Positions 1 to 47,750 of a stretch of DNA of 47,750 bases are shown here, one piece after another. Made by a program: the position numbers and the translations under genes. Below the pieces are notes generated by a model. It was not told where the DNA came from, did not search any database, and saw only the letters and a list, made by a program, of their open reading frames with translations. Source of the stretch: Cystobasidiomycetes sp. EMM_F5 (Eukaryota). Every line of letters begins with the position of its first letter. Position 1 is the first letter of the stretch. The stretch covers positions 62,001-109,750 of the forward strand of contig JBPGPT010000043.1 of assembly GCA_051047955.1 (NCBI GenBank), written 5' to 3'.

Positions 1-1615
<1,615 letters not shown>

Positions 1616-2758
1616 TGTCTAGGGACATTTCCGAGTAGGTTTTATGTATCTTAGCGACACTTTTGCGTATTCGTTTTCTGCAAGCATCGAAATGCATTGT
1701 AATATGTTGAAAAGCTACTTCCACTGCCTGCCATCGTGAACATTGGCGACTCCCAAAAGCCTAACGACGTTCACACTGCTGCACGCTATTTTGCCTGTGC
1801 AAATTGCCGATCTTTGCCGGCCAGCTTGTTTTATGCTTCTCGTCATACTATTTGCTTGTTTTGAGTGAGCGGCTGCTGACATCTTGACGCCGTCCGCTCG
1901 TCTCCACCTCATGTACTACAGTACGTGAACCGCAAAGGGGGCAGTTGCGAATGCCTGAAGCACTTCTCGAGGCCTCTGAAAGCGTTGGCAGCGTATGCAA
2001 AGTCAGATAGAAACCATAACGCTGCTACTGTCTGGCACATCAACTCTGTCCGTGATGCCTGGTTGGCCGCAATGTCCGTAAATTAATCAAAAGCTGCCGG
2101 CTTTTAGTGCCCGCGGCTGGTGCCCCGCTAAAGCGCAAAGCCTCCAAGGGAAACAGATTGCCAGCGAAGATCGAGGAAAATGCAGGTCGCGTGGAGTGCA
2201 GCTGCGACAGCTGGCGATCCGGGAGAGGGCTGCAGCTGTCAGCCTGTCTGATGATAGAGGATGACTAGTTCTGCTATGAAAATCGAGCCAACACGAACCC
2301 TTGTCCTACTGCACCTAAGACTGGCCAGGCGTTGAGCTGCTGCTGAGCCGTTCTGCCAAAAAGTCTGCCTTCGCACTGTCGTCAAGATCGCAGCGGTCCT
2401 GCGCCGTCTTTACTGAAACGGCAGAGCGGACCCCGAGTGAGCCAGAAGAAACACGGAAGCCTTTCCCGCTAGAATCACGAATTACCGTCAGCCTCGGGCT
2501 CCAACGACTACAACGGGTTGCGCAGCGACTTCCCACCGAGACACCCGGCGTACGAGGTTCCTCACTGCTTGACTGGTTTGCGGCTCAAATCGGTACCAAC
2601 GCTGAACGGACAGTACGGGAAAGCTATAAACGGCGCCTAGCCAGCTCGCATCCACTCTCTAAACGATCCTGCATCAAGCCAGCTTCCATCAAGACTACTC
2701 TGCGAGATTTCCATGCCACGCCGGTCGCACGAAATCGGCCCGTCTGTCACGGCACGTG

Positions 2759-5700
2759 ATGGCAAACCCGAGAGATCCGATGACTAATCAACAGTACTAT
2801 ACTCCGGGAGTAAGGGCAAAAGGACTCATGAAGCCTGTCAGATACACTGACTCTGAACGTTCACCTCCATTCTCAAATCCGACCTTGAAAATCTCACATA
2901 CCTCTCCTCTCTCTCGTTACAGCTCCCCCATTATATGCGTCCCGGCTCGCACGGAGAAGCTGCCCAACAACCTCCCAATCCCTTGGCGGCATTCAGTGCC
3001 TCCGCAAAACTGGCGAGCGCATCGTCCAGCAGTCCTGGTACAAGTTCAGGCAATCAAGCAGCCGTCCCTAGGAGGCAAAGAATTCCGCGAGCTTGCGATA
3101 CTTGCAGGTGCGGTGGACCACATTTGTATCCATTGCAGCCAACTGACGTGCTGCACTATGCCTACGTATGACAGGCGGAAGAAGATCAGATGCAATTTGA
3201 CCCAGATGCCTCTCGGAGAAGACGATCCGGAGGATGACGAGGACGAGGATGAGCAGAATGGCCGCCAGTATGAGCGCAGTAGCGTGGCATATAGGCCTCA
3301 AACTGCGAATGGACCTCCGCTGCCTCCGAGAAAGCCTCGAGAGTGCGTCAACTGCCTACAAGCTGGTTTAGTTTGTACATTCACAAAGAGCGCAGCGAAG
3401 AGGGGGCCAAACACAGGATACATCCAGCATCTCGAGACAAGGTTGGCTGCGCTCGAATCATCTGTAAACGGTGAGGATATTAGTAAGCAGACCAAGTTGG
3501 AACAGCGGCGGCCCATGACAGGCGGTTCGATTCTGTCCATCCACGATCCCAAGAAACGATCACGCAGTACCAGTGTCAACGCTGAACCGGCTCCTTCCCT
3601 GGGTGACGCTGGATATGGTGCGCTTCTTGGCGGAACACCGGCAGGCCCCGTCTCGGAGCGAATGATCCCAGATGGTACTGCTGGAAGTATAGCATTACAG
3701 AGCAGGAACATCTCCTCACCGGCCCCCGCACTGAAGGAATCTCAGACACCTCTACACCATCACATCGCTAAGAAACAAAGACTCAGCGGCAAACTCCCGC
3801 CTATACTAACAACAGTCTATCAGCATTCATCCCATGTTTCCGGTCAGATATCAGGTCACTTTCCAGGTGATGTGCCTTCAACCTCGACAGACACACTACA
3901 GCTTGCGACCACAGTGCCTCGTCAGGTGGACACGAGTCCCAGCGGAGTCACAAGCAATCGCACCGCGTCTCCAGAGCGAAAATACCGTCATTACGAAAGG
4001 CCAGTGTCCGGCTCCGGAGTTTCTCAATCGTCAACGGATGTAACTATTCGAGAAAGTCCTGCAACGCACACATATGATTATCACGCCCGACCTTCAGGCC
4101 CCGTCTATGCTTCTCGACCGAGTCCTCGAGACCCTGAACATAGGAAAGCAACCTTGCCTCCTATATCCAAGCTTTTGTCCGAGATACCTCCCGAGCCCCT
4201 ACTACCTCCCCGACAACATGCTCCTCCAGACCATGCCCGCTATAGGCCCCTTTCTGCGCATCCTATTCCTTCGGTCGCAGGGCAACCTTCTGTTTCACCA
4301 CCTGGATATGCAGTCCGGCAACCTGAGCAGCACTTCGCGTACGCCTCAACAGGCTCGGTGGACGGCTCAAGCAGAAGTGAGGGGAATCACGACACTCGCT
4401 CCAGTGCCAACCATCGAATGCATAGCCTTAGTGGGTCGTCAAGCCTTACCGCAGCTGGCCCTTCGGCCAGAACCTCGCCTGAATCTACACATAAGACACG
4501 TGGCTATGCTACATCCGACAGGAGCATCGTCAAGAGACCATCGCGAGAGCTACACCAAACGAACCCATCCATATCTACGAGGGGCAAGCCTCTGGATGAT
4601 CCTCGGCAATCGCACAACCAGGCTTCAATACGATACTCCGGGGAAGGTGGTCGCATGATGGTGGACCGCGATCATGATAGCACGCATTTGCGCCGCGAAT
4701 TGTTTTCGACTCCGGCCATGCGGACATTCGCATTGCTGCCTCTGCAAAGGTTGCACAGCGGATTTTCCGGATGTCGTACACTAATTAGAGCTGGTAAATT
4801 GTTGATATCGCCAGGCAACAGGATCCCCAACGATTCTTGGCTAGCACAGCAATGCGAAATCATCGGCTCTGCTATGCTACCATCAAATACGTCTACCTCA
4901 AACTCTGACGCCGTCCCAGAACAAGTCGAGACGCTTCTGCTGTGTTACGTAGACGCTGTTCGGCGCGGAAAGAACATCTCAGGCGTGCTGGGTGCCATCT
5001 CTGGGAAACTCACCGTATTGCAAAGTCGAGAAGTCGACATAAAACGTTATAATGCTGTATTGACATTACTAGCAATCTGGTATGTCTTCGTGTTGTCGAA
5101 ACCGAAGATGCATCTGGCTGATCATTCGTCAGGCATACCACGAGTCTACTATCCCGGAAAATGTACCCGGCTGCACCGACAATTGCTGATCCTGAACTGC
5201 TCTATGAGGCTCTAGAACAAGAGGATCCCGTAATACGCTGTATCTGTTATACAACCTTTGCGCTGGATCGCATGTGCCGTCGCTACGTCGAGAACAATCA
5301 GCAACAGATCGCTGCAGAAACACTGGAACTAGCATTGCCGCTGGCCATCACTGCTCAACTACCACTTGCTCAGCAGCAACTACAGTTGTTGGCAGTGCTG
5401 GACTCTTTCGTACTGCTGTTAAACTTTCTCTTCAATCGGTATACCGATGCTGCCATGCCCTTCGAGATTCTAGACCATCAGCGTCACAATATTTACAACA
5501 TCATAAACGAATTCAGCATAAGCGGAGTATCCGAATTATTCATCGGACCTCATGTGCTCTGTACTGGTACGGACTCGTCTGAAAGCGTCAACTTACCCTG
5601 ACTAAAGCGCGCTTTTTGACTACAGCTGCTGTTGCGACAATATATTGCATCGCATTTTGTCGCTCTTGGCTTACGGATGATCGTCCAACACATAATAAGA

Positions 5701-5960
5701 TATATCACGGCTTATACAAGGAGTATATGAGCACATTGGATCTGCTCAAGCAGCTCGCAATTGCACTTACGGCCCGATCCGATTCTGGAGATTATGTGTC
5801 TGACATGTGGCATCTATATGACAGCATACTGCGTTACATCAGGGTGCACATCGCTGCCGCGATATTCTCAAAGCCGGACTTCCTGAATTCGCAAGCGATT
5901 GTCGCCAAGTATGTAGAATTGGGGTACATGGGGCTGGTTCTAGAAAATGCCGATCAGTGA
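2759..5960 (+). CDS. Zn(II)2Cys6 (Gal4-type) transcription factor with Rgt1-like linker and expanded C3-C4 loop
   Basis: Splicing introns 2810-2922 and 3108-3174 gives RIPRACDTCRRKKIRC-x50-CVNCLQAGLVCTF followed by KRGPNTGYIQHLETRLAALE (linker + coiled coil). Further 3' introns near 5080-5130 and 5570-5620. Confidence 0.85.
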
Positions 5961-6193
5961 AGCCGTAGATGTCTTTACGTCACGTTATATTGATGCAGTA
6001 CTGAATCGGTGCCCATAGGCAAGGATCGCTTCCATAGTATCTATATATACGGACATACTTATGTACCAGCCATAAGCAGACAGCTATGCACTGGAGCGCT
6101 CCTCCCTACAACGACAAGAGAAGAGCGAAGGGGTATATACGAATCAGATGCTGTGACCTTGCTAGATGGCAGGCGCTGCAGCAGACGTGTGCA

Positions 6194-8778
6194 CTAAAAC
6201 CCTTCATTGTACAATTTCCTGCATAGAGCGACATAGAATCGCTCGCGATCAAATTTTGCCGGCTTGAGGCCTGCAGTCGAGTTACCATTTGACGAGGAGC
6301 TAGACGAGCTCGTAGAAGACAATCCGAACATTAGTCGTGCCGCGTCGGACGCATCCTTCGGCGCGGCATCTTTAGCCGTTGCGGTGACAGACTTAGGGTC
6401 GACGTTGGTTGCGTCAGAAAGAGGAGGCGATCCAGCGCCCGCTATAGGGATTCGGCGAGCAATCCACCCAGCTATACTGGCCAGAGTAGTAAATGCGCCC
6501 TCCGCACCACTTGTAGTCTTCGATTGAAGAATTGGGCCTGTATTGCTCTGGTGCTTATCGCTGCGCGCATATGATGCCTTGTAATCGGGCTCTGACATTG
6601 AACTCCATCCGCCATAGGTGTCTCGCTGCGCAATGCGCGATCCTACCTCCTTGGCTACATCTTGCCAGCCAAATGAGGTTTGCGATGCCGGTGTTTTGGC
6701 CTGATCTTCTTGTCTTGTCGACGTTGGCTCCTCTGTGCTCGACGTTGCATTGTCTTGACTTGAGCCGGCTACTCCGACTTTCTTCTTGCTCTTGCCATCC
6801 GGATTCAGACCGCTTCCACCACGCACCGCCCAGTGGTCGGTGTTTTCCAAACAGCCCAGACTGCACAATCGGAGATTAACTATCTAATCCAAATGAAGCT
6901 GCGGTGCCGGACCATCTCGACTTACAATTCTCCCCATTTAGCACTGTAGACTGGTACCAGGCCGTCATTTCCCCATATCATTTCCGCCTCTTGCCGAACA
7001 TCCTGACTCGGCTGAAACGGACTTGCTTCCCTCTCTAACCTGATACGCTCCATTCTTTCGTTGTACGCAGCTCGCTCGCTTTGTTCTGTCTTGTCGAGGA
7101 TCAGCTTTGGTAGCCACAGCGGATGAGTGATGGGGAGTTTCGGACATCGTGCCGCAACCGAGTAGTACTTTACTCCGGGAACGTCTGGAGTCATTGGATT
7201 GAAATGCTTCGCCAAGAATTCCGGGGCGAGGTTGGCGTATGCTGGGGAGTCCAGAAGGTCAAGTAGGTATGCGCCAAGCGAAGTGTTGAGCGTATAATTC
7301 AAGCCGGGGAAGTTGATGAGGGCTTGCGCGGCAGTTTTTGTCGCACTCTTAGGCTTGCCTTCACCTGATGCCGCCTCGCTGACATCTGACGCAGCTTCTT
7401 GCGATTGAATAGACACAGCATTCGCCTTAGAATCTCGTGATGCCGTGGATCTCTCGTTGGAAATAGAAGGAGATGCGCGAGAAAGCAGGGGCGCTTTGAG
7501 TGAGTACGGCAGTGCCGATTTACCAGGTATGGGTAAGTCGGCCAGTCCAGTCCCCTTCCCGGCTTCGGCTACGGCTGAGGCCGCAGCCGCTGCAACTGAC
7601 GCTCCAGTTCCTGCCGCAGCGGCAGCGGCTCTGGCTATATCACCTATACCGATGTTGGCTTGACTATCGATAAAACACTTTAGCTAATGATTTTTCAATG
7701 GCCGATGGCCGGGTCAGGCTTACCACCATGCCATGAAATGAGATCCACGGTGAGGTGTAGCTATCGTTGTCAAGGACAGAGCGTTGAACTCCTTTGGCTT
7801 TATGTGGGTAAGCAGGTGGCGGCAGTCTAGACCGCCCATGGAGTGTGCCACAAGGTTTATATCCTTGTCTTTTGCACAAGTGGCCAGTGATTTATGCAAC
7901 TTCTGAGCTCTTTCGACGATTGATCCAGTGCTGTGCCCATGACACTTGTGGCTTAGGGCACTGCTAGCTCTGTAAAAGACCCGAAGAGACTTACCCAGGG
8001 ACCGTTGTGATAATCGGTTCTATGCCAACTACGCCTCTTAAGATGGCTAGCACATCTGCCCAGTAGTGTATGCTAGACGGCATGGTTGAAATGAATGGCA
8101 CTTTGAGTAACTAGTCTGGCAAGACGATACGCAGAGACCAACTCACCGGAGCGCGGGAAAAGTATCAAAGCCTAACGTGTCGAATCCATACAAGCCATGA
8201 CATAGTATAATGGGATTGCGCGGCTTGCGTATAGGGTCGTAGAGGGCAGGATTCGCAATGAGTGAGTTTATTTGGTCGAGCTTGATCTGAGGGGCTTTAG
8301 CTATGGCCTCCGCAGACTCGTGGTCGACGTGAGGTTGTGACGGTTTACTTGCGGGCGACGCAGTATTACTCGTTAGCTCTCGCTTGCCGACGTCTAGCAA
8401 GAATGGACTATTGATGGCATTGTCGTGGGCTACGACTGCAGCCACGACATCCTTCTCCGACCTTGTCCTCGAGAACGACCTCCACAATGAAAAGTGTCGC
8501 CTTGTACTTGCACTGCTGCCGTGTTTCTTTTGGCTGTCGTCGTCACATGACCTGACAACAACGTGTCCGTGGCCAGATATTCGAGTCGGGATAGTCGCAT
8601 TTGGCACATTTACAGCCATTCCAGTCCCAGTATACGTCTGAAAGGACCGCCTCTGCCGCACTGGCGGGCGAGTTCGAGAAGACCCGTCGCCCGAAGAGCT
8701 GCTGCAGAGGCATTCCAGCTGCTGCCAGGCTGTTGCAGCTGGAGAAGGCTGAGCAGCGAGGGTCCTAGCCAGCGACAT
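6194..8778 (-). CDS. Triacylglycerol lipase, alpha/beta hydrolase (Tgl2-like)
   Basis: PIILCHGLYGFD, nucleophile elbow LVAHSMGGLDCR, TPHRGS, NDGLV and DHW motifs across spliced exons; Arg/Ser-rich N-terminus compatible with mitochondrial targeting. Confidence 0.88.
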
Positions 8779-8959
8779 GGTAGAAGCTCAGCGCAGTATT
8801 GACTGAGTGTTCATGGTTATTATTGATGGCAGCAACCAAGCCAGAGCATGCGTGATCGAGACTTTCTTCTTCAATGACGCAGCCAGCTTCATCTGAGTGC
8901 TCTGCCAAAGACCTTCTTCAAGTCGACTACGATATAACACTGCACCGCAATCCATCGCA

Positions 8960-9729
8960 ATGCTGTCCGCAATGAGAAGCCAGAGAATCCCAGCAATGTC
9001 CGCCCGCCAGTTTATGGGGTCGAGGGGAATCGCAGTATCGACGATTCCGTGGGCTCAATCTGGTATTGAGTCGAGTACATCTAGCTCATTTGCATTCATG
9101 GCATGCGTTTAGGAGGACGTCCCACATGGTTGACCCGGAGAAGGCAAAGGAAGAACTCGAGGCCGGCAAGCAGGCGTCCATAAAGGGATCCGAGGTGAGT
9201 ATTGCTCGACATCTAGCAACTGGTAGCAGACTGATTCATAGCCTTGTCAGAACCCTGCTGCCGTTCACAAGCACGCTCCAGGGTAAGTCGAGCGCTGGCA
9301 GGGAGAACCAATCACTGATCTCCACCCAACATTCGTGTCACCCGCGTCGCTGCAGATGGAATGAAACGGTACGCATGAGGCCTACAGTACTAGTTCGGAC
9401 AGAGAATATCTGATTTCCGCGCTGACTGCTCCACTCCCCGCAGATTGCATCGGGTGCGTGTTGGGTGGCGAAATCGTGCCGCTGCTAGACAATCTGACGC
9501 ATTCGAGTCCTTTTTGCCGGCACACAGAGTCAGAAGCATTCGTCAGTCTCTTAGATGCAGTGCTATTCTATCCTTCACTGAAGTTGGTTGTCTGATATAC
9601 CAGATCAAGGCCGAAACCGCCGATGCAAGTTCGCCGGAATCACTTGTTCAAGAGACGATTGAGCGCGTCACCGAGAAGCACGGTAATGCTACTGTCACAC
9701 AAGAGAAGAAGACTACTGTCAAGTCATGA
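8960..9729 (+). CDS. Small uncharacterised, probably mitochondrial protein encoded on 7 exons including three micro-exons
   Basis: Exons 8960-9048, 9113-9194, 9251-9282, 9356-9368, 9444-9453, 9528-9541 and 9604-9729 join in frame to MLSAMRSQR...HAPGWNETIASESEAFIKAE...TTVKS*. Arg-rich, acid-free N-terminus. Confidence 0.7.
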
Positions 9730-9846
9730 GCGCGCAAGTGGATCCCACAGCTCGCGCTTGCCAAAAAAAAGCTACGACTGGAGGGGAGAAATTATGCAAG
9801 TGTCAAGCAGCTGTATCCAAGCTGATTACACAGCAAACAAAGACAT

Positions 9847-10671
9847 TTAGCCGGCTGTAGCCTTACGAGTCGCACATTTCATCTGACGCAGTTTCGAAGA
9901 CGTTCTTGATCCGTACTGATCGCTTGCTGCTCTTGCATGTGATCCACCTGCTCCGCCAACATATTCACGCCTACTGGCGGCAGTAGCAGCTGAGCTCTGA
10001 TGCACGCGGTGCGCAAACTCTGAAACCCCCGCCGATTCGTCGTCGCTGCTGTCACGACGTGTACGAGACCGAGGATCGCGAGAGGTGATCCCCGCGTCCC
10101 ACGCCCGTGAGTTGGTACGTTCAGAATGCGTAAACAGCCATGGCGGCAGATCCTTGGGCGAGGAAACGCGCTGCACGTAATACCTGCATTGGCACCATAA
10201 GCAGGGACTCTTTCGCCCTCTATTCAGCTGCGGTGAGAATGACACTAACGTACTCCTTCATGACTCTGATCAAATGACTGTCTCCGCGGTCATATCCCTC
10301 CTCGTCGGATTCTAATCACAGCACAATGAGCTTGGATTCGTAGAAGGCAATGCGAAGAATGACTGACCGCAAAGCTGATCATCTGCGTTGACTTTACTCT
10401 TTACAGCATTGGCAACACCGAGCATACCGGAACCTGTGGCATCCACTACCTTTTGCCACATCGCCCAGCCTGCATGCGGTGCATCATCGTTTGTGTCTGC
10501 TTGACTTCCTTTTGGGCGAAGTGATCGCGCAGCGGGACGAGCTGGAGTACTACGGTGATCTGATTCGTCGTCCGAGGCTTCATTGGTGTTGCCCAACAGA
10601 TTGGATGAAGCGACTGCGTCCCAGCCATCTTGACGCATTCGCTCCAGTACAGTAGTTGCAAAACGAGACAT
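9847..10671 (-). CDS. Mso1-like (Sec1-binding domain) protein
   Basis: Spliced product contains ESDEEGYDRGDSHLIRVMKEYYVQR...LPPWLF, which resembles the Mso1 N-terminal Sec1-binding motif as I recall it; two introns. Confidence 0.55.
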
Positions 10672-10942
10672 GATGGTACCGACTGCGCGTTACAACATTC
10701 GAGATAAGCAAGATGCAGCAAGAGTAGCGTATATGCATCTTTGGGTCATTAGGAGGAGCAGAGCCGGCCTTCGGCACAACCCCGCTAAGGCAAGCTGACA
10801 AGCTTGACTGTGTACGTTGCAGACTACTTAAGAGGTCAAGCAACGACTTGTTCAACGTCCTAGGCGGAACCTTGTAGTATAACTGATGTCGCGGAGTAGA
10901 GGTGGCCCAGTCGTAGGCAAATCGGGCAAGCTACCGTCCACA

Positions 10943-13791
10943 TTATCTTTGTTGAGATTGCAGCATTGCAAGCAGATCGTTTACCTGGCCAGATGCATCA
11001 GGCGGACCAGGCGGCCTTGCTTGACCATAGGTTTGCGGAGGCTGCGGCGGCCTTGCAGGCTGCTGAGTTCCGTATCCCCCACCATATGATGATTGCGGCT
11101 GAATAGACTGTTGTTGCCCCAGAAGTGACAACAGATCATTGGGTGGCGGTGGAGCACCCCCAACCGAATTTTGAAGGCTTGGAGCGGCTGCTCCTGGCGC
11201 ATTGCCGGCGTATGCATTGGACGGCGGGCGGACCGGCGACATTGGTCGATACCCGCCGCCGGCGGGAGCAGGAGGAGAAGATGCATATCCGCTCGAGCTA
11301 CGAGCATGTTGATGCACATAATTGTTATGCGACTGCTGCTGCGGCGGCAGCGCAGGCGGGGCTTGAGCAGCATTGTTCTGCAAGCCGGGTAATGATCCGA
11401 GTGATGCCAGAAGATTTCCAAGATCGGGTGCAGCAGGCTGTGGTGCCGCATACTGTTGCTGGCGTGGGGCAACATTGTTTTGCGGAGCCTGTTGCCCATT
11501 CTGAAATGGGGTCGCGGCAGCGGGAGCCGAAGGGGGAGGTTGGGAGTACTGGGAGTACTGCTGTTGTGCTGCAGCATGGCTTGTATATCAGCTTCTGTCA
11601 ACTCTAATTAGGCTGGCCTTACAGCTTACGAGCGTTCCTATTGTATGTTGCAGGTGTTGAGGCTGTTGGCACAGAGCCTGTCTGACTGCTCGCTGATGGA
11701 CCCCATTGTCTCACCGCAGGAGTAGACTGCTGCTGATCAAATGACCGAGGTGGCTCTGGAGCTCTAAAGTTACGGTTGTCAGGTGGTGCTGCAGAAGTGG
11801 CTAGTGAGAAATTATGAGGCTGTCTATTGGCAGGAGCTCGGTTGCCCAGATGGGGCGGTGGCGATGAATCCCTTTGCCCTACACCACCGGCTGCAGGGGC
11901 TCTACTCTGGACGTACTGTTGCTCTTCCTGCCTCTTATACGGCGCAGGTGGAGGATTACTGAGACAAAGGCGCTCAATACGTCGTCGACGATAAAGCCAC
12001 TGACGCTCACCTGATCGGGATATCCTTAATGTCCCAGTCGAAGAAAGCCTCCAATCGCCCACCTCCTGGATACGCAACGCCGTTCATGCGATCATACGCA
12101 TCAGACATCGCTCTGGAGTCGAAAAACTCTAGAAGCCTTTCTCTGCCAACGCTTCTTTAATCAGCCGTATTACGTTAGAGGTTCACCTGGCACTGACTTG
12201 GATGGATCACCTCCTGTATGATAAATGCCCTTGATAGCACCAAAGCCACGAAACATTCGATCGAGCTCAAACTCTTGTATGGGCCCTAGCCCATCTTTCA
12301 GAAGTAGACGCAGTGTCCCTTGAGCTTTGTCCCGATCACACTTTCTGTTCGGATTATCCTCGTCTCTTGGCAAGGAGTAGTGAACATCGATCTATACCGA
12401 GAGCGCCATGGAACAATGTCAGCTTTCTATTTAGGACTGTCACCACAGCTTGCGGACATACAGGCCTGCCTGCAACCACAAAGCCTTGCATTTTGTCTCT
12501 GGCCTCAATAGCAGTACGGAGGTCATACTGTCGAGCATGAGTGTAAGCGCAACTGCCCTCCATGCGAGCCTTACAATCCTCGTTGGCTTACATAAGTGAC
12601 AAAGATCAAGCCACGGGTGCTGATAAGATCAAAGAATGACTTCATTTCGCCAGCAGCCGTAAACCTCTCGCGTAGATCCGTCCCGTCCGTATCATACTGA
12701 AGTAGCATTTCGGCAGATGGGCGAACCGCATCAACGACGGTTAGTTGCGGTTATTGTAAGCAGGTGTGCGGTCATTCAAGAATCACCTTTACATTACGAA
12801 CAAACAATGTTCTGCATGGTCTTTCCTTAGCAATACGCTTCTCTATCTTGGCCGTTTCAGCTTCATAATTTTGCTTTGGTGGACCTTCTCTGTTCGGCAC
12901 GTAGCCTGGTTGGTCTGTATATCCAGCTGGAGAACGGTCGTTGGATCAACAATGGCAGCAGTCACAGGTGGATGATGGGAATGGACGGTAGAGCATATAA
13001 TCAGTGGACTAAACAAGACGACTCTGAGTGTACCATGTCCGGTGGAACTTAGGCTGATAGCTGCTGTATCGCCGCCAACATCGGTTGTTCAGGTGGCCTG
13101 ATCTACTCTTTCAGAGCATGAGATTCCCAGGGACCTCAATGAACAACTCGACGAGCAGTACTCATTCAGATGAATCTGCGAAGCTCATACGGCATCAGGC
13201 TGAAAAGGGCGAGCTTAGCATACCTCGAGAAGCAGGCTGCTGCGGGTAAGGGTCTGGTCGAGCGTAAGCGTGATTTGGTACATATCCTGGAGCCTGTGCA
13301 GAGGAAGCCGAGGATGCCCTCTCTGACTGTTGCTGCGAGTATTGGGTAGCGGACGGGGCATACGAGTTTGCGAAATTGCTTGAAGACGCAGACGAGGGCG
13401 GCGGTGGTGACTGAGCGTAGCCAGTCGGCGGTCCTTGTCGACCACGTTCAGCAGGCGGAGCGTACGGCGGGGCATTGCTTCTGTAGGGCGGATGCGAGTT
13501 TCGATCTGGGCCAATATTTCCAGCATATCCCCCAGCAAAAGTATCCCTCCCCTCAGGAAAGCCGCTCCGGTCACCTGGAAGGCCGTACGCTCCGCCTTGT
13601 TGGCCGTATCCTTGCGTCTGCTGACCGAATTCCGTGCCGCCATTCCCACGGGCGTCGCTGGGCGGATATCCTTGGTTTGCTCGACCAAATCCGGCACCTC
13701 TGCCAGCTCCTCCAGCCTGCGCACCACCACGTCTGCCTGGACGGCCATTGTCCTGGTCATAGCCTCCATACGGGTTGTATCGCTGCATTTT
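10943..13791 (-). CDS. Tandem-RRM RNA-binding protein (Mei2/EAR1-like RRMs) with Gly/Pro/Gln-rich low-complexity termini
   Basis: ERPCRTLFVRNVK...RGLIFVTY-YDLRTA...GRP-IDVHYSLPR, second RRM GTLRLLL...EFFDSRAM. Multiple GT-AG introns; first intron 12927-13223. Confidence 0.8.
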
Positions 13792-13958
13792 TGGCAGGTT
13801 TAGTAGGGAAATTAACCCTTGTCTCTCCATTCAACGTCAGCTTGAAAGGCGCTGCTGCCCGGGTTGATCACTCGTCAACCGCTCTGGAGGAACTCTGCGT
13901 TACTGAAGCTTGCAGCAACTTGATTCATCTGCGATCTGACAACTGCTGCGCAACTACC

Positions 13959-14984
13959 ATGTCTGCTCGTGCTGGCGCTGGAGCGACGGCGCGCGTCAAC
14001 TCGTTCAAGCTGTCAGTCGGCTTGCTCGTAGCAATCAGTTTACGACCGAGGACAGCGAGTCAAAACATGCTAAAGGTTGCAATATGATCCAGCGTGCTGC
14101 TAGGAGAATCCGCAGTCGGCAAATCATCTCTGGTGCTTCAGTTTGTCAAGGGGCAGTTCGACGATTATCGCGAGAGCACCGTGAGTCCGCACAGCTGCGC
14201 ACGGACGGTGCATGTAGCTGACGAATTGACCTGCTTGATGCGACAGATTGGCGCAGCATTCTTGACGCAAACCATCATCCTCGACGAGACAACGACAGTC
14301 AAGTTTGAGGTGCGGCTTGCGTTTCTCGCGGATGTCAAGGGGCGACTGACAAGCTCTTGCTACCTCATAGATATGGGATACCGCAGGCCAAGAAAGAGTG
14401 AGTCGATAGCAGTCAATCGAGCATGTTTCGTTGGGATGCTGATGATCTTATACAGTATAAATCGTAGGGAATTATGTATTGTAACGAGAGATCATTAATT
14501 AACGATCCGAAACACTGCTTCAGCTTGGCTCCCATGTATTATCGCAACGCAAGCGCTGCGGTAGTCGTATACGATATTACCAATGCTGTCAGTGTCGCAT
14601 TCAACTATGATGCCATATTTCGCAGCTAATTCATCGGCATCGTACCGACCATAGGCATCGCTCGAGAAGGCAAAGTCATGGATACGCGAATTGCAGAGAC
14701 AAGCAGACCCGCAAATCGTCGTCGCGCTGATTGGCAACAAGAGCGATCTAAGCGAGAGACGGGCCGTAGAGACGGAGGATGCGCAACGCTATGCCGACGA
14801 AGAGTCTCTTTTATTCTTCGAGACATCCGCAAAGACGGCGGACAATGTCTCTGCGGTCTTTGAAGCGATAGCCAAGAAGCTTCCTCTGGAGAAACCGAAA
14901 CCTGCCCGAGCTCAAGCTGGAGCTGGCGGAAATGTCAGCCTGACTCAGCGGGGACAAGGTGAACAGGCCGGATGTGCATGTTGA
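13959..14984 (+). CDS. Rab5-family small GTPase (Vps21/Ypt52-like)
   Basis: Exons 13959-14011, 14093-14180, 14247-14309, 14371-14397, 14456-14463, 14524-14587, 14655-14984. [14 protein letters not shown] effector motif, [28 protein letters not shown]-terminal CAC prenylation motif. Confidence 0.95.
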
Positions 14985-15168
14985 ATGCAACCACTACATG
15001 GGGAGTTGCGTTTCTTCGCTACCGCTATAATACATGTATAGTCTGCCGTCAACGCCTAGCGGATTTATCGGAGTTTCTTTCCTATACCATCACTGCTTTT
15101 ACCTGGATGTAACAGTACTTCTGTAGCCATGTCTTTGATTCTAGATTACCATGACACACGTTGAACAT

Positions 15169-15704
15169 TTATTGCGGCAAGACTTGCAGTGGATTCGCAG
15201 CAGCTGCGGCTTGTTGTTCTTTCCGGAGTCGTTCGACGTAGGTCCGCGATACGACATCGACTGCACATTCGCAAGAAGAAGAAGAAGAAGAAGAAGAAAG
15301 CCCATCCGAATCAGCCGACGAGCGTACAGGCAGATCACAGTTACACCAGATACTGACAGGCTTCCAGGTAACGGCCTGACGGAGCACAGGTTAAGTCAGG
15401 TCACGTCCAAATAGCGCAGGGCGTAATTAAACCTACCGCTACACCGTTGTAGACAAGCCTGATCGGTGCTCGTCAGAGAGCTGCTCGAAGACGGAAGACA
15501 TGTAGTATAGCATTTTTCCGTCAATTTCTGTTGATGCAACTGTTTAGCGAGGAATTAGAGAAACACGCCTTGGTTGTTGCGCACATTTACGAGCTCCTGT
15601 AACGACACGACGGAGAATTCTTGTCGAAGCTGGCTCATTACCTCGGCTTTCCGAGCATTTTGGTCTACAGACCCGGATGACCCTGATCTCGAAAAGAGCG
15701 ACAT
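15169..15704 (-). CDS. TIM13: Mitochondrial intermembrane-space small Tim chaperone Tim13
   Basis: Absent as a single ORF from the track. Spliced exons give MSLFSRSG...SLQELVN-KLTEKCYTTC...ACLQRCS-GRYLEA-FDVVSRTYVERL with a twin CX3C motif; 18-nt exon at 15358-15375. Confidence 0.88.
15273..15298. repeat. (GAA)n/(TTC)n microsatellite forming the pyrimidine tract of the last TIM13 intron
   Basis: Run of about 8 GAA units just upstream (on the minus strand) of the TGTGCAG acceptor. Confidence 0.85.
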
Positions 15705-15936
15705 TGAAATAACGAAGAAGGGTTTTGTATGGCGTGGATGTGTGTGGATGTCAAGTGGATCTGATGGAGCTTATCACCAGATCGCGATTCAGGATTTTTG
15801 GAGACAAGCGGTCGACCAACTTCAGGTTGCAGGTCAGATTCGCCCCAACCCTTTGGATCTGAAACCAGCACTTGGACTCGGAATCCGGACAGAAACTACC
15901 AGCAGTAACGACACTCAGCAAACAGTCGTCTCCGAC

Positions 15937-17361
15937 ATGGCCGACGGTATGTGCTCACCTCTCAGTGTTCCGACTCTTCAACGTCCACAGTTCCAGCTGC
16001 CGCGACAGGAGGTCCCAGTTGCATTTTGGGCCTCGGTTCTCGTCGACGCGGAATAAACGTCGCGCACGCTTACGCCCAGGCGTAGACCGTATCGCGTTCG
16101 CACTGACATATCGCGGCTCGCGCCTACCCTTCACCGCCTGACGTTTTGTGGGACGCTGAATCGTATACCACGAATATGGTTGGCCGCGAGGCCGCTTGTT
16201 GCGGCATGGGGCGCATCTATAAAGTATTCGGCTTGTCTTATCGGTATCGGTACAATGTCTTCACCGCAATCAGCCTTAACGCACTCAGAAACCCTGCAAA
16301 TCCGAATCCTCGCTGACATTCGCCTCCGACCTCGCTCCTATCTTACCGTCTACGCCCTATCGGCTGTGCGCTACTCCAGAACAATGGCAACAGGGCCGCA
16401 CGCCGTCTCCTCGGCGTGACCAGGGCCGCGACGATATGGCGTAAGTCGGTAAATTCGGCATCCTAGAGAGTGTGATGCTGATTGGCGAATCTCTCAGAAA
16501 CGGAAACAGCAACGGCAACGCATCCTATGCTCAACAGTCTCGCGACGGACGACCGCCCATCGAGGCGAATCCTGGCAACAATCTCCACGTAGCTGGACTC
16601 GCCACGAAGACTCGAGAGACCGACCTTGAGGAAATTTTCGGCATCTTTGGCAAGGTGAGCAGGCAACAGCAACCTAACTTTTGCGTTTAGTACTGACGCA
16701 CACTCAGATCGACAAAATTCAGATTATGCGCGACCCTCACACCAAGGATTCGAGAGGCTTCGGATTTGTTACGTTTGACGTCAATGAGGATGCTGATGCA
16801 GCCATGAAGGCTCTAAACAACACTACCCTTGATGAGCGTACCATCACTGTCGAAAAGGTAAGACGCAGCGTGCCGAAACATCCAACAAGGCTAGGTTCTG
16901 ACCGGCGACTCTTTTGACCTCAAGGCTCGACGCGCCCGCGCCCGTACTCGTACGTTGATATGTTTTGCCAGAATTTGCGCCCAGCAACTAATTAATCTGC
17001 CTCAGCAACCCCGGGACAGTATCGCGGACCGCCTAAACGTCGGGATGAGCGTGACATGGGTCCCCGTCGCTACGATGACCGACCATCCAGAGGAGGACGA
17101 GATGATTATCGAGGACCACCTCCCCGCGACTATGGCGGTGGCTACGGCTACCCACCTCGAGGAGACTACTCAGATTCGCGCAGAGACGCCTACTCGGACC
17201 GTCGCTTCGATGATAGACGCAGAGATGATCGCGGTTACGACTACAGGCGTGATGACCGTGGCTACGACGACCGTCGCGGACCTGATCCACGCTTCGATGA
17301 CCGTCGCCGTGACTATGGTCCACCACGAGGAGGATACGATGAACCTCCCCGTCGCTACTGA
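15937..17361 (+). CDS. Transformer-2-like single-RRM splicing regulator with RD/RG/Y-rich tail
   Basis: 10-nt first coding exon (ATGGCCGACG), intron 15947-16379, then NPGNNLHVAGL (RNP2), SRGFGFVTF (RNP1), VEKARRARARTPTPGQYRG (Tra2-type post-RRM motif) and RD-rich C-terminus. Confidence 0.82.
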
Positions 17362-17942
17362 GAGAAGACACTGGTCAAAGGTGCGTGGGCAAAGTCTGTT
17401 TGTTAGCCAAACACTAGCAATAGACTTTCGCCTCGTTTTGTATCTTTCCGTCTTGAGACTCTTTCAATCCCAAAATCCGTTGTGACACATTTGTCTGAGA
17501 ATGATTACCGCACATGATACAGCGAAGAGAAAATTTAACTATCTGACAAGAGTGATCTCCGTAGGACAGACTAATAATCTCTGCCTACGCAGATCTCTAG
17601 ATCTGGAGATCTGTTAGATTTATGCTCCGCCCTGCTTTGCGCTGTCGCAAAGAAGACCACGCCATCCGCAGCGTTTAATTTACTGACAGCGCTGGATGCT
17701 GCTATGACGGTTTCCTGCGACTCGGATAAGCCTATGTTCACCCAATCAAACTCAGACACCATTCACCGGCCTTATTCTCTTTTCGTCAGGCGCATCCAGC
17801 GATGGCTTTCCTGTTGTAAACGCAAGTGAATGCTTTAAGCCAAGCTAAATTGGGCATGTGCATGTCGTCCGCTTACCTAGCATCACTGCTGCCTTGGCAG
17901 CTTGACTGCGACGAATAGTCGCACATTCAATTTGGTCCTCGA

Positions 17943-19060
17943 TCAGGCTAAGCATCGCTGCGAGCTGGTCGTTGACCTTGGCCAGCCTTCGGTTCTCCAA
18001 GTCGCTGCTGGCGTACAATTCCTGCCAGGCGGTGTTGCGGGCAGTTTGCTTGGCCAGACTGCGTGGAGCTTAACATACTCATCTACCCGGACATGCTCGT
18101 TATTGTCGAGATACCAGTCTCTCTGAATCGCTGGTAGGGTGCCTAGATTTTTGCTGGATGTGGCTTTCGGTGCCTTGAATTTGGCATTTGTGGGATCCCA
18201 TAACTTCCTTTTCTTGACCGGAGAAGCATTTTGACGCTTTGATGGCGATACCGGAGTCAATGTACGAGCCGAGGATGGCGGCCGAGTAATCGGCCGAGCA
18301 GGCAGAAGCGCCGTCGAAGCAAGAGGGGAACAGGTGCAAGATGCCCCGGGATGCTGAAATTCTGGAGGCCGCCGAGCGTACTCCATGCTAAAGTCGTGAT
18401 GCATGAGGGAGATAGATACGGCATCTTGCGAGTGTCTGGAGGTTGCGAACGCAGCTGGTATCTGCGAGAAGGTCCGAGCGAACAAAGTAGTCTGGCCAGT
18501 TCCGCGCCTGTCCGATGAGTTGACAAGGAAATCCTGTCAGATCATCACGACCGGCCTGGCCTCGCCTCAGGATCCAGAGGCCCTTGAGTGGTGCTTGAGT
18601 ACTGCAGTGATGTCGAAAATGTTCGCACATTGTCCGACACCTTCGTTTTGGACCGGACCATGACAACGCTGGTCGTCAATATACAAGGGACATGAGCCAG
18701 AAGGGGCATCTACTCACCACTCAGTAGGCTCGATGTATCCCCATAGACCCTCTGGATGAGCAAAGAAAGCCCTGCATGTTCCGTCGCCCATCGCAGAATG
18801 CGCCAGCTGCAGCCTCCTTCTGCGAAAATAGGTGGGGAAATTCGGTCAAACCAGAATTAAGTGAGCGCATTATCGTCACAGGAAGTTAAGATTTGCGTGG
18901 AGGGGAGTATAGCCGGCGTGGTGAAGTCTTTTGCGTAGAAGAGGCTGAAATTTCGGATGTGCGAGTGGATCAAGCGGAATCGATCGAAAGCTGGAAGCGC
19001 ATATGTACTGAACGTTGCGATAGTATAGACTCCCGCTTCAGTACGAATATCAAAGATCAT
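17943..19060 (-). other. Possible degenerate or lineage-specific multi-exon coding region, function unknown
   Basis: ORF fragments (17943-18485, 18857-19168) with splice-like signals (TTTTCGCAG near 18820, GTGAGT near 18715), but I could not build a convincing continuous frame or recognise a domain. Confidence 0.25.
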
Positions 19061-19423
19061 GTCAGTTGTCAGTAGATAGCCGAATCTACACTCCGCCGAG
19101 GGGCGCACTTTTTGCGGGGCTTGGAGAAAATTGCAGAACAGAACGCATGTTTGATGGAGCGGATACAATAGCCTGCATATATGGCACGAGTGCTGCGCTT
19201 ACCCGATCTTGCAACCGAGAAAAGCCGGTCACAAGACAAGGCATGGGAATACACAGTTTGTTGATTGAGAAATCCAGCTGGATACGTCAAAGCGCTCAAC
19301 CTGAGAGCTGTGCAAATCTGTGTAGAACACTTGCTGATGTCACTCAAATCATAGTTTAACAAGCACCTGTCTGCAATTGAGTCGCTTCAGCACTGCAAGC
19401 CGTCAAAGATTGAGAAGCGCGCT

Positions 19424-20044
19424 ATGGCGGGAGGCAGTGCTCCAGAATTCCATGCTCGCTCGGCAAAGACGATGTACGAGCGGTCTATCGTTTCTGTAGG
19501 ATTGCCGCAAAGCAACGAGCGCAAGGAGCAGATCCGCGTACTGCGTCTGCACGCCCCGCATCCGCTTGGCGTAACAGTGTACGTGCCCGACAAGATGCCA
19601 GTTGAAAGCAAGGAATGGAAGCAATGGATGCTCGACATGAAGCAAGGGACAGTCTTGCGCGTCTCTGCCTGCGGCTATACCGGCACTCGTGCACTCGAGC
19701 GCAAGCGTGCAGCAAAACGCGAATTGACGGGCACCAAAAGCCAACAAAAGAAACCGAAACCACGAAAGTGCGGCAGATGTCATTTGACCACTTGCACCGC
19801 CGGTGGTTTCCGCGGCGCAAAATTCTGTAAGAACAAGCCTTATGATCCGAAACTGTCAAAGTCTAGGCGCGAAAAGGTCGATGAAAGTCAAGCCGAGCGA
19901 GGCGTAACGAAGAAGTCGCGTAAGAAGCGCTATGCAGAGGACGAGGAGGACGAGGAGGACGAGGAGGATAAAAATGAGGAGGACGAGGAGGAGGGCGAGG
20001 ACGGGAACGAGCAAGAGGTTGACGACGAGATGAACCTTGATTGA
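19424..20044 (+). CDS. Intronless hypothetical protein with Cys4 zinc-binding motif, basic region and acidic tail; possible transposon-derived remnant
   Basis: 206 aa ORF with KPRKCGRCHLTTC-x10-CKN, Lys/Arg-rich NLS-like stretches and poly-E/D C-terminus. Confidence 0.5.
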   Translation: MAGGSAPEFHARSAKTMYERSIVSVGLPQSNERKEQIRVLRLHAPHPLGVTVYVPDKMPVESKEWKQWMLDMKQGTVLRVSACGYTGTRALERKRAAKRELTGTKSQQKKPKPRKCGRCHLTTCTAGGFRGAKFCKNKPYDPKLSKSRREKVDESQAERGVTKKSRKKRYAEDEEDEEDEEDKNEEDEEEGEDGNEQEVDDEMNLD

Positions 20045-20308
20045 GCTTTCGTATCGTAAGCTTCACTTTCCCTTCAATGTATGCTAGAAACGCGATTCGT
20101 TGCTGTAGTGCCTAGATGCTGGACTCGATTCCGCTGATTGTCATTCAGTTGTGCTCTTGCTTGTGCCCACATGTTGCAGCAATGTCGAGCGCGCGGAAGA
20201 TGCCCATTGCGGGGATGAGAAGCGGCGGGAATGGCAGGAAAATTCGAAATATCTTGATAGAGATAGAGAGACATGGTTGTGCAAAAGCCAGTGAGGTGGG
20301 ATCACAAC

Positions 20309-20471
20309 GGAAAGTTGGCCGAGTGGTTATGTAAGCGATTCTGCTTCGCTTTTGATGCTTGTAGGTCTGACCGTTGAATTTGTAGGGCGTCGGATTCAAG
20401 CGAAAAGCTTTCATCGGAAGATGGGTATCCCGATCACGCAAGTGGCACGAGTTCGAATCTCGTACTTTTCA
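20309..20471 (+). tRNA. tRNA-Leu(CAA) with a spliceosomal-type intron in the D-arm (20331-20385) and a canonical 37/38 intron (about 20401-20427)
   Basis: Mature sequence GGAAAGT TG GCCGAGTGGTTAT^GGC G TCGGA TT CAA G^T CCCGA TCACGCAAGTGG C ACGAG TTCGAAT CTCGT ACTTTTC A. Acceptor, D and T stems and long variable arm all pair; A31:C39 mismatch in the anticodon stem. Confidence 0.88.
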
Positions 20472-20495
20472 CATATCTTACTTTTCACATATCTT
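20464..20495 (+). repeat. 16-nt tandem duplication at the tRNA-Leu(CAA) 3' end
   Basis: ACTTTTCACATATCTT at 20464-20479 and again at 20480-20495. Confidence 0.9.
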
Positions 20496-21122
20496 TTGTA
20501 CGGCGCCTTTAGCTCCCGATGTTGTTTGCGTTGTCTTTCCCCAGATGAGTTATGGAAAAATTCGTATTTTGGTCGGAAGATCCAAAACATGCGTAGATTC
20601 GCTCTATACAGCTTGTGGACGATGACCAATACAATCTTTCGCGATTCTGATGAGCTTTCTGCTTGCGGAGCAATTATTTTCTGGCATAGCTTACAAATCC
20701 GCAATAAAAATTGCATAGCGAATGGACAGCCCAAAGGACTAGTTTAACGTGTTTCGAGCTACGCACAAACAAGCAAGGCAACTTACAATGCGCTTCCTCG
20801 ACGGGAATTGGCCTTACCAGTGTTATTGTTATCGTCCAAGTTGAACCTGGTCCAGCAAAGGCAGCGGATCTTCCACGACTTTTGCGAAGCATGATCATTA
20901 GTCTTTTCGGATATAATCACTGCAAGAGAACCCAGCGTGTCAAATCAAAAATGATTGCGAGGGCTTTGCAGCAATTGCGGAGACCAAAAAACGTTCGGAG
21001 AATCACGGCTTGCTAAGACGGGCGACATACGCTGTAGGCGCTGCATATCGTCTATGGTACAGTACATCTATAACGCAGTCCAGCCCGAACAAAAATCACA
21101 TTTGCAGCTGTGAGAAGCCCAC

Positions 21123-21128
21123 AAAAAA
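21123..21128 (-). terminator. Pol III T6 terminator downstream of tRNA-Leu(TAA)
   Basis: TTTTTT on the minus strand, 12 nt past the discriminator base. Confidence 0.7.
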
Positions 21129-21140
21129 GATGGTTTAATT

Positions 21141-21282
21141 TGGAATGAGTGGGGTTTGAACCCACGCGTGTCTCCACAACGGTTCTTAAGACCGCCGCCT
21201 TGGACCACTCGGCTGGTAAACGGAGAATATTAGAAAACGACTCGTACATCTGAAAAAGTCGAGGCGCCTCACCCATCATTCC
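21141..21282 (-). tRNA. tRNA-Leu(TAA) with a 60-nt spliceosomal-type intron between positions 10 and 11 (21213-21272)
   Basis: Mature sequence GGAATGA TG G^CCGAGTGGTCCAAGGC G GCGGT CT TAA GA ACCGT TGTGGAGACACG C GTGGG TTCAAAC CCCAC TCATTCC A (82 nt). The perfect 7-bp acceptor stem forms only with the distal 10-nt 5' exon. Confidence 0.92.
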
Positions 21283-21335
21283 TGCTGGGCTATGCCTAAA
21301 CTTTTGCCACAAAGGTCGACAAAAACGTATATATA
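21281..21335 (-). promoter_or_regulatory. TATA element plus A-box-like sequence upstream of tRNA-Leu(TAA)
   Basis: TATATATA at 21328-21335; TAGCCCAGCAGG at 21281-21292 (minus strand) resembles the A-box consensus TRGCNNAGY(N)GG. Confidence 0.45.
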
Positions 21336-22593
21336 CCACATTTCCAAAAATCCAGAACTCGCAGATCAGTCACATCGGTGATTGCATCGCCGGGGGATCT
21401 CCCGTGGCCTTCCAGCATTTCGCGTCTGGAAAGAACATTCTGCTCGAAGATCCGTTCGATGTTTTGATATAGTCAGCATACGGCATTTCCTGCTCTGTCT
21501 GCAGCAGGGACGTCCCCCCAAAACGATCCGACCAAAACTGTCGGCCCGAGTCCGCCGATTCTGCCACTATACGCGCCATGAGCACGTTTGGCATAAAAGC
21601 CCTACCGTACGCTCTGGCAAATAAGAGTGCGTGCTTCAAGCCCACCAACGCCAGCGTACGGGTAACTCAAAGTGCTTTTGTGCGAGTGCCCGAAAGCTGT
21701 GTGCACGGGGCCTCGTGTGAAGTTTTTGCTTGGGCAATATCCGTTGTTAATAGCATGTTGCAAAAAAAATGCAGGCTTTTGTGTGTCGATTAGCTTCTGC
21801 TCAGAAACGCAAGCTTTGTTATCGGATGATCCTATGTCTTTAGTAATCCTGCTTTGCTGCGGGAATAAAAGGGCCCCGAACACGAATCTATGGGAATGGA
21901 CGAGCGAGTCTGCAGGAAATGGTTTGCAGAAGACGGCAGAACAGAGTGCGACCGGCAGGGGACCGTGTTAGGGGGGCGTCGAGGGGCCAAGCTGTGGCCG
22001 CTGTAGAGTAAATTGTATAAATTTATGCAGCTGGGGTTCTGAGGAAGGCGCAGCCCAGTGCAGTTGATGAGTAAACTGCCGTTCTCTTCTCTATTCTTCC
22101 ACTCCGTAACCCATCTTTCGCCATTCTTGAGCAATATTTTCCGAACAAAACGTGTGTACCCTGCGAGTGGTGACGCGATCGACGCCGAAAACGACGACAA
22201 CGCAGCGAGTCATCGGAAACGGGCGCAGCATCGGACAATCGCAGAGGGTGGACAGGCCTTGGAATTGGACTGCACAACTCTACTACAACCAAGCACATAT
22301 CATCGACACATTCACTGCACACTCTGCTGCTGCTGCCCGCTCTCTGCTCCAATAACCTGTCTCCCGTAATTCGGTCCGGCGCCGTGCAACCTCGAAACTT
22401 TTTCCAAGCTCGGCGATAAAATATTGGCAGACATCCAAGGAAACGACGACACTTCGACATCGTACTGGCTCGACACTGAGCAGCCATGCCCGCTGCGATG
22501 CTCCGGGACCCGACGACGTCGCCCTACATGAACGCGTGCAAGGCGGCAGCAGTTGAGCACCGGTCGTCGGGAAAGGGCAAACGTGGCAGCAGT

Positions 22594-24903
22594 ATGCCAG
22601 CACCGGACGAGGCTGAGGAGCCCTGCATAGTGTGAGTAGCGTGTAGTGCTGTGGTCTGCGAGCACTCGTAGCTGAGACTTGGCTCCAGCTGCGGCGCCCC
22701 AGTTCAACACGGCCTGGCTTATTGTTCAGACGCCTGCCGGCACGAAGACGGCGACGCTCCATCGCCATACCTGAGTCCAGTACTCGCAGCCAACGCAGTC
22801 CCAGCACTCGTCCCGTCAAGGCGCTCGCGCGATGGCGGATCCACATCCTCACCGCCTTCGTCGGCAACAAGTTCCCCTTCGAAAGCAGCCGAACACGATT
22901 CTGACATTGCAGACATCAAGGAGCTCAACCTTGGCCCTGCAGCTGCTTCCTTCAAGCGTAGCGTCTTCAACTATTCGTGAGTCTGCGTTGCTGTCGGGAC
23001 ACTTTACGCGCTGAATGTTGACACGGAATGTCTGGTTTTGACAGGTACGGCTTTGACACTGCGCACGCCGTAGCGAGATCGCCAGTAAAGAGCACAGGCA
23101 TGCGCAAGTCGACCAGCAACACTGGCTCAGTTCGGTCGCCTCTGTTGGCTGCTACCCTCCCTACCTCTAGTCCGACCGAAGTGATCACGTTCCGCCGGCG
23201 CCACCAGCCAGACAGCATTAATGCAGCCAAGCAGAGCACGGCAGTCGGTCACCCGGCTGCAGCTGCGGCAGTTGCACACGCTGCTAGGCGCAGGTCGTCG
23301 GGTAACGCTGGCGCATTGTCAAACGTTAGTCGATCCGAAATTGTACTACCTACGTATCAAACGACATCAAGACCGACGACGGCATCCTCTTCATCTTCAT
23401 TTGCGCGAGTGCAGCCCTTCTCCCCCGTCCTTGCTCCGACTACGCAGACCACTTGTGCACGTCGCGGTTGCCCTCTGTCTACCTCACAGTCCTCCAGCGG
23501 GCCTTCCGCGCTCATCTCTGCCCTGTCACCACTCACTCGTCGAATATCTGAACCGCACTCTCCTTATGCATCACCTCGTCCAGTGTCTCCCGAGGCCGGC
23601 GACCCATTTGAGCAATCTTTCGCGGGAGCAAGGAGTACATCCGCCGTTCGGCTACCCACCAATGCGACTCCCCGAGAACAATTGCGCAGACCATCACTAT
23701 CGTCTACGCAGACAGCACCTCCCGTAGTGTCAGTTGGCACAGCTACAGCCCGTCCGGAAGATCATGCTGGATTCTCGGGCTATCTTTTTAACCTGCACAA
23801 TCGAGAGAAAAAGGCGGCGACCGCGCCCACATCTCCTATGCTCAAGTCGCACAAGCATTCGTCTCCTCATGCATCACCTGTTCTTGCCGGTAAAGCTTTC
23901 TCGAGTCACAAAAAGGACAGCGGTTACGATGCGCACGATGAACAAGATAGTTCATCCTCCCGACCTGTCACCTCGCACTCTCGCAAAAGCAGTTCGTCAG
24001 CATTGGCTGCACAGGCAGCTGGAGAACATCTCACATCTACTTCTACATTATCTTCTCTGTCCTCTCGCAATAATCGTGAAGCGTTCAAGGACAAGCTCGC
24101 AACAGTCTTTGCCTCATCTGCTTCATCCTCCGATGCCTCATCAGTCCAGCGAAAAGCTGTTCAGAAGCCAACCCGATTTTTGTTTGGTCGGGGGCACTCG
24201 GCCCACAGTAAGGTTGCTGCTGAAGACAGCAAGGCTTCGGGAATGGCTGTAAATGGCGAACGGCCGTCGTCGGAAAGCGAAGAGGAGCTTAGATCGAGAC
24301 AACGGCGCCAGAAGGCTGCTGGCGTCATGACAGAAGCCACTGCCGACTGGCGCCCGAAGCACAACCATTCAACTTCTGTTGGTGAAGGGTCACAGTATGT
24401 CGTCAGCATCCGACCTTCGGCTGTTCGTAAAGCATCCAAGGATCGCGCAAATGAACAAGACCATGTTCCGCCACTAGTACGACGAGGAACAACTGAATCT
24501 GCCATCGCCTCGTCGTCATCGTCATCTGATGAGGCGGATCATGTCCCCATCGAGAACGTCCTCGCTAAGCTTCGTGAAGCGGAAGCACCGGCAGAGGCAG
24601 AGCGTCGCGGTCGTGGAGCAGAACGGAAGGTTTCAATCAATGGTATGCCACGAGTACCTGCAGTGTCGCCGTTCACAGCTCTGCAGCGAATGGCGCAAGG
24701 GACGGAAGTACGGCAGCAAGTAGATTCTACCGAAGGCCGGGGCAGGTCGAGACAGCGGGAGTGAGTTTATCACCAACAGATCTGTCAACAGCATACTGAT
24801 CTTCACTGCTCTCTTTAGCTCCTCGATCTCAGCAGCGACCTACCGCAGCGTCAGCCCTCATCGCTCACGATCTCGAGCGAGCTCCAGGGGCACTCGGCGG
24901 TAG
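22594..24903 (+). CDS. Ecl1-like zinc-ribbon protein with long Ser-rich disordered region
   Basis: Exons 22594-22631, 22689-22976, 23045-24760 and 24819-24903. N-terminus PCIVCGAPVQHGLAYCSDACRHED matches the CxxC...YCSxxC motif of Ecl1-type proteins. Confidence 0.7.
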
Positions 24904-25352
24904 CAGAGTATACGGCCTCGAGCGTCGACAAGCAGTGCAAAATATTCTCATACAATCGCAAAAGCTCCACAAATCAAGTGCTGATCAGAGTGGAATTCAA
25001 AAGGTTACGGCATAAGTAAAACAATCAAACACCGCAAAAGTAATAGTTTTCGTATCAAAAAAAGTACGAGTTGGACCCCTTCTCCTGATTGTCAACGAGG
25101 GCCAGAGTCTCTATCAATATAAGACTGTAGGAATGGTCATTATTAAGTCGTTCTCTGGAGTCCACATCCAAAAGCAGCTATTTCAGCGTGTTGTAAAGAA
25201 GCAAATCGTTATTGTGATTTTCAACAACCACTGGAATATATACATTGTTCTCATCGAGAGTGCCCGATGATGTGGCACATACAGTCACAATGCGCTTGTT
25301 ATACAACGACACTGTTCTGAATTTCTTTCACGCAAACAACTGCTACTGACTC

Positions 25353-27553
25353 TCAATCTTCGTCTCCGAACAAGTCATCATCGTCAACTTCGTCGTCCCC
25401 GCCCACTGAGATGTCACCGGGTTGTGGCACAGCTAACGATGACACCGAGATGTCATCATACTGCGGTACGTTCTCATAGACTGGAGTATCAGCGAAATGA
25501 GTGGATTTGGCCTTTTTGTGCTGTGAGGACATAGGCTTGCTGTCTCGACCGGCCCCCAGTGCTACAGCTGGCGACGCGGGCGAGTCGACGCGCATATCAG
25601 CGTCCAGGTCGTCGTCTATCGCATCCAAGGGTGTTCCAGCTGCTGCGGCTGTTGGCTCAGGAGCGACCTTCTTGCTGCTGTGTTCCGCATCGACAGGTGG
25701 GCCGTGTTCGCCTTGACCAGTTGCAGTGGGAGCGCCAGACTGGCTAGCAGTAGGCTGGGGATTTGCAGCAGCCTCCTCTTCGGCAGCTTGTCGCTTTATC
25801 TCTTGCTGTGCATTGACGAGCTTGTTTTGCGCAGCAATATGCTGAGCGCGCTTCAGCTCAAGTTCGGAAGTAAGCTTCTTCAAGCTATCCTCGAATCGTC
25901 TGCGCATGATGGGGTTCGGCGCTCGAGCAACTTCTTGTTTTTTACGGGACACGGCATTCTCCAAGTCCTTCATCTCGTCGGCCATCAATCTCACGCGGCG
26001 TTTGGCTTCGAGCGTTTCCTCTGTATCTTGCACCCCAGCTTCACCCAGCACCTCGTTATCCGCTTCATCGTCTGACCTGCCTTTGCCGAAAAGATCGTCT
26101 GAGTCCTCGTCCGAGTCTGCCTCCTCCTCCTCCTCGGATGCGTCCTTGTCCTTACCAGCGGCTCCTGCGCCAATTGGCTTGCCCCGAGCAGCGTCGCCTG
26201 GCGCTCCGCCCGCACCGCCAGCCTTCAATGCCGATCCTCCAACTTCGCCTTCTATCATTGCAGCTAGATCCGAGTCGTAGCCTTCTTCTTGATCAGAAGA
26301 CTCGGAGGCATCATCTGTGCCGACAGCATCGCCAAAGTCTCCGTCTCCATCTCCATCACCGTCGCCATCCCCATCGCCATCGCCGTCTTCGGATCCTGTA
26401 TCTCCATCATCACGCAACGGGTCTTTCGGTCCACTGCCCAGATGGAGATTGGCATCAGCCATGCTAGTATCGCCGTTCGCGGAGTCAATAGGCATGATTG
26501 AGCTTGTGTCGGCAGATTCCGTTTTGACGGTCGCCGGTTCTGACCTCTTGACTTTCAGATTGATGCGCATTGGCTTGTCTGCCACAGGTGCCGACAGTGC
26601 TGGATCTAGCGACATGTCTACGCCGGCTAGATCTGCCTCGTACTGAGCCTGGGTTCTGCCCTCTTCACCCTCAAGGAGATCTGCTTCGTCAATCATCTCG
26701 TACTGCACATCATCTGCTTCCTCGTCTTGGGCAATCAGCCGCTCCACCTGGCGCTCGACAATCTCGATGGCCAGCTTGTTGACCCGGGGAGCGAATCGTC
26801 GTTTCCGCACATGCCGTAGTGGCGGTGTTATACCGTGAGGGTAGATGTAGTCTTCGCTGTTGAAGGGCTTGTCGGTAGACACGGCGGCTTGCTCGCTAGC
26901 GATGGGATGCTCGACGAGCAGCATCTAGTGGTACATGATCAGCTATTAGACGTGTAAACGAACGGACGTGCGCCTCCGCCCACCTGACTTATGTCGGCCG
27001 TCTTGAACATGTGTCGGTTGTCGTTTGTCTTCTGCGACTCAATGATACACGGCAAGTCTACCAGTTTCGCATTGTACATGGTCCTGCCGAGGTTGAAGAC
27101 GGCTCGCCTGGAATCGAGGAACTTGAACCATACGTCCTTTTCGCCCATTGGCTCCCGTTTCTTTACGAGCTCTGTGAATCGTTGGAGCTCGTTTCCTTGC
27201 TCGTCGTTGACGGGTATGGGCATGCGAAGGATGAATGCTTCTTCAAACACGAGAGGCTCCTCGGTGTCGCTATCGAGTTCCCTGTCGGCGTAGCCCTGCC
27301 ATTGCGGCGGGACGTTGGCTTCCTTCCCGGCGCTTGAGTGTATGAGGAAACCGCCTCTTGCGGATCTCTTTCCCGTCACCTCACCGCCAGACTTTACTCT
27401 GAACTTGAGCTTTGATGGTCCGGCTCCATTACTTCTGCTCGTGCTGCCCCGGAGCTCACTGCCGCCGCTCCGCCTAGGCTTGCGGCCTCGTTTGCCAGGC
27501 TGACCTCGTCTGCGTGGCCCGCCGTAGTCATCGCTGTCGTCGTCCGAGGACAT
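25353..27553 (-). CDS. TAF7: TFIID subunit TAF7 (TAFII55 N-terminal domain)
   Basis: EEAFILRM, AKLVDLPCIIESQKT, FKTADISQMLLV, YPHGITPPLRHVRKRRF motifs; C-terminal coiled coil NPIMRRRFED; one intron near 26927-26983. Confidence 0.93.
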
Positions 27554-27762
27554 TGTTAATGTTGGATTGACGTTGAATTGCAAGTTGGAATCAGCACATC
27601 AGCTGGTCGCCAATTGATAATTCTGCACAGAGTATATCATAAGTCACTGCCCACAGCTGCGTCGTGGTGGGTACATCATGTCGAGTAAGCCCATCCCCAA
27701 GCAGTGCCCAGCTCGAAACGTGTACATTGACGCGCTCATTAGACCCATTCTCGGATCCAAAC

Positions 27763-28906
27763 ATGTCCAAGGACGACCTCAACAACCCGTTTGCAGATGC
27801 GACGGCCCACGACAAGGTGGGCACCTGCGGAGGCAGTCTGGCTAAAGGACTTGACATTAATCTGACCGCGTCGAAACTCGAAGTACCTGGAGCCGGACGA
27901 CGACACGGTCACTCCCCACGCTTCGACAGTACAACTGCCGTACCACCAGCAAGCCCACTCTGGAAAAGCTTTCGGAACGGCCAACAATTACGCCTCGGGG
28001 AGCAACAGCCACGACAACGATGAAACGGCAAAGCGACTCGAAGAGATCCGGAGGCGCGAGCTAGAGCTCGAGCAACGTGAACGTAGTCTGGGTCAGAGGG
28101 AAGCCAATATCCGGCTGCACGGCAGGAACAATTGGCCCCCGAAACCGTTTTGGCCGTTTGCACCTCTGATCTACCACGACATTCAGGAAGAAATCCCAGC
28201 CGAAAGCCGCTCTATCGTCCTCACCCTCTACCGCTTATGGCTCCTGAATATCGTTACTATCATTCTGAACCTCGTAGCTTGTATCTTGCTCCTTGTGTCT
28301 GGAGCTGCGGATGGGGCGAAGGATCTTGGAGGCAGCCTAGTCGATTTGCTCGTCATTCCGTTGAGTTTCGTTCTGTGGTATCGGTGAGAACCTTTTGCTT
28401 TGCCTCATCGCACATCCTAGCTGATTCAGTTCCGACAGGCCGGTCTACAATGCGTACATGAAGGAACAGTCATTCTACTACTATCTGTACTTTATCTTTG
28501 GAGGCTTCCATGTTGCCTTCAGCATCTACTCGTAAGTTCGCACGTACTGTACTGTCAAGTTAAGTTCTGCGCTTACATTGCACTTGTCTGACAGCCTTAT
28601 CGGGATACCGAGTACCGGATCAGCGGGAATCATAAATACCATCAAGGCCTTTGCCGACGGTTCGATTCTCACTGGCGTATTTTGTGTGCTCGCAACCGTA
28701 GCGTGGGGTCTGGAAAGCGTAAGCCAGCGCATGTTTGATACAGCGTGGCATTGCTGAACGTGGCGGTCATTCAGGCTGGTACGCTCTTTATGGGCAGATT
28801 CGTATACAGGCACTACAAAGACAAGGGTCATACATTCGCGCAGGCGAAATCCGAATTGTCGTCTCACGGCATCCGGGCATACTTTTCAACCAAGAACCAT
28901 GTCTAG
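27763..28906 (+). CDS. SCAMP-family secretory carrier membrane protein
   Basis: N-terminal NPF motif, ELEQRER coiled coil, NNWPP...PLIYHDI, WYRPVYNAYMKEQSFYYYLYFIFGG across several introns; ends YFSTKNHV*. Confidence 0.88.
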
Positions 28907-29078
28907 ACGAAAGTAAAAGGATAGGAAGGCCTTCGAGAGCATACCTGGTGTATGTTGGACTTCGTAAGTAGTCAACCTGTTGTAAGCTCTCACGGCAGCC
29001 ATCGAAGTTTCTAAATGCAATGCCACTACTTCAACTACAACACGCTCATTCACGAAACCATGTCTGTGCGAGATGCAC

Positions 29079-30738
29079 TCAAGGTTTGGATGTCTCGGTG
29101 CTCTCTACTGCTCTTTTCCTGAGCTTTGCATGACTACGTTCCCTCGACCTCCGGAATGCCGCCTGCGCCAGGGCGTCAATCCAATCGGTCTGAGTGCAAC
29201 TTGAAGAGTCTGCCACAACTTTGCCATCCATGCGTACTCTATACTTTTTACTGTCCTCACGCCATGCCACACTGTTGCCGAGCATCGCAAAGAGCCATAT
29301 TGGAAGCGCGCATAGTTCGCGAGTCATCCACGCTTGAATAAAGGCTGGGCGGAAGAATTGGCCTTTACTTCCTGGGCCGTCGTGCCAGGGGTTATGAAGA
29401 GGCTTGACTGGGGAGGCGGCGTTTAGGCTTCGATATACAGATACATCAACACTGTACCAAAGTACGATGTGAATAATGAGGAATAGCACGACTGGAATAG
29501 GCAGGAAGTAGCGTATGCCGCTTGCGCCTATCATACCACACAGAAAAGATTCGGTACAGGGTTCCACGAGTGTAGACAGACTGCCGTACTTCACAGGTTA
29601 ACTGCCTTCCCGTAACCTCAGTGACAAAGCAATGCTCACACAACCATATATTTGCGCACTCTGATCCAGCGAACTCTGCGCCAAAAGTACTGCTCAAACG
29701 ACATGGTGCCGACTGCACTGGCAGCGACATCTGGAGCAATCGCGTGACGCATACCGCCTTCGTGCCATATAGCATGTCCAATCATGTTGTCTTCACCGAG
29801 ATATTCGTTGAAAGCTGCGATACCGAGTCTGTCTTTTTCGGGCAATGATTGGATACTGGCTGGAGAGCCACGGCGGGTCCGGCTCTGTCGGATCTCTACA
29901 GCGCGTTCAAAATCGCTCTTGCGGAAGAGGCATGATTTGCCCATGACGCATGAGTCAATAGAAGTCGCATTGATGGCAATATACATTTTAGCATGTGTAG
30001 TCGACAAGAACGCTTGCTCCATCCGGCTACCCATGGTGATGTCGGGCAAGACAGGAAACGGTACGTGATGTACCAGACCTATCGGTCGGGCGGGAGGGGG
30101 ACTTGGTGTAAAGGCTGCTATTGATCGACCTAGTGCATCAGGCGAGACCTGGACATTGGAATCGAGGATCCATAGGGTATCGTATTTTGCAGTCCGATAA
30201 GACCGGACCAGATTATTGATTTTGGGATTGATGCCTACGACCTCCTCGCCTGTGCGTCATTGTAACAAACGCATAAGCCAAGTTAATTCACGAGCTCGTA
30301 CTGCACCAAGAATCACCTATGAGTAACTTGGCATCTACGTTTGGGTAGCTTTCCATAAGACTGCGCACGATGCCAATAGCCTGATCGTCCTCCCTAGCGA
30401 CCGAGCATATCACCTCGACCTTGTTGTGCGGGTATCTCTGCACGAATGTGGATTCCAGATTTTCGAACAGATTGGCGTCGAGCCCACGCAGCGGTCGGAG
30501 TATCGACACCCCGGGAGCATCGGATGACGGGGTATTGGACGGAGCATCAGGATTGTGGGGACTGTCAGTAGTATCGGCTAGGCCGTACTTGTTCCGACTG
30601 CGCCTTAGAGCGTCAGTGAGATCCTCGTATTCTGTGATTTGGATAGTCGTACGCGATGTTCCAGCCCAGCAGGCAGACTGCCCAGATGCCAGCCCACCAC
30701 GTTATTGCGAGGAAAGCGAGCCAGGTAGCTGTAATCAT
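29079..30738 (-). CDS. Ceramide glucosyltransferase (GT21, glucosylceramide synthase)
   Basis: N-terminal TM segment, VSILRPLRGLD, GINPKINNL, DTLWILDSNV, MGKSCLFRK, LGEDNMIG and RRVRW ((Q/R)xxRW) motifs. Confidence 0.92.
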
Positions 30739-30918
30739 GGTGAATGGTAGCTGTGCATATTGTGTTTCAAAGTAAAGTCCGACTCAGCGGTTACTCCAGC
30801 TTTCAACCATCCGACTTGCTGCTCAATACTTGGATGCTTCGAGCCTGACGCGTTTACCAATCCGTATCCTCTAGCACGCCCATAACCCTTCCCCCCACTT
30901 TCTCCGCTCCAGGATGTC

Positions 30919-32817
30919 ATGGTTCACCCTGATTACAAGTCCGCAAAGCAGGCATTCGTAGCTGACAACCCCGGCGATGCAGTGACGCGCATCAATGCAG
31001 TGTGCTGGACAGCTATCGTGAGTGGATGCTGGCCATGTATCGAAACGGGCGTCGCCCCCGTCCCTGAAACGTGCGTACGTCTGGCAGGCTTCATATCAGC
31101 TATGGAAAGCTCTGCTGCCGCGCCTACCTCAATCACTTCAGCGTGGTTTCAAGCTGATGGCCGTCGAATACGCGATTCTGTTCCTTCCGCTAGTATCGGT
31201 CCTGACAGTGCTATCCGACAAACCCATCCTTCTGAACGGCCTTCTGTATGCCACCTTACTGCTCTGCGCACTGTTACCAACACGCTCCAGCGGATCAGAA
31301 GTAGTTGCGAAGGGCTCTGCTCGCTTCCAGCGAGAGCCATCTCCACTGCCTAGAAATAGCAGTGATCAGGACAGAGTCGCGTCAACTGTTACAGCTGTAT
31401 CGTCAAAGTCGGCGCCAGTTGCCTCCGCGCATCCAGGAGTCTCTTCAATATCTCTTGAACGGCCCTTCATTACCGTCTGGCGAGCCCACATGATGATCAT
31501 GACTGTTATAGCAATCCTAGCAGTCGACTTTCCCGTCTTTCCAAGATCATTCGGTAAATGCGAGACTTGGGGGACTAGCATAGTGAGATCGTTTCTGGTC
31601 ATACTGTCTCCACCGCGACCTGACTTTGTACACAATAGATGGATCTGGGCGTCGGCTCTTTCGTCTTTGCCCTTGGAGTCGTCTCTGCTGGACCACTCCT
31701 GAAGCGCGTTCATACGGCAATTCGTGCACCAAATCTCATCAGCTCCATGCGAAGAACGTTAATTGTGCTGTTCATGGGTATCGTTCGTATTCTGATGGTG
31801 AAAGGATCGGATTATCCTGTACGTGATAATAACCGTCTCTCACACAAGCAGCCGGTCTTATCTGATCTGTTTAGGAACATGTCACCGAGTACGGCGTACA
31901 CTGGAATTTCTTCTTCACGCTAGGTCTCCTTCCGATCTGCGGCAATCTAGCAGAACGTCTTTGGCCAAAAGTGTCTTTTACGATGATGGCTTTGGGCATC
32001 AGCACAGGTATGTATGCATTTGCAACCGTGTACATGAAGAAAATCGAGTTTAACAAAAAATAAATAATACGTACAGTCCATCAAACAGCCCTGCTTGCGA
32101 GTCCGCTCCAGGCCTGGACTATTGGTAGCGACAGATCTTCGCTTATAGCCGAAAACAAGGAGGGAATCGTCAGCTTTTTCGGATACGTAGCAATATACCT
32201 TATAGGCTATGATACTGGCATGTACACGCTGCCTCCAGATCCATACTATGCCTTTCGGCCGGTGGTCAAATACAAGTCTGCAAAAGCAAAGATAGGCAAG
32301 CTGGTCAATGTGTTACTAAGCTACGCTGCTACATGGTGGGCACTCTTTGGTGTCATGCATCTGTGTGTGTCATCGGATTACGCCGTTTCGCGGCGCCTGG
32401 TAAGTCTCTTAAATTCGGCCCATGGCTGCATTACCTTGACAGTCCATCAGGCGAATCTGGCATACGTTCTATGGATAGCCGCCTTCAACGTCTCTTTCTT
32501 GCTGCTATACCTGCTGGCGGATATCATATCTTCGCGACCGGAGGAAGTGCAGACAAAGGCAGTTCCAGCCATCTTCAACGCTATAAACAAAAACTCTCTG
32601 GTATTGTTCATACTGGTACGCTGTATATTCCTCGAATTGGAATCTATATTGACAGGCTGGTCCTCACTCAAAGGCCAATCTCCTTACGGGCTTCATCAAT
32701 ATTAGCATACGAACTATGTACGCGTCGGACTCGGCCGCCGTAAGCATATTAGTAGCGTACACTGTTGCATTCACGACAGCTGCTTGGGTACTTCGTAACA
32801 AGAGGGTCAAGTTGTAG
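30919..32817 (+). CDS. GWT1: GPI inositol acyltransferase Gwt1/PIG-W
   Basis: [77 protein letters not shown]; divergent from the GT21 gene. Confidence 0.95.
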
Positions 32818-32895
32818 TAAATGTCAGTGACAAGCTCCCAACTTTGTGCTCTTTCTTACTCTTGGCAACAACACCCAACTACGCACAACAACTGA

Positions 32896-35800
32896 TCAAG
32901 CACGGAGTTTTGCATAGCTGGCAGGGGCCAGTCTATGTTTAACGGAGGTTATTAGATACAATGGGAATGAGCTGACTGCGACAATAAGAGCAGTCTTCCA
33001 GATAAACCGCGTTGAGAGTACGAATGACATATTGAAGTATTCTGGCAGGAAGGCCGTACTGATGACGTAAACTGCCAGCGTGATGATCTCCGATAGAATC
33101 ATGTACACATGCCTGCGAGTGATGGCTTGGTTAGTATGATACTCTTTATCCCAATATTTGACCAACGTACCATGTACTAATCTCCAAAGCAACCATGATC
33201 AATTCGTTCAGCACTAGCGCTGTAAAGGAGATCGCCACGACATTGAGAAATTCATTCTCGAACAGGAAGAGCGACATCATCATGATCGCACCGCCTGTAA
33301 CAGGTATCCCCCTTAAATACCAAATGCAAAACAATAGTAGAGAGTACGTGCTTACCCTGGTAAACTGAGATCATAAGCCATTCAAAGAATGTCTTGTAAG
33401 ATAGGGATCGGCCCTGGCAGAGACTGTATCAGCTATCAGGTTTTGACATGCGTATGAAAGTGAGCACCTTGACCAGATCTTTGTACAGCTCTGGATACAG
33501 CAGTGCCAAATCCTCATTAACATCCCTGTCCAGGACGAGACTGAAGACGGGCAAGCACGTGTAGATGGTGGAATAGCCGACTAGAAGCCAGCCTTGGAAA
33601 ATTGCAATGGGAGCAAAGTAGAAGACGCTGCAGGATGTCGGTTCTCAGATCAAACATCGAGCTAGCGTTCGAGCGAAGCGCGTACCTCGAGAATACAGCT
33701 TGAATGATGGAAATGATGAGGCCACGGTGAATGACGAATTGCGCTAACTTTGCTGACCGCTTGTATGAATTTCTGCCATGCCAGACGAGCAGCTTAGTCA
33801 GGTAGCTGAATTGATTGATGCTGAAATCGGCTGCCAATGACGCCTGTTTGCCTTCTTTACCGACAATGCCCAAGCCGACGTCGGCAGCTTGAATCATAGA
33901 GACATCGTTGCCACCGTCCCCAATACAGCATACTCGCTTCTTGGTATGCGCTCTGATTAATCGTGCAACATCTGCCTTTTGTGTTGGCGAACAACGGCAT
34001 GCCACGACCGCCGGCAGCTTGGTAGCAACTTCGATGAACTCCGATTTGAAATGGTCGATGCACAGCTAGTGAATACATGTCAGTGACGGTAATGCGCTAT
34101 AGGCTAGTCCGTACCTGGAGAGACTCCCCGTCAATAACGAGGCAACAGTCTAATTTTGACTGTATGAATTCGAGCTCATCCTTTGCAGCGGCAGGTGATG
34201 TTACTATCATATCTAGCATGTCAGCTTCAGGCATTTGCTTCTACTGCACACTCACGCTTAGCCACTTGATGTATGTATTGTCCTCTAGCGACGAGCTTGC
34301 TTGATATGGCAATGCAAGTAGCGGTCTCAATCTTGTCACCCGTCAACATCCAAATTTTGATGCCAGCGTTGCGGATCAATTCCAATGTCATTTTGACATC
34401 GTCTTGTAGTTTGTCTTCGACTCCGGTAACACCCAGCAATTCCAAGTCGCGCTCGAGAAAATTTGCCACGACGGCTGCCATGGCCTCATTTCGGTCTTCC
34501 AGACTGATCTTGGCTGCATGATATTCATCTTCAAACTGTTTCCAAGTTTCAGGGCTTAAGCGTTTGCGAGCCATAACGAGCGTCCGAAGTCCCTCTCTCG
34601 CCATGTTTCCGCACTCTTCCTCTAGCCAGTCATTCTTTTGTACAATACGAGCCATGACCACGTCGGCTCCTTTCTCGTAGAATGTGATATCGTCTGTCTG
34701 CCTGTCTCTGATAACGATGCCCATGCGCTTCGTTTCAGACGTAAAGGGGAAAATCTCGAGGACTTCATATGATAAAACTTGCCCGTTCGGTGTTTTCAAC
34801 TCAATCTTGGTCCGCTCGCGTCCTACCAGCCGAAGGCCTACAGATTCTGTCCATTGGACAATAGCCACCTCGTCTGGCGAGGAAGCCTGATATGTCGTAG
34901 TCCCATCATCATTCAAGACTGGAGTCACATTGTGACACAAAGCCAACGCCATGACGACGTCCTTCACGCGCGAAGACAGGTCACGCCGCCCACGTGCACT
35001 GAGAAGTTTGGTCGGCTGGCCATTGGTATCTAGGTTTGTGTCATCCGCATTCTGCTGGAGAGCGCTGCTGACTTGGGCGGCAACCTCGTCCATTGTGTCT
35101 AGACTGTACGACATTGTTCCCATATGTAGTTTTTTTAACTCCATCTCATTCTGCGTCAGCGTACCAGTCTTGTCGCTCAAGAGGTATTCAATACGGCCAA
35201 GCTCCTCCGGCAGGGTACTAGTGCGTACGATTGTTCCTGGTATCTGCGGATCTGACTGTATTTGACGAGCGTAGACTGTTTTGCCGATATCGAGATTAAC
35301 GCGTAATGATATCGGAATGATGGAGGAGAAGAGGATGAGAAATCGAAACACGTATATGTACCATGTGCCTCGGAAGCCATTCAAAGCCACAAGCACAAAC
35401 GACAAGACGAATGTAACGACACACAAGATCTGCAACATGAATTATGAGTTGAAAGGCAAAGCGCGAGGTAATTTTCGTCTACCTTTGCCAAGCGATTGAT
35501 CTCCAAGTCTAAGAGACCAGTCTTGGTTTCTGGATGACTCGTGTTCATTACTGCTCTCGTTTCTCTGCCAGTATATATGATGAATGCGACAGCCTGGCCA
35601 GCTGCGAGGACTGTGTTGGCCCATAGGACATTCTCTGCGGATAATGGGGAAACCTGCGGCCCCGGATCCGTAAACGTGGCAGATTGCGCTTCAGGCGGCG
35701 TACGTAGGGTGAAAGTGCCAACGAAAGTATGTATGTCTTTCGTTGGCGGATCGGCGTATATTTCTGCGTCTAGCTCTAGCAGTACGGTTTCGCTTTCAAG

Positions 35801-36999
35801 GCCTTGGGTCCGCTCAACGGCAACTCGCAACTTCCAATCCGTTTCGCCATCAAGCTGATCAGTTCGGACGAAGCAGCTTCCGTTGGAATCGGACGTGCGT
35901 AAAAGCACACAGTCGGCTGGCACGCGTTGGTTTTTCTCGAGTAGTACCAGATCTCCAACGCGAAGCCGTGACGAAGCGACGTGTTTCGTGGGTAGATTCA
36001 GCAATGCGGCGGTAGCATCATGATGGCTGTTTCCGCCAAAATTCAGTGCCGTCCGATCGAGTACGCGATATCTTGTAGAATTCGCAGCGACGTCGCGTAG
36101 GTAGCGTTGATAGTCATCGTACGCTTCCTTTCCGATTGTAATGAGAAGCACGAAAGCAAGCGGGGCGATGTAGGTTGCCAAGAATCCTAAAGTCACGAAT
36201 CGTCAGTCGTTCGGACAAGTGCAATGTAGACAGCAAGTACCTATCCGAAGAGCTGGAACGAACTGGCTCAATGCGACTAGGAGGAAATATAGATTGAAGA
36301 AGAACTTGAATTGCTGATAGAGCACGACAGGGAAGAAGGAGGCCACGTTGTACTTTTGATTGCGCACGATGTTGGCAGGATACCGGCCTTTCAGCTTGTC
36401 TAGATGAGATGTTTGATGTGCTCAGCTTGTCACGACGACGTACCCTCGTCAGCTACAAACGTACCGGGAGCGTTGAATGGGATGGTTCGCGGTTGTCCCA
36501 AGCTGGCTGTCTTGATGCTCTTGACTGAACCGGGTCGCGAACGTCTGCCTTTCGCGTCGAGGGGGTGAGACCCATCCAGAATGCGACCCTCTTCGAGCAA
36601 CGATGCCTGCTCTTCGGAGTAATCTGGGTCTGCAGGAACTCGTGGACTCTTCCATCCAGTATCATAGCTTCCGTCCTGCTCGCTATCGTCGCCCAGTCCG
36701 TTGTAGCCGTCTCGCCGCAAGAGCAGCGTCTGGCTTTCATCGTCGTCACCTGGCTCTGCGCCTCTTGAACTCAGACCACCCAGCCGAGTTCGACCATTCT
36801 GCCTATTGGCAGCGCCAGTACGGCGGCCAGTGCTGCCTACACCGGCCAGCAGTGCGTTCCTGCTGGCCTTGCGATTCAGCATCGCGTTGGATGTCCGAGA
36901 CATGGACGCGGCCGCTGGACTGGGCGCAGTCCGTCGCTGCGACAGGCTGCGCAGAGGGATGCCGTCCTGCTCGACTGGAGCAAGTCTAGGGCTGGCCAT
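32896..36999 (-). CDS. NEO1: P4-ATPase phospholipid flippase, Neo1/ATP9 class
   Basis: [28 protein letters not shown] phosphorylation site, [25 protein letters not shown]. Confidence 0.95.
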
Positions 37000-37663
37000 G
37001 CAGCCTGGTCATCAGCTTCATGCGCAGCTGCGTTTACTGGCTCGACATTGTGTTGGACCTGGTCGACCCTTTTGAAATTTTTGATGTCGCGACATGCAAT
37101 TTGGAGTCTCTCGCTGGTTTCATTCAGATAGCACTGGCGTTTTTAGAGCACGGGTGAGCTCAATCAATGCCTCTCCCGCTTACTTCCACCCAATCTACCG
37201 CCCAAGAGGAAAAATATCCCATCTTTCAACGGCCGAAGCTCCCTACACAGTCTGCTGCAAGGCGGACGGGCTCAAGCGATGACGGTTCCAAAATATAGTC
37301 ATAGTTAATCTGATTGGCGACCTCGAGCTCCCTTCCTATGAGACAAGTCTGCGTGACTTACATTGCTGACTTCCAGAAGTTCCAGGTCTCTGACTGCTTT
37401 ACGCGCTTCCCAGCCAAGGCGCAATCCGGCAATTCAGTGCGCGCAGTCCGCCGATGTCGCTCTAATATCGGAATCCATAGCCTGGCGCTTTAAGCAGTCC
37501 CCTTTGTTGTGTCTTGATTTGTTGTCGCAGCTTCAACTGTTTGTGCAACTATGGCTTCCGACTGGACGCAGTTTGAGCGCGAACATATCGCACTAACTTG
37601 CAGCAGCAGAATCCAGCTAGACTGTCCATGACTTAGCTGCGCCCACCATCTACGCCCTTGACC

Positions 37664-39089
37664 ATGCCCAGTACTGGACACGTCTGGCAAGCAGATCATA
37701 TACAAAAATCCCGGCATCAACAGCGCTGACGATAGCAGATACGCTTGTGCAGGATTGCAGGCACTTCCACGCTCATTGCTTTCATATCATTCTCACCGCA
37801 AATTAGCGGCCTTTTCCGCGGTGCTCCATTTTGGCAGTTGCTGGGTTTCAACGCTTTGGTCTTTTTGGTCTACCTCAACTACATCCGCACCATCCGTACA
37901 GATCCTGGCAGTATTCCAGCGGAATGGCAACCGCCGGCAGATGGCGACGACGTCCGTTTTTGCAAAAAGTGCGAACTTCCAAAGCCACCGAGAGCGCATC
38001 ATTGCCGTCACTGCAAGAAATGCGTCTTGCGTTTTGATCATCACTGTCCGTGCGTCTATCCGTGTGCCATCCTTCCCCCAATTAATCGAGGCTAAATGCG
38101 ATTTCATGACTTCAGATGGGTCAACAATTGCGTAGGCTTCCACAACTACCCCCATTTTTTACGTTTCCTCTTCTTCGTTGACATCGCCTGCGGCGTTCAC
38201 CTCTACATTCTGACAACAAGCGTCATGAACGAAGAGCGATTACGTTTGCCAATAACAAACACCGATATAGCGATTCTCGTGGGAAACTACGTCACCTGCA
38301 TTCCAGTCTGCATCGTCGTAGGCTTGTTTAGCCTGTATCACTTCTGGAATCTAGCCAGTAACGTGAGTTCTGCTTCTGCCGTCCATACCCCATGCTGTGG
38401 CTGAGCCTACTGCCTTTAGACAACCACTATTGAGGGATCTGAAATCGACAGAGTCAAGAAGATGGTCAAACGAGGCAAGATAAAGGCGGTGAGCGCGTTG
38501 TGCTTTTTTCGAGACTTCTCTAATGCTTATGTGATATCAGACTCCATTCCCCTTCGACGTTGGCATTACAGCCAATGTCACTGCAGTACTGGGCTCGTCG
38601 CCATCGGAATGGCTTATCACAGGCAAATGTGATGGAGATGGTTTGAAATATCCATCAATATCTGGTTCCGGTAGGTAACAACACACAGTACGCGTATCGG
38701 ATTCTTTTGACCAACGCAGGTATGGCACAGACCCCTTGCATTGGCCGCCCCGAGATCCATACGATGCACTCAGGCAAAAGTGGTCTGAAGAGGCTGCGCA
38801 ACAACGCTCGCAATACCCACCCTATCATCCAAAATATTCTGCTCTGGAAGCAGAAGTCGACGCAGACGATGATGTTCCTCTTGCCGAACTGCCTGCTCGC
38901 TCTGTTCGTATACGAAGGGGCAGCGAAGGCTTCGAGGTGCGACCTCGCGTGTACTCGGACGATGAATCAGGAGGCGAGCAAGATGAAGATGGCAGCATTG
39001 CACAAGCGAGCACGACTTCAGATTGGAAAGATGATGAGCTTTTTGAGAAGCGGAAGCTTATGTACGATTCGGGAAGTGACGACGAATGA
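37664..39089 (+). CDS. PFA4: DHHC palmitoyltransferase, Pfa4-like
   Basis: [68 protein letters not shown]. First intron 37687-37752 has a GC donor. Confidence 0.88.
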
Positions 39090-39470
39090 CAGACTTATTG
39101 ATCGCTCGCAGAGGTCGCATACAGGCCTCGTTTCGCATAGATTGATTTTAGCTTACAGTGTGCAATCAGAAGCCGACTGGATCCCTCACATAAATGTCCA
39201 CGCAAACAACATTGCGACGGGCATTTGCTGAGCAGTGGAAACGGCAGCTCGAGGCATAGCAGCGATGCGTCGCAGGAGCCAGTCATAGGAATGTCCGAAC
39301 ACATTTTCCCAACGTTTCCTAAACACCTAAACAAAAAACAACGCTTTACGGCAATCTAACAGCAGAAACTCTATTATGGTGGAATGACTAATGGAGAGGA
39401 ACTTATGTCATTCCGGCTTCGCTATCAACGGAGTTCGGAACGCTGACGACTCACCTCAACAACACGATAT

Positions 39471-39800
39471 CTAGTCGTCCATTGCGATGGCGAAGCAGGC
39501 AATACACGGTCCAAATATGCATATGAGAGGAGCGAGAATCACGGCCAAAGCTAAGTCCAGGACTTTTAGAATTACGGCGGCCAGGATGACAAATGGAGCA
39601 ATCAGGATTGCAGTTACTATAGCCAGCAGCCACCCTCCGAAGCTTTCGGGCTTGTGCAGGAGATGCTGCAGCGGTCGTTTCCACCACTTCATCTTGGTCG
39701 CCGGCTCATCTGTCTGTGCAGTCGTGGTGGCAGCCTCGATGTCGCTTAGCATGATGTCGGATGGTCTAGAGCCGGGCATCTGGGCTGAATTGTCAGCCAT
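39471..39800 (-). CDS. Small hydrophobic membrane protein, paralogue A of local cluster
   Basis: Intronless; WWKRPLQ motif, long hydrophobic segment, CIFGPCIAC tail; clearly similar to 40117-40431. Confidence 0.7.
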   Translation of the reverse strand: MADNSAQMPGSRPSDIMLSDIEAATTTAQTDEPATKMKWWKRPLQHLLHKPESFGGWLLAIVTAILIAPFVILAAVILKVLDLALAVILAPLICIFGPCIACFAIAMDD

Positions 39801-40116
39801 GGACAGCACAGCGAAATGAAGATACCGACAGCTCCCGTTGTCATAGTGATCTGAAATGTGAGAAATGCAGTAATCTGTGTGCAGTGATGTCCGGGTGTGA
39901 TTGGAATGGTTTGACAGGGAAGAGAGGAGGCATGCGAGAAAGAAATTGGTAGACGCGTAATGGTGCTGGCATGTAGGCTGTGCTGATCACTGCGTTCAGC
40001 GACACAGCAGGAAGCAGTAGCGGTACAGCTGTTGTGCCCCAGTCACGATTTGTTTGACTGCGAACGATTAGATGATGTTGTTTGACCGCACAGCCATGCT
40101 TATCAGATGCAAACAT

Positions 40117-40431
40117 TCAGCCAAGGGCATCAAGTATGGAGAGAATGCAATCGCAGCATGCGCCTATCGGCTCAGATAGCCGGCTCAGGCAGGCGAAGAG
40201 ATGGCGAATAGCCACAAAGAGTAGTTCCAGTATTTTCCAAACGAGGGCCGCCATAAGAACGAAGGGAGCGATGAAAATGGCGGTAAGGAAAGCCAAAAGC
40301 CATTCTGTGTATGTTTGCGGCTTGTTTAGAATAGGTTGCAGGGGTCGCTTCCACCATGTCGGCTTCTGCACTGGCTCGTCTGTGACTGTATGTGGGTTGC
40401 CAGCTTCGACATCGCGTAACTTAATCTCCAT
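40117..40431 (-). CDS. Small hydrophobic membrane protein, paralogue B
   Basis: Shares TDEP...WWKRPLQ..L.KP...WLLA..TAI.IAPFV..AA...K.L with paralogue A; ACCDC tail. Confidence 0.7.
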   Translation of the reverse strand: MEIKLRDVEAGNPHTVTDEPVQKPTWWKRPLQPILNKPQTYTEWLLAFLTAIFIAPFVLMAALVWKILELLFVAIRHLFACLSRLSEPIGACCDCILSILDALG

Positions 40432-40480
40432 TATTCGTGTGTGAAGACGCCTGAAAACGGCATTTTAGCTGAAAGAATGT

Positions 40481-40525
40481 AACCAAACGACCGCAACCAA
40501 ACGACCGCAACCAAACGACCGCAAC
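40481..40525. repeat. 14-nt tandem repeat x3
   Basis: AACCAAACGACCGC three times, immediately upstream of paralogue B. Confidence 0.9.
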
Positions 40526-40800
40526 TTACAGCTCCGGCAGTCACAGTATAAATTTGCACGAGATTTTGATGATCTTCTATGGCTTGATGCAACGCTGCAA
40601 GGGAAAGAAAGAGAATGTATACGAAACAGCTTTGCTTGATAGGGGAAATGCCCGATAGGTATTCCGCGTGTGGGCTGTGCAGTCACAACTGATTGTCCTA
40701 CAGCCATTATGCGTTAAACGGCGATGTCCAAGCTTGTCCAACGGTTGGGGACGGCACAGCTGTCTTGACAGGGCATCACATACCGTCCAGCATGCACATA

Positions 40801-41253
40801 TCACATGTCTCTGAAGGCACAGAGGATGCACGGTCCACAGCATATGCACAGAAGCGATTTCGCGATTGCTCTCAATGCTACCTTGAGTCCATAGCCAATG
40901 ACCACGAGAGGGATGGCAACCACGGCGAACAATATTTGAGCTGCGGTAACGACTCCCTTCTTCACAGGTTGTGCGATCCGTCGAGCTAGCTTGCGCAGTC
41001 GGCTCTGCTGGTTCTGGCTAGCCGGCGTCTGTGTGACTATGACTGGATACCGGTAAACATTTGTCTGGTTATCGAATGCTGACCGTTGCCGGGGCCGTCC
41101 TGCAGGAGCATATGAAGCGCGCGGTGACGCTGGAGCTATACCTAGCAACTCAGCGCCAATGACAGATCTTTTGGAGGCGTCAGCACATAAGGCGCACGGC
41201 GCACCGTTCGCGGCAGCAATGACTTACGATGAGCGACTCGATGTTCTCTCCAT
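40801..41253 (-). CDS. Small membrane protein with Cys-rich tail (distant paralogue C); 5' exon structure uncertain
   Basis: Basic stretch, hydrophobic segment ILFAVVAIPLVVIGYGL and CICCGPCILC tail; candidate ATG at 41253 followed by a GTAAGT donor. Confidence 0.5.
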
Positions 41254-41565
41254 TTTCAGGAGGATTAACGAGATGGATGAAGAAGCTTAGTAGGGCAAGT
41301 TGTGTGGAGGTGACACTTGCCAAATTGCGCTGCAGCTACGTCTATTGACGTATAAAACGGTCGCTGCGAGGCAGCTTAAAATGGCTGAACCCATGTTATA
41401 CGGTCTGTTAGCAAGTCGCCGAGGAAAGCATCTGCACGTTAGTCAAAGGTGGGAGACGGTATCAAGTTTACATCAGTCCACTTTTCACTTTCAAAGCGTA
41501 TTCGAAGTCCATGATTGCGAATAGCTTGTCTCGACGTTCCTCTCAGACCATGTCAGCTGCGTCCA

Positions 41566-42690
41566 ATGAGCAATGTGCCGTCCTCAGGAATCGATGAAAG
41601 CAAAGCTGGCCGGCGACCGACAAAGAGAAGGTCAGCAGAAAGAAAGACAGGATTATCGAAAGACGACGATATCGCAGCTGACTGCCATGACTGGGGTTCC
41701 AGAAAGCTGAAGCCGCTCGGCGAGCCATTCCGTGAAGCCTGTATGTCTGCGCTGCGATGCAGAGCCCTAACATGCGAAGCCAGCCTCATTGGTTCCTTGA
41801 CAAGCCCGACCTTCTGACGACCCTGCCTTACATCATGGCCGGGTTCGCGCCAGCCCGCACATACAAGGACAATGGTCTACGCATGTCTACATAGAAGGTG
41901 TGTCTGCAAGATGTGAGCCAGTTACGGCTCGCTCAATTGCGTATTATCATCCTCAGTACATGTCAATGCGGAGCTTCGCCAGGCACTCGAAACGGCCATT
42001 CAAGCGTTTAGGGAACAAATGCAGGTTCTGACATCCGATATACTACCTTTGATCGGGAGCGTGGAAGAAGCTAGCTCGCTGCATCTCAGCCTATCGCGCC
42101 CGCTGCAGTTGTGGACAAATGAACGAGCCGACTTTCGCCAGGCGGTAAGAACGGCGCTACAGAATCAAGCAAGGTAGGCGAAGGTAGCACTTTGCGCTGC
42201 CTGTACCCCTGAGCCTAGGCTAGTTTTCATATAAGCCTCGCGTCTTTCATGCATTTGGATAACGACGACAATTCGCGAAGCTTTCTCTGCTGCGAGATTG
42301 GTCACGGCTTTGCCTCGGTAGGGAATTCTGCGTCTTCCTAGACTGCTGCGCTTCCTAAGGTCGTTGCAGCTTCAGACAATCACCGAACGAATAGATGATG
42401 TGCTGAAAGAAAAGAGATTACCGCCGTATTATGCCGAGCCTCGCTTCCATGTCAGTATAGCTTGGTGGATCCCCAAGAGCACTACATCAACACCAACAGA
42501 GCCGCCATCCGCGTCCCACCATAAGAGCAGTGGCGAGGGTCCGGATTCTTCGATTACGGAGATGCCCACCCAAGCCTTGGGTATAATCAACGAACAGTAC
42601 GGGAAATTGATTCGCGGATTTATCATGCCAGTCAGACAGATAACAGTCAAGATAGGGCAAGACATTCACGTCAATGAGTTACGTCCGTAA
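41566..42690 (+). CDS. USB1: U6 snRNA 3' phosphodiesterase Usb1/Mpn1 (2H family); start uncertain
   Basis: DDPALHHGRVRASPHIQGQWSTHVY, first HxS motif LHLSLSRP, second HxS motif YYAEPRFHVSIAW, C-terminal VKIG. Confidence 0.88.
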
Positions 42691-42810
42691 CTATCTCAAG
42701 TAGCTGTTTCATATTAGAAATCGGTTAAAGTGCGGAGTATGCTACATTTTGCTAGCGATTGCAATGTCCGTTGGTGACTAATATGGCTGCACAAACACTG
42801 AACAGACAGG

Positions 42811-45212
42811 TCACGCCTCGCCCATTCCCAGTTGTATCTACAGGCGACTGTATCAGCGAGTGCCGCTTCCGCGCAGGTATGCGACGCAGACTGACCAATG
42901 CATACACGTCGGCGATGACGGTCAAGCAAAAGAGACACCACCCAATAGTCATGATGAAGTAGTTATTGGCAAAGCTTGCGGTACCGATCTTTGCTGCCCG
43001 ACTGCCAAACGGATTGATCGCGCGCAACTTATCCATCATGTTTGTGGAGGACCAGGATAACCGCACAGAGTCCATCGCAGTGCGTATGCGATGTCTCAGG
43101 GTCATTCCTGAATCATCAATCTGTTCTCGAACCGAGTCAGACTCGGATGAAAGCAGGACAGACATGCGCTGGTTTGAACTTGTGTAGTATAGTAGCCTTA
43201 AAATTGCATGTGTCAGTCTGCAGCTTTTATCTGCGTACCTAGCGGCAGATACTTACGGGAACATGACAAAGGGCAATACGATACTCAGCGTCACCTGTGA
43301 CGCCACGAGAAGGGTGTTTACGCCAGACTGCCCGACAGATGCCGAGACAACCAGGGAAGGAATCATACCGATCAAGCGGGTGATTATGCGACGCTTCCAC
43401 GGTGTTGTACGCCATTCGATAAACCCTTCGCTGACGACTTGCCCTGCCAACGTGGCAGTGATGGATGCGGCTTGCCCGCTCATCATGAGGGCCAGGGCGA
43501 AGAGGTATGCAAACGCTAAGGTAGGCTCAACAGTCAGATGACAGTACCAGCCCGGAACAGCAGATTATGCCTACTTTGACCGATACTACTCTTGATGAGG
43601 GCGAAAGCGCTGAACAGGTTGCCATCTTGCACCTCCGATGTGTCAGCGTCCCCGCTTCCGTAGTAGAAAGCAGCGCCGGCGACAATGAGAATAGCAGAAT
43701 TGACGACGAGAGCAAAGCTAAACAAGCTGACCATAATATCGATTTGAGCGTGATGAACGTGTAACTTGATGGAGCGGAGAGACCGCTTCTTTGACTCGTC
43801 GCGAGGCTGTATCGGCATGATTGGCAGAGGCGTAGGCTGTGGCATATGTAACGAAGGGCCCATCATGTAGGAAGTACTGCGTGACCGGCTTCTGGGCGAT
43901 GACACCGAAGCCAATGCAATGTCACCAGACTGAGGCTTTGGCTCGTCTTTCGCTACTTCTGCATCATCAACGTTCGGCTCGCTGGCATCGACCTCGTCAC
44001 ATGTATCCATTCTCTCGATGGTGCCCAATTTTGAACCCAGAAAGAGCGCGTGAGGCATGACGGTTGCGCCGATTATGCCAACGGAGATGTATAACGCTCC
44101 GTTGGCTACAATGTCATTAGACGGCAGGTAACCTTCGAATACGTCCGACCAGTCTGGCGCCAGTCGGACGAGGAGAACGATGAAAGCCGCCAGGACTGTA
44201 AGTACAAGAACTGCAATGAGAATTTCGAAAGCGGTTATACTACGATTGCGTCGTTCGGACGGATAAGAATTGAATGCCAGTAAGACAATGAAGACGTCCA
44301 GAGATGTGAGCAAAACTCCGCCCCACAGCGGTATTTGCGGAATGAGACTGGTAAGATGCGAGATTAGGTGTGGGTCATCTGGGTAGGTATATGACCTCTC
44401 CACGCACAGGTTGAAAGCTGTTGCAGTACCGAGCAGCTCGGCTAGGTCGGTAAATATGATTGCGGCTGTCACTAGGCTCAGCTTGTGAACTATCGCATGG
44501 CGACCCGCTCTCACATTCTGCGATGATGTACAAGGGGTAAAGAACGGCCCATCGCCAGAACAATGTATGCCGCTTCCGCGAGTGAAGTGATTGCCGACAT
44601 AGTGAAGCGATGTCTACCATCAGCAGGATCCCATCAGACATCTGTAGTCTTGGCGCGTCTTGAGAAACCGGACAGTACCTTTTCCAGTCACAATACCTAA
44701 TCTTGCAGCGAGGACTTGCATAAGTATTCCGACGAGGCCAGCGAAGAGAACGATAAACAGCAGCTTGTAGCCAAATCCTGCTCCGGCGGCCAGATCCGTC
44801 GCGTAGTTGCCTGGGTCATTCGTTCAGTCTAGCTCTCCGGCCGTTCACAAGCTAATTGGCGCTCACCTGGATCAATGTATGCGCTACTGGCGATTAAGCC
44901 AGGACCAAGGAAGCGCAAGTGTCGTCGGCACCAGGCGATAGTTTTGGCAGTTCCTCCTCGCCACCTGTCGGGTCTGCGACTTCCAGGCGGACTTGGAGTG
45001 TTGATTATTTCTGAACTGTGCGGTGTATCCTCGTCTCCATGTCGCAGTATCCCGTCATTGTGGACGGGCAGCTCCCGTTCTTCATTGTCATGGTCGTCGA
45101 GCCCTGGCGTTTCTGATTCTTTCCTCGCATCTTGGCAAGACAGGGATGTCTGAATGGCCTGCCCTCTGGCCAGCCAGTCTGCGCGGTGCGAAAGCTGCCG
45201 TGGTCCTTGCAT
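42811..45212 (-). CDS. NRAMP-family divalent metal transporter (Smf1/Smf2-like)
   Basis: [22 protein letters not shown] (DPGN), [46 protein letters not shown]. End inferred from a last intron giving IQLGMGEA*. Confidence 0.93.
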
Positions 45213-45464
45213 GGCCAGCTATCAGATGTCCAGGCTCGTCTTTGGTAAGGCTAGCCTTGAATCAGCATCACCTTTGTTTGGGCGGCAGTCGAACCATGTC
45301 GAATCGCATTTAGACGCCGTAATCCGATTAAAACATACACATTTACGCAATGGACGAGCGACTGATGCGGGAAACTACTGCACTACTGCTTCTTCTGGCT
45401 TCCTCCCTACTTTCCAAGACTTTCTCGTTTCTCGTCCGTAGCTTGCTCTTCTTACTGAAGACTC

Positions 45465-47592
45465 TCAGTGAATACTCGTGTCGATTCCCAGCTGGTCGAG
45501 CTCATCCCTAAACAGCCCAATTCGTTCAACAGCATACGACAGATAGTCAAAGTCTCCGATAGCGGGCAGTTTGAGCGAATCTTCTTCTTGCCCGTGTGCA
45601 GGTTTGACTGATCCATTGTGCGGGTGATTGTTGGAATGCGGTATCGCTCCACCTGCATCTACATGCTGAACAATCTCTCCACTCTTTCCTCGCTCCATGA
45701 TCGGGCGATGCAGAGGCGCCACTCCGTCCACTAGCGATTTGGCATTTCGCTCACGGAATCTAGCGACTTTGTCCTCTGCTTGAGCTGCACTCTCCGGGTT
45801 TACAATCCAGTCTTCGATATGTCGGAGAATATCGTCGGTCGCTTGTACGATACTCCATACGGTGTACATTGCATGACTGGCTGCCGTCCAAAGCTGTACT
45901 TCATCCTCGAGACGTCGGACACGTGGATCATCCTGCTCGAGCGATACGCTCGTTTCTGCTGATGCATCGTCAGCGTCTACACCGCCGTCTAGCGGGAGGT
46001 AGGCGCGGTAGAATCGTTGTCGCTCTTCTGGAGTCGGTCCACTGCCGTGCTTTGTTACGCTATGCGAGAGCGTAGGATGGTGGTAGTCTGTCCGCCACTC
46101 GAGGAAATGGTTGGCAATGTCGAAACCGCGCGGATTGATACCGGCATACTCAAAGTCGCTATATTTCAGGAGACATGGGCTCAGCGTTTCCAGCAGGGTA
46201 CGGAAACGTGCATTTGCAGCAAGGCTTACACCACGATAATCATCTCATGCGGGGCTCTCAAGCCGGGGACCATCTCCTCTGTTCCGTTGGGGGTGAGACG
46301 TAGTAGATTACCGCATTGGGCATCGTTATGAGCTTTTTGTACGTATTCGATCAGTAATGTCAAAGACGCATTGGTGACTGTCAAGCTCACCAAAAACCCT
46401 CTTGCTCTTGCCTTGACGAGCTTCAAACTCGGCGATATACCGCTTATAGCGTCTAACCTCCCTTGCGAAACTCGATAGATCCAGCAGAGTTCTGCATGTC
46501 TTTAGCAGTGATGGCGCAGAGAGTGGATTGACATCCTCGAGCAGTGACGAATCGACTGCTTCCTGATTCGCCCCATCCACAGCATTCTGAAGTGTATCGA
46601 CCTTTTTGAGCACTCTTCTCGCTTCTCTTGTCCACGCATCTATGTTTTGCCAAACGACGCTCCGAGGTCTTTTCGCTCTTGAACCCTCCAGACTAAAGTC
46701 ACTTCGTGACGACAGCGACGAATTTGACCTCTTCTTCCGTGGAGCATCCCCTTCGCTCAGTCCTGGTCGTGAAAAGGTTCGTGCGCGAAGGTAGGGAGAC
46801 CGTCCGAGCGTAGACGAAGAACTGACTGATGCTGAAGAATAGGCTGAAGAGAAACTAAAGACAGACGAAGTGGAAGATGTGGACAGTAGAGAAGCTTGAG
46901 AACCTGGATGTGTGGGATCCGCTTGGGAGAGCGGTGTTGCCCCTGGTCGTATTGGACCATGGTAGGGAGAGGGAGAAGATCGCATGGGGCCATAGGAGGG
47001 TGACGCGTCTCCACTTTTCTGCGAAGAGCGAGACGTAGATCGTGTCGGATAACGACCTGCTTCTCCTTGAGACTCGGGAGGCAACTCCATCACTGCGATT
47101 TCGACACTGTGCAATTCGCGCATCCGCCTCGCTATCCAACGGGACGTCCGAGGATCTCGCATCTCCTCCTTGTACAGCGCCCTGCTCTCAAAGTACTCTT
47201 CTACTCGCCCGTTGGCAAAGGTGCCGAGAATAGCGGGACCGATAGAGTATACTGCACTGAGCGTGTTGAGGACGTGCAGCTCTTTCCTTCTCGAGACGAG
47301 ATTGCCGGAAGAGGGCCCGTAGATTCGCAAAAGGACCGTCGGAGGTAGGAGGGTGTCAGATGAAGGTGGTGCGCTTGGCATGGCAGACGAGGACGACGTG
47401 CTGGACGACGATTCATCCCCAACCATCGGATAGGATATAAAGAAGACTGCATTCGTGAGGGACCCAGACACTTTATGGATATTCATCTGCTTGTGGGAGG
47501 CCGTCTCTGGCAAGTCTTGCCATCCAAACACTTTCAAGTCTAGTCTGAGGATGCGAAAGAGGTCTATTGCAAAGCTGTCTGTTTTGTACTGC
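45465..47592 (-). CDS. Choline/ethanolamine kinase; 5' exon(s) lie beyond the window edge
   Basis: KVSGSLTNAVFF, LLRIYG, LGTFANGRVEEYF, Brenner-type HNDAQCGNLL, NPRGFDIANHFLEW, WTAASHAMYTVWSIVQA, FDYLSYA. Confidence 0.9.
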
Positions 47593-47595
47593 CTG

Positions 47596-47750
47596 GAGAG
47601 TGAGAGTGAGGTGAGAGAGAGGAGAAGAGGAAGAGGAAGAGGAAGAGGGAGGAAGAGGGAGGAAGAGGAAGAGGGAGGGGGAAGAGGAGGAGGAGGAGGA
47701 AGAGGAAGAGGGAGGAAGAGGGAGGAAGAGGAAGAGGGAGGGGGAAGAGG
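47596..47750. repeat. Polypurine/polypyrimidine (GAGGAA-type) low-complexity repeat inside a kinase intron
   Basis: At least 150 nt almost exclusively G/A on the plus strand, abutting the CTCTCCAG acceptor on the minus strand. Confidence 0.92.

Follow-up and report, generated by a model that had tools for sequence, protein, structure and literature searches.

Spliceosomal-type inserts in the D arms of two leucine tRNA genes of a basidiomycete, one of them beside a canonical tRNA intron

Introns of the mRNA type are found in several genes whose products are structured, non-coding RNAs. [quoted passage not shown] As stated in 2017, among small structured RNAs frequent interruption by an intron was known for U3 and U6 alone (PMC5832005). 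Eukaryotic nuclear tRNA genes have their introns only between nucleotides 37 and 38; these are taken out by a protein endonuclease together with a ligase, the spliceosome playing no part, and the process has been set in contrast to spliceosomal splicing (PMC10275265). The full-text literature searched, outside of which most subscription journals lie, yielded no description of a spliceosomal intron in a nuclear tRNA gene. Here, we describe two neighboring genes, for tRNA-Leu(CAA) and tRNA-Leu(UAA), whose D arms are each split by a short GT..AG insert that resembles the mRNA introns of the same region. Both lie in a stretch of 47,750 nt, the whole of which was analysed and is referred to below as the window.

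Judging from the proteins encoded in the window, the organism is a basidiomycete. An exon of a Neo1-type flippase displays 72-76% identity to proteins from Agaricomycetes, Microbotryomycetes and Mixia alike, and an exon of an Nramp transporter matches proteins of Microbotryomycetes and Ustilaginomycotina at 34-45%; the collections searched contain no closely related sequenced species. This affiliation is relevant because it is in basidiomycetes that genes for U1, U2, U5, U6 and U3 with spliceosomal introns have been described (PMC5855946; PMC5832005). An 850-aa open reading frame (ORF) at 2663-5215 on the plus strand has only two non-self relatives at E <= 1e-20 among 5.8 billion proteins, one of which carries a fungal Zn2Cys6 domain, and from this scarcity of relatives the organism appears to be poorly sampled.

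The tRNA-Leu(CAA) gene occupies positions 20309..20471 of the plus strand and consists of three exons separated by two inserts. Exon 1 (20309..20330, 22 nt) provides the 7-nt 5' strand of the acceptor stem, U8, G9, the 5' strand of the D stem and the D loop up to position 22, and includes the invariant GG of this loop and an intact A-box-like sequence, TGGCCGAGTGG. The spliceosomal-type insert that follows (20331..20385, 55 nt) lies between positions 22 and 23 of the tRNA; it opens with the 5' site GTAAGC, has at 20366-20371 the branch motif TCTGAC, whose branch A stands 15 nt before the end of the insert, and closes with the acceptor TAG. It consists of 44% GC and 40% T, has one T4 run, and its register has a 1-nt ambiguity, GT..AG being one of two possible registers. 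Directly 3' of it, GGCG at 20386-20389 closes the D stem with GGC and supplies G26, and exon 2 (20386..20400) continues through the 5' strand of the anticodon stem and the loop with the CAA anticodon to G37, at 20400. The second insert (20401..20427, 27 nt) lies between positions 37 and 38 and is, as far as its position and pairing can tell, a textbook tRNA intron: the G at -3 stands opposite T32, and TGGG, at intron positions -6 to -3, forms four of four pairs with loop positions 32-35. Exon 3 (20428..20471) comprises T38, the 3' strand of the anticodon stem (CCCGA), the long variable arm, the T arm, the 3' strand of the acceptor stem and A73; it brings with it an A31.C39 mismatch in the anticodon stem, a G2.U71 wobble pair and a T4 run within the acceptor strand. 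A preliminary description of this gene had given the coordinates and motifs of the 55-nt insert, the canonical place of the second insert with both of its pairings, and the A31.C39 mismatch, all of which are present in the sequence. At the 3' end of the gene there is an exact 16-nt tandem duplication (20464-20495, plus strand), in which 20464-20479 is repeated at 20480-20495. Its unit is made up of the last 8 nt of the tRNA and 8 nt of trailer, and it could be the result of replication slippage or the footprint of an insertion.

In its intact form this gene escapes detection: ARAGORN makes no call on it, either in intron mode or in default mode, in which the window as a whole yields no tRNA, and Rfam gives no match to it at the gathering threshold. 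When the 55-nt insert is cut out by script, ARAGORN in intron mode reports a tRNA with an anticodon-loop intron, placed at the 27-nt insert, and when both inserts are cut out it reports tRNA-Leu(CAA) with a type-II cloverleaf. When the window is searched with a pattern for Leu(CAA) whose D arm is interrupted, there is a single match, which exceeds chance, the expectation from 100 shuffles being zero.

The second split gene, tRNA-Leu(UAA), lies 800 nt from the first, on the minus strand (21282..21141). Its exon 1 (21273..21282) has only 10 nt, namely the 5' strand of the acceptor stem, which is fully complementary to the 3' strand, followed by U8, G9 and G10. The spliceosomal-type insert (21213..21272, 60 nt) is located between positions 10 and 11, and carries the 5' site GTGAGG, the branch motif TCTAAT, whose branch A stands 17 nt before the end, and the acceptor CAG; it consists of 45% GC and 37% T, with one T5 and one T4 run. 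Exon 2 (21141..21212) contains what remains of the D arm, the anticodon arm with TAA, the long variable arm, the T arm, the 3' strand of the acceptor stem and A73. The sole Rfam tRNA match in the window falls on this gene (21214..21149, minus strand, 35.5 bits); it covers model positions 9-63 only, and its alignment places at positions 9-10 an AG that is the end of the 60-nt insert. Once the insert is removed, ARAGORN finds an 82-nt tRNA-Leu(UAA) with no stem mismatch and a perfect 7-bp acceptor stem, and its intron mode, applied independently, arrives at the same outer ends (21141-21282) with a mis-modelled interior. In both restored cloverleaves U8, A14, G18-G19, U33, the T loop and A73 are in place.

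A scan for T arms, defined as a 5-bp stem around a TTCRANN loop, detects only those of these two genes in the 47,750 nt, so that a D arm with a GT..AG insert is present in two of the two tRNA genes of the window; the point of insertion is 22/23 in one and 10/11 in the other. The reading of the Leu-CAA insert as spliceosomal is much the stronger because a second, independent gene contains an insert of the same kind at a different position. Relatives were also sought outside the window. In a metagenome scan for Leu(CAA) D arms with an interruption of 43-73 nt, which used an unbiased pattern, 10 loci matched, none of which has a tRNA on reading or by ARAGORN; these loci were rejected as related tRNAs, being chance matches inside coding-like DNA. 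An exact search with a 33-nt piece of Leu-UAA gave no match in prokaryote and virus contig collections, and one with a 28-nt piece of Leu-CAA none in virus contigs, results that say little where a fungus is concerned.

The mRNA introns of the window itself provide a local standard for the two inserts. Eight of them, from the Nramp, TAF7 and Rab5-like genes, served as the reference set: five from Nramp, placed by tblastn with a homologue of 59% identity, one from TAF7, placed by the continuity of the Pfam profile over two ORFs, and two from the Rab5-like gene. These introns measure 56-66 nt, their acceptors are YAG or AAG, their branch motifs are CTGAC, CTGAT or CTAAT, and their 5' sites are GTGAGC, GTACTG, GTGCGT, GTAAGT, GTAGGC, GTGGGC and, twice, GTGAGT. 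Both D-arm inserts fit this set in 5' site, branch motif and acceptor; the 60-nt insert lies inside the size range and the 55-nt insert 1 nt below it. The Nramp metal-transporter gene (42881-45212, minus strand), whose closest protein, at 59% identity, is metagenomic, has five short introns of 56-65 nt, one of which has an AAG acceptor and another the 5' site GTACTG.

The agreement of the two inserts with this standard is rare among segments of their length. A strict signal test asked for a GTRNG start, a CTRAY motif with its A 10-30 nt from the end, and a YAG end; it is passed by both inserts and by five of the eight reference introns, and in the window by 4 of 95,390 segments of 55 nt and 3 of 95,380 segments of 60 nt, counts that include the inserts themselves. 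Each insert has two registers that give the same mature sequence, and the chance figure was accordingly doubled; it stays below 1 in 10,000 for each. A looser intron pattern was rejected as a statistic, its 29 and 24 matches in the window comparing with 18-34 in shuffles. Both inserts have R at +3 and G at +5, in line with the extended consensus for the 5' site, and downstream of its branch motif each contains a single AG, at its very end, which is the one whose use restores the tRNA. The inserts are also T-rich and poorer in GC (44-45%) than the window as a whole (52%). Read by these signals, the D-arm insert of Leu-CAA is equipped with everything that marks a local spliceosomal intron, and it is very likely that the two tRNA genes carry genuine spliceosomal-type intron sequences.

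The two inserts are unrelated to each other, with a global alignment score of 1.0 against -2.2 +/- 3.2 for shuffles, and no further copy of either is present elsewhere in the window. The idea that they are copies of one shared mobile element was rejected, as their alignment falls within the shuffle range and the window holds no other copies. Unrelated in sequence and inserted at separate points (22/23 and 10/11), they suggest that two events took place independently.

A gene transcribed by Pol III has internal A and B boxes and a T run downstream. In Leu-CAA the A-box-like sequence lies 135 nt before the B box. The preliminary description had remarked on the lack of a nearby terminator, and indeed no run of T5 or longer occurs within 230 nt downstream of the gene; T4 runs are distributed over the D-arm insert (one), the acceptor strand of the tRNA (one) and the downstream flank (two). 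The insert of Leu-UAA breaks up the A box, and its last three bases recreate, together with exon 2, the A-box-like sequence CAGCCGAGTGG. The T5 and T4 runs inside this insert could stop Pol III, and the A-box-like sequence at the intron-exon junction could start transcription within the insert; a T6 run with the look of a Pol III terminator (21123..21128, minus strand) follows 13 nt beyond the 3' end of the gene. Against a reading of the two genes as sources of working tRNAs we have counted the A31.C39 mismatch, the G2.U71 pair, the T4 run in the acceptor strand and the lack of a T5 or longer run within 230 nt in Leu-CAA, and the split A box, the T runs of the insert and the potential start site inside it in Leu-UAA. 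Because the Pol III signals are mixed in this manner, there is room for explanations in which the genes are inactive copies or are transcribed by Pol II.

A further point on that side is the folding of the precursors, which is no better than that of shuffled sequence (z = -1.42 for Leu-CAA and -1.41 for Leu-UAA). When the Leu-CAA precursor is folded at minimum energy, the part of the D-arm insert around the branch site (20364-20372) pairs with the 5' strand of the anticodon stem (20387-20396). Upstream of Leu-CAA, and on the same strand, lies a 229-aa ORF (19355-20044), from which the tRNA is separated by 265 nt; its acidic tail is encoded by a 9-nt periodic repeat of the GAGGAC type (19923-20033, plus strand). 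Just past the stop codon of this ORF there is a 93-nt GT..AG stretch with a CTGAT motif (20056-20148, plus strand; 70 nt if it is taken from 20079). If this stretch were a 3'-UTR intron, a Pol II transcript would run toward Leu-CAA; the pattern that picks it is not enriched in relation to shuffles.

Departures from the canonical tRNA intron position have been described elsewhere, and they suggest a means of removing the D-arm inserts that does not involve the spliceosome. Nuclear tRNA genes of Cyanidioschyzon merolae contain ectopic and multiple introns (PMC3728597), and the nucleomorph of Guillardia has ectopic introns without a defined bulge-helix-bulge (PMC3978253). By analogy with these systems and with archaea, the tRNA splicing endonuclease, or another non-spliceosomal activity, might excise the inserts, a proposal to which we attach very little probability. 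The bulge-helix-bulge is composed of two 3-nt bulges that contain the cut sites, a 4-bp central helix and flanking helices, and the cut takes place after the second base of the bulge. When all registers that keep the mature sequence were scored by this geometry, the D-arm insert of Leu-CAA reached one and two of the four pairs of the central helix, with flanking helices missing or incomplete, and that of Leu-UAA one and three of four, with no outer helix; the canonical intron of Leu-CAA scored four of four. A bulge-helix-bulge reading was rejected for both inserts on their central and flanking helices, there being no valid register in either with a 4-bp central helix and flanking helices, and removal by endonuclease would leave the full set of spliceosomal signals unexplained. 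The inserts are also too short for self-splicing introns, which were rejected for this reason. The genes might also be tRNA-like modules within Pol II transcripts, in the 3' UTR of the upstream gene or in a non-coding RNA, whose introns are spliced as usual. RNase P and RNase Z would then cut out the tRNA part, either as a working tRNA or as a mere signal for 3'-end processing. For Pol II the T4 and T5 runs of the inserts and the missing T5 or longer terminator after Leu-CAA would be no obstacle, and the position of Leu-CAA, shortly downstream of an ORF of the same strand with an intron-like stretch after its stop codon, lends itself to this arrangement. We nevertheless hold it to be improbable, since Leu-UAA is followed by a classic T6 run, the loose pattern that picks 20056-20148 is no commoner than in shuffles (see the figures above), and two convergent genes cannot both be in sense on one transcript.

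The genes may also be dead or dying copies that an intron has entered, by reverse splicing and retro-recombination or as an introner-like element, with intact paralogues elsewhere supplying Leu-CAA and Leu-UAA. Such an origin, which we consider unlikely but deserving of some weight, would account for the imperfect Pol III signals, in that no T5 or longer run follows Leu-CAA while Leu-UAA has a T5 run in its insert and a split A box, and for the A31.C39 mismatch; furthermore, an inserted intron brings its own splice signals, so that good signals alone are no proof of their use. The state of the tRNA sequences speaks against decay. Save for that one mismatch both cloverleaves are intact, all the conserved nucleotides listed above have been kept, and the 10-nt exon 1 of Leu-UAA still pairs perfectly although it stands 60 nt away from the remainder of its gene. 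Neither insert belongs to a repeat of the window. In addition, if two of the two tRNA genes of the window were pseudogenes of one and the same rare type, introns would have to enter tRNA genes often.

Removal of both inserts by the spliceosome, giving rise to working tRNAs, is in our judgment the best single explanation of these genes, with a probability of roughly 0.55. The preliminary description had proposed a spliceosomal-type intron for the D arm of Leu-CAA, and with the signals of the insert, its lack of a bulge-helix-bulge and the second gene, this proposal holds at the level of sequence. In the mechanism that we envisage, each of the two nuclear genes would have gained, in an event of its own and at its own place in the D arm, an intron of the U2-type GT-AG class. 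We infer that the genes are transcribed, presumably by Pol III, and that the inserts are spliced: the spliceosome would recognize the primary transcript by the usual signals (5' splice site, branch site and acceptor), and the insert of 55 or 60 nt would leave as a lariat, thus restoring the D arm. In the case of Leu-CAA, the anticodon-loop intron would be removed by the tRNA splicing endonuclease and a ligase, and this single tRNA would consequently depend on both machineries.

An order of action for the two machineries had also been put forward in the preliminary description, where the spliceosome had to act first, given that the endonuclease requires a folded tRNA and the D arm cannot form while it is interrupted. 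The eukaryotic tRNA endonuclease does recognize the mature domain (PMC10275265). The insert of Leu-CAA, however, lies between positions 22 and 23, and the D-stem pairs stay on uninterrupted strands: the Watson-Crick pairs 10:25, 11:24 and 12:23 can form while the insert is looped out as an enlarged D loop. Because these three pairs can still form, the order of the two steps is not forced, and a spliceosome-first order is plausible rather than compelled.

A wider claim is that a basidiomycete lineage routinely has spliceosomal introns in its nuclear tRNA genes, that the spliceosome is an obligatory enzyme of tRNA maturation there, and that Leu-CAA requires the spliceosome as well as the endonuclease-ligase system, as no RNA was known to do before; we advance it tentatively, and rate its chances as somewhat below even. 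If the proposed splicing does take place, a tRNA that depends on the spliceosome for its repair would join two RNA-processing systems that have been thought of as separate. The list of structured RNAs that have been invaded by mRNA-type introns (U6, U3, U1, U2, U5 and rRNA) would grow to include the most abundant product of Pol III, and nature would have provided a test of whether the spliceosome is able to act on uncapped Pol III transcripts whose first exons have 10-22 nt. As a tRNA is not part of the spliceosome, the origin of such introns would then be set by the abundance of the host RNA, and not by its proximity to the catalytic center.

There is also a consequence for the annotation of genomes. 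With ARAGORN in default mode and Rfam at its gathering threshold, Leu-CAA is missed wholly, and Leu-UAA is truncated by Rfam; since these finders miss or truncate split genes, genomes that contain such genes would seem to be without the isoacceptors in question. If the reading given here is true, the phenomenon could, for the same reason, be widespread and uncounted.

In comparison with the systems in which structured RNA genes are interrupted, the new element is that the mRNA-type introns of such genes would now extend to tRNAs, in one case beside a canonical tRNA intron. The precedent that comes nearest is U6 of Schizosaccharomyces pombe, whose gene is transcribed by Pol III. As in the U6 genes of this and other fungi, a short GT-AG intron with canonical signals is contained within a Pol III-class gene for a small, strongly structured RNA, and the fungal U6 introns, which are otherwise unconserved, likewise resemble independent insertions (PMC5855946). 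The tRNA genes differ from U6 in that their product is not part of the spliceosome, so that proximity to its catalytic center cannot explain the insertion, and in that Leu-CAA has an endonuclease-type intron as well; furthermore, splicing of the S. pombe U6 intron is established, whereas that of the tRNA inserts is proposed. A similar likeness exists with the normal spliceosomal introns in the non-coding RNA genes for U3 of fungi, for U1, U2 and U5 of Rhodotorula hasegawae and for rRNA of ascomycetes, such introns being common in Basidiomycota (PMC5832005; PMC5855946). The distance from branch site to acceptor, with a median of 15 nt in U3 (PMC5832005), is 15 and 17 nt in the two tRNA inserts.

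Comparison with known tRNA introns separates the two kinds of insert. In its position, its anticodon-intron pairing and its purine at -3 opposite nucleotide 32, the 27-nt insert at 20401-20427 conforms to the canonical eukaryotic tRNA intron (PMC10275265), while the D-arm inserts differ from it in lying between positions 22 and 23 and between 10 and 11, instead of 37 and 38. The paper on tRNAscan-SE 2.0 gives one intron as the maximum for a eukaryotic tRNA gene (PMC8450103); Leu-CAA has two. In C. merolae and in archaea, tRNA genes are also split outside the anticodon loop, the D arm included, and sometimes repeatedly (PMC3728597; PMC3978253). Those ectopic introns, as described in the same sources, are defined by the bulge-helix-bulge and cut by the tRNA endonuclease, whereas the D-arm inserts of Leu-CAA and Leu-UAA are without this motif and carry, in its place, the signals of spliceosomal introns.

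What the first reader, a model, noticed from the sequence alone, without database searches (positions are those of the whole stretch)
20309..21282. Two independent GT-AG insertions in neighbouring tRNA genes suggest a lineage-wide system of spliceosome-dependent tRNAs
Seen: both tRNA genes I could find in the window are interrupted, at different positions (10/11 and 22/23), by inserts unrelated in sequence that each retain donor, branch site and acceptor. The genes are convergent, about 670 nt apart, and together decode UUA/UUG. Inference: chance insertion would hardly give two complete signal sets with precise restoration, which implies selection for splicing. Many tRNAs in this genome may be hidden the same way, coupling tRNA supply to spliceosome activity. 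Reverse splicing of lariats followed by reverse transcription, as proposed for snRNA introns, is one possible origin.
Basis: inference. Interest (0 to 1): 0.9.

Follow-up and report, generated by a model that had tools for sequence, protein, structure and literature searches.

The report
Spliceosome-type introns inside fungal tRNA-Leu genes
Two neighbouring leucine tRNA genes of a basidiomycete fungus are each split in the D-arm by a short insert that looks like an ordinary mRNA intron, and the same arrangement occurs in two other fungal-type contigs, so these tRNAs may need the spliceosome to mature.

Summary
tRNA-Leu(CAA) (20309-20471, +) carries a 55-nt insert at position 22/23 and also an ordinary 27-nt anticodon-loop intron. 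tRNA-Leu(UAA) (21282-21141, -) carries a 60-nt insert at 10/11. Removing the inserts in silico gives 82-nt class-II cloverleaves.

Both inserts have a GTRAG-type 5' end, a CTRAY branch motif 15-17 nt before a YAG end, and no bulge-helix-bulge motif. Their size fits six mRNA introns of a nearby gene, 49-61 nt. Only 3-4 of about 95,400 same-length window segments carry the full signal set.

A metagenome scan found two independent parallels at 10/11. L089 is a complete tRNA-Leu(CAG) with a 54-nt insert. L030 is a tRNA-Leu(AAG) with a 43-nt insert, on a contig with a fungal RTA1 gene. Only the splice signals and exons are conserved.

The host is a basidiomycete, probably Pucciniomycotina.

I found no RNA data and no whole genome, so excision, the polymerase and genome-wide extent are untested. 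Nine literature searches found no report of spliceosomal introns in tRNA genes.

Best reading, at 0.6: these are real spliceosome-dependent tRNA genes. The "lineage-wide system" is only partly supported.

The parts
20309..20471 (+). tRNA-Leu(CAA) gene, three exons, up to discriminator A
   Evidence: An 82-nt class-II cloverleaf appears after removing 20331-20385 and 20401-20427. It has an A31.C39 mismatch and G13.U22 and G2.U71 wobbles.
20309..20330 (+). tRNA-Leu(CAA) exon 1 (positions 1-22: acceptor 5' strand, D-stem 5' strand, D-loop, T22)
   Evidence: Sequence read; ARAGORN drawing.
20331..20385 (+). 55-nt spliceosomal-type insert at 22/23
   Evidence: It runs GTAAGC ... TCTGAC ... TAG, with the branch A 15 nt before the 3' end. 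GC is 0.44 and the longest T run is 4. No BHB motif. No Rfam match.
20386..20400 (+). tRNA-Leu(CAA) exon 2 (positions 23-37, including anticodon CAA)
20401..20427 (+). 27-nt intron at the canonical 37/38 site (endonuclease type; not GT-AG)
   Evidence: Removing exactly this stretch gives tRNA-Leu(caa). It begins CG and ends TA.
20428..20471 (+). tRNA-Leu(CAA) exon 3 (positions 38-73)
   Evidence: The T-arm is ACGAG/TTCGAAT/CTCGT.
20482..20497 (+). Two T4 runs after tRNA-Leu(CAA), a weak Pol III terminator-like site
   Evidence: Flank printed.
21141..21282 (-). tRNA-Leu(UAA) gene, two exons
   Evidence: An 82-nt mismatch-free cloverleaf appears after removing 21213-21272. Rfam tRNA hit at 21149-21214, 35.5 bits.
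21273..21282 (-). tRNA-Leu(UAA) exon 1 (positions 1-10)
   Evidence: GGAATGA pairs with the 3' strand TCATTCC. Found by a search that did not use splice signals.
21213..21272 (-). 60-nt spliceosomal-type insert at 10/11
   Evidence: It runs GTGAGG ... TCTAAT ... CCAG, with the branch A 17 nt before the 3' end. GC is 0.45. It contains a T5 run. No BHB motif.
21141..21212 (-). tRNA-Leu(UAA) exon 2 (positions 11-73)
21123..21128 (-). T6 run 13-18 nt after tRNA-Leu(UAA), a Pol III terminator-like site
21328..21335 (-). TATATATA element 46-53 nt upstream of tRNA-Leu(UAA) exon 1
   Evidence: L089 has a comparable TATA-like element at about -42.

Best explanation
These are functional nuclear tRNA-Leu genes of a basidiomycete, probably in Pucciniomycotina. 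Their D-arm coding sequence is interrupted by a genuine U2-type spliceosomal intron.

Proposed pathway, all inferred:
1. The whole unit (short leader, exon 1, intron, exon 2) is transcribed. Pol III is the more likely polymerase, starting downstream of a TATA-like element and ending at the T run behind the gene.
2. The spliceosome recognises the GTRAG 5' site, the CTRAY branch and the YAG 3' site. It removes the 55-60-nt insert as a lariat and joins G10 to C11 (UAA) or U22 to G23 (CAA).
3. Only then can the D-arm and the L-shape form. This allows RNase P and RNase Z trimming.
4. For tRNA-Leu(CAA), the tRNA endonuclease and ligase then remove the ordinary 37/38 intron.

Shown here: the anatomy, the exact restoration of the tRNA, the match to host intron features, the absence of BHB, and the recurrence with conserved signals in other organisms.

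Inferred: excision itself, the enzyme, the polymerase and the order of steps.
For: 1. In-silico removal restores complete class-II tRNAs: Leu(taa) with no mismatch and Leu(caa).

2. The signals are complete. The 5' ends are GTAAGC and GTGAGG. CTRAY motifs (TCTGAC, TCTAAT) lie 15 and 17 nt before TAG and CAG.

3. The inserts fit host introns. Six introns of the P4-ATPase gene in the same window are 49-61 nt with GT[AG]NG starts. Three of the six have CTRAY 14-18 nt before YAG.

4. Chance is low. Only 2-4 of about 95,400 window segments per length carry the full set.

5. There are independent parallels. A search using only acceptor-stem complementarity and T8, not GT-AG, was run over the 107 metagenome matches plus the window. 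It found inserts at 10/11 in the window gene and in L089 (54 nt, GTAAGT ... TCTAAC ... CCAG), which becomes a tRNA-Leu(cag) whose only non-Watson-Crick pairs are G.U wobbles. L030 has the same layout (GGCGAGATGG | GTGCGT ... GCTGAC ... GCCAG | CCGAG, 43 nt, anticodon AAG), but the contig ends inside the T-arm.

6. In the alignment of the three genes, only the exons, GT, the branch motif and CCAG are conserved.

7. Rfam hits all three genes identically, at model positions 9-63.

8. L030 is fungal, since it carries RTA1.

9. There is no BHB. The central 4-bp helix has 1, 1, 3 and 2 of 4 pairs at the true cuts.

10. The flanks look like a gene. T6 follows tRNA2, T5 and T7 follow L089, and TATA-like elements lie at about -46..-53 and about -42.

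11. There is demand for these tRNAs. TTG is 14 of 44, 16 of 70 and 5 of 28 Leu codons in three long ORFs.

12. There is precedent in the same subphylum. Spliceosomal introns occur in the U1, U2, U5 and U6 snRNA genes of Rhodotorula hasegawae, and in the Pol III-transcribed U6 of fission yeast (passages of PMC5855946; taxonomy).
Against: - There is no RNA evidence of any kind, so excision is unproven.
- The tRNA2 insert contains a T5 run and the tRNA1 insert a T4 run. These could terminate Pol III early.
- Exon 1 of the 10/11 genes lies 43-60 nt upstream of the A-box region. This is an unusual geometry for TFIIIC/TFIIIB start-site choice (recalled knowledge).
- tRNA-Leu(CAA) has an A31.C39 mismatch in the anticodon stem, which could mark decay.
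- Pol III transcripts are generally poor spliceosome substrates (recalled knowledge).
- Intact intron-less copies of these tRNAs may exist elsewhere in the genome. No genome is held.
- All four cases are tRNA-Leu, and only two of them are outside this window.
Confidence: 0.6

Rival explanations
1. These are redundant or decaying gene copies. An intron, or intron-like DNA, landed in spare tRNA-Leu copies. The copies are silent or make no useful tRNA, and intact genes elsewhere do the work.
For: - tRNA1 has an A31.C39 mismatch and two G.U pairs.
- A T5 run lies inside the tRNA2 insert.
- The A-box region is separated from exon 1.
- No whole genome is available to exclude intact copies.
- A review states that eukaryotic nuclear tRNA genes with non-canonical inserts are usually taken for pseudogenes (passage of PMC4090602).
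Against: - The exons are intact, and tRNA2 and L089 give cloverleaves without mismatched pairs.
- Full signal sets occur in 4 of 4 inserts, while the rest of each insert is unalignable.
- The same site recurs in three organisms and three isoacceptors.
- Terminator and TATA-like flanks are kept.
Confidence: 0.2
2. The inserts are spliceosomal introns, but the tRNAs are made from RNA polymerase II transcripts. These could be read-through or 3'-UTR transcripts of the upstream co-oriented gene. The intron is spliced co-transcriptionally and the tRNA is then cut out by RNase P and RNase Z.
For: - tRNA1 lies 265 nt downstream of the co-oriented ORF 19355-20044.
- The L030 tRNA lies about 350 nt downstream of a co-oriented RTA1 gene.
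- T4 and T5 runs inside the inserts would not stop Pol II.
- The spliceosome normally works on Pol II transcripts (recalled knowledge).
- tRNA1 has only T4 runs behind it.
Against: - T6 (tRNA2) and T5 plus T7 (L089) lie directly behind the genes, as in Pol III units.
- A TATA-like element sits at the distance expected for a start just upstream of exon 1.
- No recognisable gene was found upstream of tRNA2. Ten ORFs around the locus were scanned against Pfam at E <= 0.1; eight had no hit and two had only weak hits below the curated cut-offs.
- ORF 19355-20044 has no Pfam family.
Confidence: 0.15
3. These are ectopic tRNA introns removed by the tRNA splicing endonuclease, as in Cyanidioschyzon merolae, nucleomorphs and archaea. 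Under this reading the GT-AG ends are coincidental.
For: - D-arm positions, including 22/23, are known sites of endonuclease-type introns in archaea and nucleomorphs (passages of PMC4090602; abstract of PMC3728597).
- tRNA1 already uses the endonuclease pathway for its 37/38 intron.
Against: - There is no BHB. At the true cuts the central helix has 1, 1, 3 and 2 of 4 pairs, with weak flanking helices. Four-pair helices appear only at shifted cuts that would not restore the tRNA.
- MFE folds of the unspliced genes are unremarkable, with z-scores of -1.0 and -1.4.
- All 4 inserts carry GTRNG, CTRAY and YAG, which the endonuclease does not need.
Confidence: 0.05
4. The insert is never removed. 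Pol III starts inside the insert, directed by the A-box-like junction (CAG+CCGAGTGG). It makes a 5'-truncated tRNA-like RNA with some other role.
For: - All three 10/11 inserts end in CCAG, so the junction resembles the recalled A-box consensus. By contrast, 0 of 6 local mRNA introns end in CCAG.
- Normal A-box to B-box spacing is preserved downstream of the insert.
Against: - This does not explain the exact 10-nt exon 1, whose 7 nt are complementary to the 3' acceptor strand.
- It does not explain the conserved 5' splice site and branch motif.
- It does not apply to the 22/23 insert.
Confidence: 0.05

Closest known systems
mRNA-type (spliceosomal) introns in snRNA genes: U6 of Schizosaccharomyces pombe and other fungi; U1, U2, U5 and U6 of Rhodotorula hasegawae (= Erythrobasidium hasegawianum, Pucciniomycotina)
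   Same: In both cases a short GT-AG intron with a branch site interrupts a small structured non-coding RNA gene. U6 is a Pol III gene. The intron sequences are unrelated apart from the signals. One host is in the same fungal subphylum (passages of PMC5855946; taxonomy). Reverse splicing has been proposed as the origin.
   Different: The snRNAs sit in or near the spliceosome's active site, which explains how they were hit. tRNAs do not. The review lists snRNA and rRNA genes only, not tRNA genes. Here the same site (10/11) recurs in three isoacceptors.
Ectopic (non-canonical) tRNA introns of Cyanidioschyzon merolae, cryptophyte and chlorarachniophyte nucleomorphs, and archaea
   Same: Inserts lie in the D-arm and at other non-37/38 positions of tRNA genes. 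More than one intron can occur per gene. Standard tRNA finders miss these genes (PMC4090602 passages; PMC3728597 abstract).
   Different: Those introns depend on a BHB motif and the tRNA endonuclease. Here BHB is absent and spliceosomal signals are present. The nucleomorph inserts quoted are 3-24 nt; these are 43-60 nt.
Canonical eukaryotic tRNA intron at 37/38 (tRNA-Leu(CAA) is a classic carrier)
   Same: tRNA1 has exactly such an intron: 27 nt, not GT-AG.
   Different: The D-arm inserts lie at 10/11 and 22/23. There the eukaryotic endonuclease's ruler mechanism (recalled knowledge) would not cut.
Spliceosomal introns in rRNA genes of lichen-forming fungi (Bhattacharya et al. 2000, as cited in PMC5855946)
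   Same: Spliceosomal-type introns occur in a non-Pol II structural RNA gene of fungi.
   Different: The gene class and polymerase (Pol I) differ. I saw only the citing sentence.

Membership tests
U2-type spliceosomal intron | GT at the 5' end and AG at the 3' end, at boundaries fixed independently by the exon product | tested here: met
   Met in 4 of 4 inserts (window x2, L089, L030). In the window UAA gene and in L089, the boundaries were found from acceptor complementarity alone.
U2-type spliceosomal intron | Extended 5' splice site (GTRNG-like), and a branch motif (CTRAY in fungi) 10-40 nt before a YAG 3' end | tested here: met
   The 5' ends are GTAAGC, GTGAGG, GTAAGT and GTGCGT. The branch motifs are TCTGAC, TCTAAT, TCTAAC and GCTGAC, lying 15, 17, 11 and 11 nt before TAG, CAG, CAG and CAG. 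The motif definitions are recalled.
U2-type spliceosomal intron | Length and composition within the host's own intron distribution | tested here: met
   The window inserts are 55 and 60 nt with GC 0.44-0.45. Six ATPase introns are 49-61 nt with GC 0.39-0.55. The sample is small and comes from one gene.
U2-type spliceosomal intron | Excision as a lariat by the spliceosome | not testable with these tools
   No RNA run was listed. The one DNA run did not cover the locus.
BHB / endonuclease-type tRNA intron | Bulge-helix-bulge: two 3-nt bulges holding the cuts, separated by a 4-bp helix | tested here: not met
   The central helix has 1, 1, 3 and 2 of 4 pairs at the true cuts, with weak flanking helices. 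The geometry is recalled. No positive control was run.
BHB / endonuclease-type tRNA intron | Position 37/38 (eukaryotic ruler mechanism) | tested here: not met
   The D-arm inserts lie at 10/11 and 22/23. Only the extra 27-nt insert of tRNA1 lies at 37/38.
Class-II tRNA (Leu) | Cloverleaf with a 7-bp acceptor stem, D-arm, anticodon arm, long variable arm and T-arm with GTTCRA loop, after insert removal | tested here: met
   ARAGORN drawings. Rfam RF00005 hits above or near the gathering score for the 3' parts: 35.5, 35.9 and 27.9 bits against a cut-off of 29. L030 lacks its 3' end because the contig ends there.
Class-II tRNA (Leu) | Expression and aminoacylation | not testable with these tools
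   No RNA data.
Group I / group II self-splicing intron | Conserved ribozyme core | tested here: not met
   The inserts are 43-60 nt. No Rfam family matched them at E <= 1.
Introner-like / repeated mobile intron | Multiple near-identical copies in the genome | tested here: inconclusive
   There is no second copy of either insert in the 47.75-kb window. The rest of the genome is not available.

The most novel reading that the evidence does not exclude
In a clade of Pucciniomycotina-like basidiomycetes, the whole tRNA-Leu family carries obligatory spliceosomal introns in the D-arm: UAA, CAG and AAG at 10/11, and CAA at 22/23. Other tRNAs may do so too. Decoding of all leucine codons would then depend on the spliceosome acting on Pol III transcripts. 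The 10/11 site would be a recurrent target because TGG|GTRAG and CAG|CCGAGYGG each keep an A-box-like sequence. Standard tRNA finders would report these genomes as lacking tRNA-Leu genes.
Probability: 0.3. Interest if true: 0.92.

Novelty: new variant of a known kind. Interest (0 to 1): 0.8.

Why it matters
Textbooks keep two eukaryotic nuclear intron systems apart: spliceosomal introns, and protein-cut tRNA introns. These are said to act on different genes.

A tRNA that must pass through the spliceosome would cross that line. It would give a second class of Pol III transcript, after U6, that is spliced by the spliceosome. One gene here, Leu(CAA), would need both machineries in sequence.

It would also expose a blind spot in annotation. 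ARAGORN and Rfam miss or truncate these genes, so tRNA sets of such fungi would look incomplete.

The recurrence at one site in three isoacceptors gives a concrete case for testing how spliceosomal introns are gained in structured RNAs. Candidate explanations are reverse splicing and constraint from internal promoters.

Tried and rejected
- **Whole genome.** None is held, so the proposed genome-wide census could not be run. Records behind L030, L089, L003 and L055 are not held either.
- **RNA evidence.** No RNA holder was listed. One DNA run (X1) held a small share of words. When laid, it covered 23.6-24.5 kb and a few short pieces, and not the tRNA genes. The exception is a 36-nt T-arm piece with 6 differences that runs on unlike sequence. 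This gives no evidence either way.
- **Earlier findings of the scan.** Four look-ups returned nothing.
- **Metagenome pattern.** The pattern was too permissive. In 92 of 107 matches T precedes AG. By ARAGORN, 53 of the 107 matches lie in intact tRNAs and 54 do not; many of the latter are tRNA-derived repeats.
- **GT-AG removal over all 107 loci** (20,001 constructs). 162 B-box sites already held intact tRNAs. Four were "rescued" only by removal: L089 is convincing, while L013, L037 and L084 give poor stems and were rejected.
- **Prokaryote and viral controls** with the CAG form of the pattern. There were 3 matches in 596 Gb, all in coding-looking DNA and none a tRNA, and 0 in viral contigs.
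- **ARAGORN intron mode.** It is too permissive and gives many spurious anticodons. I used it only with fixed canonical cuts.
- **MFE folding of the unspliced genes.** No special structure was found.
- **Pfam on ORFs around the locus.** Nothing usable was found.
- **Literature.** Nine searches found no report of spliceosomal introns in tRNA genes. One search was a malformed query. PMC4829304 and PMC360287 are not held. Subscription journals are largely not searched, so a prior report cannot be excluded.
- **L003/L055.** I considered these as further cases and rejected them: they have no tRNA fold and no Rfam hit.
Full report
**1. What is in the sequence**

The window is eukaryotic nuclear DNA. 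It encodes TAFII55, Nramp and a P4-type ATPase.

The ATPase ORF is 73-76% identical to proteins of Agaricomycetes and of Microbotryomycetes alike. For the TAF7 ORF, the best named hits are Rhodotorula, Rhodosporidiobolus and other Microbotryomycetes. Closer but unnamed relatives exist in public assemblies. I therefore place the host in Basidiomycota, probably Pucciniomycotina, in a lineage without a close named genome in the database searched. No whole genome is held.

At 20309-20471 (+) and 21282-21141 (-) lie two convergent class-II tRNA genes, 669 nt apart. Standard tools hardly see them:
- ARAGORN finds 0 tRNAs.
- Rfam finds only positions 9-63 of the tRNA model at 21149-21214 (35.5 bits), and nothing for the other gene even at E <= 1.

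**2. Checking the observation**

For the minus-strand gene, removing 21272-21213 (60 nt) joins G10 to C11. This yields an 82-nt tRNA-Leu(taa) with no mismatch in any stem.

For the plus-strand gene, removing 20331-20385 (55 nt) joins T22 to G23 and restores a 4-bp D-stem. A second insert of 27 nt sits at the canonical 37/38 site (20401-20427) and is not GT-AG. With both removed, ARAGORN gives an 82-nt tRNA-Leu(caa). It has an A31.C39 mismatch and G13.U22 and G2.U71 wobbles.

A search that ignores splice signals recovers the same 60-nt insert for the UAA gene. It looks only for a 7-mer complementary to the 3' acceptor strand followed by T8.

Each boundary can slide by one base only. D-loop length gives the 22/23 case a little more freedom.

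No other tRNA is in the window. Of 22 B-box-like sites, only these two yield a tRNA. ARAGORN's intron mode returns a single mis-parse of the UAA gene.

**3. Are the inserts spliceosomal-type?**

Both inserts carry a full signal set:

| Insert | 5' end | Branch motif | Branch A to 3' end | 3' end |
|---|---|---|---|---|
| 55 nt (CAA gene) | GTAAGC | TCTGAC | 15 nt | TAG |
| 60 nt (UAA gene) | GTGAGG | TCTAAT | 17 nt | CAG |

I mapped the P4-ATPase gene of the same window with a homologue. Its six introns are 49-61 nt and start GT[AG]NG. Three of the six have CTRAY 14-18 nt before YAG. The tRNA inserts fall inside that distribution.

I also counted all window segments of the same lengths on both strands, about 95,400 per length. 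Of these, 349-392 are GT..AG, 18-27 add GTRNG and YAG, and only 2-4 add a CTRAY at -40..-8. Some of those few will be true introns. Two of two tRNA genes having the full set is therefore far beyond chance.

The two inserts share nothing with each other or with the rest of the window. No Rfam family matches them.

**4. Testing the main rival, endonuclease-type ectopic introns**

Such introns need a bulge-helix-bulge motif. With the recalled geometry, each 3-nt bulge lies 3' of its strand of a 4-bp central helix. At the true cuts the central helix has 1, 1, 3 and 2 of 4 pairs in the four inserts, and the flanking helices are weak. Full 4-bp helices appear only at shifted cuts that would not rebuild the tRNA. 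I ran no positive control for this script.

MFE folds of the unspliced genes are unremarkable, with z-scores of -1.0 and -1.4.

**5. Relatives elsewhere**

I searched for AG directly before C11 of a class-II D-arm, followed by a B box.

- In 92 of the 107, T precedes AG.
- By ARAGORN, 53 of the 107 matches lie in intact tRNAs and 54 do not. Many of the 54 are tRNA-derived repeats.
- Among the 15 loci without a preceding T, two are true parallels.

L089 reads GGACAGATGG | GTAAGT ... TCTAAC ... CCAG (54 nt) | CCGAG.... After removal it is an 82-nt tRNA-Leu(cag) whose only non-Watson-Crick pairs are G.U wobbles. The signal-agnostic search also found it. It has a TATA-like element at about -42 and T5 and T7 runs behind the gene.

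L030 reads GGCGAGATGG | GTGCGT ... GCTGAC ... GCCAG (43 nt) | CCGAG..., with anticodon AAG. The contig ends in the T-arm, so the acceptor pairing cannot be checked. The contig carries a fungal RTA1 gene.

Rfam hits both at model positions 9-63, exactly as in the window.

In the three-way alignment, the conserved parts are the exons, GT, the branch motif and CCAG. The rest of the inserts does not align.

The same site therefore carries a GT-AG insert in three Leu isoacceptors in three different organisms. I take this as evidence of selection on the signals.

As a specificity control, the CAG form of the pattern gives 3 non-tRNA chance matches in 596 Gb of prokaryote genomes and 0 in viral contigs.

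**6. Mechanism (inferred)**

The flanks look like self-contained small-RNA genes:
- T6 lies 13-18 nt behind the UAA gene.
- TATATATA lies 46-53 nt before its exon 1, with a T5 run between that element and the gene. A start downstream of that run would still include exon 1.
- L089 is similar.

This favours Pol III, as for the intron-containing U6 gene of fission yeast (passages of PMC5855946).

Against Pol III:
- The UAA insert holds a T5 run and the CAA insert a T4 run.
- The A-box region lies 43-60 nt downstream of exon 1 in the 10/11 genes.

All three 10/11 inserts end in CCAG, against 0 of 6 local mRNA introns. CAG+CCGAGYGG mimics the recalled A-box consensus. TGG+GTRAG at the 5' junction is also A-box-like. 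This may explain why 10/11 is tolerated or favoured, but that is inference only.

A Pol II route remains open. The CAA gene lies 265 nt behind a co-oriented ORF, and the L030 tRNA lies behind a co-oriented RTA1 gene.

After removal of the D-arm insert the tRNA body can fold. For Leu(CAA), the 37/38 intron would then be cut by the tRNA endonuclease.

TTG is a common leucine codon here: 14 of 44, 16 of 70 and 5 of 28. The cell therefore needs these decoders. Whether intron-less copies exist elsewhere is unknown.

**7. Comparison with what is known**

Spliceosomal introns are known in U1, U2, U5 and U6 snRNA genes and in rRNA genes. The snRNA cases include Rhodotorula hasegawae, which NCBI taxonomy places in Pucciniomycotina (passages).

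Ectopic tRNA introns are known in C. merolae, nucleomorphs and archaea, and there they are tied to BHB and the endonuclease (PMC4090602 passages; PMC3728597 abstract). That tRNA-intron review contains no word beginning with "spliceosom".

Nine full-text searches found no report of spliceosomal introns in tRNA genes. The library lacks most subscription journals, and two relevant papers were not held. Novelty is therefore probable, not proven.

**8. Verdict**

The spliceosomal reading is the best explanation (0.6) but rests on DNA alone.

The "lineage-wide system" is partly supported. It extends to other organisms and other Leu isoacceptors. It has not been shown for other isotypes or genome-wide.

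No RNA data could be obtained. Interest is 0.8.

Noticed in passing
window 20401-20427 (+): tRNA-Leu(CAA) also has an ordinary 27-nt intron at 37/38. The same gene would therefore need both the spliceosome and the tRNA endonuclease. After both removals the anticodon stem keeps an A31.C39 mismatch.
   Followed up: yes
window 21213-21216 (-); L089 299-302; L030 1268-1271: All three 10/11 inserts end in CCAG, while 0 of 6 local mRNA introns do. Joined to exon 2 this reads CAG+CCGAG(T/C)GG, close to the recalled A-box consensus. TGG+GTRAG at the 5' junction is also A-box-like.
   Followed up: partly
L003 about 880-1000 (+); L055 about 765-890 (+): Two contigs share a conserved element..ATCAG|CCGAGCGGTCTG(T/C)GGCG .. 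GGTTC(G/A)AATC .. T6-T7. The upstream region is also conserved and holds intron-like GTAC..CTAAC stretches. There is no tRNA fold and no Rfam hit. It may be another small Pol III-type gene or a tRNA-derived element.
   Followed up: partly
L037 (- strand), match at 656 of the reverse strand: A good tRNA-Leu(UAA) body from C11 onward is preceded by ..GTGTAG and an A-rich stretch. No matching 5' acceptor strand lies within 330 nt. It may have a larger insert or be a 3' fragment.
   Followed up: partly
L084 (- strand): A GC-rich contig holds a Leu(CAG)-like class-II body. There are 16 extra nt between the D-arm and the anticodon stem. A matching 5' acceptor strand plus TGG lies 39 nt upstream of C11. 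That insert is not GT-AG, so it may be a different kind of multi-intron tRNA.
   Followed up: no
L001, L004-L006, L009, L017, L019 and others; L007, L008, L026, L046, L048: Two large families of tRNA-Leu/Ser-derived repeats dominate the metagenome hits and are not intact tRNAs. One begins ..CCCAGTAGCCGAGCGGTCTAAGGCGTAG... The other begins GGGTGGCTCGGTAGCCGAGTGGTTA... They look like SINE-type elements.
   Followed up: no
L013, L051, L065, L033, L042: These are bacterial-type tRNA-Ser 3' portions ending ..CTCTCCGCCA without the 5' acceptor strand. They probably mark duplicated attachment sites of integrated elements.
   Followed up: no
window 19355-20044 (+): This 229-aa ORF has a lysine-rich middle and a very acidic tail (runs of E and D) and no Pfam family. 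It ends 265 nt upstream of the co-oriented tRNA-Leu(CAA).
   Followed up: no
window 32905-36400 (-): A Neo1-type P4-ATPase gene with at least six short introns (49-61 nt). Three of the six lack a strict CTRAY motif.
   Followed up: partly

Follow-up and report, generated by a model that had tools for sequence, protein, structure and literature searches.

Can a nuclear tRNA gene be interrupted by an intron of the messenger RNA type, and could such a gene still yield its tRNA? This question is raised by a locus on the minus strand of a 47.75-kb stretch of basidiomycete DNA (referred to as a whole as the window), where the first 10 nt of a tRNA-Leu lie 60 nt upstream of the place in which they would be expected. 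[quoted passage not shown] A tRNA in need of the spliceosome would cross that divide and would mean that the mRNA splicing pathway is open to a tRNA transcript of the Pol III type.

The split tRNA and its detection

The letters and coordinates of the locus, including the displacement of the first 10 tRNA nucleotides by 60 nt, were found to be as the initial annotation had given them (Table 1). The locus falls within a stretch of about 2.6 kb that is poor in ORFs, between a plus-strand gene that ends at 20044 and one that starts near 22672. When the two exons were joined in a script and passed to ARAGORN, a tRNA-Leu(taa) with a cloverleaf of 82 nt was returned, in agreement with the earlier proposal that exact GT-AG excision restores an intact leucine tRNA. 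According to ARAGORN the joined molecule has a fully Watson-Crick acceptor stem (7/7 pairs), a class II long variable arm and the discriminator A. All seven acceptor bases contributed by exon 1 find their complement in the 3' acceptor strand (21142-21148), and U8, the GG of the D loop, the T loop and A73 are kept as well. The full set of class II tRNA-Leu(UAA) cloverleaf features appears only after removal of the insert in the script.

Table 1. Features of the split tRNA-Leu locus and introns predicted elsewhere in the window (window positions; motifs are given in the sense of the minus strand for the tRNA locus)
Feature	Positions	Strand	Length	Remarks
Upstream TATATATA element	21328..21335	-		53 to 46 nt 5' of tRNA position 1; read from sequence
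T5 run directly after the TATA element	21321-21325	-		within the flank; read from sequence
5' flank/leader between TATA element and exon 1	21283..21327	-	45 nt	read from sequence
Exon 1 (tRNA positions 1-10)	21273..21282	-	10 nt	5' acceptor strand (7 nt), U8, G9, G10
Intron, mRNA-type (U2-type GT-AG), between tRNA positions 10/11	21213..21272	-	60 nt	splice signals
Donor GTGAGG	21272-21267	-		G before; read from sequence
T5 run inside intron	21253..21257	-		potential premature Pol III stop
T4 run inside intron	21234-21237	-		potential premature Pol III stop
Branch motif CTAAT	21233-21229	-		A at 21230; intron positions 40-44
Acceptor CAG	21215-21213	-		read from sequence
Pseudo A box	21205..21215	-		last 3 intron bases and exon-2 positions 11-18
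Exon 2 (tRNA positions 11-73)	21141..21212	-	72 nt	D arm, anticodon arm, long variable arm, T arm, 3' acceptor strand, discriminator A; Rfam, ARAGORN
Anticodon TAA	21188-21186	-		within exon 2
B box (T-arm promoter element)	21152..21162	-		read from sequence
T6 run, Pol III-type terminator	21123..21128	-		after a 12-nt trailer behind the tRNA 3' end
Predicted intron	5080-5132		53 nt	
Predicted intron, GWT1	31583-31638		56 nt	
Predicted intron, glycosyltransferase 21	29639-29581		59 nt	
Predicted intron, TAF7	26983-26925		59 nt	
Predicted intron	6925-6861		65 nt	
Predicted intron	22977-23044		68 nt	

The expectation that standard finders would miss or truncate this gene was borne out on the untouched window, in which ARAGORN in its default mode reports no tRNA gene. 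The Rfam tRNA model RF00005 gives a match at 21214-21149 with 35.5 bits (gathering score 29), which covers only model positions 9-63 of 71 and lacks the acceptor stem; that the alignment can start at model position 9 is due to the intron end and exon 2, which together imitate the A-box stretch. In the intron mode of ARAGORN the same 142 bases are returned as a tRNA-Lys(ttt) with a 54-nt intron in the anticodon loop. We rejected this candidate as an artefact, as its anticodon stem is mispaired and its extra arm very long. According to the description of tRNAscan-SE 2.0, non-canonical introns are sought in its archaeal mode only, with models of the bulge-helix-bulge (BHB) type (PMC8450103). Eukaryotic tRNA annotation silently drops genes of this kind, and here a gene caller has placed a spurious protein of 75 aa over the locus. 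Isoacceptors that appear to be missing from fungal genomes may hide further cases.

With regard to Pol III architecture, the locus has a B box and a T6 run. The insert divides the A box, and the junction between intron and exon 2 imitates it. As read from its letters, the locus represents a nuclear gene for tRNA-Leu(UAA) in a basidiomycete, with an intron between positions 10 and 11. As this intron interrupts the tRNA itself, the gene can work only if the mRNA splicing machinery repairs the transcript.

The kind of intron

The initial annotation had described a donor, a CTAAT branch motif about 17 nt from the end, a pyrimidine-rich tail and a CAG acceptor. All of these are present, with 17 nt between the branch A and the intron end, 12 of which are pyrimidines; the one departure from the consensus that we note is a G at intron position +6, where the consensus has T. 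CTRAY is the branch-point motif of fungi. For comparison, introns of fungal U3 have a median of 15 nt between branch and acceptor (PMC5832005).

The probability of meeting such a combination by chance was assessed by scanning both strands of the window, with 95,380 60-mers in all, for a GTRAG start, a YAG end and a CTRAY motif 8-35 nt from the end. The single signals were found in 148, 3,011 and 8,350 of them, respectively, and all three together in exactly one, the tRNA insert (1/95,380). A chance origin of its splice signals is excluded. In addition, the 10-mer that forms exon 1 occurs once per strand in the window and abuts the GT exactly. The last intron base is a G, as is G10, and shifting both cuts back by one base would therefore yield the identical product; of the two registers, only the GT-AG one carries splice signals.

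It had also been claimed that the insert resembles the introns of neighbouring protein genes, a likeness that is supported by predicted introns only. Local introns were predicted as frame-preserving GT..AG bridges between long ORFs, where 18 candidates scored 6 or more, and from targeted pairs of ORFs. In the six predicted introns listed in Table 1 the donors read GTRNG, a YTRAY motif lies 11-23 nt before the end and the last three bases are YAG, and the one predicted in TAF7 falls at the break of the Pfam TAFII55_N profile (position 82) between two ORFs. In size (53-68 nt) and signals the tRNA insert is indistinguishable from these predicted introns. The donor, the branch motif, the YAG acceptor and the length all agree with what is expected of a U2-type intron, and by every sequence criterion examined the insert is an intron of the spliceosomal type.

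Might the insert nevertheless be a tRNA intron in the usual sense? Canonical nuclear tRNA introns are located at position 37/38, and the SEN/TSEN endonuclease removes them (PMC10485636; PMC12530127). They share with the present case that an intervening sequence must leave the pre-tRNA before it can function, but the insert differs from them in position (10/11 instead of 37/38), in signals and in the enzyme that would be expected to remove it, and a canonical intron was rejected on account of its position. The eukaryotic tRNA endonuclease is thought to recognise the mature domain of its substrate (PMC3978253), which is disrupted here by an intron in the D stem.

A different explanation would be a non-canonical tRNA intron, excised by tRNA endonuclease and ligase via a BHB-like fold, the GT-AG appearance being incidental. 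We tested the insert against the BHB geometry, in which two 3-nt bulges containing the cut sites are separated by a 4-bp helix and bordered by flanking helices; the geometry was checked for consistency against the canonical 37/38 case. In the GT-AG register only 1 of the 4 central-helix pairs can form. The shifted register allows 3/4 central pairs plus an inner helix of 3 bp, which could be taken in favour of such a fold, but no outer-helix pairs are present in either register, and when the insert was shuffled 20,000 times, 8,379 of the shuffled sequences (42%) also had at least 3/4 central pairs. Neither the minimum-free-energy fold of the precursor nor that of the insert contains a BHB motif, and the central helix would need bases of the acceptor stem. 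The fold of the precursor (-46.5 kcal/mol, z = -1.41) shows no unusual stability.

BHB introns are known from D arms in archaeal tRNAs, and they have been described at non-canonical positions in Cyanidioschyzon merolae, nucleomorphs and Crenarchaeota (PMC3978253). Such introns resemble the present one in that they lie outside 37/38, are missed by standard eukaryotic finders and may leave transcription to an upstream TATA-like element when the internal promoter is disrupted. They are, however, defined by the BHB fold and cut by the tRNA endonuclease, whereas the insert shows no BHB beyond chance and has spliceosomal signals instead. To our knowledge there is no fungal case of a BHB-type non-canonical tRNA intron. 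Given in addition that the co-occurrence of donor, branch and acceptor is an event of about 1 in 10^5, we consider an endonuclease intron extremely improbable. Judged by its pairing, the insert is not a BHB intron.

Two further intron kinds were tried and rejected or set apart. In IRE1 introns both cut sites lie in 7-nt CAGCAGN-like loops of short stem-loops (PMC12530127). The 3' junction of the insert resembles such a loop motif, but the 5' junction (UGG|GUGA), which lacks a closing stem, does not, so that an intron of the HAC1/XBP1 type was discarded. Fungal introner-like elements are present in many near-identical copies, are longer than regular introns and have a stable predicted structure (PMC3609843). 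The insert would seem unlike these elements, because it has only 60 nt, folds weakly (-10.1 kcal/mol, z = -0.47; minimum free energy) and has no second copy within the 47.75-kb window.

A working gene or a disabled copy

Our preferred reading is that of a working tRNA-Leu(UAA) gene which carries a U2-type GT-AG intron and would depend on the spliceosome. From the sequence we would put its probability at roughly one half. Such a gene would have to be transcribed from a start upstream of exon 1, and the excision of the insert would have to be exact. The TATATATA element is a candidate core promoter, either as a TFIIIB/TBP site for Pol III or as a TATA box for Pol II. In some fungi and plants, upstream TATA boxes matter for the transcription of tRNA genes, and in vitro they even allow TFIIIC to be bypassed (PMC3978253). 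By analogy, the element could set the start about 20 nt before exon 1.

In the mechanism that we propose, the TATA element at -53 to -46, and not the split A box, would position the start of transcription upstream of exon 1, with Pol III, which would use the B box and the T6 terminator, as a somewhat likelier polymerase than Pol II. U1 would then pair with the G|GUGAGG donor, branch-point factors and U2 would use the A of CUAAU at 21230, and the spliceosome would join G10 to C11. Only with this junction made could the D stem and the tertiary core form, after which RNase P, RNase Z and CCA addition would complete the tRNA. That the spliceosome can act on a Pol III transcript is known from Schizosaccharomyces pombe, whose sole U6 gene has an intron of this kind (PMC5855946).

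It should also be considered whether the two tRNA parts are merely exons of a longer non-coding or coding Pol II transcript, from which the tRNA-like portion is released incidentally or never, so that the locus would not be a tRNA gene in function. Besides the upstream TATA element, such a reading could appeal to the length of the insert, which with 60 nt is a multiple of three and is open in one frame, giving an open frame of 105 codons across the locus, and to an identical predicted protein of 75 aa in a public protein collection. This open frame, however, has no relatives beyond itself. A word-indexed protein search gave a single match among 10 candidates, namely the 75-aa ORF of the window itself, and an exhaustive search (E up to 0.001) gave three, of which one was again this ORF and the other two were unrelated ORFs running through other tRNA genes. 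No Pfam domain, long ORF or other supported ORF was found in the surrounding 2.6 kb or so, and a host gene was rejected on these grounds. What marks out a tRNA gene is the combination found here, an entire tRNA that has its B box and is followed after 12 nt by a T6 terminator, and we regard a longer Pol II transcript of this kind as very improbable. Taken together, all readings other than a working gene or a disabled or redundant copy are improbable.

The serious competitor is thus a copy that was disabled or made redundant recently, in which an intron or an intron-like mobile element has hit one of several tRNA-Leu(UAA) genes and which makes no functional tRNA, or yields dead-end transcripts only, but has had no time to decay. 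We hold this to be quite possible, with the odds somewhat against it. The promoter supplies the first argument in its favour. The A box comprises tRNA positions 8-19 and the B box positions 52-62 (PMC3978253). The intron therefore splits the former, and a look-alike has been rebuilt at the 3' end of the intron, at the normal distance from the B box. TFIIIC-directed initiation at this look-alike could place the Pol III start within the intron and produce transcripts that lack exon 1.

The second argument is provided by the T5 and T4 runs within the insert. In release assays in vitro with yeast Pol III, T4 acts hardly at all, T5 has an intermediate effect and T6 is very efficient; among primary terminators in yeast, T6 is also the most frequent, and it is efficient (PMC9278858). 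At the intronic T5 run, Pol III would thus lose some of its transcripts. A Pol III gene under long selection would be expected to purge such a run, which suggests that the insertion is young, that Pol II reads the locus or that there is no selection on it. Neither the split A box nor the T5 and T4 runs had been weighed in the initial annotation.

Relatives carrying the same split were sought by pattern scans. No locus was found in metagenome contigs, either with a pattern made of the intron AG, the exon-2 D arm and the anticodon loop or with one made of the D loop and the exact anticodon arm of the split tRNA-Leu, and two pattern scans of viral contigs for relatives likewise gave 0 loci, which counts in favour of a disabled copy. 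A looser Leu(TAA) pattern matched 28 loci in contigs of prokaryote genomes. By ARAGORN, 21 of these hold an uninterrupted tRNA-Leu(taa), of which 15 are of the archaeal type and 6 of the eukaryote type on contigs labelled as bacterial MAGs; six others contain no tRNA, and one (L009) contains only other tRNAs (Ile, Glu, Lys). As no relative of the split gene is among them, these 28 loci say nothing about it.

The initial annotation knew of no tRNA gene with a spliceosomal intron, and we also found no published case in the literature, so that the prior for a working gene is low. A single sequence, moreover, cannot separate a recent insertion from a selected one: a very recent insertion that is not under selection would leave the tRNA and the splice signals equally intact.

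Several observations speak against a dead copy nevertheless. The 82 nt of the tRNA, the splice signals, the B box and the terminator are all free of defects. In addition, the ends of the intron are precise (GT...AG), with neither a flanking duplication nor extra exon sequence, suggesting that the spliceosome itself made the insertion and that the same RNA should then be a substrate for forward splicing. The third observation concerns the codons that this tRNA would read. In the Pfam-supported ORF pieces of the window, TTA accounts for 31 of 435 leucine codons. As UUA codons are used, the organism needs at least one working tRNA-Leu(UAA), and the low usage suggests that there are few gene copies for it, which makes a redundant one less probable.

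With regard to the origin of the intron, the most likely course would be that it entered a tRNA transcript by reverse splicing, with reverse transcription and recombination as the subsequent steps; such an origin would fit both the precise GT...AG ends and the lack of a flanking duplication. In its widest form our reading would thus be that of a working and possibly the sole tRNA-Leu(UAA) gene, with UUA decoding dependent on the spliceosome, of the first tRNA to be matured in this manner and of an intron gained by reverse splicing. To this combination we assign not quite an even chance.

Comparison with known systems

The closest parallel is the U6 snRNA gene of S. pombe, which contains an mRNA-type intron (Tani and Ohshima 1989; PMC5855946). 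As in the present locus, a short GT-AG intron lies inside a small structured RNA gene of the Pol III type, and promoter elements are rearranged around it. The S. pombe intron reportedly holds a match to the B box, whereas here the A box is split and there is no B box within the intron; a further difference is that splicing is proven for S. pombe U6. For U6 introns an origin by reverse splicing and reverse transcription has been proposed (PMC5855946). The explanation that the U6 intron was inserted at the active site does not apply here, because a tRNA is not a part of the spliceosome.

Other small RNA genes provide additional parallels. In the basidiomycete yeast Rhodotorula hasegawae, introns are said to have been described in the U1, U2, U5 and U6 snRNA genes (by Takahashi et al. 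1993, 1996 and Tani and Ohshima 1991). Fungal U3 snoRNA genes also carry introns, and according to the same source no small structured RNAs other than U3 and U6 are known to be interrupted often (PMC5832005). The R. hasegawae snRNA genes and fungal U3 have in common with the split tRNA gene that ordinary spliceosomal introns reside in small structured non-coding RNA genes, and R. hasegawae shares its phylum with the present fungus.

If the gene works, the mRNA-type introns of small Pol III-type RNA genes would extend to tRNA, which would be highly surprising to specialists of tRNA and of splicing alike. The locus would also represent a natural and datable intron gain in an RNA that is not a component of the spliceosome, and would allow the reverse-splicing model to be tested beyond U6. 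Even as a dead copy, it would still be a clean snapshot of a spliceosomal intron inserted in a gene that does not encode an mRNA. That the host is a basidiomycete matters in this context, as mRNA-type introns in small RNA genes (U6, U3) are already known in this phylum.

The remaining gene content of the window comprises genes for an ABC transporter, Ras, TAF7, SCAMP, GT21, GWT1, a P4-ATPase, a DHHC protein, a piece of the USB1/HVSL family, Nramp and choline kinase. For the pieces of the flippase and of Nramp, the best named relatives were all from Basidiomycota, none of them being close in the library searched, which places the host in this phylum. In detail, the identity of the NEO1-type flippase piece is at most 76% with Agaricomycotina and 73-75% with Pucciniomycotina, and that of the Nramp piece 34-45% with Microbotryomycetes and Ustilaginomycotina.

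Surroundings and coding reading of the tRNA locus

The tRNA-Leu(TAA) gene lies near the middle of a stretch of about 2.6 kb in which no Pfam-supported or long ORF was found, and the 2-kb bin 20001-22000 has a GC content of 0.486, the second lowest of the window after 0.469 at 32001-34000. Because the 60-nt insert has a length divisible by three and is free of stops in one frame, a 105-codon open frame runs through the entire tRNA locus. Part of this frame is identical to a predicted protein of 75 aa, the window's own product, that is deposited in the public protein collection; the tRNA gene was therefore called as a protein.

Features discussed in this section (window coordinates)
Feature	Position	Strand	Remarks
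ORF-poor stretch	about 20050-22670
105-codon open frame	21055-21369	-	spans the tRNA locus
Predicted TAF7 intron	26925-26983	-	59 nt; GTGGGC...CTAAT/CTGAT...TAG
HVSL ORF piece	42322-42687	+	Pfam PF09749, E = 2.3e-10

Other genes of the window

The predicted intron of the TAF7 gene, one of the local introns used for comparison with the tRNA insert, lies between two ORFs and coincides exactly with the split of the TAFII55_N Pfam profile at position 82. The ORF piece matching HVSL, which we take to be the USB1 family of U6 snRNA 3'-end phosphodiesterases, belongs to an ordinary gene, tied to the tRNA-intron question by the U6 theme only.

Leu(TAA) loci on other contigs

Among the loci matched by the looser Leu(TAA) pattern, six are uninterrupted, eukaryote-type tRNA-Leu(TAA) genes on contigs labelled as bacterial MAGs, namely L004, L012, L015 and L020 (one Oxalobacteraceae MAG), L023 (Bacteroidetes) and L007 (Oligoflexia). 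L020 and L023 are identical in their printed flanks. Their presence in these bins probably reflects eukaryotic contamination. Two further loci, L002 and L009 (an archaeal MAG and a contig labelled Planctomycetaceae), received no Leu call from ARAGORN at default settings; their D and anticodon arms resemble those of Leu(TAA), additional sequence precedes the T arm, and they look like intron-bearing tRNA genes.
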